Of a stretch of DNA of 64,000 nucleotides, positions 1-64,000 are shown piece by piece (positions within the stretch are counted from its first letter, which is position 1; each line of letters starts with the position of its first letter). Source of the stretch: Acidobacteriota bacterium. GTDB taxonomy: Bacteria > Acidobacteriota > CAIWXX01. The notes beneath the pieces were generated by a model that did no database searches, was not told the DNA's origin, and was given only the letters and a program-made list of their open reading frames with translations. Position numbers and translations under genes: made by a program. The stretch is taken from NCBI GenBank assembly GCA_040755995.1, contig JBFMAF010000023.1:256001-320000 (forward strand). The letters run 5' to 3'.

Positions 1-1908
1 AAGCTCGTCGATCCGCGCTCTGGCGGCTCCGAGCTCACCGAGATGTCCTTCCGAGTCATGACGCCTGAATACGCCAGTCCCGAGCAGCTCCGGGGAGACC
101 GTATTACGACGGCCAGCGACGTGTATTCGCTTGGCGTCCTGCTCTACACGCTTCTGACCGGCTGGCGGCCATACGACGTCTCCGATGCCACTCCCGAGAT
201 CGTCATCAGGGCGGTTTGCGAGACCGAGCCGGAGCGGCCGAGTCTGGCCGTAGAGCGGCAGGACGCCTCCGCGAGCGCCGCCGAGGCGCGCGCGACAACG
301 CCGAGCGGCCTGAGGCGCGCGCTCACCGGCGACCTCGACAACATTCTGCGCTTCGCGCTGCGCAAGGAGCCGGAACGCCGGTACCAGTCGGTCGAGCAGC
401 TCTCAGACGATCTCAGGCGGCACCTGAGCGGCCTGCCGGTAAGGGCCCGCCCAGCCACGCTGAGTTATCGTACGGGGAAGTACATCACAAGGCACAAAGC
501 GCTCTTCGCGGCCGGCTCGCTCGTGATCGCCACCCTGGTCGGAGGCCTTGTGTCTACATCATGGCAGGCCAGCGTGGCGCGGCGCGAACGGCAGAGGGCC
601 GAGCGCCGATTCAACGATGTGCGCAAGCTCGCGACCGCGTTCCTCCTCGAGTTCCACGACGCGATCGCGGATCTCGAAGGCGCGACAGCAGCGCGCGCGC
701 TGGTCGTGAAGAAGGCTATCGAATACCTCGACGACCTCGCCACCGAGGCTGGCGATGACGTGTCGCTGCAACGGGAGCTCGCCGCGGCATACTTCCAGGT
801 GGCGGTTATTCAAACCGAGACCGGCACCGGTACAGCCGACGAGTCGGAGGCGATACTCGCCAGTTACAAGAAGGCGCTCGCGATTCTCGAAAGGGTGGTG
901 GAAAGCGGCTCGAAGTCGATCGACGACGTGGCCAAGTTCGCCGATCTGCTTGGCTCGATCTCGAGCTTCCAGTCCCGACAGGGGCGATACGCCGAGGGGA
1001 TCCAGTACGGCAATCGAGCCCTGTCGTATTGCGAGCAGGCGATTGCCGCCCGGCCGGACGACAAGGAGTCCGGCCACGTCATGGCGGCTGTCTACCAGGA
1101 TCTGTCGTACGCGTACGCACAGGCCGGAGACGCGACAAACGCGCTGGCGATGGCCGAGAAGGAGTTGACTCTCTTCGAATCGCTCTCGAAGAAGCACGCT
1201 TCGGACACGCGGTTGACCGCGGGTGTGGCTTTCGGCCATCGAATGGTCGGCGTGGCGCTCAGGGAGCTCGGCCGCCCGGCTGAAGCCGTGGTGCACCACG
1301 AAGCTGCAATCGAGATCGACAAGCGGTTGGCCTCATCGGATCCGACGAATCCACACCTGGCAAGACGGATGTCGCTCGGGCACTCGTATGCGGCTCAATG
1401 CCTGAATGAGATCGGCGATCTGGACCGGGCCTACGTTCACGCGAGGGCCGCGCTCACGCTCCGCGAGACAATGGCGGCATCGGACCAGGGTGGCAGTCGT
1501 CTCAAGCTGCTGGTGGCCGACAGTCGCTGCGTCGAGGCTCAGATACTGGCAGGCCTGGGCCGCGGTCAGGAGGCCCTGGGGGAAGCATCGTTGGCACTCG
1601 AGTGGTTGGAACCCGAGTCAAGGCGTGATCAGGGGGACGTGGAGATCCAGGAAGCTCTTGCCGACGCATACTACAGCATGGCGACAGCTACGGGCGTCAC
1701 TCCGCCGTCAGCCGCGTCGCGGACCGGCAAAAACGATGCGTGCGAGTGGTTCGAGAAGGCGATCGGCGTTTACGATGCGCTCGGTGCGAAAGGTGCTCTC
1801 AGCGTTGCCACCTCAAAGACCCTCGAGAAGGTCAGGAAGAGACGCGATCAGACATGCGGGGCGCCTCGGGATGCGCGATCCGACGCCGTGGATCACCAGG
1901 AGAACTGA
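1..1908 (+). CDS. Ser/Thr protein kinase with TM segment and C-terminal TPR-like region (5'-partial)
   Basis: Kinase C-lobe motifs TPEYASPEQ, SDVYSLG, DLDNI..ALRKEPERRY; hydrophobic segment LFAAGSLVIATLVGGLVS; helical repeats follow. The frame is open back to base 1. Confidence 0.9.
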   Translation, partial: KLVDPRSGGSELTEMSFRVMTPEYASPEQLRGDRITTASDVYSLGVLLYTLLTGWRPYDVSDATPEIVIRAVCETEPERPSLAVERQDASASAAEARATTPSGLRRALTGDLDNILRFALRKEPERRYQSVEQLSDDLRRHLSGLPVRARPATLSYRTGKYITRHKALFAAGSLVIATLVGGLVSTSWQASVARRERQRAERRFNDVRKLATAFLLEFHDAIADLEGATAARALVVKKAIEYLDDLATEAGDDVSLQRELAAAYFQVAVIQTETGTGTADESEAILASYKKALAILERVVESGSKSIDDVAKFADLLGSISSFQSRQGRYAEGIQYGNRALSYCEQAIAARPDDKESGHVMAAVYQDLSYAYAQAGDATNALAMAEKELTLFESLSKKHASDTRLTAGVAFGHRMVGVALRELGRPAEAVVHHEAAIEIDKRLASSDPTNPHLARRMSLGHSYAAQCLNEIGDLDRAYVHARAALTLRETMAASDQGGSRLKLLVADSRCVEAQILAGLGRGQEALGEASLALEWLEPESRRDQGDVEIQEALADAYYSMATATGVTPPSAASRTGKNDACEWFEKAIGVYDALGAKGALSVATSKTLEKVRKRRDQTCGAPRDARSDAVDHQEN

Positions 1909-1989
1909 AAGCCGCCTGGTCTCATTACTCCGACGCCCTTGACCGGGCCAAGAACCACTTGGGGCGGGGCATATGTCGGCACGACGCCG
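1537..1989 (+). repeat. ~453-bp direct repeat, copy 1 (kinase 3' end plus 3' end of a convergent gene)
   Basis: Matches 5014-5466 at a constant offset of 3477 with scattered substitutions. Confidence 0.95.
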
Positions 1990-2682
1990 GATTGACGGAT
2001 AGCTGAGCACAACGAAGGTGTCTCCGTAGACCTCTGCTATCCAGCGCAGGCTGAAATCCTGTGTCGACACAGCCAGCCGATTGGTGCGGGCAAGGAACTC
2101 CAGAAGGAGCGGATCGGTATGCGGTTCCCCGCTGGCGCGTTTGAGTGTCAGAAAGACGCAGCCCTCGTACTGTCGCTTGCCGACGATCGTGAGACGGCTC
2201 CCGGGCGGAACCGGCTCGTACGGAAGGCAGATCTCGGTTGTCAGGTCTCTCGACAACGACTGTTCTCGGGACCGGATCTGCGCAGTGAGATCGGGGACCT
2301 CTCCCAGGTATTCTACTACTCTGCTGAAATCGTCGTTGACCGGCACGTCCGCGAGCTGCCTTGAGAGCGCTTGATATTCCTCGGGGACGAGTGCCACCAC
2401 GTGATCAGGATCGGGAAGGGCGACCAGGATGTGGGCTATGCACGTAACCGGCGCCCGCCACGTATGGAGAACGAGATACCTCCGGCCGCTCGTTGGGATC
2501 GCCTGTACAACCGAAAAGCTCTCGCAGGCTCGATCGGCCGGGTGGCGGAGGCGCACATTGACTCGATCCCCATCTCGCCAGCGGTCGACGATCTCGAGCG
2601 TGAGCCCCGGTTCGGCGTCGAAGCTCAGCGTCCTCAGGAAGATCGTGCAGTCTTCGACGGAAATCGACGGCTGATCACTCAT
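1813..2682 (-). CDS. Hypothetical protein; C-terminus probably reads through into the duplicated segment
   Basis: ORF from ATG 2682 with protein-like composition up to ~1990. The tail is antisense to the kinase and lies inside the repeat. Confidence 0.5.
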   Translation of the reverse strand: MSDQPSISVEDCTIFLRTLSFDAEPGLTLEIVDRWRDGDRVNVRLRHPADRACESFSVVQAIPTSGRRYLVLHTWRAPVTCIAHILVALPDPDHVVALVPEEYQALSRQLADVPVNDDFSRVVEYLGEVPDLTAQIRSREQSLSRDLTTEICLPYEPVPPGSRLTIVGKRQYEGCVFLTLKRASGEPHTDPLLLEFLARTNRLAVSTQDFSLRWIAEVYGDTFVVLSYPSIRRRADICPAPSGSWPGQGRRSNETRRLSVLLVIHGVGSRIPRRPACLIASLPDLLEGL

Positions 2683-2919
2683 GCCTGGCACCGATGCCTG
2701 TCAGGGGCTCGAACGACATGACGACCTCCCATGTGCTCCTCTCGCCCTCTTCCGTCTCGCAGTGAGCTCAGCGTGGAATCGGGCTCATGACGGCGCGAAG
2801 CAGTTGTTCAGAAGTCGTGGCTGACACAAGGCCCGGCGGGAACGCGCGCAGGTGATATCGCCCGGATGGCCCAGTCAGCCGGTAGTTTCCAGTCGAGTCG
2901 GTGATGCTGATCGGAGACA

Positions 2920-3045
2920 GTGAGCTCGGAGAGCTGATAGTAGAGATCGGGCTCGAGCCAGCCGGCTTCGATCACGTTGGCGATGTGAGACGAGTGAGTG
3001 AGCTGACGGCCGGCCTCCGCGTTCAGGCACACCGCGCGGACGCGG
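2920..3045 (-). pseudogene. Kinase-like fragment (inverted paralog of ~7208-7333)
   Basis: DRVRAVCLNAEAGRQLTHSSHIANVIEAGWLEPDLYYQLSE vs DRIGAVCLNAEAGRRLTHSPHIANVIETGWLEPNRYYQISE; loosely resembles kinase subdomains III-V. Confidence 0.45.
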
Positions 3046-3326
3046 TCGCAACAAAGGCACCCAGGATGACATTGATGTCAGAGAACCCATCGCCCGGTGG
3101 AACAGCGAAGAGTGTTGGCAATGCGATGGCGGCGCATCTGCCAGTGGAAGTAGCATTGCCTACTACTTTAGTAGTAGGGCACCCGGCGTTGGTGATCGCG
3201 CGCCGAAGTGCGATTATGACGGCTTCGGTACGGCCTCGCGCTCCGAGCTCCCACAGCCCGCACCTGTGAAAGCGGAAGGGTCTATCGACACCAGGGACCG
3301 CCACGGCCCCCAGTGTCGCATCATGC

Positions 3327-4496
3327 TCAATCATTGTCGACAATGGTCCCGACTGCTGTCAGATCTGGCGCAGTCAAGCCTCTCGGGCTGCTGAGCCGTA
3401 TCTGAAAAATCTCGTTCGGTTCGTCTGCAGTGTCCTTGCAAATCATTACCGAGATCGTCTTGGATCTTTCGCCGGGCTGGAATGTGACTGTGCCACTGCT
3501 GCCTGAGTAGTCACCGTTATAGCATATGCCGATTCTCAAAGAGGAGGTTGCAGTTCCACTGACGCAAGCGTAATCGATCGAGCAGCCGTTGTGATTGGAG
3601 TCGGAGAGCGACAGTGTAAAGACCGCAGTGCTGTACAATATCCCTATTCGATCGCTCGGCTCGGTGACAGACACGTCGCCTATCGAGAGGACCGGGACCA
3701 CCGGCTCGTCGTTGATGATGATGTGCAGACCCGATAGTGAGCCGGGTTGAATGGTTGCGTTGACTGCATTGGACAAGACAACCCTGAACTGCTCGTTGGA
3801 TTCGCTCCATGTGTCGCCGCAGACAGGGACGTTGATCGTTTGCGAGGAAACACCAGGCGCGAACCTCAAGGTTCCGTTCGTATTTACGTAATCCACACCA
3901 GCGCCGCAGGATGCACCTCCAGTGGCGGTATCATTGCTGGTTGCGTAGACCACGGAGACTTCTCGCCCACTCGGAGGGGCGAGAGTTACGGTGAAGGTCG
4001 AGTTAGTCTGCCCGGAATTGCCCTCGTTCCGGTTGACACCGCCGATGCTGAGGGACGGAGGAGGATCGTCGTCGAGAATCGTTGCCTGCCCCTGTGGGTC
4101 TGCGATCGAGGCCCCGCTGGGTGAGCTGAGGTAGACCGTGAAGGTTTCATCTGCTTCGTCCAGCGTGTCCCCGCAGACTGCGATCGCAATCGTCTTGGTT
4201 ATCTCTCCGGTGGAGAAGGTAAGGCTGCTGCTCATGCGGAGGTAGTCGCAACTGCCGCTGCACGAGTTCCCGCCCTCCGTTGCCGTGCCGCCCGACGTGC
4301 TGAACATCACGGATGAGCTCGTACTGGATTCGGAGCGGATCACCGAGAAGGTCGCGACCGTGGTGCCGCCGTTCCCTTCGGATACCGTCACATCATTTAT
4401 GCCAATCTGTGGATAGGCAAGAGCCGCCACTGGCAGATGCACCAGCAAGAACGACACGAAAGAGACGATCAGTTTGCCGCAGGTCTTAGCTCCCAT
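3327..4496 (-). CDS. Secreted protein with three Calx-beta domains
   Basis: Signal peptide; repeated I.DV.V.EG...F.V...DY...GTL.F.PGE..KTI.V.VCGD...E.NE.F...ATI.DDD; GAGGAG RBS before ATG 4496. Confidence 0.88.
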   Translation of the reverse strand: MGAKTCGKLIVSFVSFLLVHLPVAALAYPQIGINDVTVSEGNGGTTVATFSVIRSESSTSSSVMFSTSGGTATEGGNSCSGSCDYLRMSSSLTFSTGEITKTIAIAVCGDTLDEADETFTVYLSSPSGASIADPQGQATILDDDPPPSLSIGGVNRNEGNSGQTNSTFTVTLAPPSGREVSVVYATSNDTATGGASCGAGVDYVNTNGTLRFAPGVSSQTINVPVCGDTWSESNEQFRVVLSNAVNATIQPGSLSGLHIIINDEPVVPVLSIGDVSVTEPSDRIGILYSTAVFTLSLSDSNHNGCSIDYACVSGTATSSLRIGICYNGDYSGSSGTVTFQPGERSKTISVMICKDTADEPNEIFQIRLSSPRGLTAPDLTAVGTIVDND

Positions 4497-4553
4497 TTTC
4501 TTCACTCCTCGTATGTCAAGAATCTAGTGGATCTCGTCCGGTGTGTAGTCAGA

Positions 4554-4889
4554 TCAGATCTGAACGCTGATCGTCTTCGAGCGTTCGCTGGGGGAGAACA
4601 CGAGGGTTCCCCGCGTCCCGATGTAATCGCTGCCGCTGCCGCGCGCGCCGGAACCCTTGATTGTCTGACCCTGTGGACCGGCGGGCACGGTCAAGTACTC
4701 AACCGTGGATGTTCTCCCGGTTTCGGAGCGGGTGAGCGTGAACGTCGCGGTGGTGCTGCTGATATTCCCTTCCTGCACCGTGATGTCGCTGGCCGTGATG
4801 ACCGGCTCTGCTGAGGCCGGGCTCGGCATACACAATAGCAGATACGTTGCAAACGTGACGGGAATCCTTCCGAGCGGAATGCTTCGCAT
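4554..4889 (-). pseudogene. Truncated Calx-beta protein (paralog of 7467-8648)
   Basis: Collinear with the 7467 gene up to VQI, where the paralog's TGC is TGA here; homology (DYT) continues a few codons past the stop. Confidence 0.85.
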
Positions 4890-5013
4890 GTCTTTGCCTC
4901 CTCTGGGCTCGTGGTTCAACCTCATCATCCCCTGACGCGGAAACCGGCGGGAGATGGGGCCAGCGGCGGCCCGAGTCGGGCAGATTTGCGGCGTTCCCAC
5001 CGCGGGTTCCTGC

Positions 5014-5385
5014 GCTCAGATCCTGGCAGGCCTGGGCCGCGGTCAGGAGGCTCTGCGGGAAGCATCGTCAGCTCTCGAATGGCTGGAACCCGAGTCGAGG
5101 CGTGATGAGGGGGACGTGGAGATCCAGGAAATTCTTGCCGACGCATACTACAGCATGGCGACAGCTACGGGCGTTGCTCCGCCGTCAGCCGCGCCGCGGA
5201 CCGGCAGGAACGATGGGTGCGAGTGGTTCGAGAAGGCGATCGGCGTTTACGATGCGCTCGGTGCGAAAAGTGCTCTCAGCGTTGCCACCTCAAAGACCCT
5301 CGAGAAGGTCAGGAAGAGACGCGATCAGACATGCGGGGCGCCTCGGGATGCGCGATCCGGCAGCGTGGATCACCAGGAGAACTGA
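5014..5385 (+). pseudogene. Duplicated 3' end of the Ser/Thr kinase gene
   Basis: AQILAGLGRGQEAL...DHQEN nearly identical to the C-terminus of 1-1908; no kinase N-terminus upstream. Confidence 0.9.
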
Positions 5386-5466
5386 AAGCCGCCTGGTCTC
5401 ATTACTCCGACGCCCTTGACCGGGCCGAGAACCACCTGGGGCGGCGCATATGACGGCACGACGCCG
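5014..5466 (+). repeat. ~453-bp direct repeat, copy 2
   Basis: See 1537-1989. Confidence 0.95.
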
Positions 5467-6395
5467 CTTCCGATGACGTTTGTGACAGTGCCCGCAACCA
5501 GCATCGTCGTGAACTTCGAGGCGAACCATGCGCTGAATGTGTCGATCCGCTGAGAGCCCTCCGGCCAGTCCTTGGCGGCGCCGATCCTGGACTTGATCCT
5601 TGCGGCGATCATTCCAGCCGATAGGTCGCCGGCGCTTTGCGTGAGGCTCGCGAGCGGTGTGGGCAGGTTCGGCGTGGGCGGGGCGGAGGCTCCCGGAAAG
5701 GCGGCGAAGGCCGGGTACCACGCCAGTCCGGGCACGCGCACTGACGCCTGCCATTGCTCCCAGCCTTCGCGCAGGGCGAGCGCGAAGCCGCGTGAGACGT
5801 CTGCCGGGGTCCCCGCGCGCATCATCGATTCGGACACGAGCGATTCCGGGAACGTGCCGGCCACCCGCCCTCCCCATGCCATCGCTCCGTCGATTCGCAC
5901 ATCCACCAGCACAGCCGCACCCTTCCACAGATTCACGGCGCTGCTACTGCCCTCCATGGCGGACTGTGCCCAGCCGCTCCAGTCCGCAAATGCCTTGGCC
6001 GTGACAGGCGTCCGGTTGTCGCTGCGTTCGATCGCGGTCACCTCGAGCAGGCTGTTCGGATCGACCTCGGCATGGAACGTGTGCTGTCCGGCCAGAGCGG
6101 TCCACGAGGCAAACACCTCGAGTGCCGTCCCTGCAGTGACGCCTGTCTTGGTATCAGATTTCACTAGCGCCAGGTTGTCCGCGTAGATCACCCACATCAC
6201 ATCCCGCACGCCGCTGCCCTTCGTTTCGATCTTGAGGCTCAGCTTCTGACTGTCGCCCGGCTTCGTGCCGCCGCTTATCGTGAGCCCCTTGGCGGCCACC
6301 GTGAACGAGCTGGCGGCACCGCACGAGGCGGCCGCTGCCAGCATCACGAGCACCGCGGAGATCGTGGTAGTGCCTCCAATACAACTTCTGTTCAA
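5370..6395 (-). CDS. Secreted protein: CARDB-like domain plus Pro/Ala-rich C-terminal domain of unknown function
   Basis: AAAGGAG RBS before TTG 6395; hydrophobic leader; WTALAGQHTFHAEVDPNS..E...SDN CARDB-like motif; C-terminal WYPAFAAFPG..APPTPN and GVVPSYAPPQVVLGPV. Confidence 0.7.
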   Translation of the reverse strand: MNRSCIGGTTTISAVLVMLAAAASCGAASSFTVAAKGLTISGGTKPGDSQKLSLKIETKGSGVRDVMWVIYADNLALVKSDTKTGVTAGTALEVFASWTALAGQHTFHAEVDPNSLLEVTAIERSDNRTPVTAKAFADWSGWAQSAMEGSSSAVNLWKGAAVLVDVRIDGAMAWGGRVAGTFPESLVSESMMRAGTPADVSRGFALALREGWEQWQASVRVPGLAWYPAFAAFPGASAPPTPNLPTPLASLTQSAGDLSAGMIAARIKSRIGAAKDWPEGSQRIDTFSAWFASKFTTMLVAGTVTNVIGSGVVPSYAPPQVVLGPVKGVGVMRPGGFQFSW

Positions 6396-6856
6396 GCGAA
6401 GCTCCTTTCCGTATCGAGCGCAAGCGAGTCGATCCCTCCGGTCCGGCCGTCGCCTCCGCGCCACCCTGCCTGCTTCATGACGCGGATTCAACGCGGAAAC
6501 GGGGCCGCTGTGAGCGAGTGCCGCCTCCAGGATGGCCGCCGTTTAGGAGGGGAAATGATAGGGAGGATGATCTGGAAAATCAGACTGTGCCCTGAGGTCA
6601 TGTGGACTGTGATGCTTGGCGCCCTGGCGACGCTGATCATGATGGAACATGGCCGGGCTGAGGAGCGGCCAGGCGGCGCCGATGGCGCCACGCTGTCAGC
6701 AGCCGTCACCGACGCGTGCGCATGCCTCGCGTAAGGCGCGCGGATCGAGGCTTCGAGGAGCCGTCTTGAAAACGATTCCAGCCGATCCATATACTCTAGT
6801 TGGGTACCCAGATGTCGAAAGTGGGCGATCCAGCTGCCCAGGGAATCAACGCGCCG

Positions 6857-7081
6857 ATGAAAGGCCGCATCGTCTCCCACTTCGAGGTCCTCGACCAACT
6901 CGGGCGCGGCGGCATCGGGGTCATCTATCGGGCTCGCGATCTCACCCTTGATCGCGAGGTCGCTCTGAAGTTCCTTCCTCCACACACCGCAGAAAGTGCG
7001 GAAGAGCGACAGCGACTACTGCGCGAGGCGCGCACCGCATCGCGACTGGATCATCCCAATGTGTGCACGATCTACGAGACT
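6857..7081 (+). pseudogene. Ser/Thr kinase N-lobe fragment
   Basis: LGRGGIGVIYRARD..LDREVALK..REARTASRLDHPNVCTIYE, then similarity stops abruptly. Confidence 0.88.
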
Positions 7082-7466
7082 CCTCACCGAAGTCGCCGCG
7101 AGAGGGTCTCCTGCCGCGGCATCCTCATGCGAGCGCTCGCCATAGTCTCGTTCACGACCCCTGCCGTGTGCGGACTCTCGGCTCGATCTGGTCGTTGCCC
7201 GCGGCGATCGCATCGGCGCTGTGTGCCTGAACGCCGAGGCAGGCCGGCGCCTCACTCACTCGCCCCACATCGCTAACGTGATCGAGACCGGTTGGCTCGA
7301 GCCGAACCGCTACTACCAAATCTCTGAGATCACCCCCTCAGCGCAGGGAGTCGCGGTGGGAACGGCCGTAAATCTGCCCGGCTCGGGCCGCCGCTGGCCC
7401 CATCTCCCGCCGATTTCCGCGTCAGGGGATGATGGGGTGAACCACGAGCCCACAGGAGGTAAAGAC

Positions 7467-8648
7467 ATGCAAAGCATTCCGTCCGGAAGGATTCTCGTCA
7501 CGTTCGGAACGTATCTGCTGCTGTGTATTCCGAGACCAGCCACAGCACAGCCGGTCATCACAGTAAACGACATCAGCGTACAGGAAGGGAATACCGGCAC
7601 CACCACGGCGACGTTCACGTTCGTCCGCTCCTACACCGGGCAGACCTCCTCGGTTGCGTACGCGACCCAACCCCTCCGCACTTCGCTGATGGATACCGTC
7701 GAGGGTTCCGGCGCGTGCGGGGGCGGCAGCGATTACATCGGCGCGCGGGGAACCGTCTCGTTCACCTCGAGCGAACGCTCGAAGACCGTCAACGTTCAGA
7801 TCTGCCCGGACTACACGGTGGAAAGCCACAACGAGATGTTCCTTCTCACCCTGAGCTCTCACACGGGAGCCAAGCGCGGCACCCTCTATGCGAAATGCAC
7901 AATCGTGGACGATGACAGATTGCCGTACGTCACCATCGAGGATTATGGACGCCTCGAAGGCAGCTCCAGTTCGTCCGCTTTCTGGTTCCCAATAACGCTC
8001 GAGAAGAGCAGCACGCAGCGGGTAACCGTCTGGTTCGACGTGCGGTCGGTAACCGACCTTCCGCATGGGACGCCCGACACGGCCACTGCTGGAACATCAT
8101 GCGGAGGATCCACGGACTACTGGGGTGCCACTGGCCGGTCAATCGTCTTCAGCCCTGGGGAGACACGGAAGTCCATCGACGTAAACGTCTGCGGCGATAC
8201 GACGATCGAGCCGGAGGAGACGTTCAGCGTCGTGTTGACGCGGGCCGAGGGCGCCATCCCGCGAGGCACTGGGCGCGGGACAATCTACAACGATGACCTG
8301 CCAGTCCTGTCAGTCCTAGACTTCAACGTGAATGAAGGCGGCACCGCCTATTGCCAATTGAGACTCTCTTCCACCAATCACCACGGCTGCTATGTCGACT
8401 ACCGAGTCATTCAAGGAACTGCCTACCCCTCGGACATGTACCAGGCGTGTTCGAATGCGAGTGATGTCTGGAACAAAAGCGGAACTGCCAGCTTCAGTGA
8501 CGGCACAGATTACATCATGATCGAAATACCCACCTGCGGGGATACGGTTCGCGAGGGAAACGAAACATTCCAGATTCATTTCACCAACCCAAGAGGACTA
8601 TCAGTGCCAGACACTTTGGCGGTCGGCACGATCATCGACAACGACTGA
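7467..8648 (+). CDS. Secreted protein with three Calx-beta domains
   Basis: AGGAGGT RBS before ATG 7467; signal peptide; three Calx-beta repeats ending AVGTIIDND. Confidence 0.88.
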   Translation: MQSIPSGRILVTFGTYLLLCIPRPATAQPVITVNDISVQEGNTGTTTATFTFVRSYTGQTSSVAYATQPLRTSLMDTVEGSGACGGGSDYIGARGTVSFTSSERSKTVNVQICPDYTVESHNEMFLLTLSSHTGAKRGTLYAKCTIVDDDRLPYVTIEDYGRLEGSSSSSAFWFPITLEKSSTQRVTVWFDVRSVTDLPHGTPDTATAGTSCGGSTDYWGATGRSIVFSPGETRKSIDVNVCGDTTIEPEETFSVVLTRAEGAIPRGTGRGTIYNDDLPVLSVLDFNVNEGGTAYCQLRLSSTNHHGCYVDYRVIQGTAYPSDMYQACSNASDVWNKSGTASFSDGTDYIMIEIPTCGDTVREGNETFQIHFTNPRGLSVPDTLAVGTIIDND

Positions 8649-8669
8649 ATCCACTGGCATTAGAACGTA

Positions 8670-8700
8670 CTCGGCGGGGAAAGATCGAATCCCCGCCGAG
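8670..8700 (+). terminator. 11-bp GC-rich hairpin after the Calx-beta gene
   Basis: CTCGGCGGGGA-N9-TCCCCGCCGAG; no U-tract, so a terminator role is uncertain. Confidence 0.4.
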
Positions 8701-9483
8701 CAATGCATGCCGATTGCCGGGTGAACCGGGGCCGGCAGGCCAACACCTCAAGCGTGACGACGGCCGGACTTGATCGTGCTGGTTCGAGTAGCGACTGATT
8801 GGTTCGACGTGCCTCTCCGAAGCTCGCTCCCGCTGTGATGGAGCGTCCGGGAGGAACGGGAACCGCGATGCACCGTACTTTCCATTCATGACCATCGCGA
8901 AGGTCGCCTTTCCATCGCGCGAGGGTTGGCTCACGGGTGTGCTCGCCATGCCGGTGTTCTCCAAGCCGGACGATCACCATCGGACTCAGACTCGAGCTCG
9001 TCGGCTTGGCCCCGCGCGCACTCGAATCCCGCGTCAGTGAATGAGGGGCGGAACCAGAAGACCGTCAGCTCGTCGACCACAGTGACGATCACCGCCGGAC
9101 CGGGATCCGGCTCGAAGAGTGCAACCATCGTCGTCCGGCATTAGCAGGCTTCCCGGGCCGCCGAGACAGCGCATTGTCGGCGACATTGCTGAGTGGCAGT
9201 ACATCGAGAGCAACGATTGCAGGCGTTTGACCTTCCACCACCCCCAGCATGTGCTCCCAATTGGAACGGGATCAGTCTGAGGGCGCGACGGAGTCTCATC
9301 AGCACGGCGATATCACGAAAGGGGCCGCTGCGTGCGGCCACCGCATCGAGGGTGGCCGCGGTTAGGATGCCAGGCGGAACCATGTTGGACCGTAGATGGG
9401 TTCAGTCGCCGGTGGTCGGCACCTGGCCCCCTTTTCTCCCTCCTTGCGCGTCTTTCAATGTGGGGCGAACCCAGGAGGACAAA

Positions 9484-10857
9484 ATGAGAAGACTCTTCCT
9501 TGTCGCGACGACTGTGTGCCTGACGTGGAGCGCCGATACCGCGCCCGCCGCTGAGTTCAATATCGCCGACGGTGACGTCGCGGGGCTGGTTGCGGCCGTC
9601 AACACCGCTAACGCCAACAATCAGCCCGACGTAATTCACCTCGCCGCAGGGGGAACTTACACCCTGACGGTGATCCAAGAGACCAACGATGGTGGAAACG
9701 GCTTGCCGGTGATCATGCTCGACACGAGCACCGCGAACACGCTTACCATCGAGGGGCACGGTGCCACGCTGATGAGGAGCGCGGACGGAGGCACACCGAG
9801 CTTTCGGATTCTGAAGCAAGGAAACGGAGCGCTCATCCTGAACGACCTGACGGTGGCCGGCGGGTTCACACCCCACGAGGGTGGGATCTTCCACCTCTCG
9901 AGCGGTATCACATCGATACAGCGATGCACGCTCACCGGCAGCCACTCCGATAATAAGGGTGAGGCCCTCTACATAGGAAACAGCTGCAACGTTACCCTCG
10001 TGAACTGCACCCTCTCCGGGAACTCAAGTGCGAAGACATCGGACCTGAGCAATTCGGCAGGCGGCGGGTGCATCAATACACGGGGTACCCTTACGCTGCG
10101 CCACTGCACGGTGGCGAACAACCTGCACACCGGCCCGGCCGCATCGGGAGGCGGAATCAGGGTGTGGGGAACCCTGACGCTCGTCAACACAGTCCTCGGC
10201 AACAACTCCGACCAGTCCGGCCCGAATGATCTTGAGCGCGTGAGCGGCACGGTGAACTCGACCAACAGCCTGATCGAGGCCCTTGCTGCAGGGACGATCA
10301 ACGGCACTGACGTCGGGAATATCACAGGCCTCGACACCGTCCTCGGGCCTCTGGCCGACAACGGAGGACTCACGATGACGCATGCCCTCCTCCCGTCCAG
10401 TCCGGCGATCGACGCCGCGAGCGCCGCCGACTGCGAGAGTCAAGATCAACGAGGCCTCCCCCGGCCCTCCGGCCTCGGCTGCGACATCGGCGCATATGAG
10501 CTCATACAAGAACCCGATCTCGTTCCCGATCTGCAGTCCACCGTGAAGCTCGATAGCAACCTGAAGTCATTCGTGGCCCGCTTCAAGGTGTTGAACGACG
10601 GTTTCACGCCGGCTGGACCGTTCACGGTCGGCTTGTACCTTTCCGCGGATGCCACCTTCGGCCGGCGCGACAGGCTGCTCAAGAAGCTCAGCGTCGGCGC
10701 TATCGGGCCGTCAGGTGCGAGCAAGTTGCTGCGGGTGAAATACCAGGGATCTCGATCGATCCTGGGCAAGTACGTGATCATAGCCGTCGACACGACGAAC
10801 GCGGTCGACGAGGGGAGCGAAGACAACAACGTCCTGGTGAAACTCCTGTCAAAATAG
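9484..10857 (+). CDS. Secreted beta-helix/choice-of-anchor Q-type protein with C-terminal CARDB domain
   Basis: AGGAGG RBS; signal peptide; LGPLADNGG.T.THALLPSSPAIDA..DQRG.PRP..CDIGAYE motif; C-terminal VD..NAVDE..EDNN. Confidence 0.85.
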   Translation: MRRLFLVATTVCLTWSADTAPAAEFNIADGDVAGLVAAVNTANANNQPDVIHLAAGGTYTLTVIQETNDGGNGLPVIMLDTSTANTLTIEGHGATLMRSADGGTPSFRILKQGNGALILNDLTVAGGFTPHEGGIFHLSSGITSIQRCTLTGSHSDNKGEALYIGNSCNVTLVNCTLSGNSSAKTSDLSNSAGGGCINTRGTLTLRHCTVANNLHTGPAASGGGIRVWGTLTLVNTVLGNNSDQSGPNDLERVSGTVNSTNSLIEALAAGTINGTDVGNITGLDTVLGPLADNGGLTMTHALLPSSPAIDAASAADCESQDQRGLPRPSGLGCDIGAYELIQEPDLVPDLQSTVKLDSNLKSFVARFKVLNDGFTPAGPFTVGLYLSADATFGRRDRLLKKLSVGAIGPSGASKLLRVKYQGSRSILGKYVIIAVDTTNAVDEGSEDNNVLVKLLSK

Positions 10858-10997
10858 CGAGGCGCGGCCTCAGACCGATGAAGCATGCGAGGCCGCTCCG
10901 GCCGCGCCTCGCGGAGAGAGTGGAGAGTGGGCAGCTCCCGTGTGACGATGACGCACCGCTCCGAAAATTTGACTCAATCGCGATATGTTCTTCGCCT
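10855..10997 (+). repeat. ~140-bp stop-codon-anchored intergenic repeat, copy A
   Basis: TAGCGAGGCGCGGCC...GGCCGCGCCTCGC..GAGAGTGG..CGTGTGAC..GACTCAATCGC..ATGTT; homologs at 25526-25660, 33380-33459 and 51430-51564. Confidence 0.85.
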
Positions 10998-11034
10998 CAG
11001 GCCATTCTAGGGCGGGTTCTGCACCCCTGACCGA

Positions 11035-12192
11035 TCACAAGCCTATTTCCCGCAGTCCTTGTTGCCACGGCAGGACCCAGATACCGGCGATCTTCCTTGC
11101 TGTGGAATCCCGGGACAGGCAGAATGACTCGCTGTGAGGAATGTCTTTCGCCAGGGATGCCAGGGCGCGAATGTCATCGTCGACGACGTGTTCGGTCGAC
11201 TTGATCTCCACAAGTGCCCGCGGCATGCCGGGACGTTCCACAATCAAGTCGATCTCCACCCCATCTTTGGTCCTGAGGTACGAAAGGCGGTAGTCCCTCT
11301 TCTTGTATGACTGCAGCCTGACCACTTCATTGACTACGAAATGCTCGAATGCGACTCCGTACCCGTATGTGCGTGGCACGAGCGGGACGTTGAGAATGTT
11401 GCTCAGAGATCGCAGCACTCCCGTGTCAAAAAAGTAGAACTTCGGGTTTCCCTTCTGTCGCTTGCGTATCGACTCATGGAAGGGCTGCAGCATGAAGCCG
11501 ATAAGCGTGTCTTCGAGGATCTCGAAGTACGACTGAACCGTCGGTGTGCTGGCGCCGATCTCCCTTGCTATCTTTGAGAAGTTGAGGATCTGGCCGCTCA
11601 TTTGGGCGGCCACGACGAGGAAACGGCGAAAGGGAACCAGGCGGCGAACAATCTGTTCTTGCAGGATTTCTTCCTGAAGATAGGTGTGAGCGTAGGCTCT
11701 GAGAAAATCCTGCTTTTCCTCGGATGTCTCCAGCGAGAACAGGTGGGGAAGCGTTCCCCACTCGAGAGTGGACTGCAGCGAAAAACTGTCCCCGATTTCC
11801 TGAGCTGTCAGCGGAAACAGATGATTGACAAAGGCTCTTCCGGCGAGAAGATTGGCGCCGCCGTGTTTCAGTTTTCGTGCGCTGGAACCCGACAGCACAA
11901 AGCGGAAGCGAGCCGATTCTATTTGCTGGTGCACCAGATCAAGGAGTTTGGGGACTCTCTGAACTTCATCTATGACGACCCAATCGATTTCTCTGCCGAG
12001 CGCTCCCAACTGTTCCGTCAGTGTTTGGGGTCTCAGGCTGTATGTTTCCGTCAAATCCGGATTCAGAAGATCAATGAAGAAAGTCCGTGTGGGGCTCAAC
12101 CGGTGTTTCAAGAGGTGAGTCTTTCCTGTCCCTCTTGCACCAAAGAGAAAGAAGCTGTTCTTCTTCGGCAGGCGAATCAGTCTATCAAACAT
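11035..12192 (-). CDS. AAA_14-family ATPase with C-terminal DUF4143-type domain
   Basis: Walker A GARGTGKT, Walker B VVIDEVQ, SGSS, LAGRA, KFYFFDTG, EIDLIVE..VEIK. Confidence 0.9.
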   Translation of the reverse strand: MFDRLIRLPKKNSFFLFGARGTGKTHLLKHRLSPTRTFFIDLLNPDLTETYSLRPQTLTEQLGALGREIDWVVIDEVQRVPKLLDLVHQQIESARFRFVLSGSSARKLKHGGANLLAGRAFVNHLFPLTAQEIGDSFSLQSTLEWGTLPHLFSLETSEEKQDFLRAYAHTYLQEEILQEQIVRRLVPFRRFLVVAAQMSGQILNFSKIAREIGASTPTVQSYFEILEDTLIGFMLQPFHESIRKRQKGNPKFYFFDTGVLRSLSNILNVPLVPRTYGYGVAFEHFVVNEVVRLQSYKKRDYRLSYLRTKDGVEIDLIVERPGMPRALVEIKSTEHVVDDDIRALASLAKDIPHSESFCLSRDSTARKIAGIWVLPWQQGLREIGL

Positions 12193-12638
12193 ATTTTAGA
12201 ATCGTCCGACAATTATGAAGTATACTTGTTGCTCGAATGCGGTTCAACAGGGCCCCTGTGTGAAGTTCCGGAGGGAGCAATGATCGGTTCCTGGCGGTGA
12301 GCTCATTGCGGCTCCTCGATCATGCAGGCCCCCTGCGCCGGCGACTCGCGCGATAGAACCCGGTTAGCTGGCAGCCGGAATTCGGCACTGAATACCAGAC
12401 TCAATCTGCGTCATCTCCTGCCTCTCCACTACCCCTGTTACCGATAGGCAGACTCATCACAAGAATGATGTGAATACACGATTGTTCCCTACCCTTGAGA
12501 GCTCCGATAATCAGTCGGGCGGTTTGATACACGGGGAAAGAGGCTGGAATGACGGCCCCGAATCACCGGGATTCCCGCGTTCATAGACGGGGGTTGTAAG
12601 GCGTGTGGCACAAGCCATGACGACTGGAGGAAAAGAAC

Positions 12639-12830
12639 ATGGGAATCAAGACCAGCGGCAAACTGCTCGTGTCGTTCGTTTCGTTCCTACTGGTGCATCT
12701 GCCAACCTTGGCGTCTGCCCTACCATCTTTCTCCATCAATGACGTAACGGTGGAAGAAGGGAACCTCGGCTATAGCAACGCGGAGCTTCGAGACGGCGAG
12801 GCAGTGGGCACCATCGTAAATGATGACTGA
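12639..12830 (+). pseudogene. Internally deleted Calx-beta protein (mini-paralog of 3327-4496)
   Basis: Shares signal peptide GKL(L/I)VSFVSFLLVHLP and INDVTV.EGN, fused directly to a domain end AVGTIVNDD. Confidence 0.8.
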
Positions 12831-12925
12831 TGATCCAGTAATACCCGTCCTCTCCATGGGTGACGTGTCTTGCAGTGACTTGATGATGCCGAGGGGTGTC
12901 GCACTCACTCTCGTTGTCCATGCTG

Positions 12926-12949
12926 GAGTTACTACCTCAGTAGTAACTC
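12926..12949. promoter_or_regulatory. Perfect 10-4-10 palindrome upstream of a secreted protein gene
   Basis: GAGTTACTAC-CTCA-GTAGTAACTC. Confidence 0.55.
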
Positions 12950-13012
12950 GGACACGCGGTACGAAGAGCAGCTTTCTGCGTCCAAGACTAATCGAGTAGA
13001 GGAGAAGTGAAA

Positions 13013-14641
13013 ATGGAACATCGAACGGTGATCGTAGCGATTCTGTGCTCGCTTCTGTGCATGATCCCGGCGGCGGCCGGCAATCTGTGGGTGCGTACAT
13101 TCGATACGAGCGGGTCCGCGGATGAGGCGCGGTCGGTCGTGGAGACTGCGGATGGAGGTCTGTGCTTCCTCGGGAAGACGAGCCCTGAGAGTGCGTTACG
13201 CATCGTGAAGATAAGCTCGACCGGCGTACTTGAATGGCAGCGATCCTATGGGTACGGGTCGGCCTTCTTCACGGTGCGCAGGCTTATCCAGACGAGTGAC
13301 GGCGGGTTTGCCGTGGCTGGCGATGTCATGGGGGACAAGGGGCTCCTCCTGCGATTCAGCGGCTCGGGATCCCTGCTCTGGCAGCGCATGTATGGCGGCA
13401 CGTCGTCCGGCTTCTATGATGTGGAGGAGACGGATGACGGAGGCTTCATCCTGGCAGGCAGCACCGGCGACTACGACGTGGGGAGCGGCGACACCTGGGT
13501 GGTCAAGACGGACTCGTCAGGCGAGGTCGTGTGGGCGAAGGCGTATGGCGGCACCGGTGCCGAGGAACATGGCAGCGCGGAGCAGACGAGCGACGGCGGC
13601 TACATAGTCTCCGCACAGAGCGATTCGTTTGGGAGCGCAACCGGGATACTGTGGCTGCTCAAGCTCGACTCTACAGGCACGCCGGTATGGCAGAGGCAGT
13701 ATGACGGCGGAGATTGGATGGACGGATTCGCTCGACCGACAGCAGAGGGTGGATACATCGTCTCTGGCTGGATTGGCGGCGCAGCCAGAGATGCGATTCT
13801 CATGAAGCTCACATCGAGCGGGAGCGTGTCATGGGCCAGGACCTACGGCGGCGGCGATGACGATGTTGCAAGCCCGCACCCCGCCACCTGCAGCGACGGC
13901 GGCTTCCTCGTCGCAGGAACCACGCGATCCTTCGGCGCAGGCGGCCGGGACGCCTGGATGTTCAAGACCGATTCATCCGGTTCGCTGATGTGGCAACGGA
14001 GCTATGGATCCAGCGGTGATGACGACGTCCGTGACGGCCCAATAGAGACCGGCAGCCACGGGGCGGCGCTGGCCGGTACGTACAGACCGGCATCGGTTTC
14101 TGATGCATTCCTGCTGCGCACGACTTCCAGCGGCGACGTCGACCCATCCTGCGGCTCGACGGTCCAGATCGGTGGCGCTACCGCCTCAACCTTCACACCG
14201 GCTGTTTCAGATACGACGGCGACCGTAACTCCGATTTCGCTCACGGCCATCCCGGCCGGGATGTCGGAAACGGTCCTGGCGATGACCACCGCCAACATAT
14301 GCACATCACCAGACCTGGCCGATCTCACGGGCTCCTTCACCAAGCTCAGGAGGAAGGGGTCGGCCATCAAGGTGACATTCAGCTGCCGCAACATTGGAAC
14401 GCTCGCCAGTGGCAGCTTCAATCTGAAGATCTATCTCGCGGGGAGCCCGACGGTGGGCCGGAAGGCCAACCTGATTGCGACGAAATCAATCGGGCCGCTC
14501 GCCCCCGGTGCGACCGCTGCGATCAAGGCGAACGGTCAGAAGACGAGCAAAACGAAATACGTCGTGGCAGTCATCGACACAACGAGCGCTGTTGTCGAAT
14601 CCGATGAAGGGAACAACAAGATCGCCGCGTCGGTGCCGTAG
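13013..14641 (+). CDS. Secreted repeat (beta-propeller-like) protein with C-terminal CARDB domain
   Basis: Signal peptide; repeated W.R/K.YGG...T.DGG(F/Y)..AG...K.DSSG; C-terminal VIDTTSAVVESDEGNN. Confidence 0.85.
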   Translation: MEHRTVIVAILCSLLCMIPAAAGNLWVRTFDTSGSADEARSVVETADGGLCFLGKTSPESALRIVKISSTGVLEWQRSYGYGSAFFTVRRLIQTSDGGFAVAGDVMGDKGLLLRFSGSGSLLWQRMYGGTSSGFYDVEETDDGGFILAGSTGDYDVGSGDTWVVKTDSSGEVVWAKAYGGTGAEEHGSAEQTSDGGYIVSAQSDSFGSATGILWLLKLDSTGTPVWQRQYDGGDWMDGFARPTAEGGYIVSGWIGGAARDAILMKLTSSGSVSWARTYGGGDDDVASPHPATCSDGGFLVAGTTRSFGAGGRDAWMFKTDSSGSLMWQRSYGSSGDDDVRDGPIETGSHGAALAGTYRPASVSDAFLLRTTSSGDVDPSCGSTVQIGGATASTFTPAVSDTTATVTPISLTAIPAGMSETVLAMTTANICTSPDLADLTGSFTKLRRKGSAIKVTFSCRNIGTLASGSFNLKIYLAGSPTVGRKANLIATKSIGPLAPGATAAIKANGQKTSKTKYVVAVIDTTSAVVESDEGNNKIAASVP

Positions 14642-14677
14642 TCACGCATGTTCCAAACCTCACTGAAAGGGTCAACA

Positions 14678-16045
14678 ATGTGTCGAAGAGGAGCAGTTCG
14701 ATATCTCGTGGTCGTGTGCTCAGTTGTGCTTGCTTCGCCGACGGCGTCGGGTTCGGGAGCGGAGGAGCCCCAGGCGCTGATCTCTGCGAGTCCCGATGAG
14801 AACGGTACAGATCGCTTCAGAATCATGGCCGAGGTCAAGCTGCATCTGAGGGACTCCGCGGCGGTCGAGGTCAAGGACGCTTTTCCGTTTCCACCGGATT
14901 TCATACCGCCCGGCCAGGACGGCGTGTATCTGCGCACGCCGGATGCCGGGACGTCGCTCGATATTTCCAATCTGGCGCTGATCGGGGAGGCCGATCTGAC
15001 GCCGGATATCAAAGGGCGCGTGCGCGTTCACATCCTCGACCTGTACAACCGCAACCCGACCTCCTCGGACGACCGCATCGCGTTGCGGGAGGCATGGGTA
15101 CAGTTCGGTCACCGCTATGATCCGCTCAAGGCGACGCCGCGTTCATCTTTTTATGCGCTCCTGGGCAAGGCGCCGCGTTTCAACCGCCAGACCACCCGTC
15201 GTCTGGAGAGCTACGGCCTCTGGGGGACGGCGGTGGGGCGGTTGGAGCAGGTGCAGTTGCAGCTCGGGGGATCGACGGGGAAAGCGGTCTACTGGCGTGT
15301 CCATCTGGCCAACGGGAATCCGGTGTTCTTCCGTGACCCGAATGCACTGGCGGGCGACAACGGGACGCCGGAGCGAGTCCCGGGCGCGGTTGATCCGATC
15401 TACCAGTCCGGGTTTCCGATTCTCTACGACACGAAGGCCGGCGACGTCAGTGGTCGATTCGAAGGTGGGGCGGGCTTGGGTGTCCGCGTCCTCGGCGCGG
15501 ACGAGAAGACGGGTATCGACGTATTGGGCTGGTACTTCTCGAGGCGCCTCGCTGACCGCGCGCGTATTCAGGGTACGTACTACGGTGGGGAGATCGAGCT
15601 GCTCCAGGGGGCAGGGATTTCGCTCCCGATTACGAGTCGCGACAAGAAAGAGCGGGGCCTGAACGCGGAAGGGAAATGGCGGGGGATGCATGTCTTTGCA
15701 CAGTATATCCGACAGGACATCGCCGGGCTGGTGCGAGACGGTGTAGAGATCGAGACCGCGTACCGGCTCCCGATCAACGGGCTCTTCGCCCTCGGTGACT
15801 CACCTCTATTCAACTGGATTCAGCCGGCTTTTCGCTATTCGACTATCGACAACAAGTTCGAGGCCCCTGTGCAGTTTGTCGCGCCATCGGTCGCGTGGGA
15901 CTGGGACAAGTATGACATCGGCGTGCGCGTAGGTGTCTATCCCGGAATCGATGTGACGGCTGAATACGCCCGTAACGAAATGCACACCAGAGCCGGACCG
16001 AAGCATCCGGACGAGTTGCTGGTGACACTCCGCGCGGCCTTCTGA
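14678..16045 (+). CDS. Outer-membrane beta-barrel (porin-like) protein
   Basis: Signal peptide, alternating hydrophobic strands, REAWVQFG, C-terminal LLVTLRAAF. Confidence 0.7.
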   Translation: MCRRGAVRYLVVVCSVVLASPTASGSGAEEPQALISASPDENGTDRFRIMAEVKLHLRDSAAVEVKDAFPFPPDFIPPGQDGVYLRTPDAGTSLDISNLALIGEADLTPDIKGRVRVHILDLYNRNPTSSDDRIALREAWVQFGHRYDPLKATPRSSFYALLGKAPRFNRQTTRRLESYGLWGTAVGRLEQVQLQLGGSTGKAVYWRVHLANGNPVFFRDPNALAGDNGTPERVPGAVDPIYQSGFPILYDTKAGDVSGRFEGGAGLGVRVLGADEKTGIDVLGWYFSRRLADRARIQGTYYGGEIELLQGAGISLPITSRDKKERGLNAEGKWRGMHVFAQYIRQDIAGLVRDGVEIETAYRLPINGLFALGDSPLFNWIQPAFRYSTIDNKFEAPVQFVAPSVAWDWDKYDIGVRVGVYPGIDVTAEYARNEMHTRAGPKHPDELLVTLRAAF

Positions 16046-16059
16046 ACGACCATGGCCGC

Positions 16060-16102
16060 CGTGAACCGTGAACCGCGAACCGAGAACCGTGAACCGCGAA
16101 CC
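16060..16102 (+). repeat. Heptamer tandem repeat (CGHGAAC)x6
   Basis: cgtgaac cgtgaac cgcgaac cgagaac cgtgaac cgcgaac just after the stop codon. Confidence 0.8.
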
Positions 16103-16221
16103 GGTTGGGGTCTGATGGCCATGCCGCGGCCCGTTCAGGCCGCGCTGCACCGTGGCCCCGAATCACCGGGATTCGCGCGTTTATGAGTGGACGGAAGGGG
16201 CGATTCCTCCCGGGGGTGAAG

Positions 16222-18369
16222 ATGGACACGAGATCGGCGGTGAACAGGTTGGTGCGCGTGGGGGTGCTGGCCGTCCCGTGCTCAGCGATGCTGCTTGGGG
16301 CCGAGCTCGGTTCGACGCTGACGGTCGGCGCCAGCTTCGCCGGCGGGGAGTTGATCAAGCAGGGGGGGCACATCGAGCTGAGTCTCAGCCGCCCCCTGGG
16401 ACCGACCGATGGCAGGCTCGCGGTGTTCCTGAACGAGATGGACCTTACGCCCCTCTTTACACTTGAAGGTACGAAGTTCACCATCCGTCCCACGTTTCCG
16501 AGTCTTCCCACAGGCGAGCACACCATGATCGTTTACCTTTTTGCGCCGGATGAATCATGGCGGGAAGTGGCGAGGTTCCCATTGAGGATCGAAGAGACAC
16601 CGTCTGAGCCGGTGGTCCTTGAGCCGGCAGTTCAGGCCGGGGGAACCACCAGCCAATGGTCGGCCACATGGGTGCCTTCCGTGACGCTGAACGTCGCGCA
16701 CCAATCCACACTCGAATACTACCCCGACACCAACCGCCCTGAACGCACTCGCTTCACTGACGTATCCCTCCAGGCCAGCGTGCAAGCAGGCCTGGCCCGA
16801 GGCCTGTTCAATACTCAGACCCAGTTCGACATCATGGGTGCCTCATTCGAGCAACAGGCACTCCGATACGGAGAAATGGGGGATAGCGCGCCGCAGGTTG
16901 ACCTGTCGAGCTACCTGGCCTCGGCCGAAATCAACAAGGTGAAAGTACAGTTGGGGCACACCTCCTTTGGCGGCCACCGCTATCTCATCAACAGCTTCAA
17001 CAGTCGTGGCATCACCCTGACCGTGCCGATTGCCGGGTGGGCGGACGTGTCCTTTTCAGGGATGAATGGCACCAGCATCGTAGGATGGGACAACTTCAGC
17101 GGGCTCAGCCGGCGCAAGCATCAGGTCTACGGCGGGACGGTCGGCCTCGAGCTCGTGCCAAAAAGGCCCGGCGGGGCGCGACTCGAGTTGAGCGCGCTCC
17201 ACGGATCGCTCCTGCCCGTGAGCAACTACAACCAGAGCAACCTCAACGATGCTGAGACCAGCCGAGGCTACGGAGCTCGGATCCTCGCCAGTGATACCGC
17301 GCAGCGTCTGCGCCTGGAAGCTGGCATCGCGCGAAGCCGTTTCACGAATCCCTCGGACCCTCTCCTGGACCAGGGAACAACGGTTGTGCCCGTACGGGCT
17401 GCGACAGGCTTGGCCCACTACCTCGACGTCAGTTATCAGATGTTGAGAGACCGTCCGGTGACCGAGCAGTGGATGTCCGGCTTGACTCTCGCCTTGCGCT
17501 ACAGCCGCGTCGATCCTCTCTATCGAAGCACAGCAGTTTTCGCGCAATCGGACCGGTTCGATACTCAGTACGAGCTTTCGGGAAACGTCGGCGACATCAC
17601 GGCGACGGGTAGTTACACGCGCGGGAACGACAATCTCGCTGGGGTCACATCAGTCCTGAAGACGCTCACCCGGCGCGCGAACGGGCAGTTCGCGGTTCCG
17701 CTCCCGGCGGTGTTCAGCGTCTCCGGTCTCCGGGGCCAGCTGTTTCCGCGAGTGGGCTACTCGTACGACCGTACCCACCAGTATGGTGCGAGCATGCCGA
17801 CCGGCGGTGACTTCGATCCCTCGAGCGTTCCCGATCAGGTGAGCACGAATCAGATCCTGACCGCCGATTGGCAGCTGGCCAACTGGCGGTTCGGCTATCG
17901 CCTGAACCAGTCCTTTCAGGACAACCGCCAGATCGGCCGGGCCGGGTCGGACTTGAAAAACCGGGTCAACAGTATGACCCTCGGAGTGACGCCTCACAAG
18001 AAATTGGATGTCAGCTTCGATCTGAGCTCCGAGCGCTCCCTCAACTACGAGACGGGTGCGCGCTATCAGATCTGGCGCAGCACCGCGGCTCTCAGTCTCC
18101 AGACCACACTCCGTTCAATGCTGACACTGACCATCGGCACGACCTTCGAAGGCGATGTGGCGAAGTCGAACGACAGCCGCAACATCGACCTCGACGCCCA
18201 ATGGGCCGCCGGGTTCAGCAAGCAGAAGGATCGCTTCCGCAAGTTCGACACGCAGTTCTTCATTCGCTACGCACAGCGATATGCCAGCTCGTACGACCAT
18301 GTTTTCATCACGGAAAACCTGACCAGACTGCAGACCGTGAATGCCGGGCTGAAGATTACTTTCTTCTGA
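16222..18369 (+). CDS. Large outer-membrane beta-barrel protein with N-terminal Ig-like region
   Basis: Signal-like N-terminus, many amphipathic strands, C-terminal NAGLKITFF. Confidence 0.7.
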   Translation: MDTRSAVNRLVRVGVLAVPCSAMLLGAELGSTLTVGASFAGGELIKQGGHIELSLSRPLGPTDGRLAVFLNEMDLTPLFTLEGTKFTIRPTFPSLPTGEHTMIVYLFAPDESWREVARFPLRIEETPSEPVVLEPAVQAGGTTSQWSATWVPSVTLNVAHQSTLEYYPDTNRPERTRFTDVSLQASVQAGLARGLFNTQTQFDIMGASFEQQALRYGEMGDSAPQVDLSSYLASAEINKVKVQLGHTSFGGHRYLINSFNSRGITLTVPIAGWADVSFSGMNGTSIVGWDNFSGLSRRKHQVYGGTVGLELVPKRPGGARLELSALHGSLLPVSNYNQSNLNDAETSRGYGARILASDTAQRLRLEAGIARSRFTNPSDPLLDQGTTVVPVRAATGLAHYLDVSYQMLRDRPVTEQWMSGLTLALRYSRVDPLYRSTAVFAQSDRFDTQYELSGNVGDITATGSYTRGNDNLAGVTSVLKTLTRRANGQFAVPLPAVFSVSGLRGQLFPRVGYSYDRTHQYGASMPTGGDFDPSSVPDQVSTNQILTADWQLANWRFGYRLNQSFQDNRQIGRAGSDLKNRVNSMTLGVTPHKKLDVSFDLSSERSLNYETGARYQIWRSTAALSLQTTLRSMLTLTIGTTFEGDVAKSNDSRNIDLDAQWAAGFSKQKDRFRKFDTQFFIRYAQRYASSYDHVFITENLTRLQTVNAGLKITFF

Positions 18370-18378
18370 GGTCGCACA

Positions 18379-19647
18379 ATGAAAAGAACATCCTTGAACC
18401 TTTCTGTTTTCACCGCCGCGATTCTTCTCTTCCTGGTCGAGCCGGCGGCGGCGCAGCCGATCAAAGTCAACCCGACCGCTCTGAACATCAATGCTCAGGG
18501 GGGCACAGTGGCCTTTCTCACCTTCGGCGGATTGACGGACGAGGTGCCCGCCGATGCTTGCTGGTGCCGCGAGTTGACCCCGGCGGCTCCGGACATCGGG
18601 CTCATGTGCGATCCGGCGACCATACTGGGGTGCCTCCCCACCCGCTATGACCAATCCGTGCACAGCGGCACAGGCGGGTTCACGGACATCATGTCCATCC
18701 CGCCCTCTGTGGCAAGGCGCGCCTATCAGGCGGCCGCCGAAGGCGAGACTTCCAGCTTCCATTACGTCAGGCGATTCGTCAGCCCGAGCGGCGGCCCCGA
18801 CCAATACGTGAGCGTGCTCCTCCGGCTGACGGGCGGCGGAGCTCGCACCCCCTTCTCCCTCACATCTGTGACACTCGGCTTCGATCCGCCGCAGACCGTG
18901 ACGGTCGTTCGTCCGGACGAGCTTGTGCCGCCGATCGAGGCCGAGATCGTCTACAGCGGCACAGGCCGGCTTATGGGACGGTGGGAGGTGGTGCTACCCG
19001 GCGATCAGCTGCCCGAAGATGACGACCTGCTCACGGGCGCGACACTCCCGGCCGAAGCTCGTACGCTCCAGCGCCGCTACACCCAGATCAGCACGTTCAA
19101 CGTCTTCCTGCCGCCGACAGGTAGATACACGTTGCCGGGGCCCGATCCATCGCGGCTGCCTACCCGCATTCCCGGCCAGTACTTCATGCTCCTGCGCATC
19201 GAATGCACTGACGACAAGGAAGATGATTCGGACCTAGCCGCGGTTGGCGCCGGGCCCGGGGTGATTCACGCCGGAGCGGTCGCGGCATTTCCGCTGCCGA
19301 CGCTGCGATACTTCGTCGGCGGCACGCCGGACGTCCAGCAGTCCGGTGGCGTCTCATTCGCACCGGCCGATCGGGCCGTTATTCTCACGCTGCCCGTCGT
19401 CTTCACGTGGCCAGTTCTTTCGACGGAGGCGGCGCTCTACCGCCTCGAGATCGAACGGCTTTCAGGTGAGCACATTCTCTCTGCCCTTGTGCCTCCAGAA
19501 CTGAGCGTCTACCGGGCTCCGCCATTGTTGGTGGAGAAGGCGGGGAGGGACGTCGTGCGCTGGAGAGTCCTCGGCCTCGACACCGGTGGCAAGTCGATTA
19601 TCGAATCCGCCTGGCGCACGCTGCGCATCGGTGTGGCCAGGAGTTAG
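18379..19647 (+). CDS. Secreted hypothetical protein
   Basis: GAGG RBS, signal peptide ending AAA-Q, 9 nt after the preceding gene. Confidence 0.75.
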   Translation: MKRTSLNLSVFTAAILLFLVEPAAAQPIKVNPTALNINAQGGTVAFLTFGGLTDEVPADACWCRELTPAAPDIGLMCDPATILGCLPTRYDQSVHSGTGGFTDIMSIPPSVARRAYQAAAEGETSSFHYVRRFVSPSGGPDQYVSVLLRLTGGGARTPFSLTSVTLGFDPPQTVTVVRPDELVPPIEAEIVYSGTGRLMGRWEVVLPGDQLPEDDDLLTGATLPAEARTLQRRYTQISTFNVFLPPTGRYTLPGPDPSRLPTRIPGQYFMLLRIECTDDKEDDSDLAAVGAGPGVIHAGAVAAFPLPTLRYFVGGTPDVQQSGGVSFAPADRAVILTLPVVFTWPVLSTEAALYRLEIERLSGEHILSALVPPELSVYRAPPLLVEKAGRDVVRWRVLGLDTGGKSIIESAWRTLRIGVARS

Positions 19648-19709
19648 GACGATGCGCCGGTCAGGAAGGGCCGTTTCGAAAGAGCGCACCCGTGTGGCTC
19701 GCGAGATCT

Positions 19710-19867
19710 CCCAGATCCGAAAGATGTACAGGCTCAATCCAATTCGCGACCTCCGTCCAGTCTGTCCAAATTGCCACACGATAATTCACCTGCGTGCGCC
19801 GGCCTACAAGGTCAAGGAAGTGAAGTCGTTCCTGCGCAAGGAGAGGCAAGCCCATGCTGCACACTGA
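19710..19867 (+). pseudogene. HNH endonuclease C-terminal fragment
   Basis: DLRPVCPNCHTIIH motif with no N-terminal part. Confidence 0.65.
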
Positions 19868-20079
19868 ACCAACACATATACTGGCGTGAGGTTGACACCA
19901 GGTGTAAGGTGCTCGGAGCAGAGACCCTCGCCTGTCGTCGATGTAGAACCAAGTCCCGCGATACTTGACCGCGATGCCTGCGCGGTCCGGCGGTTTCGGG
20001 GCGGATTGAACTCGAATCAGTCGGCGCGTCACGTTCTTCCAGTAAAGACCTCACCTGCAGGGGTGCGCGTGGTCGTGAC

Positions 20080-20390
20080 GATGAACGAGCGGATGATCCT
20101 CGCCGAATCCGGCAGTGATTCAAGCGGCAGCTCCTCATGGGCATCGAGACGACGGAGCGCCTCCTCGTAGACCAACAGGACCCGCTTGAGCACGCCGTGC
20201 TCTCGCATCAGGTCCTCGCCCGGCGAGACCTCCTGCTCACCGCGGGTGGGACCACTCTGGGTCTACCGGACGCAGCCAAGCTCGCGCATGCGTATCCAAC
20301 GATCGCAAGAGTCGTGCCCGAGGCGAGGGCTTCGAGGAACCGGCGGCGCTCATTGCCGCAACCGTGAACATCTATCTGATCTTTCACAAT
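20080..20390 (-). pseudogene. Frameshifted hemerythrin-like protein with Tat-type leader
   Basis: ERRRFLEAL leader in one frame; EVSPGEDLMREHGVLKRVLLVYEE in another; truncated after IIRSFI. Confidence 0.6.
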
Positions 20391-20413
20391 GATCTCCTTT
20401 CGACGTGCCTCTT

Positions 20414-21826
20414 TCACACAGGCCACACCCACGCGGTCAGAACGGCACTGAAGAGTACTGCGGCACACGCGAGGCCCGCTCTGGCTCCGGCGACCGACCC
20501 TGCGGGGACCTGTCGGGACCACACATAGGCCTTCCCGAAGACCGCCAACGTCGTGGCGAGCATGGCCCAGCCCAGTGCGGAGAGCCCGAGGAAGCCGGCT
20601 GGAGAGGCCAGCGTGTGATCGGCGATGCGACGAAGAGTGTCGACGCCGAGAGGATCGTGTAGCGCCAGGGGCAGGAATCCTCCCCATGCTGTTATCTTGG
20701 CCGCGGCCTTGGCGAGGTGTGCGACGGCCACGACCGGGGCCGCGCCGGTTGCGGCGGCGAGCAGGAGAGTCCGGAGATCGCCGCGATGGCCAATTAGGTA
20801 CCCAATGCCACAGACAACTGCCCAGACCAAGAGCGGAAACACCACGAGAAACCACAGCGCCTCGTACCATCCGAAGGGAATTGACGGGACGAGCGTATTC
20901 AACCATGCGGGGAGAGAGTGGAATGTGCCATCGAGCCAGTTGACCTCACCGATCACTTCGTGAGCAACGAAGCCGAGGGCGATCATCACAAACGCCGCCT
21001 CGAAGGGCCGAAGAAGGCCCTTGCGACGCACGGGCGCACTGGATTCGACGAGGCCAAGGCCCATGTTGTGATATGGGCAGACCTTGGCACACTGGAGGCA
21101 GAGCACGCAACCATCGGACGGGTCGCGCCGGAACGGGACCAGCAGTGACGGGCAGCTCCGCTTGTCGAAGCGTTCGCGGTTCCGGGCACGGAGACAGTCG
21201 TGCGACGGGCAGGCATCGCAAACTGCCTGATCGCGCACCTCGAGCTGGATCGGCGTATGCCGCCCGTACACGGAAAGGAGCGCGGAGGCCGGGCAGAATG
21301 CCTTGCAGAACGAACGATGCTCGCGAAACAGGAATCCCGATAGCAGTGCGCCGCCGGCAAGCGTGGCGAGCAGGACGCTGGTGTAGTGCGGCACACGATG
21401 GACCGAGCCGCCTGCAACCAGGAGCTGCATCACGAGATACACAGCCACGGTCATCCACCCGGCGCGGAGAAACCGACCCAGCCGCGCCCGCGGCCACGCC
21501 GCCCGGCGGGCGAGCGAGTCGCCGAGCCGGTTCACCAGTTCCATGGGACAGACCGTGCACCAGGCACGGCCAAGCGCGAGGGCCACCGCGATCATGCCGG
21601 GCCACCACAGCCCCCAGACCACCAGTGTGGTGATGTTGGTCTTGCGAAGCGTCATGAGCTCATCGGCCTTCATCCCTGCGCCGATGCCCGCGCCGCTGAT
21701 CGCGAGCCACGACATCACCGCCATCGTGATCACCTGAAGCGCCAGAGGAAAGGCGGCCGAGTCGACTAGTGCGCGAACCGGACGCCACGCGAGCAGGTCA
21801 GGGCTCACAAGAGACGGCCGATTCAC
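20414..21826 (-). CDS. 4Fe-4S-binding polytopic membrane protein (NapH/MauN-like)
   Basis: GRAWCTVCPM, FCKAFCP, CDAC..C, CVLCLQCAKVCP and multiple TM helices. Confidence 0.85.
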   Translation of the reverse strand: MNRPSLVSPDLLAWRPVRALVDSAAFPLALQVITMAVMSWLAISGAGIGAGMKADELMTLRKTNITTLVVWGLWWPGMIAVALALGRAWCTVCPMELVNRLGDSLARRAAWPRARLGRFLRAGWMTVAVYLVMQLLVAGGSVHRVPHYTSVLLATLAGGALLSGFLFREHRSFCKAFCPASALLSVYGRHTPIQLEVRDQAVCDACPSHDCLRARNRERFDKRSCPSLLVPFRRDPSDGCVLCLQCAKVCPYHNMGLGLVESSAPVRRKGLLRPFEAAFVMIALGFVAHEVIGEVNWLDGTFHSLPAWLNTLVPSIPFGWYEALWFLVVFPLLVWAVVCGIGYLIGHRGDLRTLLLAAATGAAPVVAVAHLAKAAAKITAWGGFLPLALHDPLGVDTLRRIADHTLASPAGFLGLSALGWAMLATTLAVFGKAYVWSRQVPAGSVAGARAGLACAAVLFSAVLTAWVWPV

Positions 21827-22170
21827 GAGTCCTCCTCCGCTTCTTCGCGCAGGACAACCTCGCGGTACAGTTGGACGATGTGTTCACGCAGGAGGGCCAG
21901 GACCTCCTGGCCGCTCTTCGTCAACGAATAGTCTCTGCGTGCGCGCGGACCGCCGCGAGGGTCGACCTTGCACCGCAGCCATCCGTGCTTCTCCAACCTC
22001 GCAAGCAGCGGATAGATTGTTCCCGGGCTCACCTCATATCCGTGACGGCTCAGCTCCCGAATCATCCACTGGCCTACCATCGGCCCCTCGGACGCATGAT
22101 GCAAGATGTGCGCCTTCCAGAACGCGAGGAGTATCTCGCGCTGCAGTGCTTTCGTGCTATCCACGGTCAT
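21823..22170 (-). CDS. PadR-family transcriptional regulator
   Basis: SPGTIYPLLARLEKHGWL..RRDYSLTKSG; stop overlaps the next start. Confidence 0.9.
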   Translation of the reverse strand: MTVDSTKALQREILLAFWKAHILHHASEGPMVGQWMIRELSRHGYEVSPGTIYPLLARLEKHGWLRCKVDPRGGPRARRDYSLTKSGQEVLALLREHIVQLYREVVLREEAEEDS

Positions 22171-22184
22171 GCCTCCCCTCAATC

Positions 22185-22222
22185 ATTACGATAATCGTAA
22201 TCGATCCTCGTAACCCTGTCAA
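22185..22222 (-). promoter_or_regulatory. Sigma70 promoter overlapped by an 8-1-8 palindrome (likely PadR operator)
   Basis: TTGACA-N17-TACGAT on the minus strand; ATTACGAT-A-ATCGTAAT at 22185-22201 covers the -10. Confidence 0.7.
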
Positions 22223-22416
22223 CATGCAAGGTCCCGCCCACGTCCTCTCCGACGGCCCAAGGATCACCCAGCAGCCAGGATCGCGCTTGAAATGCCCTCG
22301 CGCGCGCGTGGCCGCCGCTCGGCCAAGTGAGCCTGACACCGCGGAGTGAATCGTTTTCACGAGTCCCAGTTGTCACCGCAGATGACGGGGTGACTCGATC
22401 GACCGGGCAGAGGAGA

Positions 22417-22585
22417 ATGACGACGAAGGATCGCACGCGTGCGGAGGATTTCCTCGAGCTAGTCGAGCGCGCCAGGCGCGGACGCCTCAAGGTGTACCTC
22501 GGGTTCGCGGCGGGGTCCAGAAACCGGCGTCGTGGTGCGAGAGACGGTTCCGGACACGTTCTTGAGGCAGGCGGACCAGGTGGTC
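22417..22585 (+). pseudogene. kdpD: KdpD N-terminal fragments
   Basis: RRGRLKVYLGFAAG joined out of frame to [22 protein letters not shown]. Confidence 0.75.
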
Positions 22586-22679
22586 TATGCAACGGATGTG
22601 TCCAAGCAGATGGTTCGCCGCGCGAGGAAGCGTTTGCAAGGCCGTTCGAATGTGCGATTCATCGAGACCAACGGGGTGG

Positions 22680-23096
22680 ATCCGGAAGGGCGCAGTCGAC
22701 GCGATCTGCAAACACGTCGTGTCACTCGGTGGGCGGGCCTCCGACGGCCTCGATGCCGTGGCACAGGCTGCCGGGGACACAGGCGGCACACCCCCTGGCC
22801 GTCTCCGACGGCGATCGCCTGCTCGGCGTGATCCATCTCAAGGACGTCGTGAAGGGGGCATCAAGGAGCGGTTCGCCCGGTTCCGCGCCATGGGCATTCG
22901 GACCGTCATGATCACGGGAGACAACCCTCGAACCGCCGCCGCCATCGCGGCCGAGGCGGGAGTGGATGATTTCCTGGCCGAGGCGACGCCTGAGCGGAAG
23001 ATGGTGCTCATCAAGGAGGAACAGGCCAAGGGCAAGCTAGTCGCGATGACCGGAGACGGCAGGAATGATGCTCCGGCTCTCGCCCAGGCCGACGTC
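22680..23096 (+). pseudogene. kdpB: KdpB (K+ P-type ATPase) internal fragment, frameshifted
   Basis: [52 protein letters not shown] across shifting frames. Confidence 0.85.
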
Positions 23097-23273
23097 CATC
23101 GGGCGGCCGGGAGCTCCGCATCGACTCTGGCTCCGGCACAAACCAAGCGCCGCCCCTGGGCGGCATGGATGTCCCGCCGGTGGGACGTGCTTCATCCCAT
23201 GAAGAGCCCCGGTCCTGAACGACGAAAGCCTGGCTCGCAGGCCGGCACCTCTTCCAAGGATCGCTCTCTGGGT

Positions 23274-23685
23274 CTTGTGATCCTTGGTGGCACTGGTTTC
23301 ATAGGCGGCCATCTGTGCGATCTCCTCCTGCGCCGCGGACACCGGGTTGTCTGCGTCGACAATCTCTTCTCCTTCTCCATGCGCGGCGTGGAGCACCTTT
23401 CGGGGCACGAGCGCTTTCACTTCTTCAATCGCGACGTATCGCGGCCGATCGAGATCGCGCCGCCAGTGGACGGTGTTCTGCACCTGGCGACTCCCGCCGA
23501 TCCCCGGCTCTTTCGGACTCATCCGGTGGATGTCGCGCGAGCTGCCGGGCTCGGGACGGCATCGGCGCTTGACCTCGCCCGCGAGCACGGGTGCCGCTTT
23601 CTCCTCGCCTCCTCGGAGGCGGTCTACGGGGAGCCGTCGGAACACCCGCAAAGTGAGCGGACGCTGGGAAGCCTCGATCCCCGGT
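23274..23685 (+). pseudogene. NDP-sugar epimerase/decarboxylase (UDP-glucuronate decarboxylase-like) N-terminal fragment
   Basis: [39 protein letters not shown]; ends before the catalytic YxxxK. Confidence 0.75.
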
Positions 23686-23885
23686 GGGTAGACGAGCAGG
23701 GCCAAGTCTCCATGCCGCACTCCTGCCTGTTGCGAGAGCCAGGCAGCGAGCCGGCGCGTGCGCTCATGGAATGACGCACAGGTGTACGCCTCTCGTTCCC
23801 TTCCGTCCGCGTCGAGGAAGCTATAGAGGCACTTGTGAGGCTGCAGCGCGGCCCAGTCGTCCAAGCAGTCGATGATGGAGCTCAT
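23671..23885 (-). pseudogene. Fatty acyl-AMP ligase N-terminal fragment
   Basis: WAALQPHKCLYSFLD.DG.E...[13 protein letters not shown], then similarity stops. Confidence 0.65.
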
Positions 23886-24169
23886 GCATCATGCCCTTTC
23901 GGGTCCGGCACGGCGACGGCTGCCGCTCTTCGCGATATCCTCTGTTCGTTCGAACGCGCTATGATCGTCGACAAGGCGGGAGATAGTGTACCCCGAGTTG
24001 CTTCGCATCGGTAGGTTCTCGGTCGGGGCCAATGCCGGTCGACGAGCCAACTCATCAGCATCGTGATCGTCGTCATCTCGGTGGCATGCATCATCAGGCG
24101 CATCAGGGCGCGTGGAATCACACGGGTGCCCTGCCCGGTGTGAGCCGAACTCTACATACACGCCTATCC

Positions 24170-24198
24170 TTGACAGAGGTCGATCTCCACGCTATCTT
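24170..24198 (+). promoter_or_regulatory. Sigma70-like promoter
   Basis: TTGACA-N17-TATCTT. Confidence 0.55.
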
Positions 24199-24307
24199 TC
24201 GGCCATGTCCTGTCCGCTCCGCGCTAGTGCGCGATGCCATGCTACATCGGTAGTATTTTCGCGGCTGCCTGCGTGAATGAGCACACACCGATCTCCGTGG
24301 TGGCACC

Positions 24308-24427
24308 ATGTATCCGGTAATTCACGTCGGCACGTGGGGGATCGGCTCTCACACCGTCATGATCTCCCTGACGATGTTGAAGTTCAAGGCGAAGGCCCGG
24401 GTGGCCGCGCGCGCGGAGCCGACCTGA
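24308..24427 (+). pseudogene. Possible Lgt-like N-terminal fragment
   Basis: MYPVIHVGTWGIGSHTVMISL resembles Lgt N-termini; only 39 aa. Confidence 0.3.
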
Positions 24428-24479
24428 AAGCGTCTCGGCGACCACGGCCTGACTGCACCCATCGCCCCTGCCGCCATCA

Positions 24480-25496
24480 GTGGCACAACAGAACTCGGTG
24501 AGTTTCCGTGAGGAGCCGTGCCTGGTCACGGGGGCCACCGGCTTTGTCGGTAGCCACTTGGTTGACAGCTTGATACAGGGGGGAGCCTCGGTCTCGGTGC
24601 TTGTCCGCCGGAACAGCAATCTGCAATGGCTGCGTGACAAACCCGTGCAGCTACTCCGGGGTGACATCCTGGATGCCATCACTGCCGAGGTGACCGAGGT
24701 TCTCAAGAGGAGCACCTATGTCTTTCATGCGGCGGGAGCCATCATGGCCTTGCGCCGGGAAGACTATTTCAAGGTCAACGCTGACGGGACCAGGAGACTA
24801 CTAGCGGCCCTGAGGAATGCGAACGGCCCGCTGAAGCGGTTTGTGCTGATTTCGTCGCTGGCAGCCGCGGGTCCTGGCACCGGTGACGCTCTGATCGGCG
24901 AAGATCAGGAACCGCATCCCGTCAGTTGGTATGGCAGCAGCAAACTGGAGGCCGAGCGAATCGCCCACGAGTACGGGCCGTCGGTACCGTTCACGATCGT
25001 TCGGCCGCCACCAGTCTATGGACCTCGTGACTACGCACTGCTGCCTGTGTTCAGATTACTGAAGCGCGGTCTCACGCCTGTGGTGGGACGAGGTTCCCAG
25101 ACCAACTTCGTCTACATCACGGATCTCATCGAGGGTATCCTGCTTGCAGCCAGGTCCGAACAGGGGCGTGGGGAGATATTCCATATCGGTGCTCTGGAGA
25201 ACTGCAGCGCCACACTTGTTCTCAACCGGATTGTGGCTGCGATCCAGCGGAAGACGATTACCCTACCCATTCCTATGCCGTTGGTCTATCTGGCTGCTCT
25301 CTTTTCTGAGATCAGGATGAGAATGACCGGCACACCGGAGATCCTCAGTTTCCAGAAATTGGCCGAACTGAAGCAGGCCAACTGGAGCATGGATATCAGC
25401 AAGGCTCGGCGAATCCTGCACTATGATCCAAGAGTATCGATCGAAGAGGGCGGGCGTTTGACATATGAGTGGTATCAGCGGGCCGGGTGGTTGTGA
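24480..25496 (+). CDS. NAD-dependent epimerase/dehydratase (extended SDR); candidate ketoreductase of the lipid cluster
   Basis: TGATGFVG, ISSLAA, YGSSK, RPPPVYGPRD; start may be GTG 24498. Confidence 0.85.
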   Translation: MAQQNSVSFREEPCLVTGATGFVGSHLVDSLIQGGASVSVLVRRNSNLQWLRDKPVQLLRGDILDAITAEVTEVLKRSTYVFHAAGAIMALRREDYFKVNADGTRRLLAALRNANGPLKRFVLISSLAAAGPGTGDALIGEDQEPHPVSWYGSSKLEAERIAHEYGPSVPFTIVRPPPVYGPRDYALLPVFRLLKRGLTPVVGRGSQTNFVYITDLIEGILLAARSEQGRGEIFHIGALENCSATLVLNRIVAAIQRKTITLPIPMPLVYLAALFSEIRMRMTGTPEILSFQKLAELKQANWSMDISKARRILHYDPRVSIEEGGRLTYEWYQRAGWL

Positions 25497-25525
25497 GAAG
25501 CTGCTCCGCGCCCCACCGCGGTGCT

Positions 25526-25660
25526 AACATGTTGCGATGGAGTCAGGTGTTTGGTGCGATGCGTCATGGTCACACGCGAGCTGTCCGCTCTCTACTCTAA
25601 ACGCGAGGTGCGGCCAGTGCGGCCTCGCGTGCTACATCGATCCGAAGCCGCGCCTCGCTA
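25526..25660 (-). repeat. Stop-codon-anchored intergenic repeat, copy B
   Basis: Begins at the TAG of 25658-26182; homologous to copy A. Confidence 0.8.
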
Positions 25661-26182
25661 GAACCTCACGCCCAGATTGAGGATGACATCCGTCTGTGCC
25701 TCGTCGGCGAATGCCCGGCGGAACTCGAACTCGATCGTGTAGTGTCTGGCCAGTTTGAGGCCGCCGAATGCCTGCAAGGCCGGACTCGTGTCGGATCCCT
25801 CGAAGATCCGCAGGCCGAGTATCGTGGTACTCCAGTCATTCCTGAGAAATCCGAACCCGAGGCCGCCGTAGGGAACGGCTACTGCCTCCTTTGCCGGTGA
25901 GAATGTGACGTTGCCGAACAAGCCCCACAGAGTCCGTGAGGTGTCGACGATGAGGATGGTCGTGGTTACGTGCTGGAGCTCGAACTCGGGCCCGACCAGC
26001 ACAAGATCAGTGAGCCTGAAGTCCGCGCCGACCTGGTAGTTGAGCCTGTCCACAAGGTCGTAGATCTCATCGGTATTCACGTTCAGGTCTACTCCGATCG
26101 CACCGTAGATGCGATGCTCGACCGAGAGCGCTGGACTGGAAAGCCCGGCCACGAGTAGCACGGCCGTCAAGAGGTCCCTCAT
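25658..26182 (-). CDS. Small outer-membrane beta-barrel protein
   Basis: Signal peptide, PYGGLGFG, C-terminal NLGVRF. Confidence 0.8.
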   Translation of the reverse strand: MRDLLTAVLLVAGLSSPALSVEHRIYGAIGVDLNVNTDEIYDLVDRLNYQVGADFRLTDLVLVGPEFELQHVTTTILIVDTSRTLWGLFGNVTFSPAKEAVAVPYGGLGFGFLRNDWSTTILGLRIFEGSDTSPALQAFGGLKLARHYTIEFEFRRAFADEAQTDVILNLGVRF

Positions 26183-26264
26183 CTGTCATGCTCCTTTCGT
26201 GTCAAGAAACGGCGCACCAGGATGTCGTCGGGTGCGTGGGCGTGAAGACCGGCGCCTGTGTGAG

Positions 26265-27473
26265 TCACCAGGGAATCCCCCTGATCGCGTCTACAACGTG
26301 CATCCGGGCAGCTCGAACGGCCGGCGCGAGACCGCCGAGGGCGCCGAGCAGCAACGACAAAAGGAAGCTCCCGGCGAGGAGCGCGGGAGTCACGCGCATT
26401 TCGTAGACGACCGCGGTCATGCTCGTCTGGCTGAGGAGCGCCTTCTGGATCCCGTTGAACTGTGCCGCCAGTAGACATCCGAGAATGCCTCCCGTGCCGC
26501 TCAGAAGGAGCGCCTCAACGAGGAACGCAGCCAGTACGGCCGTGCTGCTGAATCCGATCGCGCGGAGAACGCCGATCTCGCGCAGGCGGCCGGAGGCGGC
26601 CGCAAACAGAGTATTCGCGATGGCGAAGACCGCACCGGCCCCCATCAGAACGCCGAGCACGGCTGCCGCGAAGCGAATCTCGCGAGCATGCCGCGAGTAC
26701 TCGCCGAAGACTTCCGGCTCTCGGCGCGCATCCACGTCGCTTCCGGTGGCAATGGTCTCCATGATGCTCTGAACATCCTGCGGGCCGGCGTCGTCGGCCA
26801 CCCGGAGTCGCACGGAGTTCAAGAATGGGCGGCGGTAGCTGTCCATGATCATCACGTAGTCCCCCCACAGCTCGCTCTCCCGAACGCTCCCTGTGTCGCC
26901 GTCCTGTCCGCTGATCGCAAATACACCCACGATCTCGAACCGGTCTCCAATGCCGCTCCCGATCATCACCCTGTCGCGGGGCGCCAACCCTTCGAACCAG
27001 CGGCTAGCCGCGCGCCCTACGATGAGCTCACGGCGCCCTTGTTCGAACAGGCGGCCGTTTACGATGCGGATGCCGGGAATCATCCGGCGGACTTGCCGCC
27101 ATTCCAGTCCCCGGACGGCGATGTTCGTGCGCTCCGCGCCCTGCCGCCCCCGCGGCAGAACCGCCACGTAGCCTGTGCACTCCGGACTCATAACCGGTGT
27201 CCCGTCGGGGTGGCGGGCGAGGTGGGGGAGGCTCGCGAGAGGGCCCAGCGCCGTGAGGGGTATGGCGCTGGCTGCTTCAGCTCTTGCGCGTTTCGACTTC
27301 ACCACCAGGACGCGCGGGTCGCCGGCATCCACGAGAGTGTGATCGAGACCGCGAGCCAGCGACAGGACCAGCGTGAGCATCGTCACGACACCGACGACCA
27401 CGAGGAGGTGAATCGCGGTGGCAGTTCGGCGATTCCACAAGTGGCGAAGAGTATAGACGAGGGGGATGCGCAT
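26265..27473 (-). CDS. ABC transporter permease (MacB/LolE/FtsX-like)
   Basis: N-terminal TM, periplasmic domain, REIGVLRAIGFS, GGLAPAVRAAR. Confidence 0.88.
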   Translation of the reverse strand: MRIPLVYTLRHLWNRRTATAIHLLVVVGVVTMLTLVLSLARGLDHTLVDAGDPRVLVVKSKRARAEAASAIPLTALGPLASLPHLARHPDGTPVMSPECTGYVAVLPRGRQGAERTNIAVRGLEWRQVRRMIPGIRIVNGRLFEQGRRELIVGRAASRWFEGLAPRDRVMIGSGIGDRFEIVGVFAISGQDGDTGSVRESELWGDYVMIMDSYRRPFLNSVRLRVADDAGPQDVQSIMETIATGSDVDARREPEVFGEYSRHAREIRFAAAVLGVLMGAGAVFAIANTLFAAASGRLREIGVLRAIGFSSTAVLAAFLVEALLLSGTGGILGCLLAAQFNGIQKALLSQTSMTAVVYEMRVTPALLAGSFLLSLLLGALGGLAPAVRAARMHVVDAIRGIPW

Positions 27474-27478
27474 GATCG

Positions 27479-28717
27479 TCAGCCAGCGTCTCTCAACACA
27501 TCGACCGGGTTGCTCCGCGCCGCCATGAGCGCAGGCGGAATGGTGGAGAGCAATCCGATGATCGCGGAGATGCATAGAGCGGCGATGACGGAACGCGCGT
27601 CGATCCGGAGTCGCGTCAGCTCGAAGATGCTGGGGGAAATCCCCCGGGCTGCCGCCGTCTCGATGTCACCGCCCGCCTCCTCAGCTCCCGAATGAACTCC
27701 GGCGATGGAAGACAGTATGCCGGTATTGCACAGAGCCGCCGGAAGCATGGAGCCGGCCGCGCCGGCGGCCAGGGCAAGAAGCAGGCCTTCCGATAGGAGC
27801 AGTATGAAGATGCGGGCACTGGAAAACCCAACCGCTCTCATCACCCCGAACTCATGCATTCTCTGCCGGATTCCGATGCCGAGGCTGTCGGCGGCCGCGA
27901 GACTTGTAACTGCAACGGCCAGCCCGGCGATTCCCAGCAGCAGGCCGGCTACGGGCGTTCCGGAAAAGAGCATGTCTCTGAGCAGGGTGTCCTCGTGCTG
28001 CGTCCGGGTGGGATGCGCCGAATCTGCGAACAGCCGGTCGATCTCCCGGGCGGTGTCGTCCAGGTCTCCAAGGGTGCGGCATCGAACGAATACCACGTTG
28101 GACCCGGCTGACATCGGGTAGCGTAGATTCTCATGGCACGCTTCCAGATAGTCTTTCCGAAGGATCAACGCATAATCGTAGTACATTTCGGGAATGATGC
28201 CGGCGATCAGGAGCTCTACGCGTGCAAAAGGCGGCATAGTCCCCGTTACCGAGACCAGGTCGCCCGGCTTCCAACCGTAGTAGCCGGCGGTCATGCGCCC
28301 GACCAGGGCCGCCCGGCGTTCTCGGATCCACGCCTCCCGAGCCTCGATCGGCAAAGCCAGATCCGGATGGGTCCTGAGGAGCCCGTCGGCATCTACGGCG
28401 ATACCCGGGATGTTCAGCTTCTCTGTTCCCACGCTGCCACCGAACCATCGCAGCCGGCAGACACCCGCTATGCGAAGGGACTTCGGATCCATCTCCTCTA
28501 TCTTCCGCCGGCAGCTGTCGGGGAGAAGCTCGGCGAAGCTGGTCCGGTGCTGAACGAGCAGGCGGGCCTGGACAGCCATGCGATCCATGGTCTGCTCAGC
28601 CAGCCGGCTCACGGCCAGTGCGACGACGAGGATGGCACATGGGGCGGCGATGGTCAGCGCGGTCAATATTGAGCGAATGGGATTGCGCGCCAGGTTCCAG
28701 AGGATCAGCCGATGCAT
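27479..28717 (-). CDS. ABC transporter permease (MacB/LolE/FtsX-like)
   Basis: NLARNPIRSILT, EFGVMRAVGFS, PALMAARSNPVDVLR. Confidence 0.88.
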   Translation of the reverse strand: MHRLILWNLARNPIRSILTALTIAAPCAILVVALAVSRLAEQTMDRMAVQARLLVQHRTSFAELLPDSCRRKIEEMDPKSLRIAGVCRLRWFGGSVGTEKLNIPGIAVDADGLLRTHPDLALPIEAREAWIRERRAALVGRMTAGYYGWKPGDLVSVTGTMPPFARVELLIAGIIPEMYYDYALILRKDYLEACHENLRYPMSAGSNVVFVRCRTLGDLDDTAREIDRLFADSAHPTRTQHEDTLLRDMLFSGTPVAGLLLGIAGLAVAVTSLAAADSLGIGIRQRMHEFGVMRAVGFSSARIFILLLSEGLLLALAAGAAGSMLPAALCNTGILSSIAGVHSGAEEAGGDIETAAARGISPSIFELTRLRIDARSVIAALCISAIIGLLSTIPPALMAARSNPVDVLRDAG

Positions 28718-28800
28718 GTCTCGATTGGATGAGCCGCCGGGGTCATAAGATCAGGACGGGCCCACCGATGCAGTTGATGCAAGATCTTCCGCCCGGTCGT

Positions 28801-30216
28801 TCACAGGTCCAGGCTCTTCTGCCGATCCCCCCCCATCCTGAGCCTGCGTAGATGAGAGAGCGCGGCCTTGCCGGCCGCGCGAATCAGCGAGAGGGGTTGC
28901 ACGCGGAGGATCTGGTTAGCCAGGATCAGTTGGGGATCAATGTTGTAGAGCAGGAGTTGCCTCTGGAGGAGTCGCGAGAGCTCCTGGCAGCTCAGGTGCC
29001 GCGTACGGACGTTGCACGTGAATCCGTCGTAGGCGGAGAAGTCCTTCTCGTTCGCGACCAGCCCGGCGCTTATGAGCTCGTCGCGCAAGGGGGTTTTCGG
29101 ATAGGGTGTGAGGTACTGGGCGTAGATGAGATCCGGCTTCAGCCTCATTATTAGCTTGAAACCGGCCACAATCGATTCCCTCGTATCATCGGGGTAGCCG
29201 AAGATGCATCCGGCGATGACCGCTATGCCGTGCTTTCTGAGGAGCTCTGCCGCCTTCGCGTTGAGATCCGGGGTCGTCGGTTTCTTGAGGTCCCGAAGCG
29301 CTGCCGGATCCATCGTCTCGAACCCTACGAAGACGAGCCGGAACCTGGCGCGTTTCATGTCGCGCACCAGCTCCGGGTTACGGGCGATCCCCACGGCCGT
29401 CATTTGGGTTGTGTACCACATGCTGTTGAGTCGGTGATCGATGATCGCGCGGCACACCTTCGCAAAGTGATCGGGATCGTGCGTAATGTTGTCGTCGGCG
29501 AAAAAAACGGCGCGAGTGCCACGGGCCTTGACGGCCTCCAGGTCCGTGACTATGCGGGCTATCGGGAATGTCCTGAACTGGCTCCCGTACATCCGCGTGA
29601 TCGAGCAGAATCGGCAGAGATAGGGGCACCCGCGTGATGTTTCGGCGACATCCAGCTTGTTCCCCAGGATATGGTATCCGTCCGTCACGCGGCCGTCCCT
29701 GCGGGGCAGGGGCAGTCCATTCAGGGACGTCAGAGGCCTGTCCTCGTTGTGAGTCCACCGGCCGTCCTCGCTCTTGAAGCTCAATCCTCTGATGCTGCCG
29801 AAGTCCGCGCGGGGATTCTGCAGGCCGTCGACCAGCTCCCGGAGGGTGATTTCCCCTTCGCCGCGCACGACGAAATCCAGCAGGTCCGCGTCCATTTCGT
29901 CGGCCATCAGTGAGGGGTGGTAGCCTCCGGCGACAATGCGGATGGCCGGATCGACGCCGCGGATGAAGCGCGCGACGCGCAGGAGGCTGTCGTACTGGAA
30001 GGTCATCGCGCTGACTCCGACGACCTCAGGCCGGAAGTCACGCAGCAGCTTCTCGAGGTGCCGTCGCACGCGTGGCTTGACCGTCACCAGGTCGAAAACC
30101 TTCACATCATGTCCGGCGAGGTTGCCGGCCAGCGACACGAGAGCCAGGTTCGGCATCCTGGAGTAGTAATCGATGAGGCTGACGGTATCGGGCATGGCCA
30201 GCAAGAGAATCCTCAC
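28801..30216 (-). CDS. B12-binding radical SAM protein
   Basis: N-terminal Rossmann-like domain (GGYHPS, VRGEGE), SRGCPYLCRFC, FADDN, VGFE. Confidence 0.9.
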   Translation of the reverse strand: MRILLLAMPDTVSLIDYYSRMPNLALVSLAGNLAGHDVKVFDLVTVKPRVRRHLEKLLRDFRPEVVGVSAMTFQYDSLLRVARFIRGVDPAIRIVAGGYHPSLMADEMDADLLDFVVRGEGEITLRELVDGLQNPRADFGSIRGLSFKSEDGRWTHNEDRPLTSLNGLPLPRRDGRVTDGYHILGNKLDVAETSRGCPYLCRFCSITRMYGSQFRTFPIARIVTDLEAVKARGTRAVFFADDNITHDPDHFAKVCRAIIDHRLNSMWYTTQMTAVGIARNPELVRDMKRARFRLVFVGFETMDPAALRDLKKPTTPDLNAKAAELLRKHGIAVIAGCIFGYPDDTRESIVAGFKLIMRLKPDLIYAQYLTPYPKTPLRDELISAGLVANEKDFSAYDGFTCNVRTRHLSCQELSRLLQRQLLLYNIDPQLILANQILRVQPLSLIRAAGKAALSHLRRLRMGGDRQKSLDL

Positions 30217-30307
30217 GAATTGCCCTCCCCGGCCGTTCCGGGCGAATCGCCAGCGACGGTTACCGAAGTACTGCCCATCTCATGCCGTGCCATGCCCTCT
30301 CTTGGAG

Positions 30308-30336
30308 AGTATGTTTTCCCCTCCGAGTCATGTCAA
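30308..30336 (-). promoter_or_regulatory. Sigma70-like promoter
   Basis: TTGACA-N17-CATACT on the minus strand. Confidence 0.5.
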
Positions 30337-30491
30337 GGGAATTGTCCTCGCCGGGCGCGTAGCAGTTCTGGGGGCGCAGTCAGACAGTCAGGACGGCGAG
30401 CTCGATATGCTATACTCGGCCATGGGCATGATCGTGGTGGTCTTCATCCGCCGAGAGATTACCACGATAGTCCCGGCGCTCCGCGCTCGAT

Positions 30492-31625
30492 ATGTTTTCG
30501 CGATCGAAACCGACTGAAGTGATGATTGGAGTGAGGAAGGTGCGGAGTCCAGCCGACCTCCGGCTCTTTGTCAACCTTCCTTATCGGAAGTATGACGGCC
30601 ATCCGCACTGGATCCCACCGTTGCGTCTCCAAGAGCGCGCTCTGCTGAACCGGAAGCGTCACCCATTCTACAGGCACGCCATGGCCGACCTCTTCATTGC
30701 AGACGGAAACCGGGGCGCTGCCGGGCGAATAGCCTGCATTCAGGATTCCCGCCAGCATGAGTTGACCGGGCGGCGGACGGCGTCGTTTGGCTTCTTCGAA
30801 GCCGCCGACAAGGAGACGGCCCGGACGCTGCTCGATGCTGCGGAAGCGTGGGCGAAGGAGCGGGAATGCCAATCTCTCGTGGGACCGCTCAATCCCAGCC
30901 TCAACTACACCGCGGGGCTCCTGGTGGACGGGTTTTGCGAAGCGCCTTTCGTGCAAATGCCATACAATCCACCCGAGTATGCCGATTTCATCGAGGCTGC
31001 CGGCTTCCACAAGATCCGGGATCTCTACGCGTGGATCTGGGACATGAGAGTAGACCTCGGCGAGCAGATCCCACGGCTGGCGGAGTGGGGCCGGGACAGG
31101 TGCGAAATCAGAGAGGCACGGCCGAAGACACTCGCGGCGGATCTGAGAATTGTCCATGACATCTACAGCCAGGCCTGGGCGGGCAACTGGGGGTTTGTCG
31201 CGCCAAGCGCTGAGGAAGCGGCCGAAATCGCCGCTGAGATGAGCGCGGTTCTGGATCCGAAAGGAATCCTGTTTGCGATCGTCGACGGGCGGGCCGTGGG
31301 ATGCGCATTGCTCGTGCCAGACATCAACCAGGTTCTCAAGGGTACCCGCGGGCGGCTCAGCCTCCGCACGCTCTACCGGTTCTTCCGGCGCAAGCGGATC
31401 ATCGATCAGGGCCGGCTGGCTCTCCTAGGAATCGTCCCCGGGTACCGGCACCCGGGCCTCTACCCGCTCCTCCTCCTGGAGATCCACGCGCGGGCCAAGA
31501 GGGCAGGATACCGCCGGGTCGAGTTTTCCTGGATACTCGACAACAACCGCGACATTAACCGGCCTGCTGAGGAGATGGGATGCGTCCGGTACAAGACCTA
31601 TCGTCTGTACGCGAAGGATCTATGA
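30492..31625 (+). CDS. Double-GNAT N-acyltransferase of the bacterial ceramide synthase (bCerS)-like family
   Basis: LPY..Y...P.WIPPL, GRIA, FGFFEA, GPLNP, GLLVDGF, MPYNPPEY, NWGFV, SWILDNN, YKTYRLY. Confidence 0.8.
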   Translation: MFSRSKPTEVMIGVRKVRSPADLRLFVNLPYRKYDGHPHWIPPLRLQERALLNRKRHPFYRHAMADLFIADGNRGAAGRIACIQDSRQHELTGRRTASFGFFEAADKETARTLLDAAEAWAKERECQSLVGPLNPSLNYTAGLLVDGFCEAPFVQMPYNPPEYADFIEAAGFHKIRDLYAWIWDMRVDLGEQIPRLAEWGRDRCEIREARPKTLAADLRIVHDIYSQAWAGNWGFVAPSAEEAAEIAAEMSAVLDPKGILFAIVDGRAVGCALLVPDINQVLKGTRGRLSLRTLYRFFRRKRIIDQGRLALLGIVPGYRHPGLYPLLLLEIHARAKRAGYRRVEFSWILDNNRDINRPAEEMGCVRYKTYRLYAKDL

Positions 31626-33226
31626 GCAGCCGTCAGAATGCGCGCCTCATGGCACTACTCATCTACCCCGAATTCTCCCCTTATAGCTTCTGGAATTACA
31701 AGGAAGTCTGCCGGTTGGTCGGTGCCAAGTACCCCGCGGCCCCTCTCGGACTGATCACGCTCGCCGCCCTTCTCCCGGAGTCCTGGCAGATGAAGCTCGT
31801 CGACATGAACACGACCGAGCTGCGTGACTCCGACATCGATGAGGCGGACCTGGTCTTCATCGGAGGCATGCTGCCCCAACAGGCGAATTTCTTGAGACTG
31901 ATCGACCGGGTACACGGGCGAGGAAAGAAGGTGGTCGCCGGCGGCCCCGACCCCACTTCCCAGCCGGAAATCTACCGTAGATCGGACTATCTCGTCCTGG
32001 GCGAGGTCGAAGACTCCATTGCATCGTTCCTCAAGGACCTGGAATCGGGAGTGGAACGCGGCGTCTACTTGCCAGGCGAGACTCGCCCCGACATGACCCG
32101 AAGTCCCGTTCCCAGGTTTGATCTGCTCGATTTGAAGGCCTACCTGATGATCGGGATCCAGGTCACCCGCGGCTGTCCGTTCAACTGCGAGTTCTGCGAC
32201 ATAATCGAGCTCTACGGCCGGGTTCCGCGGCTGAAGACTCCGGAGCAGGTCGTCGCCGAACTGGACGCCCTGTACACGCTGCGCTACAGGGGCCTCGTCG
32301 ATCTCGTTGATGACAATTTCATAGGCAACAAGAGACAGATTAAGGAAGTACTTCGAGCCGTCGGAGAATGGTCGGCGGCTCGCGGGTATCCGTTCTTCTT
32401 CTGTACGCAGGCCTCTATCAACATCGCCGACGACGAGGAGCTCCTCGATCTGATGCGCGACGTGGACTTCCGGTACGTGTTCATAGGTATCGAGTCCGCC
32501 GACGAGGAGGTCCTCGCGTTCACCAAGAAGAGCACGAATCTCCGCCGCGCGATATCCGAGGATCTGCTGGAGCTCTACCAACACGGGATCGTCGTGAACG
32601 GCGGATTCATCATCGGCTTCGACGGCGAAACCCCCGCCTCGGCGAGATCTATTCGGGACACCATAGACCGCGGAAGGATATGCATGGCCATGATCGGCCT
32701 GCTGTACGCTTTGCCCGGCACACAGCTGACCAGGAGGCTGGCGAGGGAAGGCCGACTATTCGAGAAAGAAAGCCGGATGGGTCCGGGCGACGACACAGCT
32801 ATCGACCAGACGACGTCCGGGCTCAATTTCGTCACCAAGAGAGACAGGGCGGAGATCTACGAAGACTACAAGTATGTCCTGAACCAGGTGTACGCGCCGA
32901 AGAGCTATTTCGACCGAAGTATGAGGCTCTGCCGTGTGTTGAACAGAAAGGCCAAGCACAAGCTGTCCTGGCCGGAGAAGCTGAGGGCGGCACGGGCTTT
33001 CATTCGGCTGGTCCTGAAGCTCGGGCTGAAGCCGGTGACGGCATACTACTTCTGGAGGAACATCATTCTCACGTTGCTCCTACACCCGTCGTCCGTTGAA
33101 GAGCTGGCGAACCTCATGGCCATGTACATTCATTTCCGCAAGCAGACGGACAATACGCTGAAAACGACCGCCTCGCTGTCGAGGACGCAGCCGGGAGTCA
33201 GCCGGCAAGCCTCGCTAGCCCCTTAA
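31622..33226 (+). CDS. B12-binding radical SAM protein (DUF4070/HpnP-like family)
   Basis: PLGLITLAALLP, GGPDPT, TRGCPFNCEFC, DDNFIGNK; ATGA overlap with the upstream GNAT gene. Confidence 0.9.
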   Translation: MSSRQNARLMALLIYPEFSPYSFWNYKEVCRLVGAKYPAAPLGLITLAALLPESWQMKLVDMNTTELRDSDIDEADLVFIGGMLPQQANFLRLIDRVHGRGKKVVAGGPDPTSQPEIYRRSDYLVLGEVEDSIASFLKDLESGVERGVYLPGETRPDMTRSPVPRFDLLDLKAYLMIGIQVTRGCPFNCEFCDIIELYGRVPRLKTPEQVVAELDALYTLRYRGLVDLVDDNFIGNKRQIKEVLRAVGEWSAARGYPFFFCTQASINIADDEELLDLMRDVDFRYVFIGIESADEEVLAFTKKSTNLRRAISEDLLELYQHGIVVNGGFIIGFDGETPASARSIRDTIDRGRICMAMIGLLYALPGTQLTRRLAREGRLFEKESRMGPGDDTAIDQTTSGLNFVTKRDRAEIYEDYKYVLNQVYAPKSYFDRSMRLCRVLNRKAKHKLSWPEKLRAARAFIRLVLKLGLKPVTAYYFWRNIILTLLLHPSSVEELANLMAMYIHFRKQTDNTLKTTASLSRTQPGVSRQASLAP

Positions 33227-33379
33227 TGCCCGGCAAGAGACAACATGCTGCCGGCCGGTGATGCGCAGCGTCCGGGGACGAAGCGTGTCCCATTTCGGAT
33301 TTCGAATTTCGGATCGCGGATTTCGACCCGAACGCCGCCTGCTTGGTGCGAATCCGTAATCGGAATTCGCATATCCGAT

Positions 33380-33459
33380 CTGCCTACTCTCCACTCTCTA
33401 CGCGAGGCGCGGCGAAGACGGCCTCGCATGCTTGATCGATCCGAGGCCGCGCCTCGCTA
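33380..33459 (-). repeat. Stop-codon-anchored intergenic repeat, copy C (palindromic half only)
   Basis: Begins at the TAG of 33457-34743. Confidence 0.8.
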
Positions 33460-34743
33460 ATAGGCCACGGGCAGCTGAGGTACTGACTCCGTCTCGCGCT
33501 CGACCTCCTTCTCCACGTCGGGGTGCTCCAACCGGCGCGGCACGGTGTGCACGAACCGTCCGTACTTGATCTTCTCCTCGAGCCGGCAGGACCAGACCAG
33601 CTCCCCGTCGTGAACGGTGATATCCGGACAGCTGTCGCACATGTTCTGCATGCCGTCATCCAGGACGTCGATCGGTTGGATGATCATGATCGACTGGTAG
33701 TGGAGGCGCCTGAAGAGATTGATCGGGTTGCGCAGCACTGCACCAAACCAGCGATTGCAGATGTCCCTTGTCTGGCGGTCGTAGAGTGATGCCCAGAGCA
33801 TGCCGCGTCCGCGACGGTGGACCTTGGGATCCGTGTACCCCAGGTAGCGGCCGTGCTTGAGGTGGTGGAAGGTCTGGGCCACCTCCATGAACCGCGGCCC
33901 GACGTAGCCATAGATGCGTTCGGCCGTGCCTATGCGGCCTGAGAGAAGCCACTTGAACGAATCCGGTTTGTGCGTGCCGTTTAGATAAGCGGCGCTGTCG
34001 AAATCGCTGAAGCGATCCCGGATCTTTTCGTAGATGTCGGTGGACTTGATCTCGAGAGGCCGGCCCTCCGGCCTGATGTACGGCAGGCCCTCGGGGGCCA
34101 CCCTGTCGGCGCCGGCATAGCAATCGAAACGCCCGTCTATGGCGGCCGAACGAAAAGCGATGAAGACCATCAGGTGCACGAGGTCGATGTGCTTCTGCGC
34201 CCAGCCCACCAGATCGGGGACGGAGTCCAGGGTGCCGGGATACACCGTGGAGTTGAAGGCGCAGGTAAGGCCGCCCTCGCGGGCGAGCATTTCGGCGAAT
34301 TGCAGGCGCAGCTCGCACAGCTCGATTTCGCTCCTCCCTTTCCAGGACGGGCGGTGCTGGTAGCTGTCCACGTGAAAGGTGAAGCCTCTGGCACCCGCCT
34401 GCTTGAGGTCTCGCAGGAGCTCCTGGGTGAGCGCCATGCCGTTGGTGTTGATGATCGGCTTGAGACCCCGTTGGGCGATCATACGGGTGACCTCGGCGCA
34501 CTGCGGGTGCGTCAGAGGATCTCCGCCTGCAACCGAAACGCCATCGGTGATTCGCAAACGCTCGAACACGTCCAGTTCCTCGGAGATCTGCTGCAGTGTC
34601 TTGTGGCCTTGCGGATGGTTGATGCGGTAGCAGCCGTCGCAATACATGTTGCATTTCGAAGTAGGCTCGAGCCATGCGATCGCGTTGTCTGTGAGGCTCC
34701 AGGGAAGCCGGTAGTAGTTCCGCGGTTCGAGTTTCACTGCCAT
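33457..34743 (-). CDS. Radical SAM protein with additional C-terminal cysteines
   Basis: CNMYCDGC, GGDPL.HP, NTNG, C-terminal MCDSCPD...WSCRLEE. Confidence 0.88.
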   Translation of the reverse strand: MAVKLEPRNYYRLPWSLTDNAIAWLEPTSKCNMYCDGCYRINHPQGHKTLQQISEELDVFERLRITDGVSVAGGDPLTHPQCAEVTRMIAQRGLKPIINTNGMALTQELLRDLKQAGARGFTFHVDSYQHRPSWKGRSEIELCELRLQFAEMLAREGGLTCAFNSTVYPGTLDSVPDLVGWAQKHIDLVHLMVFIAFRSAAIDGRFDCYAGADRVAPEGLPYIRPEGRPLEIKSTDIYEKIRDRFSDFDSAAYLNGTHKPDSFKWLLSGRIGTAERIYGYVGPRFMEVAQTFHHLKHGRYLGYTDPKVHRRGRGMLWASLYDRQTRDICNRWFGAVLRNPINLFRRLHYQSIMIIQPIDVLDDGMQNMCDSCPDITVHDGELVWSCRLEEKIKYGRFVHTVPRRLEHPDVEKEVERETESVPQLPVAY

Positions 34744-34787
34744 GCGTCCCCCTTGCGGCCGCCCACCAGCGGTTGACCTGAGCATAG

Positions 34788-34962
34788 ACCTTAGCGGTGC
34801 GGCCCGGCAGTGTCAAGCCGAAGTTGAATCGACGATTCGACCATCCGTATCAAGGCAGACGAGGTGCTGGGTGGTGTGAGTTGCCCACCGACAGACCGAC
34901 GCCGGGCGCGACGATAGCGACGATAGGCGCGTGTTGACACCTCGAGTCGTGGATGCTACGTT
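34788..34962. promoter_or_regulatory. Divergent sigma70-like promoter pair
   Basis: Minus: TTGACA(34816-34811)-N17-TAAGGT. Plus: TTGACA(34934)-N17-TACGTT with extended TGn. Confidence 0.55.
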
Positions 34963-35026
34963 GCGTCAAGGGGTCTTTCGACATGGCGATGCGATGGTAG
35001 CGTTCACAGGCTCAGGGAGGAACCCC

Positions 35027-36847
35027 GTGCCGAAGATCACGAGGGTGCCGGTCGCCCTCCTCACGAATCCCGATCCCATTCAGCTACATTCGAACACTCT
35101 GATCGAGATGTTGGAGCACGGGTCCGGGACCGGATCTGTTCCATTGACCTTTCTTGAATCCAGCAGCCAGGAGGTACACCGGACCCACGACGACCTCCTG
35201 TGTGGTGCACGCATCGTCGCTACATACTTGAGGAACCGGGGGCTCAGAAAGGGCGACAAGGTCGTCATCCTACTGATGACCTCCCGGCACTTCACGGACA
35301 GCTTCTTCGGCACAATCCTGGCCGGAGGAATACCCGTGCCGACGAGCCCGCCGTTGACCTTTGGAGACATCGGCAAGTACATTGCCAACCTGACCCACAT
35401 CGTGAATAACTCCGAGGCCCGCTTCATGATTGCGTTCCCGAGAATCAGAAGATTGCTCGGGACAGTCCTGGCCTCAGCAAGTAACCTCAAGGAGCTCATC
35501 CTGGCCAAGGAGATCAAGCCGGAGGCCCCACTGGTTCCAGGCTTCCCGTCTCTGGACGGCCAGGATCCCGCATTCATCCAGTACACCTCGGGGACCACCG
35601 GCATGCCCAAGGGCGTGGTTCTCACGCACCGGGCAGTGCTGTCCAACGTCTACGGCATCGTCCGTGGGATCGATTGCCGTCCCACGGACTCGTCGGTGAG
35701 CTGGCTCCCCTTGTTCCACGACATGGGTCTGATCGGTGGAATGATGACGGCGCTCTACACCGGCGCGCACCTTTACGCCATGGCCCCTGAGTCCTTCGTG
35801 ATGAACCCGATCGCCTGGCTCAAGAACCTGACCAGGTACCGGGCCACGATCGCGGTCGCGCCCAACTTCGCCTACCGCCTGCTCGCCAACCGGGTTCGCA
35901 CCGAAGAGCTCCAGTCGCTGGATCTGAGCTCGCTCAAGGTGGCGCTCAACGGGGCGGAGCCCGTCGATCTCCAGACATTGAAGGTCTTCGAAGATCGGTT
36001 CGAGTGCGTGGGCTTCCGGCCCAACGTGAGCTTCCCGGTCTACGGTCTTGCCGAGAACTGCCTGGCCGCCACGTTCCCCGTACTCGGAACGCGCTTCGAG
36101 GTCGAGCCCATGGACCGATCCTGCCTGGAGATCGACGGAAAGGCGGTCGAGGCCCATGCCGGTGATCGTTCTCCGTTCCAGGCTATCAGCGTGGGCGCTC
36201 CAGTGGCCGGTCAGCAGGTCGCCGTGAAGGCACCGGGTGGTGGCTTCGCCCAGGAGCGGGAGGTGGGCGAGGTCCTTATCAAGGGTCCCTCGCTCATGAC
36301 GGGCTACTACCGAAACGAGGGAGAGACCGCGCGGGTGTTCAACGACGGCTGGCTGTCGACGGGAGACCTGGGGTTCATCTTACGGGGACGCCTGTTCATT
36401 ACGGGACGGGCCAAGGAGATAATCATCAAGCGCGGCCGCAACTACTACCCGTACGACATCGAGCGGGCCGCCGCGCGCGTCAAGGGGGTACGCAAGGGTT
36501 GCCTGGTGGCCTTCGCCAGCCCCAACCCGGAAGCCGGAACCGAAGACATCGTGCTGATGGCTGAGACCTCACAGACCGACCCGTTCCACAGGCGGAGGAT
36601 CGAGCATCAGATGGCCGCGGAGGTGCTCTCGGACATTGGGGTGAAGCCGGACCGGATACACCTGATCCCGCCCCGGACGATCCCCAAGACCTCCAGCGGC
36701 AAGCTGCAGCGCCTCCTCTGCCGACAGCGCTACCACGATGGCTCCTTGTTGAAGAGCCGCTCCCAGCAGTGGCTGACTCCTCTCATGGCACTCGTCTCCT
36801 CCTTCGTAGGGCACCAACGCTTCCGTCTGCGAGCTCGCGACCTGTAG
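35027..36847 (+). CDS. Fatty acyl-AMP ligase (FAAL)
   Basis: QYTSGTTGMPKG, SWLPLFHDMGLIG, PNFAY, NGAEP, YGLAE, TGDLG, PKTSSGKLQR; GGGAGG RBS before GTG 35027. Confidence 0.92.
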   Translation: MPKITRVPVALLTNPDPIQLHSNTLIEMLEHGSGTGSVPLTFLESSSQEVHRTHDDLLCGARIVATYLRNRGLRKGDKVVILLMTSRHFTDSFFGTILAGGIPVPTSPPLTFGDIGKYIANLTHIVNNSEARFMIAFPRIRRLLGTVLASASNLKELILAKEIKPEAPLVPGFPSLDGQDPAFIQYTSGTTGMPKGVVLTHRAVLSNVYGIVRGIDCRPTDSSVSWLPLFHDMGLIGGMMTALYTGAHLYAMAPESFVMNPIAWLKNLTRYRATIAVAPNFAYRLLANRVRTEELQSLDLSSLKVALNGAEPVDLQTLKVFEDRFECVGFRPNVSFPVYGLAENCLAATFPVLGTRFEVEPMDRSCLEIDGKAVEAHAGDRSPFQAISVGAPVAGQQVAVKAPGGGFAQEREVGEVLIKGPSLMTGYYRNEGETARVFNDGWLSTGDLGFILRGRLFITGRAKEIIIKRGRNYYPYDIERAAARVKGVRKGCLVAFASPNPEAGTEDIVLMAETSQTDPFHRRRIEHQMAAEVLSDIGVKPDRIHLIPPRTIPKTSSGKLQRLLCRQRYHDGSLLKSRSQQWLTPLMALVSSFVGHQRFRLRARDL

Positions 36848-36859
36848 CAGGAGCAACCG

Positions 36860-37126
36860 TTGCAGGACGTCTCCGAGCAGCTGATACGAAACGATCTGGT
36901 CGATATCCTGTGCAAGCTGGCTAGCCTGGAGGCCCAGCAGATTCGTAGCGAGGACCGGCTGCGCGAGGACCTGGGGCTGGATTGCCTCCAGAGCATGGAG
37001 CTCCTCTCCCGGCTCTGCGACCGCTACCCGATCCACATCGAGGTAGAGGACATCGTGGACGTGCAGACGGTCGGAGACGTGGTGAAGCTGCTTTTCGAGG
37101 TCGTCAGCTCGGGCGGGAAGCAGTGA
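36860..37126 (+). CDS. Acyl carrier protein-like; Cys at the phosphopantetheine Ser position
   Basis: LREDLGLDCLQSMELL..TVGDVV; acidic, 88 aa, between FAAL and oxoamine synthase. Confidence 0.85.
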   Translation: MQDVSEQLIRNDLVDILCKLASLEAQQIRSEDRLREDLGLDCLQSMELLSRLCDRYPIHIEVEDIVDVQTVGDVVKLLFEVVSSGGKQ

Positions 37127-37218
37127 AGATCCCAGACCATGAGAGCTCGATGACAGCGCAGACGACTTCGGACTACAGTCGCTGAGTGCCGCCGGACCGG
37201 CGCGCTCAAGGAGTACCA

Positions 37219-38409
37219 ATGACGTACCGCGAGCACATCCAGGCCCGGCTAAGTATGATCCGGATGCTCGAGGCCTCCGGCCTCCAGACGTACTCCCGAG
37301 AGGTATCGTCGGGATGCGGGCCGACGATGGTGGTGGAGGGGAAGGAGTGCATCAACTTCATCTCCAACAGCTACTTGGGCTTCTCGATCCACCCAAAGGT
37401 GAAGGAGGCTGCGAGCCGGGCGATAGCCGCGTACGGAGTGGGCATGGGCGGCTCGCCGCTGGCCTGCGGCACTACTTCGATTCATCTGAAGCTGGCCGAG
37501 AGGATCGCCGCTAACTACGGTGTCGAGGCGGCTATGCTCTTCCCCTCGGGCTACCAGGCCCTGGCCGGGAGCATCCAGGCGCTCGCCGGTCGCGGGGATC
37601 TCGTGCTGGTCGACGCGCGGGTTCATCGCAGCGTCATCGATGGCTGCATGCTTTCGGGCGCCAAGATGCGCTCGTTCGTCCACAACGACACGGAGGACCT
37701 GGACCAGCTCGTCCAGAGCACGTCAAAGGAGAAGGGCCACAGGATGGTGGTCGTGGAATCTGTCTACTCCATGGATGGAGACATCGCCCCACTAACCAGG
37801 ATTACCCCGATCTGCCGGCCGACCGGGATCACGATCATGATCGACGAGGCCCACTCACTGGGAATCCTGGGCAAGCATGGCAAGGGGCTGCTCGAGCACT
37901 TCGACACACCCACGGGGGCCGACATTGTATGTGGGACCTTGAGCAAGTTCGCCGGGGCTGTGGGCGGGTTCGCAGCAGCCGAGCTGGATGTGATCCGGGC
38001 GCTCAAGCACTACTCCTCGCCATTCGTATTCTCGGCCTCGATTCCCCCTGCGATCGTGGCGGCGGCATACGCCTCGTTCGAGCTGCTGGAGAGCGAGCCT
38101 GAGTGGCATGCCCTGCTTTGGGAAAACGTTCGCACCATGCTCGACCGTCTCGCCTCCCTCGGCTTCGACACCGGCAAGTCCGAGACTCCGGTCATTCCAA
38201 TCATGATCCGCGACACCGAGAAGGTCTTGCGTATGAACCGCCGGTTGCTGGACCTGGGGATCTACGCCTCGCCGGTCGTCCACCCGGCGGTGCCACACAA
38301 GACGGCGCGGCTGCGGCTCGGGGTCATGGCCACCCACACCCGCGCACACCTGGATCGCGCGCTAAACACCTTCGCCGCGGTCGGCCGCGAATTCGAGCTC
38401 ATCCCGTAG
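37219..38409 (+). CDS. PLP-dependent alpha-oxoamine synthase (serine palmitoyltransferase-like)
   Basis: SNSYLG, ESVYSMDGD, DEAHSLG, GTLSK, FSASIPP, PAVP..ARLR; context FAAL-ACP. Confidence 0.85.
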   Translation: MTYREHIQARLSMIRMLEASGLQTYSREVSSGCGPTMVVEGKECINFISNSYLGFSIHPKVKEAASRAIAAYGVGMGGSPLACGTTSIHLKLAERIAANYGVEAAMLFPSGYQALAGSIQALAGRGDLVLVDARVHRSVIDGCMLSGAKMRSFVHNDTEDLDQLVQSTSKEKGHRMVVVESVYSMDGDIAPLTRITPICRPTGITIMIDEAHSLGILGKHGKGLLEHFDTPTGADIVCGTLSKFAGAVGGFAAAELDVIRALKHYSSPFVFSASIPPAIVAAAYASFELLESEPEWHALLWENVRTMLDRLASLGFDTGKSETPVIPIMIRDTEKVLRMNRRLLDLGIYASPVVHPAVPHKTARLRLGVMATHTRAHLDRALNTFAAVGREFELIP

Positions 38410-38724
38410 TGGAACGGGGCGGGCGAGGCCGGTCGGTATGGACCCGCTGTGTGGGATCCGGCCGCGAATGCGACGTGTCAAGAATCCAACCCCAGAACAA
38501 CCTCGCCACACATAGGACTAGTTGATGTGGCCCTCCATGATCACTACCGGTTGCGGATTCTCCGAAATCTCTTGACACGATCCGTCCGGAGGTGGTCGAA
38601 TGTGTGGAGATAGGGGGGCAATGTACTTTGCTGCCGGAGTCCGAGGGAGTAACTCCTACGCTGCACCGTATTCGGCATGCCCATTGAGATCGGCAACGGC
38701 TACAAGCATGAAGGGATGTGAGTG

Positions 38725-40143
38725 ATGAAAGAGATGGCGTTCGTTCTGACACTGACGATCTCGGTAGCGGGATCGTTGAGCGCAGGAGCGTACTGGTTGA
38801 AACAGTACGGCACCGCAGAGGAGGAAGCGATAGCGACGGTTGTACAGACTTCGAACGGCGGGTACTTGTGCGGTGGGACCTGGTGCGACTGGAAGAGCGA
38901 CGGCGAAAACAACCACGCCTGGATCACTCGACTCAAGCCGGATGGGGCTATTGCCTCCCAGCGCCGTTACGGGTCGAAGTTGTGGAGCGCGGGTGTGTCC
39001 GCGGCCCTGGAGACGCCCGACGGCGGTACGATGGTTATCGGCGGTGCGGCTGGCAAGTTCAAGACCAGCGTGTACGGCCGTAGCAATGCTCTCGTCATGA
39101 GGCTCGACAAGAACGGCAAGATCAAGTGGCAGAAGATCTTCCAGGTATCGGGATGGGACGCCGTGATCAACTCGGGAAGACTCACTGCTGACGGCGGCTG
39201 CGTCGTGGCCGGCTTCCTGATTCAAGAGCCTGACGGCGAAAAGAACGTGGGGTGGGTCTTCAAGGTGGATTCGCTTGGGAAGATGCAGTGGCAGAAGCAG
39301 TTTGACTATGGACAGTTGACGTTGATTACCTACCCCGAAGAGACAAATGACGGGCAGTTCCTCTGTTCCGGCGGCATATTCATTTCCCAGACCTCGACAA
39401 CCATGGATATCGACGCGCTGCTAGTACTCCTTGGTGCGGATGGCAGCCTGGTCTGGCAGAAGAGGATCGGCACGAAGAACCTCATCGACCTGTTCGTCTC
39501 GGCTCGCCCGTTGGATGACGGCGGATACGTGGCGTGTGGTCTGTACAGCTCCGATCTTCAGAAGAAGGGGGACCAGTGGCTGGCGCGATTCGATGCAGCC
39601 GGCACGCTGCTCTGGCAGAAGGCCTTTGGAAACAACAAGCTTTGGGATTTGTGCGTTTTCGCCGCCCCGACCAGCGACGGCGGGTTCGTAGTGTCGGGAG
39701 GGTACTCGACGGGAGCTGAGCGATTTGACGGCAGTCTCGCGCGGCTCGATGCCTCGGGAAACCTGCTCTGGAGGCGCTCGGTCAAAGCCGCGGTCAGCAC
39801 GACTGCGTGGACCGTGTGGGAAACCACTGACGGCGGGTTCGTATCTCCGCTCACGGTGGATGCCGAGGAAGGCGCAGACTACGATCCAATCGTCCTCAGA
39901 ACAGACAAGTCGGGAAACCTGGATTCCTCATGCAGCAGTCTGATCTCAACGGCCAAGGGAAGCATTCGCAACGCCGCCGGCAAGTTGGCCACCTCGAATG
40001 TGAAGGTCTCCAACACGAAGGCCACGACTCTGAACGGAGATCTCAAGCCGTACTCGGCCAACGGCATTATGACAACCATGTGCGAATCATACGAGACCGA
40101 GGAGATGACCAGCGTCGAGGTCGAGGGTACCGGTGACCCCTAA
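38725..40143 (+). CDS. Secreted repeat (beta-propeller-like) protein, related to 13013-14641
   Basis: Signal peptide; repeated DGG...G...D..G.L.WQK; no CARDB tail. Its stop codon lies inside the MITE end. Confidence 0.85.
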   Translation: MKEMAFVLTLTISVAGSLSAGAYWLKQYGTAEEEAIATVVQTSNGGYLCGGTWCDWKSDGENNHAWITRLKPDGAIASQRRYGSKLWSAGVSAALETPDGGTMVIGGAAGKFKTSVYGRSNALVMRLDKNGKIKWQKIFQVSGWDAVINSGRLTADGGCVVAGFLIQEPDGEKNVGWVFKVDSLGKMQWQKQFDYGQLTLITYPEETNDGQFLCSGGIFISQTSTTMDIDALLVLLGADGSLVWQKRIGTKNLIDLFVSARPLDDGGYVACGLYSSDLQKKGDQWLARFDAAGTLLWQKAFGNNKLWDLCVFAAPTSDGGFVVSGGYSTGAERFDGSLARLDASGNLLWRRSVKAAVSTTAWTVWETTDGGFVSPLTVDAEEGADYDPIVLRTDKSGNLDSSCSSLISTAKGSIRNAAGKLATSNVKVSNTKATTLNGDLKPYSANGIMTTMCESYETEEMTSVEVEGTGDP

Positions 40144-40300
40144 TCCAGCGATAGCGCCGCAACATGCTGAAGGCCCTGGCCGGCGAGAAGGCGGCAGGTG
40201 CGAGGCGCCGAGGAGCGAGGAGCGCAGCGTACACCGTGGCACGTGAGCACCGCAGCGACGAAGGCAACGAAGCAGATGCCGCCTTATCGCCGGATCAGGG
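40138..40300 (+). mobile_element. MITE-like element, copy 1 (163 bp)
   Basis: Imperfect 16-bp TIRs CCCTAATCCAGCGATA / TATCGCCGGATCAGGG; flanked by TGAC on both sides; near-identical inverted copy at 59445-59607. Confidence 0.8.
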
Positions 40301-40328
40301 TGACCCTGGAGGCAACTGAACGCGCCGA

Positions 40329-40430
40329 CTACGCGTTCAGGGCTTCACGGATCTTGATCGCGAGCTCGGCCGGGCTGAACGGCTTCTGTAGGAACGGCAC
40401 CTGGGGATCGAGCACGCCGTGGCGGACTTT
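40329..40430 (-). pseudogene. Receiver-domain C-terminal fragment
   Basis: RHGVLDPQVPFLQKPFSPAELAIKIREALN. Confidence 0.6.
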
Positions 40431-40657
40431 CAGCCGTGTCCTGTCGCGGCGCGGATGACCGAAAAGAGCCGCGTGAAACATCTCCACCGCACTCAACGGA
40501 AGATGTACCGCGACCGCAGGCCAGAAGGTCGGTGGTAACCGTCCGCGTGCGTAGCGGCGCCGGCCACGCAATCGATGACCTTGGTCAGGCGCGACGTCAA
40601 GGTAGTTGCATTCTTCGCACAGATCGTCGAACATGAGCCCCGAAGGAGCAATGGCTT

Positions 40658-41152
40658 ATGCGTAAGGTTCAGTTCATCCTGATCATGGCCCTGGTGGGCG
40701 CTTCATCATCGTTGTCTCTCGGAGCCGAGGACCTCCCAGGGGGCCTGCCGAAGTACTGCACCCCCCCAAAGGAGATCCTCGATCTGGCCGAGGCTCCTTG
40801 GACTCCACTCGTCTCGCTCTCGCCCGACGACAGAGTCATGGCGCTGCTTGACATCCCGCCGATGGTGCCGATTTCGGAACTGGCCGCGCCCGAGCTGAAG
40901 CTGGCCGGCTTGCGATTCAATCCACTCACCGCGGAACAGACCAGAGAGGGGTACTTCAGGAAGCCGGCATTGATGCGAGTCGGCGACGCCCTCGAAGTCC
41001 CTGTGAAGGGTATTCCGGAAGGTGCGAGAATACACCGCGCCCGCGAATCGATCCTTCACATGCTCTGTGAGATGGATCAGTATCTCGAGAAGTATGTGAA
41101 GAACGCGCGGCGGCCACAGACGCAGGTTGGCGTCACGCAGGAGCCGCCCTGA
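40658..41152 (+). pseudogene. S9-family peptidase with large in-frame internal deletion
   Basis: N-terminus (Y.TPP.EI.DL..AP.TP..SLSP..ELA.PELKLAGLRFNP) fused to the family C-terminus (ARESILHML.EMD..LEKYVKN); catalytic core missing. Confidence 0.7.
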
Positions 41153-41397
41153 AGGCCGCCGCGGGAATCCGGGTGGGGGAGATCGACGGCCAGATCGGTG
41201 AGGCGAAGACCTGGCTCCACCTGCGGCTGAGCGCGGCAGACGCCGGCCGGATCTACCGGGCTCTCATCTCGAACGGCAGACCCTTGCCTGTCGTACCTGA
41301 TCGAAGCGCCGCCTGAGGCGACTGGGACGCACCCTGCGCCTCCGTTGCCTCAACGGCCGTGTTGGTTGTGCTACTATGTTGAGAGTGGTTTGGGAAG

Positions 41398-43806
41398 ATG
41401 GAGCAGGATGGCGGCCCGAATCCGCGCGAACCGCTCCGGCGCGCGCAGGCCGAGGAGCAGCGTGGCTCTCGAGCCGCGCTGAAGATCTTCCTCGGCTACG
41501 CACCGGGGGTGGGCAAGACACATGCGATGCTGGAGTCTGCCCGGCGCCTCGTGGCTCAGCAGGTCGATGTGCTGGTGGGATGTGTCGAGCCCCACGGCCG
41601 TCCGGAGACAAGCGAACTGGCGGAGGGCATCGAGGTCCTGCCCAGACGAGCCGTCCTCTACCGGGGCACATCGCTCACCGAGTTCGACCTGGATGGAGCG
41701 CTGGCGCGCAGGCCGAGAGTGCTGCTGCTCGACGAGCTGGCCCACACGAACGCGCCGGGAAGCCGCCACACGAAGCGCTGGCAGGACGCCATCGATCTCC
41801 TGGAAGCCGGGATCGACGTCCACACGACGCTGAACGTCCAGCATATCGAGAGCCTGAACGACGTCGTCTCGCAGATCACGGGAGTCCGCGTACGCGAGAC
41901 CGTTCCGGACTGGATGCTGGCGCGGGCGGATGAGATCGAGTTGGTGAACCCGCCTCCAGAGGTGCTCCTCGTGCGGCTGCGAGAGGGGAAGGTATATTTC
42001 CCCGATCAGGCATACATAGCCGCCGATCATTTCTTCCGCAGGGGCAACTTGCTTGCCTTGCGCGAGTTGGCGCTGCGGCGGGCAGCCGAGGTGCTGCGCC
42101 AGGCCCGCGAGCACGAAGCCACCCCGATCGCCGTCGGGAAGCAGGCGCATTCCAGGTGGCGCGACTTCCTGAAGGTCTCCCTGGTCAAGGAGCTTCTGCG
42201 TGGGAGCAGCGGCGTCAAAGAGCATTTCATCACGCGCGACGAGGTGGAGCAATCGAGCCACGGACGAACGGGGCCGTCGCGCAAGCAGTCCGACGCGCGT
42301 GGATACGCACTCGCAGCTCTGCTCGTAAGCATCGCGACTGTGCTGGCCAGCCTTGTCCGAGCGTATATCTCCCAGGCCGATGTGGTGATGATCTACCTGC
42401 TCACGATCATGGTGGTCGCCTATCGGTGGGGCCGCGGCCCGTCGATGACAGCCGCCGCTCTTTCCGTTGCGACCTATGACTTCTTCTTCGTGCCTCCGTT
42501 TTTCACGTTTGCGGTGGAGCACTCCAGGCACCTGCTCACCTTCGCAATGATGTTCACCGTCGGGCTGGTCATCAGCAGTCTCACGTCGAGACTGCGGCGG
42601 GAGGAACGCGAAGCGCGAATGAGGGAGGCGCGCACGGCGGCGCTGTACTCGCTGACCGGCGAGTTGGCGGCCGTTCCGGACGAAGAGCACGCTGCCGAGG
42701 TCACGGCCCGGCACGCAGCAGAACTGTTCGAAGGCGAGGCCGCCATGTTGCTAGGCGACTCCACGGGAGCCTTGAGCATCCGGGGTAAGAGCCGCGCTGA
42801 CCTGTCACTCACGCAGGAGGAACTGGCGGTTGTGCAGTGGGCGAGCGACCACGGCCGCATGGCGGGCGAGGGCACGGACACGCTGCCGGGCACGCATCTG
42901 ACTTGCGCGCCGCTCCAGGCCGGCTCCGCACGCCTGGGCGTCCTGGCACTCCGTCTCCCGTCTCCCGGTGCGCTGCACGTGGAGAGCCGCAACCTGCTGG
43001 AGGCATTCGTACGGCAGGCGGCCATCTCGATCGAGCGCGCGAGGCTCGCGGAGGAGGCCAAGGCCGCGGCCTTGAGGGTTCGCACGGAGGAGATGAGAAG
43101 CTCGTTGCTGAGCGCGGTGTCCCACGATCTCCGGACCCCTCTGGCTGCCATCACAGGAGCCGGCACGGCGCTGCGCGACGAAGGCCAGAGGCTGCGCCCA
43201 GAGCAGCGCGAGGAGCTCTTCGACACGATCTGCACCGAAGCGGAGAGACTGGAGCGGCTGGTCGGGAACATCCTATACATGGTGCGGTTGGAGTCTGCTG
43301 GAATCGTGCCGAAGCGCGACTGGGTACCGCTGGAGGAGATCGTAGGCTCTGCCCTGGCGCGGCTCGATGCCAAACTCGGCAAGCGGCAGGTCGTGCTTGA
43401 TATTCCCCAAGACCTCCCACTTCTCTCGGTCGACCCGGTCTTGTTCGAGCAGGTGTTCGTCAACCTGATCGAGAACGCCATCAAGTACGCGGGCCGTGAG
43501 AGCCCGATCGAGGTGCGCGCTCGGACGCTCGAGGGAACGTTGGAGGTCGAGGTGGCGGACCGCGGCCCCGGCATCCCGGCCGGCGATGAGGAGCGGGTGT
43601 TCGAAAAATTCTATCGGGGGTCGCACGCGCCGGGAGGCGGTGCAGGGCTCGGCCTGTCGATCTGTCGCGGAATACTCCAGGCCCACGCCGGCTCGCTCGC
43701 TGCACGCAACCGCGAGGACGGCGGCGCAACGTTCAGAATGCGCGTACCGCTACTGGAGGCGCCTCCGAGCGCGGTCCTCGTGCAAGATCAAGAGGGGACG
43801 GGCTGA
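41398..43806 (+). CDS. kdpD: Sensor histidine kinase KdpD (most of the USP domain missing)
   Basis: LKIFLGYAPGVGKT, DELAHTN, NVQHIESLND, four TMs, SHDLRTPL, N/G boxes. Confidence 0.92.
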   Translation: MEQDGGPNPREPLRRAQAEEQRGSRAALKIFLGYAPGVGKTHAMLESARRLVAQQVDVLVGCVEPHGRPETSELAEGIEVLPRRAVLYRGTSLTEFDLDGALARRPRVLLLDELAHTNAPGSRHTKRWQDAIDLLEAGIDVHTTLNVQHIESLNDVVSQITGVRVRETVPDWMLARADEIELVNPPPEVLLVRLREGKVYFPDQAYIAADHFFRRGNLLALRELALRRAAEVLRQAREHEATPIAVGKQAHSRWRDFLKVSLVKELLRGSSGVKEHFITRDEVEQSSHGRTGPSRKQSDARGYALAALLVSIATVLASLVRAYISQADVVMIYLLTIMVVAYRWGRGPSMTAAALSVATYDFFFVPPFFTFAVEHSRHLLTFAMMFTVGLVISSLTSRLRREEREARMREARTAALYSLTGELAAVPDEEHAAEVTARHAAELFEGEAAMLLGDSTGALSIRGKSRADLSLTQEELAVVQWASDHGRMAGEGTDTLPGTHLTCAPLQAGSARLGVLALRLPSPGALHVESRNLLEAFVRQAAISIERARLAEEAKAAALRVRTEEMRSSLLSAVSHDLRTPLAAITGAGTALRDEGQRLRPEQREELFDTICTEAERLERLVGNILYMVRLESAGIVPKRDWVPLEEIVGSALARLDAKLGKRQVVLDIPQDLPLLSVDPVLFEQVFVNLIENAIKYAGRESPIEVRARTLEGTLEVEVADRGPGIPAGDEERVFEKFYRGSHAPGGGAGLGLSICRGILQAHAGSLAARNREDGGATFRMRVPLLEAPPSAVLVQDQEGTG

Positions 43807-44504
43807 TGAGCGAGCCGGGCGCCATGGTCCTGATCGTCGAGGACGAGATCCAGATGAGGCGGTTCTTGCGCACCGCGCTTGCCGCACAGGACTACCGAAT
43901 CGTCGAGGCCGAGACCGCCCGGGAAGCGATAGTGACAGCCACGACTCACAACCCTGAGATCATCTTGCTGGACCTCGGCCTGCCCGACGGCGATGGAATC
44001 GACCTGACCCGGCGCATCCGCGAGTGGAGCCGGATGCCGATCATTGTTATCTCCGCGCGCGGGCGTGAGGAAGACAAGGTGGCGGCCCTCGATGCAGGCG
44101 CCGACGACTACCTGACGAAGCCGTTCGGAGTTAGCGAACTGCTGGCGCGCATCCGCGTGGCACTGAGGCACTCGGCGCAGTCCGGCTCCGCGGCACCTGC
44201 CACGGTCATCGAGATCGGGCCGCTGCGCATAGACCAGGCGCGGCGAGAAGTCTCGGTCGATGAGCGCGAAGTGCATCTGACCCCGACCGAGTATCGCCTG
44301 CTCGTGCTGCTCGCGCAGAACGCGGGCAGGGTCCTGACTCATCGCCAGATCTTGAAGGAGGTCTGGGGCCCACCCTACGTCAACGAGGCGCACTACCTGC
44401 GCGTCTTCATGGCACAGCTTCGCAGGAAGATCGAGCCTGACTCGGCGCGCCCCCGCCTGCTCCTCACGGAGCCCGGCGTGGGATACCGGATGAAGGAGCA
44501 GTAG
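43806..44504 (+). CDS. kdpE: Response regulator KdpE
   Basis: LLDLGLPDGDG, GADDYLTKPF, HYLRVFMAQLRRKIE, TEPGVGYR; overlaps the kdpD stop. Confidence 0.93.
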   Translation: MSEPGAMVLIVEDEIQMRRFLRTALAAQDYRIVEAETAREAIVTATTHNPEIILLDLGLPDGDGIDLTRRIREWSRMPIIVISARGREEDKVAALDAGADDYLTKPFGVSELLARIRVALRHSAQSGSAAPATVIEIGPLRIDQARREVSVDEREVHLTPTEYRLLVLLAQNAGRVLTHRQILKEVWGPPYVNEAHYLRVFMAQLRRKIEPDSARPRLLLTEPGVGYRMKEQ

Positions 44505-44714
44505 CGGGGATTCGGGGTTTCGGAATTTCCATTGGTCACGAAGGACGCGCTGGTTCGGCTGTGTACCCGGGAGGGCGACGTCAGGTCCCGACACGCGCCC
44601 GATCCAGCCGTTCATCGACTACTCAGCTCGCAACCCCGGCCTCGAACGGGTACGCCGGGTTGGGGACGCGCGAGCGGCAAGAGGTGCCAGGAGGCTTTCG
44701 ATCCCATCCCCTGG

Positions 44715-45644
44715 CTAATCAAGCCTGTACAGGCCGGCGTCAACGGCGAGCCGCCGAGCTTCGGCGTACTCCGCCGAGCTGATCTGCCGGTTGAGGGCGG
44801 GGCTGGCCGAGGCCTTGTAGGCCGGGCGGTACTGGTCCATCACGTTCAGGTAGGTGTGCGGCGAGATCTCCTCGGCCAGGAAGCGGACGATCTCGGCGGT
44901 GCCCGCCTTGCCGTACGGCAGCACCAGGTGGCGCACCAGAAGCCCGCGCAGCGCGATCCCTCGCCCGTCTATGACCAGATCTCCCACCTGCCGGTGCATC
45001 TCCTTCACGGCCGCGCGGTTGACCGCAGGATAGTCGCGTACCTTCGAGTACATCAGAGCCACCTCTGGGTCGGCGTACTTCATGTCGGGCATGTAGATGT
45101 CGACGACGCCGTCGAGGAGGCGGAGGGTGTCGAGCGAGTCGTAGCCGCCGGTGTTGTAGACGATCGGGAGCCTCAGGCCGGACTCCGCGGCGATGACCAG
45201 CGCATCGAGAATCTGCGCCACGACGTGAGAAGGCGAGACGAAGTTGATGTTGTGGCAGCCCATCGCCTGCAGGCGCAGCATCATCGCAGCCAGCTGCTCC
45301 GGATCAACCTCGGCCCCCTCCCCCAGCTGGCTGATGTCGTAGTTCTGACAGAACTGGCAGTGGAGATTGCACCATGTGAAGAATATCGTCCCTGACCCGC
45401 CGAAGCCGACGAGCGGCGCCTCTTCGCCGAAGTGCGGGTTGTACGACGACACGACCGCGCGCGCGCCGGTCCGGCATATCGTGCCCTCTGTTGTCTCCAG
45501 CCGGTTCACACTGCAGCGATTGGCGCACAAGTCGCATTGCGCCAATCTTGAGCGCGCTTCCGCGGCACGCAGCCTCAGCTCGCCGCCCGCCAGCAACCTG
45601 ACGTATGCCGCCTCAGCCCTGGTTTCGCCCCTTTCATACTTCAT
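44715..45644 (-). CDS. PflX-like radical SAM protein
   Basis: HFGEE.PL.G..GSGTIFF.WCNLHCQFCQNYDIS, DIYMPDMKY, RHLVLP, MDQYRP. Confidence 0.88.
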   Translation of the reverse strand: MKYERGETRAEAAYVRLLAGGELRLRAAEARSRLAQCDLCANRCSVNRLETTEGTICRTGARAVVSSYNPHFGEEAPLVGFGGSGTIFFTWCNLHCQFCQNYDISQLGEGAEVDPEQLAAMMLRLQAMGCHNINFVSPSHVVAQILDALVIAAESGLRLPIVYNTGGYDSLDTLRLLDGVVDIYMPDMKYADPEVALMYSKVRDYPAVNRAAVKEMHRQVGDLVIDGRGIALRGLLVRHLVLPYGKAGTAEIVRFLAEEISPHTYLNVMDQYRPAYKASASPALNRQISSAEYAEARRLAVDAGLYRLD

Positions 45645-46858
45645 GCTTCACGCTCGACGAAGTCCATGGCGATGCAGGTGACGCAGTTGTCGGCTTCGGC
45701 GGTAACGGCCTGGTGGTACCGGCGCAGCTTCGGTGTGGCACGGCCTAGCAGTGCCGTGGCGAGCACGTAAATGGCACCTGCCCCGCAGATGCGCGACCAG
45801 TTGTCGCGACTCACGATCGTCTCTCGGAACCGTTCCGGCTCCCCTGTCCCGATCATCGCTGCGACGTTCTGGTCGAATTCACGAACCTCATCGAGGTAGG
45901 CCTCACTCAGTGCGCGCCTGTCGCCGAAGAAGCGGCCGACATGACTCAAGTCGGCTCCTGCGACGATGCACGTGGGCGTGGGGTCCTCGGCAAGCAAGTC
46001 GCCGAGGGCGCGCGCGAAGTCGCGGAGGCCGACCCGTAGGGCGGACCGCGGCTGAGTCTCCGAAGCTCCGCAGAGGTCGGGGCAGAGATAGGGCGCGATT
46101 CGGAACGGACGATCGCCCAGGACTTTCTTCAGCAGTACCACCTGCAGCTCTATGGAATGCTCTCGCGCGTGATCGAGCTCCTGCTCGCACAAATCGGCGT
46201 CGCATCGCGCGTCGAGGGCGCGCATGAACTCGGCGTCGTGCGCGACCGCCCCCCAGGGGGTTTCGAAGTCCTTGCGCGTGCCTACGACCGCGGTGGAGTT
46301 GCCGAAGTGATTCGTGCCCAGGATGACGAAGCGCGTGGCGTCGGTGCGCTCTGCCAGCCCGCGATAGGCAGGCGCGTAGCAAGGCGCTCCGCGCTGGTAG
46401 TCCAGGTGCGGCGCGATCATTCCGGCGATCCGCTCTGTGGAGGGCTCGACGGAACCGAGCATCTCGTCGAGGTAGGCATCGAGATCGACGTCTGGTGGAG
46501 CCAGGGTGGCGCCGCGCAATCGGCGGACGTCGGCTTTGCGATACTGCGCGGCGAGAGTCTCGCGGTGGGCGCGCAGAGAAGGGCCGTCGAGGAAGCGGGC
46601 CTGGTCGAGTCGGTTGATCAGCTCGTCCAGGTCTTGCGAAAACAGCATCTCCCCGAAGCGCCGCATGTACTCGGCCTGGATGTCGAGCCGCGAGTGGCGC
46701 CCGTCCATCAACGAAACGACGAAGATCGTCGGGCCGGCGAGTGTGAGCAGGCCCTCGGCCATCTCCGTGGGGTCGCGCAGGGCGACCATACCTCGCCTGA
46801 CGCCGACCTGCACCTGCTCCAGCGGTCGCAGCTTGGGAAACTCGAGCTCGTCGCTCAC
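45641..46858 (-). CDS. MEMO1-family protein (AmmeMemoRadiSam protein B type) with N-terminal extension
   Basis: APHLDY.RG, GTNH, EHSIELQ, ADLSHVG, ICG; GTG 46858 lies 6 nt after TATAAT. Confidence 0.85.
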   Translation of the reverse strand: MSDELEFPKLRPLEQVQVGVRRGMVALRDPTEMAEGLLTLAGPTIFVVSLMDGRHSRLDIQAEYMRRFGEMLFSQDLDELINRLDQARFLDGPSLRAHRETLAAQYRKADVRRLRGATLAPPDVDLDAYLDEMLGSVEPSTERIAGMIAPHLDYQRGAPCYAPAYRGLAERTDATRFVILGTNHFGNSTAVVGTRKDFETPWGAVAHDAEFMRALDARCDADLCEQELDHAREHSIELQVVLLKKVLGDRPFRIAPYLCPDLCGASETQPRSALRVGLRDFARALGDLLAEDPTPTCIVAGADLSHVGRFFGDRRALSEAYLDEVREFDQNVAAMIGTGEPERFRETIVSRDNWSRICGAGAIYVLATALLGRATPKLRRYHQAVTAEADNCVTCIAMDFVEREA

Positions 46859-46864
46859 CGGGAT

Positions 46865-46898
46865 ATTATATACAGCGCGACATAAGTCGCGCTGTATA
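46865..46898. promoter_or_regulatory. -10 box (minus strand) with a 13-4-13 perfect inverted repeat
   Basis: TATACAGCGCGAC-ATAA-GTCGCGCTGTATA (46869-46898); TATAAT at 46870-46865. Confidence 0.55.
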
Positions 46899-47032
46899 GC
46901 CGGAAGTTGTCTGCCAGCAGTTGTCGGTTGGCAGTTGTCAGTTGTCAGTTCCAGATGAGGAACCAGAAGTGGGAAAGGCTGCGCGGAGGCGCTATGCTTA
47001 TGTCCTGTGGGGGCATGAAGAGGAAGTGAAGT

Positions 47033-47353
47033 ATGGACCTGAGAGAGAAGAAATGCGTTCCGTGCGAGGGGGGTGTCGACAAGATGACACCCGAGCAGAT
47101 AGCGACATACATCGGGTTGGTACCGGACTGGGAGGCGCGCGACGACAGGCTCTACCGTAACTTTGCCTTCCCGGACTTCGTGGCCGCGATGCGTTTTCTG
47201 AATCGCGTGGCCGAAGTCGCTGAAGCGGAAGGACACCACCCTGATTTCAGCGTGCACTACAACCGTGTCGAGATGACGCTGTGGACGCACGCAATCGGAG
47301 GGCTGTCGGAAAACGACTTCATACTCGCGGCCAAGATAGACGGTCTGCTCTGA
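47033..47353 (+). CDS. phhB: Pterin-4-alpha-carbinolamine dehydratase
   Basis: CVPCEGG, AEAEGHHPD, LWTHAIGGLSENDFILAAKID. Confidence 0.9.
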   Translation: MDLREKKCVPCEGGVDKMTPEQIATYIGLVPDWEARDDRLYRNFAFPDFVAAMRFLNRVAEVAEAEGHHPDFSVHYNRVEMTLWTHAIGGLSENDFILAAKIDGLL

Positions 47354-47404
47354 CCAACCTCACCCTGGTCTTCCATTTTGCATTTTGCCTTGTTGCGCTG
47401 GGCA

Positions 47405-49555
47405 CTATGCAGCAGGCGTGTATGTGATCAGGACGGTCTTCAGGCTTTCAGCGATGTCTTCGATCTTGCCGACTTTCCTGTAGAGGACATTGGAGAAGGA
47501 TTTGGCCAGCTTCTCCAGACGCCGGCCGAGGCCGCTCGCCGATGATACTTCGACGTACAGGAACGCGCTTTTTGAAGTGTGCGCCACCTTCTCGACCTCC
47601 TTGTACACCTCATCTTCGTTGTCGATATAGCCGTCTGTCAGAAGCGTGTAGACGGTGGTCCCGGGCTTCAGCTCTTTCTTCATCTTGCCGAAGACCGGCG
47701 CTTCCAGGTGAGTCCCGCCGTTTTGTTCCTCGAACAGCACCTGTTTGGTCTTGCGGGTCCGCGCTGTGTAGGTTTTCAGGAAGCTGTCCATGCCTCCGAA
47801 GATCGTCGTTGTCGAGAAATTGACGACGCCGAAATGCACGTCCTTTCCCCGCTTCTTGCAGATCTCGAAGATGCCCTTCTTGATCCCGTAGGTTATCCTC
47901 AAGAGGAGATCGAATGGATCTCCGCACATGCTGCCGGAGCTGTCCACGAGCAGGACCCAGTTGTCCGGGACGTCGATGTCGTATTGCTGCGGAGCCCATC
48001 CGCGCACCGGGGACTCGGCCAGCCGGAATTCGTTGAGCTTATATCTGTCCGCCGTCAGTTCCATCAGGATCGGCAGACCGGTCGTCATCTGAGCATCGAT
48101 CACACGCAGCAAATCGAACGACGCCAGCTCGGCCGATGACAGATCCTGCGACGATTTCAGCTCCCACCTGACCTGCTTCCCGAGGCTGACCAGGGCCACG
48201 CCGGCAGACGGCATGCGGAACTCGATCGAAGCGGCGTTCCTCTTGTACAGCTCATCCTTGGCGAATGCCGCCAGAGCGTCAATCGTCGCTTTTCCGAATC
48301 CTCCCCCGGCACCGGCGCCCTGCTTGCCTTTGCTCCCCGCCGGGCGTGCGGGATTCGGATCGCCGGCGATTTCGCGAAGGATCTTGTCCACACCCTCCTT
48401 GCCCAAATCGCTGCTCAGATCCTCGAGCGTCTGTGCGAGGCTCCCGGCGCGTTCCTCCTCGGACGATTCCGGGACCTCTTCGTCACCTCTCCCATGGCTC
48501 GACGTGCGCTGGTCGATCGATCCCTGCTTCTCGAATGCCGAAACGAATGGCACGATCGCCCGCGCGATGCCGGTGATCGCCGGGTAGCGCGTAGATGGAT
48601 CGTCGAGGATGTCATGGATCGCCGCCAGCAAGTGCTGCTGATTCTCGCCGTACTTGGGATTGGCGAGATCGGCGACCAGATCGACTCGTTCGAGGAATTC
48701 CGCCCGCGTGATGCCGTGTTCCAGCAGGACCGAATCGTCCATCTCGCCCACAAGACCGCGGTAGATCCCCCGCAGCGCATCGAGCGCTTCCGGCGCGCAA
48801 ACACCCTTTGCGCGAAGGTCGTCCAGGAAGAGCTCGACCGAGCGCCGGCGCGTGCCCGCATCCGCGATCGCGATCGTCGAGTAGAAAAGGCCGGCCAGCG
48901 AGATCAGCACATCGGTCCGCCGGTTCTTCGCCGAGAGGAGATACATCAGCGGCACCACACCTTGCGGAAACTTCGAGACGTCGCAGCCTTCGATCTGCCT
49001 GGCGCTTCGCGCGAAGACGAACCTGATCTTCTCCCTCAGTATGCCGCTGGCGGCGGAGGCCAGGAAGGCCACGTTCACAACGAAGTCCCAAAGCAGGTTC
49101 TTGCAGTTATCGACGAAGTAGAGCAGCTCCTTGCCGCTGAGCTCGGGCCGGACCTTCTTGAACCCGGCCAGTATTGCCCTGGAAATTGCGCGCTCATCGT
49201 CCCGGCTGTTGGGGCAGACCAGCGGGTGGAGGAGCTCGTGGTCGAGCACAAAGAGGAAGGTGTCGAACTCCAGGTTTCTCAGCAGCGTCTCGTCGGACAT
49301 CCGAGCGGGGATGCGATAGAGCCCCGCTGCGCCGTCCCTGTAGTGAGGCACGGCGAATCCGCTGAAGCCGGATTCGAGCTCAGCCTCGTTGTTTATGTTG
49401 ACGAATATGCGCCGGTTGTCGGTACAGGCCTCGAAAGGCGCGGGTGACTCCGGGTGTCGACCCAGGACGACAGGTGTAGCGGCGTAGATCGGGTAGGCCA
49501 GCTCGACGATCCGCCGCCAGGTCTCGACCGCCTCCGCCAGGACTCCTTCGATCAT
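47405..49555 (-). CDS. VWA-domain protein with N-terminal HExxH metallopeptidase-like region
   Basis: HELLH; low-complexity linker; MIDAS LLVDSSGSM...GGT...LTDG. Confidence 0.8.
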   Translation of the reverse strand: MIEGVLAEAVETWRRIVELAYPIYAATPVVLGRHPESPAPFEACTDNRRIFVNINNEAELESGFSGFAVPHYRDGAAGLYRIPARMSDETLLRNLEFDTFLFVLDHELLHPLVCPNSRDDERAISRAILAGFKKVRPELSGKELLYFVDNCKNLLWDFVVNVAFLASAASGILREKIRFVFARSARQIEGCDVSKFPQGVVPLMYLLSAKNRRTDVLISLAGLFYSTIAIADAGTRRRSVELFLDDLRAKGVCAPEALDALRGIYRGLVGEMDDSVLLEHGITRAEFLERVDLVADLANPKYGENQQHLLAAIHDILDDPSTRYPAITGIARAIVPFVSAFEKQGSIDQRTSSHGRGDEEVPESSEEERAGSLAQTLEDLSSDLGKEGVDKILREIAGDPNPARPAGSKGKQGAGAGGGFGKATIDALAAFAKDELYKRNAASIEFRMPSAGVALVSLGKQVRWELKSSQDLSSAELASFDLLRVIDAQMTTGLPILMELTADRYKLNEFRLAESPVRGWAPQQYDIDVPDNWVLLVDSSGSMCGDPFDLLLRITYGIKKGIFEICKKRGKDVHFGVVNFSTTTIFGGMDSFLKTYTARTRKTKQVLFEEQNGGTHLEAPVFGKMKKELKPGTTVYTLLTDGYIDNEDEVYKEVEKVAHTSKSAFLYVEVSSASGLGRRLEKLAKSFSNVLYRKVGKIEDIAESLKTVLITYTPAA

Positions 49556-49558
49556 GGA

Positions 49559-51388
49559 TCAGCCGCCGAGCGTTCTCGCCATGCGGTGCTGGAAGATGTC
49601 GCCCATCACGGGCGCATGATTGTCTCTACGCGCGTAGTAAAATGCGGTGAGCGCCGTGAGCGCCTCCTGGTCCCTGTTCGCGCCCCGGCACTTCTTCAGG
49701 ATCTCGTCCACTTCAGCCGCGCCATCTGCCACAAACCCCGCCAGCGTGAGCAGGTCGGCTGCCAGCTTGGCGGCGAGTACACTTCTGACCACGTCGGACT
49801 TCTGCGCGCTTTTCGCGATCCGCGCCGTCTCATCCCCCAGCTGGGCTATCAGGAACGACGCTCCCCTGGACTTCTTCAGTGCATCCCTGAGAGCGCTCAC
49901 GATGGCCAGCTTCTTGATCCCGACGTTCGGATCCGTCCGGCGGAATCTGGCCGGCATGTAGCCGATCTCGGCCAGATAGCTCTCGGTCAGCGAGACATAC
50001 TGGAGCAGGGTCTCGTTGATGAGCGGTGTGGCCGGAGCCGCACCTGGATGCTGCTTGCTTCTGGCAAGCAGCGCCGCGGCGCCCGCGATCTCGCGGATGC
50101 TGACGAACCGGTCCATACCGATGTAGGTGCGCACCGGGTCTTCGGCGCGGAGGCCCTGTCTGAGACTCAGCAACGTCGACAACACGTCTCCGAGCTTCTT
50201 GATCTGGACGATGTCGCGGAAGATCATGGGGACCTTGAAGGTGGCGATGATCTCGTGCGCCTTCTTCACCTGCTCTGTTTCCTTGCCGTCCTCCGGTATC
50301 TTGACCTTCAGCCCCAGCCGGCTGCTCCACTGATTCGCTATCCGGGCCTCGTAGGCGAGCTTGCCTGGAAGGTCGCCGCCGAGGATGGCGACAAGCGCGT
50401 CGGTGAGCTCGAGGGCCGAGTACAGTATGGGCTTGTCCGTGCGCGCCGAGTCCGTGACCCATGCGTAGACCGAGAGCCAGTCGGTCTTGATGGAATCGAG
50501 CTGCTTTCTGTCGACGCCGAGATACGCCGCCGTCAGCGACGAGAACGAATCCAGGAAGGCGTCGAATGGTCCATGGATCTCCTCGGTCAGCCAGACTCCG
50601 GAGCCGACGCTGTTGGCCGCATTGCCGAACGTGATCTTGAGAAGGCGACTGTCGACGGCCGCATCGAGCTCGATCGTGCCGGTGAACTTTGCATCGGCGC
50701 TGACGGCCGGGTTCTGGGCGCTCACGATGGTGAGCTTCTTGCGCCGTCCGCCGGACTGGATCGCGGCCTTTCCGTCCAGCGCGGGAATCCTCAGGCCCAG
50801 CTTCACGAACGCGCCCGCGTTGTAGAGCTCGTTGTCGAGGAGCTGGAGAATGTTCTGCGGATCGCCTCGATTGATCTCATCCACGAGCATCGCGGCCATG
50901 CCGTCCACCGCGGACGCCTTGATTCGAGTAACCGGCATCCCGTTCTCGATGCGCCCCTCGAGGAACGGCTGGAACACGTTGTTGAGGAATGCGGTGCCGC
51001 TCAGGCGCAGCGAAATGCAGCTGTCCTGGGGAAAGACAGTCCGCATGAACGCCTGGCTGATGAAGGTCTTGCCGACGCCGCTTTCTCCCTCGAAGAGGAT
51101 CGGGATGTCGCGGAGATTCCCCATCAGCAGCATGTCGAGGTCGTTGATGTCAGCCGCCTCGTCCTCCGGCACGTAGCTGCTGCCGCCGGTCTCTTCGAGC
51201 TGCACGGCATTGTTCGTCTCGTCATAGCGGAGCCTGTAGAGCGGAGTCGGTGCGGCCTGTTTGCGTATCACTCCATAGAGCGCCTGCACGTATGCCAGCA
51301 GCATCGCCGTGTGAAGCACGTTCTCATCGAAGCGACTGCCCATCGCCTCCGCGACCCTGTTCAGGGTGTGACTGCCTGTTTCCACCAT
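49559..51388 (-). CDS. MoxR-like AAA+ ATPase with long C-terminal extension
   Basis: Walker A GESGVGKT, Walker B LVDEINR, SAQNP, LDAAVDSR. Confidence 0.85.
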   Translation of the reverse strand: MVETGSHTLNRVAEAMGSRFDENVLHTAMLLAYVQALYGVIRKQAAPTPLYRLRYDETNNAVQLEETGGSSYVPEDEAADINDLDMLLMGNLRDIPILFEGESGVGKTFISQAFMRTVFPQDSCISLRLSGTAFLNNVFQPFLEGRIENGMPVTRIKASAVDGMAAMLVDEINRGDPQNILQLLDNELYNAGAFVKLGLRIPALDGKAAIQSGGRRKKLTIVSAQNPAVSADAKFTGTIELDAAVDSRLLKITFGNAANSVGSGVWLTEEIHGPFDAFLDSFSSLTAAYLGVDRKQLDSIKTDWLSVYAWVTDSARTDKPILYSALELTDALVAILGGDLPGKLAYEARIANQWSSRLGLKVKIPEDGKETEQVKKAHEIIATFKVPMIFRDIVQIKKLGDVLSTLLSLRQGLRAEDPVRTYIGMDRFVSIREIAGAAALLARSKQHPGAAPATPLINETLLQYVSLTESYLAEIGYMPARFRRTDPNVGIKKLAIVSALRDALKKSRGASFLIAQLGDETARIAKSAQKSDVVRSVLAAKLAADLLTLAGFVADGAAEVDEILKKCRGANRDQEALTALTAFYYARRDNHAPVMGDIFQHRMARTLGG

Positions 51389-51429
51389 GCCACCTCGCTG
51401 ATATCACTCAGCAACGATTTACCACTGTC

Positions 51430-51564
51430 AGGCGAAAAACGTATTGTGATTGAGTCAGGTCGTTGGAGCGGTGTGCCGTCGCGACACGGGTTCTGCCCAC
51501 TCTCTACGCGAGGCGCGGCCAGAGCGGCCTGGCATGCTTCGTCGGCCGTAGGCCGCGCTTCGCT
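51430..51564 (-). repeat. Intergenic repeat, copy D
   Basis: Begins ~6 nt after the TGA of 51571-52248; homologous to copies A and B. Confidence 0.8.
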
Positions 51565-51570
51565 CGGGCA

Positions 51571-52248
51571 TCATGTGATGTACCTCGGCATGTCCTCGAT
51601 CGTGATCTGGCTGGACAATGCCCTGAGCGCCTGCAGTGCAGCGTCGAGAAACGCGGCGCTGCGCAGCAACTTCACGATCGCACCGCCGGGACTCGGCATC
51701 TCGGCGAGCAGCGCGTCGGTGAAAACGGCCGCCTTGTAATCAGCCTTGCTCGCTACCTCAGCGGCGGCCTCTGTGATTGTCAGCTGGCTCAGCAGCATGA
51801 ATCCCATGCCTTCGTAGAATGGATCCACCGAATTGGGATCGCAGCAGCACTTCTTGCAGCCGCCAAACCGTTTCCTGATGGACCCGGCATCCGAAACTGC
51901 GCCACTCTCGCTGCTCAACAGGCCGATCTCGGCGACGATAAGCCCGGTGCGGATCGGCGTCTTGGTCTCTCCTTTGAGAAGTGTCTTGTATATGACTCGA
52001 AGGTTGTCGATCAAACGATCATCGCCCGCGACGACACCGGTGAAGAAGTCGAGCACCACGAGCGACCGGAAGAGGCCCTCGGCGGCAAGGTTCAGCTTGT
52101 GATCCATGATCCGCTTCGGGATGAGCTTCTGCAGGAACGCGTTGGCCGTCAGGTCGAACATGAACTTGTATTCGAATTCATCCTCCCGGTCGGCGCATTT
52201 GAGCATGGCGCCGAGCCTGCGAGCGAGTTGGATATCGGGCGTCTTCAT
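51571..52248 (-). CDS. Hypothetical protein
   Basis: 225-aa ORF with ATGA overlap to the upstream VWA gene; contains GCKKCCCDP. Confidence 0.75.
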   Translation of the reverse strand: MKTPDIQLARRLGAMLKCADREDEFEYKFMFDLTANAFLQKLIPKRIMDHKLNLAAEGLFRSLVVLDFFTGVVAGDDRLIDNLRVIYKTLLKGETKTPIRTGLIVAEIGLLSSESGAVSDAGSIRKRFGGCKKCCCDPNSVDPFYEGMGFMLLSQLTITEAAAEVASKADYKAAVFTDALLAEMPSPGGAIVKLLRSAAFLDAALQALRALSSQITIEDMPRYIT

Positions 52249-53126
52249 TTGCGGCGCTTGCCTCGCGCCTTCTGCGGCGCCGGCTTCTGTCGTGCGGCGA
52301 GCAGGGGGTGGAGCGTCGCCATGACCTGATTCACCTGCTCTGGAGTCTGCCGGATGGCAATGCGCTTCTGGAACGCGGCGTAGTCGTCGGCGAATATGGC
52401 GCAGAGGCCGATGATGCAGTCCACGATGCGGGACGGATCCTTGAGCTCAAGAACCATCTGGCGGCCGAAGCCCTTCTGCCATGTATCGATCCCACTGGTC
52501 TCGGGAACGTAGAGCATATAAGGATCGAAGCGCTGTTGAAGCTCCTTGATGATGTCCGCGGTCTTCAAGTTGCCCTGGACGTCATCGCCGACATACGACT
52601 TTACGTGGCCAGCTTCGATCGTATCCCTGTACGGCTCGTTGCCGCAGATGACCATCAGGCCTCGCTGAGCTTTCCTCATGGTGCAATGTCTCGCATAGTA
52701 ATACATCGTGAGCTCGAAGTACTCGTCGCCGCCGCAAGGGTGGATCGCGTTGATACCCTCCTCCAGGTCCTTGCCCTTCATGAAATCGCAGATCTGGATC
52801 ATGTGGCATGAAGGGTCGCCGATTGCGGCGAAGCTGATCTCCAGATCCGGAAGATGGAGCCTGGCCTCGTTATAGAGCACCGGCAGCTTCGTGAAGATCA
52901 CGCCCGGCCAGTGCGACATCGATCCGCTGATGTCGACGCAGACGACCAGCGGCGTCGGCGAATCCGTTGTGACATCCTTGCCGACCGGTGGCGGCAGCCC
53001 CTTGGATTCGTCCCCCCTGTATTCTCTGACGATTCCCTGCGCCGCGGCCTGCTCCGTGTACTCCTTGCTGCTCTTCTTCAGCGCAGCCTCGCTGTAATCG
53101 TAATCCCAGCCTCCTCCGCCTCCCAT
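52245..53126 (-). CDS. VWA-like protein (paralog 3)
   Basis: MGGGGGWDYDYSE N-terminus; VDISGSM; AIGD; YYARH; GGAGG RBS. Confidence 0.8.
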   Translation of the reverse strand: MGGGGGWDYDYSEAALKKSSKEYTEQAAAQGIVREYRGDESKGLPPPVGKDVTTDSPTPLVVCVDISGSMSHWPGVIFTKLPVLYNEARLHLPDLEISFAAIGDPSCHMIQICDFMKGKDLEEGINAIHPCGGDEYFELTMYYYARHCTMRKAQRGLMVICGNEPYRDTIEAGHVKSYVGDDVQGNLKTADIIKELQQRFDPYMLYVPETSGIDTWQKGFGRQMVLELKDPSRIVDCIIGLCAIFADDYAAFQKRIAIRQTPEQVNQVMATLHPLLAARQKPAPQKARGKRRK

Positions 53127-53136
53127 TTTTCCTCCT

Positions 53137-53979
53137 TCATGTCAGAAGATTGTCGACGGCGTCGAGTTTCATGCGACCTTCGAGAAGCCGGTTGTACCTG
53201 TCGATGATCTCGCTTGTCGCGCCCATATGCTCGGGAATAAAATAGACTCCATCGAGGAACAGCTCGAAGCTCCTCTCATTGAAGTGGATCTTGCCTTTCA
53301 GCACGCCGGCTGTTTTCCTTTCGACCTTGTCGCGGTTCCCTTCGATCAAGCGAATGACGGCTTCCGGTGTAGCGGTCTTCGCTGCGCTGCTCAACGTCTT
53401 CCAGAATTGCGGGTCGAATGTTTTCACGAACTTCGACAGGTACTCCGCCAGCGTAAGCAGCTCGTATGCCTTGCCGTCGATGAAGAGCATTCGTTCGCAT
53501 CCTTCCAGCTCGTCAAGGACCGCACCTTCGCAAAGCGGCGCGATCGTGCCGGCACCGGTCGTGTGCCCGGGGACCCTCGATGGGGTAGCATACACTGCAG
53601 CGACCTTCTCCCGGAGAATGGACTTCAGTTGATCTCCGTAGACTTGCATGGCCGTCGGGAGGTCCACTGAAGGAAGGACCTTCGCGAGCCACTCCCGCTG
53701 AGCTCCAGTGATCTCGTTCGCGTTGGCCGCCCGGTAAGAATCCTCCATCTTCTTCGGCGAATCGTCCTCTTCGATTCCGTACGTCGTGCCCCAGATTTTC
53801 GCAAAACTATCGGCAGGCTTCCTGTTGAGGACAAAGAATCGGCCCTTGTAAAGAAGCGTCAGCTCGTTTCGTCCGATGGAAGCAGCCGGCAGCCCCAGAG
53901 GCGCACTTACCGCGGCCTCGTCGATCGGCATGTCCTCCTTGAAGATGACCGGCCCGCCTTCCACTACTTTTCTGCGCAC
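53137..53979 (-). CDS. Hypothetical protein
   Basis: AAGGAGG RBS before GTG 53979; 280 aa, tightly packed in the block. Confidence 0.75.
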   Translation of the reverse strand: MRRKVVEGGPVIFKEDMPIDEAAVSAPLGLPAASIGRNELTLLYKGRFFVLNRKPADSFAKIWGTTYGIEEDDSPKKMEDSYRAANANEITGAQREWLAKVLPSVDLPTAMQVYGDQLKSILREKVAAVYATPSRVPGHTTGAGTIAPLCEGAVLDELEGCERMLFIDGKAYELLTLAEYLSKFVKTFDPQFWKTLSSAAKTATPEAVIRLIEGNRDKVERKTAGVLKGKIHFNERSFELFLDGVYFIPEHMGATSEIIDRYNRLLEGRMKLDAVDNLLT

Positions 53980-53992
53980 TCCAGAGCCTCCT

Positions 53993-54637
53993 TCACGATC
54001 TCGCCGCGCCCGCGCTCGCACACTTCCGAATCCGCCCAACCTGACAGAGAATGACGTCAACAAGACCGCGCACATCCCGTATCTCGACGACATTCGGCTT
54101 CCCCAGCACCGCTTCCCACTCCGCCGACTCCATATCGTACACGTTTCGGACGATGTAGTTCATGCACACGTGGAAGCGCGCGCGCAGGTCCCGCAGGATA
54201 CGCTCCGTGTAGAGATGCGTCCGGAGGTCGTCTCCGAGGTGGTCGCGGACGTGGCGGCACGAGATGGCATCCCTGTGGACGCCGTTCCCGAACATAAGGA
54301 AGGCTCCCTTGCGCCCTGGGGCCACGCGGCAATGCCTGGCGTAGTAGTACATGGCGATCTCGAAGGACTTGTCGAGCCCGCAGACGTGGACGTCATGGAT
54401 CGATTGCGCTGCTCGATCATGATCGTTGTGGAATTCGGACACCTGCAGCAGATGACACCTGTAATCGCCGATGCCGCATATGCTCACTTCGCATCCCGCC
54501 TCAAGCAGCCGCGGCAGGCACTTCATCACGGCCTTCAGTACGGGTTGCGACCATTCCCGCATGGACCTCCCGGTGTCCACAGCGATGACGACCGGCCATT
54601 TCGAGCGCGAAGTGACGCGCACCGGCAGGCCGTTCAT
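53993..54637 (-). CDS. Degenerate VWA-like protein (paralog 2)
   Basis: PVVIAVDTGRSM, IGD..C..LQV..F, EIAMYYYARHC align to paralogs 1 and 3; lacks the Gly-rich N-terminus. Confidence 0.7.
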   Translation of the reverse strand: MNGLPVRVTSRSKWPVVIAVDTGRSMREWSQPVLKAVMKCLPRLLEAGCEVSICGIGDYRCHLLQVSEFHNDHDRAAQSIHDVHVCGLDKSFEIAMYYYARHCRVAPGRKGAFLMFGNGVHRDAISCRHVRDHLGDDLRTHLYTERILRDLRARFHVCMNYIVRNVYDMESAEWEAVLGKPNVVEIRDVRGLVDVILCQVGRIRKCASAGAARS

Positions 54638-54640
54638 GGT

Positions 54641-55546
54641 TCACGCGTAATCCCGGTCGATCGCGTCGAGCAGGTTGAGCGCCGAGAACAGGGCTTCGCG
54701 CTGGAAGCAGATCTCGTCACCGAACATGAGGGTCTGGTACCCGAGCTCGTAGAGGAATCCGACATCGCCGACTTCCTGGCTCTGCGGGACGCGCGACTTG
54801 CGCATGGATGAGAAGATCCGCGAGGCGGCGATGGCCCTCTTGTCGCACGCGATGATCTGTTTCGTAGCGCGCAGAATCTGGTGAGGCCTCTCCAGCTCGT
54901 TGTAGAGGTCGCCGCGCGCCGCCATGAGCCGCACTGTGCGCTTGTACTTGGGATAGATCTTCTCGACGAAATCCAGTCCCTTCTTCGACTCGATCTTGGC
55001 AATGATCCTGGCGTTTGGATCGAGCGCCAGCAGATCCTGAATATCCGACTCCTGCTCGACATAGGACAGCATGAAATTGTGAAGGCCGGCCTTCGCGGCC
55101 GCCTCGACGTATTCCTTGTCCCTGCCGGTCAGATAACCTTCGATCTTCAGGCTCGGGTCGGCGATGCTCAGCGACATGCCCGAGCCCAGCGGCACCGGCG
55201 AGATTTCTTCGATGACGAGCCTGTTGCCGTTCTCGACCTTGCGGATCATGGCGGAGAACTCGCCAGAGCAGAACGATGCTTCCGTAGGCGTATTCACGCT
55301 GATCCGGTGGCTGATGTCGAGGTAGTAGTAGGGGACGTAAGCGGAATTCACAACTCGCAGCTGCCGGCATTTCAGGTCGACCCAAAGCTCCTTGGGGGCC
55401 ACCTTCTCGGCGAAGGCCGGCAGAAAGTCATCGAGCTTCTCCCTCACGGGAAGAACCGTGTTGAACCTCACTGCGCAGACTATGTCCTGCGAGGCGGCCT
55501 TCTCGATGTAGTCGGCGTAGGCGGGGAGCGTGATGATAGCCTTCAT
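54641..55546 (-). CDS. Pyruvate-kinase-like protein (barrel plus B domain, no C-terminal regulatory domain)
   Basis: RFN, DLKCRQLR, LSYVE, IAKIES, ARGDL, ASRIFSSM, EVGDV, LMFGDE; 301 aa; ATGA overlap with the upstream VWA gene. Confidence 0.8.
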   Translation of the reverse strand: MKAIITLPAYADYIEKAASQDIVCAVRFNTVLPVREKLDDFLPAFAEKVAPKELWVDLKCRQLRVVNSAYVPYYYLDISHRISVNTPTEASFCSGEFSAMIRKVENGNRLVIEEISPVPLGSGMSLSIADPSLKIEGYLTGRDKEYVEAAAKAGLHNFMLSYVEQESDIQDLLALDPNARIIAKIESKKGLDFVEKIYPKYKRTVRLMAARGDLYNELERPHQILRATKQIIACDKRAIAASRIFSSMRKSRVPQSQEVGDVGFLYELGYQTLMFGDEICFQREALFSALNLLDAIDRDYA

Positions 55547-56484
55547 GTGCGGCTCGCTTTCTTCGTTCCTCTTTTCGACGCCTTCTTCGGCCCTGGCGCT
55601 CCGGTCTTTCCTCGAGCCAGCAGCGGGTGGAGTGTCTTCATCACCTGCTCCACCTGCTCCGGCGTCTGCCTGATCGAGATCCGCTTGCTGAATGCGTCGA
55701 TGTCTTCCCGGGCCACCGCTACAAGCCCTATGATGGCGTCGACGATTCTCCGGGGATCCTCCAGCTTCAGCACCATCTGCTTGCCCAGCGTCTCCTCCCA
55801 CTGCTGCCTGATCTCCTCTTCCTTCTGTGCGTTCTTGTATTCGAGCCTCAGGTTGTAAACGGTGAACTTCTGCAGCAGCTCCTTGAACACGTCGCCAGCT
55901 CTCAGATCCCCGGCCGGAACATCTCCCGTCATTCGAGAGACGGCGGCCGCCTTGATCGTTTCGTAGTACCCTTCGTCCCCGCAGAAAACGAAGATCGGCG
56001 CAGCGTCCTTCTTCATCTGGCAGTGGCGAGCGTAGAAGTACGCGGCCAGCTCGTAGCTCTCCTTCGTGCCGGCGCCGCCGCCTCCTTCCGGGAAGATCGA
56101 GTTGATACCCTCCTCCAGATCCTTCCCCTTCCTGAAATCGCACACCTGCAGCGGGAAATTGTCTACATTGGCGTCGCCTATAGCCGCGAAGCTGATCTCG
56201 ACATCTGGTATGTGAAGCTTCGCTTCGTTGTAGAGCACAGGAAGTTTCTCGAAGATGATCTTGGGCCACTCACCCATCGAGCCTGTCACGTCGACCGCGA
56301 CCACGAGCGGAGTCGGGGAATCCGTGCTGATGGTGCGGCCGACCGGCGGCGGAATCCCTCGCGACTCCTTGCCCTCGTATTCGCGTACGACACCTTCCTT
56401 CTTCGCCTCCTCGGCATACTCCTTGCTGCTCTTCTTCAGAGCGCTCTCGCTGTAGTCGTAATCCCATCCGCCGCCGCCGCCCAT
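55543..56484 (-). CDS. VWA-like protein (paralog 1)
   Basis: MGGGGGWDYDYSE; VDVTGSM; AIGDA..D..PLQV..F; EGGGG...ESYEL; GDE. Confidence 0.82.
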   Translation of the reverse strand: MGGGGGWDYDYSESALKKSSKEYAEEAKKEGVVREYEGKESRGIPPPVGRTISTDSPTPLVVAVDVTGSMGEWPKIIFEKLPVLYNEAKLHIPDVEISFAAIGDANVDNFPLQVCDFRKGKDLEEGINSIFPEGGGGAGTKESYELAAYFYARHCQMKKDAAPIFVFCGDEGYYETIKAAAVSRMTGDVPAGDLRAGDVFKELLQKFTVYNLRLEYKNAQKEEEIRQQWEETLGKQMVLKLEDPRRIVDAIIGLVAVAREDIDAFSKRISIRQTPEQVEQVMKTLHPLLARGKTGAPGPKKASKRGTKKASRT

Positions 56485-56497
56485 CAGTCCCTCCTTG

Positions 56498-57781
56498 TCA
56501 TCCGCGCACTGACGTGTCCATTCGCAACGTGTGATCTCTATCGGGCCCAAAAGACAATAACGTTACCGGCACTCCGGTTTCATTCGAAATGAAGTCGACA
56601 TACCTCTGCAGGCCCCGAGGCAATCTCCCGGACCTTTTCACGACAGCCCAATCCTCCTTCGTGAGCTGCTCCCAGCCTGGGAACTCCGTGTACACCGGCC
56701 GGGCGCGCTCCAGCTCATCCGTTCGCCCCGGGAATCGATCCGTCCTGTTCCCGCCGATCTCATACGCCGTGCAGACCAACACGTGATCGAGACCGCCGAG
56801 CACATCCACCTTGGTCAGCGCCAGCTCTGTCGGGCCGTTCAGCATGACGGCGTATTTCAGCGCGACCATGTCGAGCCACCCGCAGCGGCGGATCAGGCCG
56901 GACGTCATTCCGAGCTCGGTGCCTCTCTGCCTCAGCACCTCGCCAGTCCGGCCGGGGAGCTCGGTAGGGAACGGCCCGCGGCTGACCCGCGTCATGTAGG
57001 CTTTCACCACCCCCACGACCTGAGTCACGCTTAGCACCGGAATCCCCGCGCCGGTGCAGGCACCGCCCGATACGGTGGAGGTCGATGTCACGTGCGGATA
57101 CGTGCCGTGGTCCAGGTCGAGGAGCGTTCCCTGGGCGCCTTCGAGCAGGAGACGCTTTCCTTCATGGAGCGCACTGTTGAGCAGCACCTGCGTGTTGGTG
57201 ATGCTGCGGCGAAATTTCCCGGTGAAGGCCTTGAGCACTTGCGCGAGGCCGTCCAGATCCAATGCAGGCTCCCGCCCGCGACACCTCATCTCGATTTCCT
57301 TCAACGCCGCGATTTCCTCGAGTCTGCCCCTCAGCCGCCTCAGGTTCAGGAGCTCGCCGACCCTGACCGCCGTCTGCCGCGCCGCCTTGTCTGCGCAGGC
57401 GGGGCCGATACCCTTTCTCATTGTCACCGACCGGGAGTGCAGGTCAGCCGCGATATGCCAGGGCATCACAATGTGAGCGGAGTCGCTGATCGCCAGGTTG
57501 CGGCAATCGAGCCCGGCAGCGTCGATCTCCTCGGCCTCCGTGAGCAATGTGTCAGGATTGACCATCACTCCGTTGGCGATCACCTTCACGACGTGAGGAT
57601 GGAAGATGCCGGCGGGTATCAGCCTGACGCCGATCCTCCTGCCGTTCACCGTGACGGCATGGCCTGCATTGTCCCCGCCGTTGAACCTTACGACGTAGTC
57701 GAAGTCACCGGCAAGGACGTCGACGATCTTCCCCTTGCCTTCATCACCCCATTGCATTCCGGCTACAACAGTCGCCGTCAT
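56498..57781 (-). CDS. purA: Adenylosuccinate synthetase-like protein with altered substrate loops
   Basis: QWGDEGKG, GGDNAGH, EGAQGTLLD.DHGTYP.VT, RRCGWLD, TKVD; IMP and aspartate loops diverged. Confidence 0.85.
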   Translation of the reverse strand: MTATVVAGMQWGDEGKGKIVDVLAGDFDYVVRFNGGDNAGHAVTVNGRRIGVRLIPAGIFHPHVVKVIANGVMVNPDTLLTEAEEIDAAGLDCRNLAISDSAHIVMPWHIAADLHSRSVTMRKGIGPACADKAARQTAVRVGELLNLRRLRGRLEEIAALKEIEMRCRGREPALDLDGLAQVLKAFTGKFRRSITNTQVLLNSALHEGKRLLLEGAQGTLLDLDHGTYPHVTSTSTVSGGACTGAGIPVLSVTQVVGVVKAYMTRVSRGPFPTELPGRTGEVLRQRGTELGMTSGLIRRCGWLDMVALKYAVMLNGPTELALTKVDVLGGLDHVLVCTAYEIGGNRTDRFPGRTDELERARPVYTEFPGWEQLTKEDWAVVKRSGRLPRGLQRYVDFISNETGVPVTLLSFGPDRDHTLRMDTSVRG

Positions 57782-57901
57782 CCCTTCCCCAGCCTCTTGC
57801 CCGGCCGCATCATGCACTCTGCGTTTTGCATATTGCATCGGGCCAGGGCGGCCACGGGGGGCCTCCCCTACGCTCCGTCTTGCCTTTTACCTCTTGCATT
57901 G

Positions 57902-59353
57902 TCATCCTTTGATGACGACCATCGGGCGGAGGCGCGCGACGCGGCGCGAGAGTCCTGCGCCGTGGCACACGGCGACTACTTCGCTGACGTCCTTGTACGC
58001 CTCGGGGGCTTCCTCTTTGACGGTGACGATTTCGGCCGATCGTACGAGGATGCCCCGGTCTTCGAGCTCGCGGTGGATGGCTCTCCCCCTGCAGGCCTTG
58101 ACCGCAGCGGCTCGACTCATCACGCGGCCGGCGCCGTGGCAGGTCGTCCCGAAGCTCTCTTGTAGGCTGGTTGCGACACCGGCGAGAACGTACGAGCATC
58201 TTCCCATGTCGCCCGGTATGAGCGTAGGCTGCCCCGTCTGCCGGTAGATCGCAGGGACGTCGGGATGGCCGGGCGGGAAGGAGCGAGTGGCGCCCTTGCG
58301 GTGAACCGCCACTGTCATTCGCTTGCCATCGATCACGTGCTCCTCTTTCTTGACTATGTTGTGGGCGTGGTCGTAGATGAGGCCCAGATCGAGGGCTTTG
58401 GGGCCGAGCTCCAGGGCGTGGTAGAAGGCCTCCCGCGCCCAGTGCATCAGCATCTGCCGATTGGCCCACGCGTAATTGGCGGCCGCAGCCATGGCGCCGA
58501 GGTACTCCTTTCCCTCCGGGCTCGATATCGGCACGCAGGCCAGCTGGCGGTCGGGGACGGAGATGCCGTAGCGGTTCATGGCCGCGCTCATGCGGCCGAG
58601 GAAGTCGGTGCAGACCTGGTGGCCGAAACCGCGAGACCCCGAGTGGATCATGAGCGTGACCTGGTCCTTGAAGAGGCCGAAACGGCTCGCCGTGTCCTCG
58701 TCGTAGATCTCGTCGACATACTGTACTTCGAGGAAGTGGTTGCCGGAACCGAGGGTGCCGAGCTGGTCCTTGCCGCGGTCGTAGGCTCGTGAGGACGGCG
58801 CATCAGGGTCGGCCCAGGGCAGGCTTCCCCCGGCCTCGGTGACCGTCAGGTCATCCGGCTCCCCCATGCCGCGATCCACCGCGAACCGCGCGCCGCGTTC
58901 GCACACCCTCGCCAGCTCGTTCTTGCTGAGATGCACGCTGCCCTTCGAGCCGACGCCGCTGGGCACCGTCGCGAAGAGCGCTTCTGCGAGCGTCTTCTTG
59001 TGCGGCTCGATCTCGGCTCGCCTCAGAGCGGACCGGCACAGGCGCACGCCGCAGTTGATGTCGAAGCCGACTCCGCCGGGCGAGACTACCCCGGAATCCC
59101 AGTCCGTCGCCACGACCCCGCCGATCGGGAGGCCGTAGCCGAAGTGCATGTCCGGCATCGCAATGGCGTTGCCGACGATCCCGGGGAGGCTCGCCGAATT
59201 CGCCGCCTGCATGAGTGATTGGTCCTCGCGGATCTTCTCCATGAGCACCTCGTTCGCATACACAATCGCCGGTGCTCGCATGAACGGCTTGAACGAGGCC
59301 GGAATCCTGTACTTGAACTCCGACAGCTTCTCCAACGGCACCCGTTCTGACAT
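57902..59353 (-). CDS. rtcB: RNA ligase RtcB
   Basis: PDMHFGYG, GFDINCG, GSGNHF, HSGSRG, HN, HRKGAT, HGAGR, EEAPEAYK. Confidence 0.95.
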   Translation of the reverse strand: MSERVPLEKLSEFKYRIPASFKPFMRAPAIVYANEVLMEKIREDQSLMQAANSASLPGIVGNAIAMPDMHFGYGLPIGGVVATDWDSGVVSPGGVGFDINCGVRLCRSALRRAEIEPHKKTLAEALFATVPSGVGSKGSVHLSKNELARVCERGARFAVDRGMGEPDDLTVTEAGGSLPWADPDAPSSRAYDRGKDQLGTLGSGNHFLEVQYVDEIYDEDTASRFGLFKDQVTLMIHSGSRGFGHQVCTDFLGRMSAAMNRYGISVPDRQLACVPISSPEGKEYLGAMAAAANYAWANRQMLMHWAREAFYHALELGPKALDLGLIYDHAHNIVKKEEHVIDGKRMTVAVHRKGATRSFPPGHPDVPAIYRQTGQPTLIPGDMGRCSYVLAGVATSLQESFGTTCHGAGRVMSRAAAVKACRGRAIHRELEDRGILVRSAEIVTVKEEAPEAYKDVSEVVAVCHGAGLSRRVARLRPMVVIKG

Positions 59354-59444
59354 CCCACCCTCCTTGCCCCGATCGCCCTGGGTGCTGAGTGCTCAGTACC
59401 AATTGTCGACCGCGCGCCCTCCGTTGTCAATGCGCATCTAACCT

Positions 59445-59607
59445 CCCTGATCCGGCGATAAGGCGGCATCTGCTTCGTTGCCTTCGTCGCTGCGGTGCTC
59501 ACGTACCAGCGCGTACGCTGCGCTCCTCGCTCCTCGGCGCCTCGCACCTGCCGCCTTCCCGCCGGCCAGGGTCTTCAGCATGTTGGGAGGTTAGCGCCGG
59601 ATTGGGG
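59445..59607 (-). mobile_element. MITE-like element, copy 2 (163 bp)
   Basis: Inverted near-copy of 40138-40300; flanked by AACCT on both sides. Confidence 0.8.
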
Positions 59608-59720
59608 AACCTGGGGACCCTGAGATCCGGCAGCCGCGCCCCTGCATGCGTGAACGCGGGCCTCGACGTGAGCGTGAGCTGGTCCCTGCCCGCCCGCGCC
59701 CAGCCGCCTGCTTCGGCGGC

Positions 59721-60137
59721 TCAGAGGTCGAAGATCACGGCTACACGGTAGCCGCTCCGGCCCCTCTCGATGTCGAGTCCGTGCAGCGTCACGGCCTTGA
59801 CCTGGCGTTCCACGCGTGCGCCGCCGGCCCTCACATAGACAATGCGAGAGGACAGCCGATTATCTACGACCGTAGTAGATCGAAATCCCGTGCAGAAATA
59901 CCCCTTGGCATCGTGCAGGTACAGAAGCTCCGAAAGCCAGGCGTAAAGCAGCAGCTCGGTGGACTCGGCGCGCGCCGATATCCTGCGTTCGCGCACAGGT
60001 CCTTCGGCCGCCGTTCCGATGATGTGGAACATGCCGAGGGCGGCGTTCTCGAACAGCCGCGGGAGCGTCCGGCCGCGCGCGCGGATCCCCATGTCCGCCG
60101 TCGTCCCGAAAACGGCGAAGCCCGGCCGCTTGCGCAT
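59721..60137 (-). CDS. Archease
   Basis: TTADMGI.A.G, LF.NAA, WLSELLY, VKAVTLHGL, C-terminal IFDL; upstream of rtcB. Confidence 0.88.
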   Translation of the reverse strand: MRKRPGFAVFGTTADMGIRARGRTLPRLFENAALGMFHIIGTAAEGPVRERRISARAESTELLLYAWLSELLYLHDAKGYFCTGFRSTTVVDNRLSSRIVYVRAGGARVERQVKAVTLHGLDIERGRSGYRVAVIFDL

Positions 60138-60202
60138 ATGTTTCCGCGCCGGTGTGCGCCGGCTGGTGGCTGTCGATCCGGTGGGCCGGCTGGACCTCCT
60201 CG

Positions 60203-60313
60203 CCGCGTCTCCCCGTCCCCGCGTCTCCATGTCTCCGTGTCTCCGTGTCTCCCCGGCTTCGAGTCTCCGCGCCTCTCCGTCTCAGTCTCTCCGCGTCCCC
60301 GCGTCTCCGCGTC
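60203..60313. repeat. Octamer-period low-complexity tract (CCGYGTCT-like)
   Basis: ccgcgtct ccatgtct ccgtgtct ccgtgtct...; a similar tract lies at ~61350-61392. Confidence 0.7.
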
Positions 60314-60360
60314 ATCGTGCCCGCTCCCTATTCAGCGGCATCCTCGCTGGCTGTGCAGCG

Positions 60361-61236
60361 CTACTTGGGATTGCTCAGGTCCAGGCCTGCGAGGTACTTG
60401 CGGAAGTCGCTGCCGAGCTCGGGGTTCTTCAGAGCGAACTCGACGGTCGCCTTGAGAAATCCAAGCTTGTCGCCCGCATCGAACCTCTTGCCCTCGAACT
60501 GGAAGCCGAAGACACCCGGCTCGGCCAGAAGCTGGCGGAGGCCGTTTGTGAGCTGGATCTCACCGCCCGGATCGGGCGGCGTTCTTTCGAGGATGTCAAA
60601 GATGGCGGGCGGGAGGATATATCGGCCTATGATCGCGAGGTTCGAAGGGGCGGACTCGACGGCCGGTTTCTCGACCATCTCCGCAATCCTGTGCAGGCGC
60701 CCGTCGCGCGACGCGACCTTCACGATGCCGTAGCTCGACACGTCGCGCCGGTCCACTTCCTGTATCGCCACGACGGCTCCCCGGCAGCGTTCGTACGCAT
60801 CGATCATCTGCCTCATGCACGGCACCTCTGCGTCGATGATGTCGTCCCCGAGGAAGACCGCGAAGGGCTCGTCCCCGACCAGGTGGCGCGCCTGGAGGAT
60901 GGCGTGCCCAAGTCCAAGCGCCTCCTTCTGGCGTACATAGCAGACGTCGATCATGTCGCTGATCGACCGGACCGTCTGGAGAAGATCGGTCTTGCCGCGC
61001 TTCTCCAGCGTCTTCTCCAGCTCGTAGCTCACGTCGAAATGGTCCTCGATCGCGTTCTTGCCTCGGCCGGTCACGATGATGATGTGCGGGATGCCCGATG
61101 CCACCGCCTCTTCGATGACGTACTGAATGATCGGCTTGTCGACTAGCGCAAGCATCTCTTTGGGCTGCGCCTTGGTGGCCGGGAGGAATCGCGTGCCGAG
61201 CCCGGCGGCAGGGAAGACTGCCTTCCGTATCTTCAT
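60361..61236 (-). CDS. galU: UTP--glucose-1-phosphate uridylyltransferase
   Basis: KAVFPAAGLGTRFLPATKAQPKEM, LGLGHA, VEKP, GEIQLT. Confidence 0.95.
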   Translation of the reverse strand: MKIRKAVFPAAGLGTRFLPATKAQPKEMLALVDKPIIQYVIEEAVASGIPHIIIVTGRGKNAIEDHFDVSYELEKTLEKRGKTDLLQTVRSISDMIDVCYVRQKEALGLGHAILQARHLVGDEPFAVFLGDDIIDAEVPCMRQMIDAYERCRGAVVAIQEVDRRDVSSYGIVKVASRDGRLHRIAEMVEKPAVESAPSNLAIIGRYILPPAIFDILERTPPDPGGEIQLTNGLRQLLAEPGVFGFQFEGKRFDAGDKLGFLKATVEFALKNPELGSDFRKYLAGLDLSNPK

Positions 61237-61390
61237 ATGGAGCCCTCGGCGATCCGGTCACCCTCAGGCGCGTTGATCAGTAGCTGCGGTTCGCGACGGA
61301 AACGGTGAACCGGTGAACCGGAGAAACGGAGATCCCAGACGGCTCTTCTCTCCGGGTCCCCGTGTCTCCGCGTCTCCGCGTCCCCGCGTC

Positions 61391-62674
61391 TCATCTCTTC
61401 GCCTTCTCGATCCTCGCCAGGCCGTCCATGAACGGCCGCAGGGCCTCGGGGACGATGACGGTGCCGTCTTGCTGCTGGTAGTTTTCAAGAACGGCCACGA
61501 CTGTTCTGCCGACGGCCAGTCCCGAGCCGTTCAGCGTGTGGACGAACACCGGCTTGGCGCCGGGCGCCGGCCGGTAGCGGATGTTGGCGCGCCGCGCTTG
61601 GAAGTCCTCGAAGTTGCTGCACGAGGAGATCTCGCGGAAGCAGTCCTGCCCGGGCAGCCAAACCTCTATGTCGTATGTCTTTGCCGAAGAGAAGCCCATG
61701 TCGCCGGTGCATAGGGTGACCACGCGGTAGTGCAGGCCGAGGGTCGAGAGCACCTCCTCGGCGTCGCGCGTGAGCGATTCCAGCTCGTCATAGGACCTTC
61801 CCGGCGCCACGAACTTCACGAGCTCCACCTTGTTGAACTGGTGCTGCCTGATGAGCCCGCGGGTGTCTTTACCCCATGACCCAGCCTCGCTTCGGAAGCA
61901 CGGTGTGTATGCCGCCAGCCGGACCGGCAGATCGGTGTGAGCGAGCACCTCGTCGCGGAAGATGTTGGTGACGGGGACCTCGGCTGTGGGTACCAGGTAG
62001 TAATCGGTGTTTTCCAGCTTGAAGAGGTCCTCGCCGAATTTCGGCAGATTGCCGGTGCCGATGAGACTCGTCGAGTTCACGATGAACGGCGGCAGTACCT
62101 CACGATAGCCGTGCCTCCGGGTGTGCAGGTCGAGCATGAAGTTGATGAGGGCGCGTTCGAGGCGGGCGCCGGCGTCCCAGTACAGCGCGAATCGGCTTCC
62201 GGCGACCTTCGCCGCGCGCTCGAAGTCCAGGATTCCCAGATCTGCAGCGATGTCCCAGTGCGCCCGCGGCGCAAAGGAGAATTGCGGCGGCGAACCCCAC
62301 CGGCGCACCTCGAGGTTGTCATCGGCCGAGCGGCCGCGAGGCACCGACGCGTGCGGGATGTTGGGGATGAAGAGGAGCATCTCGCGGAGCGTCAGCTCGC
62401 AGTGCTTGATGCGCTCGTCCAGCTCCTTGATGCGCGTCGAAACCGCTCGCATCTCCTCCATCAGTGCCGTGGCGTCGGCCTTCTCCTTCTTGAGCCTGGC
62501 GATTTCGTCGCTTCTCACGTTGCGCTCGTGCCGCAGGGACTCGACCTCGCCCACCAGTGCCTTCCGCTCGCTGTCGAGCTGCTGGAAGCTGTCCAGCTCG
62601 ATCTCCAGCCCGCGCAGCCGTGTCTTCTCGATCACGGCCTCGAAGTTCTCGCGTACGAAGTTGATATCCAGCAT
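61391..62674 (-). CDS. serS: Serine--tRNA ligase
   Basis: N-terminal coiled coil, [37 protein letters not shown]. Confidence 0.97.
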
Positions 62675-62807
62675 ACACTCTTGAAGCAATCGAGCTTATG
62701 GCACCGGTCGGGCGGATGTCAACTGCTGAAGTGCGGGTGTGCGGGTGCGGGTATTGAGATCCAGCAAGAGCGGGTATAATCTGAACAGGACCGCAATGGA
62801 GGCATAG

Positions 62808-63044
62808 ATGCGGGGATTGGATAGAATAACCTTCGACCCATTGGTGATGGGCGGAAGAGCGTGCATTCGCGGAATGCGGGTGACGGTGTCGCTCATCTTG
62901 AACATGGCCGCGAATGGAATGAGCACGGATGAGATACTTCAGGCTTACCCTTACCTGGAGTTGGAGGACTTGAGGCAAGCTTTGAGGTACGCCGCGTGGC
63001 TCGCCGACGAGGGAGTCTATCCGCTGGAGCCCGCGACGGCGTGA
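62808..63044 (+). CDS. DUF433-family antitoxin
   Basis: RITFDP.VMGG..CIRG.RV.V..EIL..YP.L..EDL..AL.YA. Confidence 0.9.
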   Translation: MRGLDRITFDPLVMGGRACIRGMRVTVSLILNMAANGMSTDEILQAYPYLELEDLRQALRYAAWLADEGVYPLEPATA

Positions 63045-63403
63045 GATTCCTCGCAGACATGGGCATCTCTCCGGCCACCGTGGAAGTATTGGTGGCAGCA
63101 GGTCACGTGGCCGTTCACCTGCACGAACAGCAATTGGACCGCCTTCCGGACTCCCAGATACTCAACAAGGCCCGCGCAGAGGGCGCTGTCGTCTTGACGA
63201 GCGACCTGGACCTGGGCGATCTCCTCGCAGTTGGTGGTGAGACGCTGCCGAGTGTTGTCGTTTTCAGATTGGCGGACATGCGCCCGGCCAATGTGAATCG
63301 GCATCTTCTCAGGGTCATCGAGTTCGCCCACGAGATGCTCAGGAAGGGTGCGATCGTGAGCGTGTCGGAAAGCGGCTTCCGGGTGCGCCCGTTACCGATC
63401 TGA
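63041..63403 (+). CDS. DUF5615 PIN-like toxin
   Basis: RFLADMGIS, D.QIL..A, LTSDLD.G; GTGA overlap with the antitoxin. Confidence 0.85.
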   Translation: MRFLADMGISPATVEVLVAAGHVAVHLHEQQLDRLPDSQILNKARAEGAVVLTSDLDLGDLLAVGGETLPSVVVFRLADMRPANVNRHLLRVIEFAHEMLRKGAIVSVSESGFRVRPLPI

Positions 63404-63468
63404 GCTCGACCGGTCTGCCGCCGTCGGCCCGCCCCCTTGTCCCTTTCCCCTTTCGCCTTGGCCCCTTC

Positions 63469-64000
63469 CTACTCCGCTTCGCCTTCCGCGTACAGCCTGT
63501 CAATTACGTCGCGGTATTTCTTGTCGACGGCGGCGCGCTTGACTTTCATGGTCGGCGTGATTTCGCCGTCCTCGATCGTGAAATCCCGGGGCAGAAGCGC
63601 GATCTTCTTGATCCGCTCGAACTGGGCCAGGTGCGGGGTCATGCGGTTGACTTCGGCGAGCATGTAGTCCAGGACCTGCTTGTTGCGGACCAGTTCATCG
63701 CGGTCCCTGAATGCGATGCCCTTCGCGCCTGCCCACGCCTCGAGCTTTTCGAAGGTGGGCACGATCAGGGCGCAGCAGAACTTGCGCTTGTCGCCGAGCA
63801 CGATGACGCTCGCAATCATCTCATGGGTCTTCAGTGTATTCTCGATCGGCTGAGGTGCGACATACTTGCCGCCGGAAGTCTTGAGCAGATCCTTCTTGCG
63901 GTCTGTGATCACCAGGAATCCATCGCGGTCTATGTGGCCGATGTCCCCCGTGCGGAACCAACCGTCCGCCATGGCCTCCTTGGTCTCAGCCTCCTTCTTG
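63469..64000 (-). CDS. Long-chain acyl-CoA synthetase (C-terminal part, 5'-partial)
   Basis: GWFRTGDIG, ITDRKKDL.KTSGGKYVAPQ, TPTMKVKR. Confidence 0.9.
   Translation of the reverse strand, partial: KKEAETKEAMADGWFRTGDIGHIDRDGFLVITDRKKDLLKTSGGKYVAPQPIENTLKTHEMIASVIVLGDKRKFCCALIVPTFEKLEAWAGAKGIAFRDRDELVRNKQVLDYMLAEVNRMTPHLAQFERIKKIALLPRDFTIEDGEITPTMKVKRAAVDKKYRDVIDRLYAEGEAE

Follow-up and report, generated by a model that had tools for sequence, protein, structure and literature searches.

Among the closest described counterparts of the locus analysed here are the type IV CBASS pair Cap9-CdnD, in which deazaguanylation occurs, and the QatC-QatB pair; both, in the accessible text of these reports, likewise place a nucleotide-biosynthesis amine ligase beside a Gly2-tailed partner (bioRxiv 10.1101/2025.04.06.647259; PMC13279940). 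The present locus, a nine-gene block within a 64,000-nucleotide stretch of Acidobacteriota DNA (the window), resembles them in that two of its vWA proteins, VWA1 and VWA3, begin with MGGGGG, fitting the CBASS acceptor motif given in the accessible text as M(G/S)G(G/S)GG (bioRxiv 10.1101/2025.04.06.647259), and in that DPANN relatives of the block carry a QueC-family gene. Unlike CBASS and Qat, the block has a ligase of the PurA fold, predicted to be GTP-driven, with a vWA protein as its partner, and it lacks CD-NTase, Cap10, QatA and QatD, with no such PADLOC match among its nine proteins. MoxR-vWA ternary conflict systems likewise set a MoxR-like ATPase beside a vWA partner (PMC7159879, accessible text), and a jumbo-phage pair of MoxR and a metallopeptidase-vWA protein (PMC7824862, accessible text) shows the fusion of a vWA with an HExxH metallopeptidase-like region that is also present in the HVWA protein of the block. 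The block differs from MoxR-vWA systems (VMAP, iSTAND and others) in that no effector is attached to the vWA, the ATPase (609 aa) is very divergent, U1 and U2 match no library family, variable genes share a common N-terminal tag, and there is a coupling to nucleotide enzymes.

Its two metabolic homologs also depart from their families. The PurA variant has the whole fold, catalytic Asp/His and GTP-site residues of PurA (PF00709, TIGR00184) and is nested among canonical PurAs, but its aspartate Arg and IMP-loop Thr are replaced and it appears to be an accessory second copy; unlike phage PurZ (NF038379), it retains D13, and its score is far under the cut-off of the PurZ model. The mini pyruvate kinase (mini PK) has the barrel, lid and Arg, Asn, Asp, Lys, KIE and RGD motifs of pyruvate kinase (PF00224) but lacks the C domain and is linked to vWA. 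Bacteria and phages (for example phage LifeSavor, MG872839, and a Rhodococcus plasmid, NZ_CP093381) have a kinase-vWA-(mini PK)-AdSS-like cassette, on which no paper was found. In it, a Gly2-bearing vWA of the family found in the block adjoins a PurA-family enzyme without the aspartate Arg; in contrast, the PurA of the block was recruited independently from among canonical PurAs, no kinase is present, and AAA-HVWA-U1-U2 is attached. No paper on the nine-gene architecture or on a PurA-vWA Gly2 link was found in a search of main texts, mostly outside subscription journals (such loci may appear in the supplementary neighbourhood tables of PMC7159879, PMC9503650 and PMC13329287).

The insert, its host flanks and its relatives

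The block consists of nine open reading frames, all on the minus strand at 47405-57781, in the order purA-like, VWA1, PK-like, VWA2, U1, VWA3, U2, MoxR-like AAA+ and HVWA, with intergenic distances in gene order of 13, -4, 3, 13, 10, -4, 182 and 3 nt (Table 1). The order, co-orientation and spacing (short gaps or overlaps and one repeat-filled gap of 182 nt) described in an earlier note on this DNA are borne out by these measurements. In a genome of the same family (G001) both flanking genes are adjacent, 15 nt apart, so the site is empty there, and in a second genome of that family (G002) the rtcB-Memo interval is filled by unrelated genes. The GC content of the insert (0.57-0.63, against 0.64-0.66 in three flanking genes) is a weak marker of it. 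The block is an acquired two-module operon, and an archaeal origin of the nine-gene insert is probable. Scans for promoters and terminators gave scores at shuffle level. The repeat in the 182-nt gap has 68 BLASTN matches (E<=1e-5, its own copy counted) on 31 of the 56 contigs of the genome, and U2 and the ATPase gene are 3 nt apart in locus L023 and overlap in L113; the repeat is a later insertion. A system-specific RNA in this gap was ruled out because the repeat is genome-wide and absent from related loci.

Table 1. Coordinates of the insert, its genes and its host flanks in the window.
Feature	Position	Strand	Basis or remark
Whole insert, 10.5 kb	47354..57901	.	between rtcB and pterin-4a-carbinolamine dehydratase gene
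Pterin-4a-carbinolamine dehydratase, host flank, outside insert	47033..47353	+	PF01329; adjoins rtcB in G001
HVWA, 716 aa: N-terminal HExxH...NxxxD metallopeptidase-like region, C-terminal vWA (DSSGS, TDG)	47405..49555	-	homolog conservation
MoxR-like AAA+ ATPase, 609 aa, long C-terminal extension	49559..51388	-	Walker A, Walker B (DEINR), sensor-1 (QNP), arginine-finger motif
182-nt gap with host dispersed repeat, core about 51499-51564	51389..51570	.	BLASTN
U2, 225 aa, all-helical	51571..52248	-	AF2 pLDDT 92; best PDB match Z 3.7
VWA3, 293 aa: Gly tail as in VWA1, metal motif partly altered	52245..53126	-	56% identical to VWA1
U1, 280 aa, GTG start	53137..53979	-	AF2 pLDDT 89; best PDB match Z 6.0 over 57 residues
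U1 N-terminal tag KVVxGxxxxFxDD	53935..53979	-	resembles common N-termini of variable genes around related AAA-HVWA pairs
VWA2, 214 aa: no tail, degenerate metal motif	53993..54637	-	28-34% identical to VWA1/3; same position in L023
Mini pyruvate kinase (301 aa), consisting of barrel and lid without the allosteric C domain	54641..55546	-	PF00224
VWA1, 313 aa: proposed acceptor, with Met-Gly5 tail at the N-terminus and complete MIDAS-type motif	55543..56484	-	PHROG 2971 E=6e-32
VWA1 MGGGGG tail; fits CBASS acceptor motif	56467..56484	-	sequence
PurA variant, 427 aa	56498..57781	-	PF00709 484 bits
rtcB, host flank, outside insert	57902..59353	-	80% identical in G001 and G002

Module A comprises the three vWA paralogs, the C-domain-less pyruvate kinase and the PurA variant, and module B comprises U1, U2, the MoxR-like ATPase and the HExxH-vWA protein. 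All nine genes occur in the same order in one Thermoanaerobaculia genome, which also has an ordinary purA, and the retention of gene order in L023 indicates that it is not due to chance. Five DPANN or unbinned loci (G302, G643, L110, L111 and the partial L112) have a related layout in which Ham1, thymidylate-synthase-like and QueC-like genes replace purA (these labels are from Pfam; the NadE, PncA and PncB labels used below are from a reading of motifs). The block genes thus co-occur in other genomes, and the genes by which related loci vary encode nucleotide enzymes, which agrees with the nucleotide-centred role proposed in the earlier note. The same note treated the nine genes as one system; the block is real but made up of two separable modules, each common without the other. 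Module A occurs without module B in 78 of 80 mini-PK loci, most of the Nanoarchaeota-phylum loci fetched have module B without A, and in wide regions of 14 ATPase-bearing genomes and L059, module A lies near the ATPase only in G302 and G643. The ATPase is present in 19 of 401 genomes, its block type in 1 of 301 genomes of the class of G301, and the block-type vWA in 4 of 301 genomes of the host phylum, three of these being the AdSS-like cassette; the unpublished genomes G025, G701 and G048 are counted in tallies only, and no claim depends on them. Viral scans gave one mini-PK locus and one far ATPase locus, and the block was not found in them.

The PurA variant, the mini pyruvate kinase and the Gly2 tail

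The PurA variant scores above both NCBIfam purA equivalog cut-offs (472 against 402 and 414 against 396 bits) and keeps D13, H41, Q217, R298, K324 and D326 as catalytic and GTP-site residues. M121 replaces a conserved Thr and L296 a conserved aspartate-binding Arg, positions that we take to be T129 and R303 in E. coli PurA (with D13, H41 and Q224 as the other equivalents in that numbering), the 120s loop is shortened, and the GGxNAGHT motif reads NGGDNAGHA. The Thr and Arg are conserved in 16/16 full-length canonical PurA rows and absent from the block copies, of which two were found, one of them split over two contigs. Genome G301 carries both a canonical and a block purA, the latter with the same Met, loop deletion and NGGDNAGHA motif and with Ala at the Arg position. 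The block clade is nested inside canonical PurA (tree support 100/100), and the aspartate Arg was lost twice, in this clade (L/A) and in the separate AdSS-like clade, in which 2 of 56 distinct viral loops are canonical-like. Against the PurZ model NF038379 the variant scores 97 bits (cut-off 300), and it keeps D13, where PurZ presumably has Ser. The Thr at the T129 position is presumably involved in IMP phosphate binding, which its change should weaken, so the nucleotide used by the variant is uncertain. R303 of PurA contacts aspartate and IMP O2' (PMC8342488, accessible text). Sequence comparison supports the block purA as an accessory, altered copy. Complex prediction for the variant with Met-less VWA1 gave a score of 0.00, which is counted neither for nor against binding.

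The block gene is the sole purA in the assembly, which is rated 99.84% complete and has purB; at first sight this counts against the proposal of the earlier note. The genes that follow purA in G001 and G002, namely priA (by TIGR00595) and orthologs of pmm, manC and an rlmI-like gene (names read from sequences), are missing as well, and the next G002 genes after the missing purA-priA segment map to C1:227-1775, the first 1.8 kb of contig C1; together this points to an assembly gap, in which the canonical purA of the genome probably lies. Of the separate housekeeping copies sought in the earlier note, pyk is present, full-length on contig C54, and a canonical purA next to a block copy in one genome was seen in G301. 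Its description of both metabolic homologs as atypical holds for the PK-like protein (61 against 306 bits, no C domain), while the PurA-like protein, in passing the equivalog cut-offs, is less atypical overall than implied, though key residues are changed.

The mini PK matches PF00224 with 47.8 bits (cut-off 30) and reaches the score just given on TIGR01064, and R27, N29, S161, K184, E186 and G276-D277 are invariant in 73/73 rows, with conservation of the DLK and ARGD motifs being partly by construction of the search. Its homologs number 1410, those named being mostly DPANN archaea, and the closest solved chain is 8IW2 (321 aa). Compared with the genome's own pyk, NFSHG becomes NTVLP, ATQML becomes ASRIF and MLSxET becomes MFGDE. 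A vWA gene is present in 68 of 80 mini-PK loci, and among 81 such loci NadE-like genes occur in 50 and NUDIX/NadM-like genes in 53, making them mostly NAD-salvage clusters. Replacement of a missing NDP kinase by the mini PK was rejected because ndk is present in 4/5 genomes tested.

VWA1-3 have MIDAS-type motifs, with D64, G67 and S68 invariant and D169 almost invariant across 30 rows of the family; their Pfam and NCBIfam matches are weak and sub-cut-off, PDB sequence searches with vWA profiles gave nothing significant, and the family aligns with HVWA at 54% HHalign probability. The earlier vWA labels thus agree with the motifs, with weak library support and a degenerate motif in VWA2, which is probably a bacterial-lineage duplicate. 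What is new here, on start codons chosen by a ribosome-binding-site rule, is that, with a PurA- or QueC-family ligase in the neighbourhood, the vWA protein nearly always starts with Met-Gly. This start was found in 21/21 full-length cell, plasmid and phage copies whose locus has a PurA- or QueC-family gene, in 0/41 from NadE loci and in 2/32 from loci without a PurA, QueC or NadE gene (both in a short re-fetch of the QueC locus L059; one start was not callable). In 160 further viral loci, grouped at 70% identity into 72 clusters, Met-Gly was seen in 65/67 ligase-linked clusters with a callable ATG start, against a background of 169/1411 open reading frames (12%); two more ligase-linked clusters had no callable start, and of three without a ligase, two begin Met-Ser and one, near a contig end, Met-Gly. 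Gly2 is constant, with G, S, Y, N, D, H, F or T at position 3, a vWA gene is present in 75 of 80 viral AdSS-like loci, and the viral copy L386 begins MGTS, as QatB does (bioRxiv 10.1101/2025.04.06.647259; PMC13279940; accessible text). On the vWA tree, Gly2 was lost in some two to four lineages, which makes these counts non-independent, and Gly2 could be no more than an ancestral feature of the family; the vWA-PK core in NAD clusters works without Gly2, and the tail is thus not needed for the core role. The block vWAs group with DPANN vWAs from QueC loci (SH-aLRT 96), which suggests that one ligase replaced another beside the same tail.

The ATPase, HVWA, U1 and U2

In profile comparison by HHalign, the ATPase matches MoxR with 95.7% probability (E=9e-9, 144 columns), against 83% for sigma-54 activators and 78% for Clp/FtsH-type controls. 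The copy in the window has no AAA_3 or AAA_5 match, AAA_5 is matched at E<=0.05, below its cut-off, in 37/55 homologs (best 1.4e-5), and a PDB sequence search gave nothing significant; the earlier MoxR label is thus upheld by profile comparison and motifs, with curated Pfam matches only sub-cut-off and in homologs. In HVWA, residues H106, E107, H110, N153, D157, D538, S540, S542 and D641 are conserved in at least 90% of 19 homologs; no Pfam match was obtained, and HHalign to one PF13203 (DUF2201) protein gave 13.6%, over the vWA motif only.

A profile of 27 N-terminal tags, at >=7 bits, matched 6/125 open reading frame starts at mid-distance AAA loci, 0/154 at far loci and 2/1007 control starts. 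Relatives of U1 in another operon have no tag and a C-terminal E2-like domain, and the long form has an HP...C motif with invariant H418, P419 and C431, which we take to be an E2-like signature. A PDB sequence search with the long form gave nothing significant, so the E2-like call rests on this motif and on JAB/ThiF neighbours in one locus, L081. U2 accompanies U1 in both contexts, and relatives of the two also occur in a JAB-ThiF operon without the ATPase. Neither protein matched a Pfam, PHROG or PADLOC family. The structure prediction suggested earlier yielded confident models of both (Table 1), in which Foldseek and VIA-align detected no convincing fold, a result that does not establish new folds; the ESM Atlas gave no usable lead for either protein.

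Proposed mechanism and alternatives

The working model, to which a probability of about 0.4 is assigned, is GTP-driven purinylation of the vWA Gly2 by the PurA variant, fuelled by the mini PK, within the acquired two-module operon. PurA activates IMP at O6 in a GTP-dependent manner, and the variant would do the same with IMP or a close purine nucleotide; with its aspartate pocket lost, as seen in the sequence, it may instead accept the free alpha-amine of Gly2 in VWA1 or VWA3 after Met removal. The product would be a vWA protein that carries an adenine nucleotide, joined through N6, at its N-terminus; this would parallel CBASS deazaguanylation but involve a different enzyme fold, and the mini PK, lacking allosteric control, may regenerate GTP from GDP and PEP. 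A QueC-like ligase would occupy the ligase slot in the DPANN relatives. Module B would consist of the MoxR-like ATPase and its peptidase-vWA partner, which may recognise proteins by the observed N-terminal tag, here U1 with U2, and remodel or cleave them; the modified vWA would probably act as a nucleotide-status switch for module B under stress or conflict, the least supported step. In favour of this model, at the level of sequence, are the Gly2 correlation, the CBASS motif fit, the double loss of the Arg, the ligase swap, the two purA copies of G301 and the vWA-PK/AdSS-like linkage; against it are the possibly ancestral Gly2, the vWA-PK core of NAD clusters that lacks it, the finding of just two block-type purA copies, the changed Thr position, the passing of the purA equivalog cut-offs, the sole assembled purA and the usual occurrence of module B without A. 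A broader reading is held more tentatively: PurA-family enzymes would have become protein ligases on at least two occasions, joining a purine nucleotide through N6 to the vWA N-terminal Gly, and would be interchangeable with QueC-like enzymes in a widespread phage, bacterial and DPANN cassette, the tagged vWA here controlling a MoxR/peptidase machine for the processing of clients with N-terminal tags, one of these clients derived from a prokaryotic E2-like protein. The evidence favours a nucleotide joined to protein over the free non-standard nucleotide of the earlier note, whose suggestion of phage defence is without direct support (no PADLOC match better than E=0.02), the related vWA-PurA-like cassette being common in viral contigs.

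The main rival, which we consider unlikely, is repair of a small-molecule pool, in which the PurA variant uses ammonia or another small amine to re-aminate IMP, dIMP or a comparable deaminated nucleotide, the mini PK gives GTP, and the vWAs are scaffolds whose unmodified Gly tail docks on or switches the enzyme. All exchangeable genes of related loci (Ham1, thymidylate-synthase-like, QueC-like; NadE, PncA, PncB) handle deaminated or deamidated nucleotides, the mini PK lies mostly in NAD-salvage clusters, and loss of R303 also removes the ribose O2' contact, as in dGMP-using PurZ (PMC8342488, accessible text). Pool repair, however, does not predict a near-invariant Gly2 only with PurA or QueC ligases, and the retained D13 and low PurZ score also speak against it.

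Either chemistry of module A would fit a quite unlikely alternative in which the vWA-PK-ligase and AAA-HVWA-U1-U2 modules came together a single time in a DPANN ancestor and then moved jointly without being functionally linked. Their frequent separate occurrence, the JAB-ThiF operon and the host repeat between U2 and the ATPase gene agree with it, but the fused order is kept from the five DPANN-type loci to two bacteria at 41-66% identity and has outlasted both the ligase swap and the vWA duplication that placed VWA3 between U1 and U2. That the block purA is the working adenylosuccinate synthetase of the organism after loss of the native gene, with the other genes as a passenger island, is very unlikely: its status as sole purA in a nearly complete genome with purB, and its equivalog scores, are set against the parallel absence of priA and its neighbours, the position of the next genes at the start of C1, the two copies in G301 and the Thr and Arg missing from block copies.

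To our knowledge, PurA-fold enzymes act only on small molecules, and if the working model is true, modification of a protein N-terminus by such an enzyme would count as new chemistry and as a novel form of protein tagging. It would provide a second route to nucleobase-protein conjugation besides the CBASS QueC route and would account for the PurA-like gene found in 200 or more sequenced mycobacteriophage records and in hundreds of viral contigs (299 matches), with phage LifeSavor and Rhodococcus plasmids as cultured models of the PurA-like/vWA pair. The block itself gives two confidently modelled proteins without a solved structural match and joins two undescribed modules.

Site and distribution of the block

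The block is a genuine acquired insert; it is rare, and it is conserved across domains. The ORF calls bore out the nine co-oriented genes described in the earlier note and their short gaps or overlaps with one repeat-filled exception, the spacings in gene order being 13, -4, 3, 13, 10, -4, 182 and 3 nt, and the dispersed repeat in the 182-nt gap giving 68 hits on 31 of the 56 contigs of the assembly. Only the purA-like and PK-like genes reach Pfam cut-offs among the nine, and PADLOC returned nothing better than E=0.02 for the block proteins.

Features of the block and adjacent repeats in the window
Feature	Position	Strand	Length	Remark
Nine genes, transcription order	57781 to 47405	minus		ORF calls
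purA-like		minus	427 aa	first gene
VWA1		minus	313 aa	second gene
PK-like (mini PK)		minus	301 aa	third gene
VWA2		minus	214 aa	fourth gene
U1		minus	280 aa	fifth gene
VWA3		minus	293 aa	sixth gene
U2		minus	225 aa	seventh gene
AAA+ ATPase		minus	609 aa	eighth gene
HVWA (HExxH-vWA)		minus	716 aa	ninth gene
Repeat core in 182-nt gap	51499-51564		~65 nt	~65 copies, several <140 nt from contig starts
Second, weaker dispersed repeat	57835-57893			between rtcB and purA variant; 4 matches across 3 other contigs

The flanking genes, rtcB and a pterin dehydratase gene, lie 15 nt apart in the same-family relative G001, and VWA1 matches occur in 4 of 301 genomes of the phylum (the source genome included, the other three representing a different cassette), which indicates that all nine genes, purA too, came in together. 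In a second relative, G002, unrelated genes occupy the same interval; different genes between rtcB and Memo (L229:2243-7427) mark the site as a variable hotspot.

Co-occurrence in other genomes, on which the earlier reading depended, was found in a Thermoanaerobaculia genome (G301, locus L023), which carries nine of nine genes in the same order at 37-72% identity. Similarly, G302 (L059, on the same contig as L113), L110 and L111 contain, in this order, vWA, vWA, PK, Ham1, thymidylate-synthase-like, QueC-like, U1, U2, ATPase and HVWA genes, with extra genes inserted in L110. Block-type loci also occur in G643, with a single vWA and a thymidylate-synthase-like gene not resolved by the ORF filter, and in L112, which ends before Ham1; the vWA-PK-QueC portion is found on short contigs (L024 and L064). 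Longest contigs of matching length (43224, 96619, 46065, 15613 and 7537 bases) recur among the PK, ATPase and U2 homologs, so that further copies may exist. The block vWAs cluster with DPANN vWAs of QueC loci (SH-aLRT 96), and an origin in DPANN would be the simplest reading of a vWA tree that lacks a firm root.

Composition of the two modules

The mini PK is a barrel and lid kinase without the allosteric domain, with 1410 homologs, the named ones chiefly from DPANN archaea. Of its loci, taken from the best 80 of 363 genome matches, 68 contain a vWA homolog, 1 contains purA and 2 contain the ATPase. Neighbours in these loci plus the window (81 in all) include protein kinase (54, from Pfam) and, by motif reading, NUDIX/NadM-like (53), NadE-like (50), NAD-kinase-like (19), PncB-like (18) and PncA-like (15) genes; Pfam gave no match for the NAD-kinase-like protein tested. 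The frequency of the vWA and the varying neighbours identify vWA and mini PK as the core pair, around which nucleotide enzymes are exchangeable. Large NAD-salvage-like clusters are seen in Woesearchaeota (L031, L037, L044, L056, L078, L087 and others), comprising PncB, PncA, NadE, NUDIX, NadM-like, kinase, vWA, an uncharacterised 290-aa gene, mini PK, NAD-kinase-like and ADP-ribosylglycohydrolase-like genes, and Anaerolineae have a compact NUDIX-vWA-PK-NadE version.

In module B (U1, U2, ATPase and HVWA), the ATPase belongs to a small family of 61 proteins, nearest to MoxR by profile comparison (95.7% vs 83% and 78% for controls) and present in 19 of 401 genomes of the phylum of G302. In the fetched loci an HVWA homolog usually accompanies it, together with between one and four variable genes that have an N-terminal peptide in common. 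In at least 90% of 19 HVWA homologs HExxH is retained, as are an NxxxD further downstream and a motif of MIDAS type. Short U1 homologs carry an N-terminal KVVxGxxxxFxDD tag; with a profile built from 27 tags (one of 28 skipped), the ORF starts scoring at least 7 bits were 6 of 125 around mid-distance ATPases, 0 of 154 around far ATPases and 2 of 1007 in control loci. Far ATPase-HVWA relatives with two or three tagged paralogs (L114, L119, L162, L163 and L167) lie beside genes read from sequence as reverse-transcriptase-like, possibly diversity-generating retroelements, and three of these loci lie within provirus-like gene runs. A classical DUF2201 peptidase-vWA gene lies between two AAA ATPases in G125 (L195).

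Long U1 homologs (about 20) lack the tag and have a C-terminal domain in which an HP...C motif is invariant. For one of them the genomic context was seen, and its neighbours there are genes for JAB (below cut-off), ThiF, U2 and a kinase. This operon, in a Nanoarchaeia genome (G303, L081:12330-20111), reads small uncharacterised gene, fusion of U1 with an E2-like domain, JAB-domain, ThiF/E1, U2 and protein kinase, immediately downstream of a NAD cluster, and may be an archaeal ubiquitin-like conjugation system. The predicted folds of U1 and U2 are confident (pLDDT 89 and 92, respectively), and comparison of the models with PDB structures gave no convincing match.

Gly2 of the vWA proteins

VWA1 and VWA3 begin MGGGGG. 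Where the locus has a PurA- or QueC-family gene (ligase), 21 of 21 vWA copies start Met-Gly, counting the window's two and some near-duplicates and leaving out the tail-less VWA2; in NadE loci 0 of 41 do, all being Met-Tyr, and in loci with neither 2 of 32, both from a short re-fetch of L059. New data from viruses (80 of 532 vWA matches and 80 of 299 matches to AdSS-like proteins, a separate PurA-family clade), clustered at 70% identity, gave Met-Gly in 65 of the 67 ligase-linked groups whose start could be called, against a background of 169 of 1411 ORFs. One exception has an internal Met-Gly start and the other has Ile-Gly-Gly-Gly and lacks an ATG; two further groups had no callable start, and the three groups without ligase gave two Met-Ser and one Met-Gly near a contig end. 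Gly2 looks ancestral, apparently lost on only two to four vWA-tree lineages, so the contrast comprises few independent events; the strong part of the case is retention across highly divergent proteins. In phage LifeSavor (MG872839, 151339-155874; L170), a kinase, a 605-aa vWA-containing protein with a Met-Gly start, a small gene and a PurA-like gene lie together.

In type IV CBASS, a QueC-family enzyme attaches a nucleobase to its partner's Gly2, within the motif M(G/S)G(G/S)GG (bioRxiv 10.1101/2025.04.06.647259, available portion), and QatB requires an N-terminal MGTS (PMC13279940, excerpt).

The purA variant and the proposed mechanism

The purA-like gene is the sole purA of the assembly and passes equivalog cut-offs. 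In both G001 and G002, however, priA comes after purA, with pmm-, manC- and rlmI-like genes (these three labels read from sequence) next in line. All four, priA too, lack an ortholog in the source assembly, and the genes that come after them in G002 map to contig C1 at 227-1775; this pattern makes an assembly gap at the C1 start likely. The whole segment is absent despite a rated completeness of 99.84%. In addition, G301 holds a canonical purA beside the same block, and in a tree of 20 rows (one archaeal row absent) the block copies form their own long-stemmed clade (100/100) among canonical PurAs, separate from the AdSS-like clade. Their common changes are Met in place of the IMP-loop Thr, a deletion in a loop, and Leu/Ala in place of the Arg that corresponds to R303 of E. 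coli PurA, which touches aspartate and IMP O2' (PMC8342488, in part); catalytic and GTP residues are retained. A housekeeping role is therefore very improbable. The separate housekeeping genes to be sought were found for pyk (a full copy on contig C54, apart from the block) and not for purA, where none is assembled and the gap pattern intervenes; the atypical character claimed for both enzymes holds for the PK-like protein and for the altered purA residues, but not for the purA equivalog score.

The preferred reading, tentative at a probability of about 0.42 for the whole model, is purinylation of vWA Gly2 by the PurA variant, with GTP supplied by the mini PK and an ATPase-HVWA machine. The variant would activate IMP with GTP and transfer it to Gly2 of VWA1 and VWA3, the mini PK would recharge GTP, and the ATPase-HVWA pair would handle tagged U1 together with U2. 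Control of module B by the modified vWA and a role in defence, both conceivable, are the two weakest points. That the variant instead re-aminates a small molecule is rather doubtful, and that module A (vWAs, mini PK and PurA variant) and module B are unlinked is more doubtful still.

The mechanism proposed would work as in Cap9/QatC systems, of which the block is no member. It resembles the MoxR-vWA ternary systems (PMC7159879; PMC10907252) and the jumbo-phage MoxR/peptidase-vWA pair (PMC7824862), but the block has no recognised third component. Literature searches found no paper on the nine-gene architecture, and term look-ups in PMC9503650 and PMC13329287 turned up no account of the cassette. 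The two modules composing the block are undescribed. PurA-catalysed N-terminal purinylation is a proposal open to direct test, and the phage LifeSavor locus offers a cultured model for probing the role suggested for Gly2.
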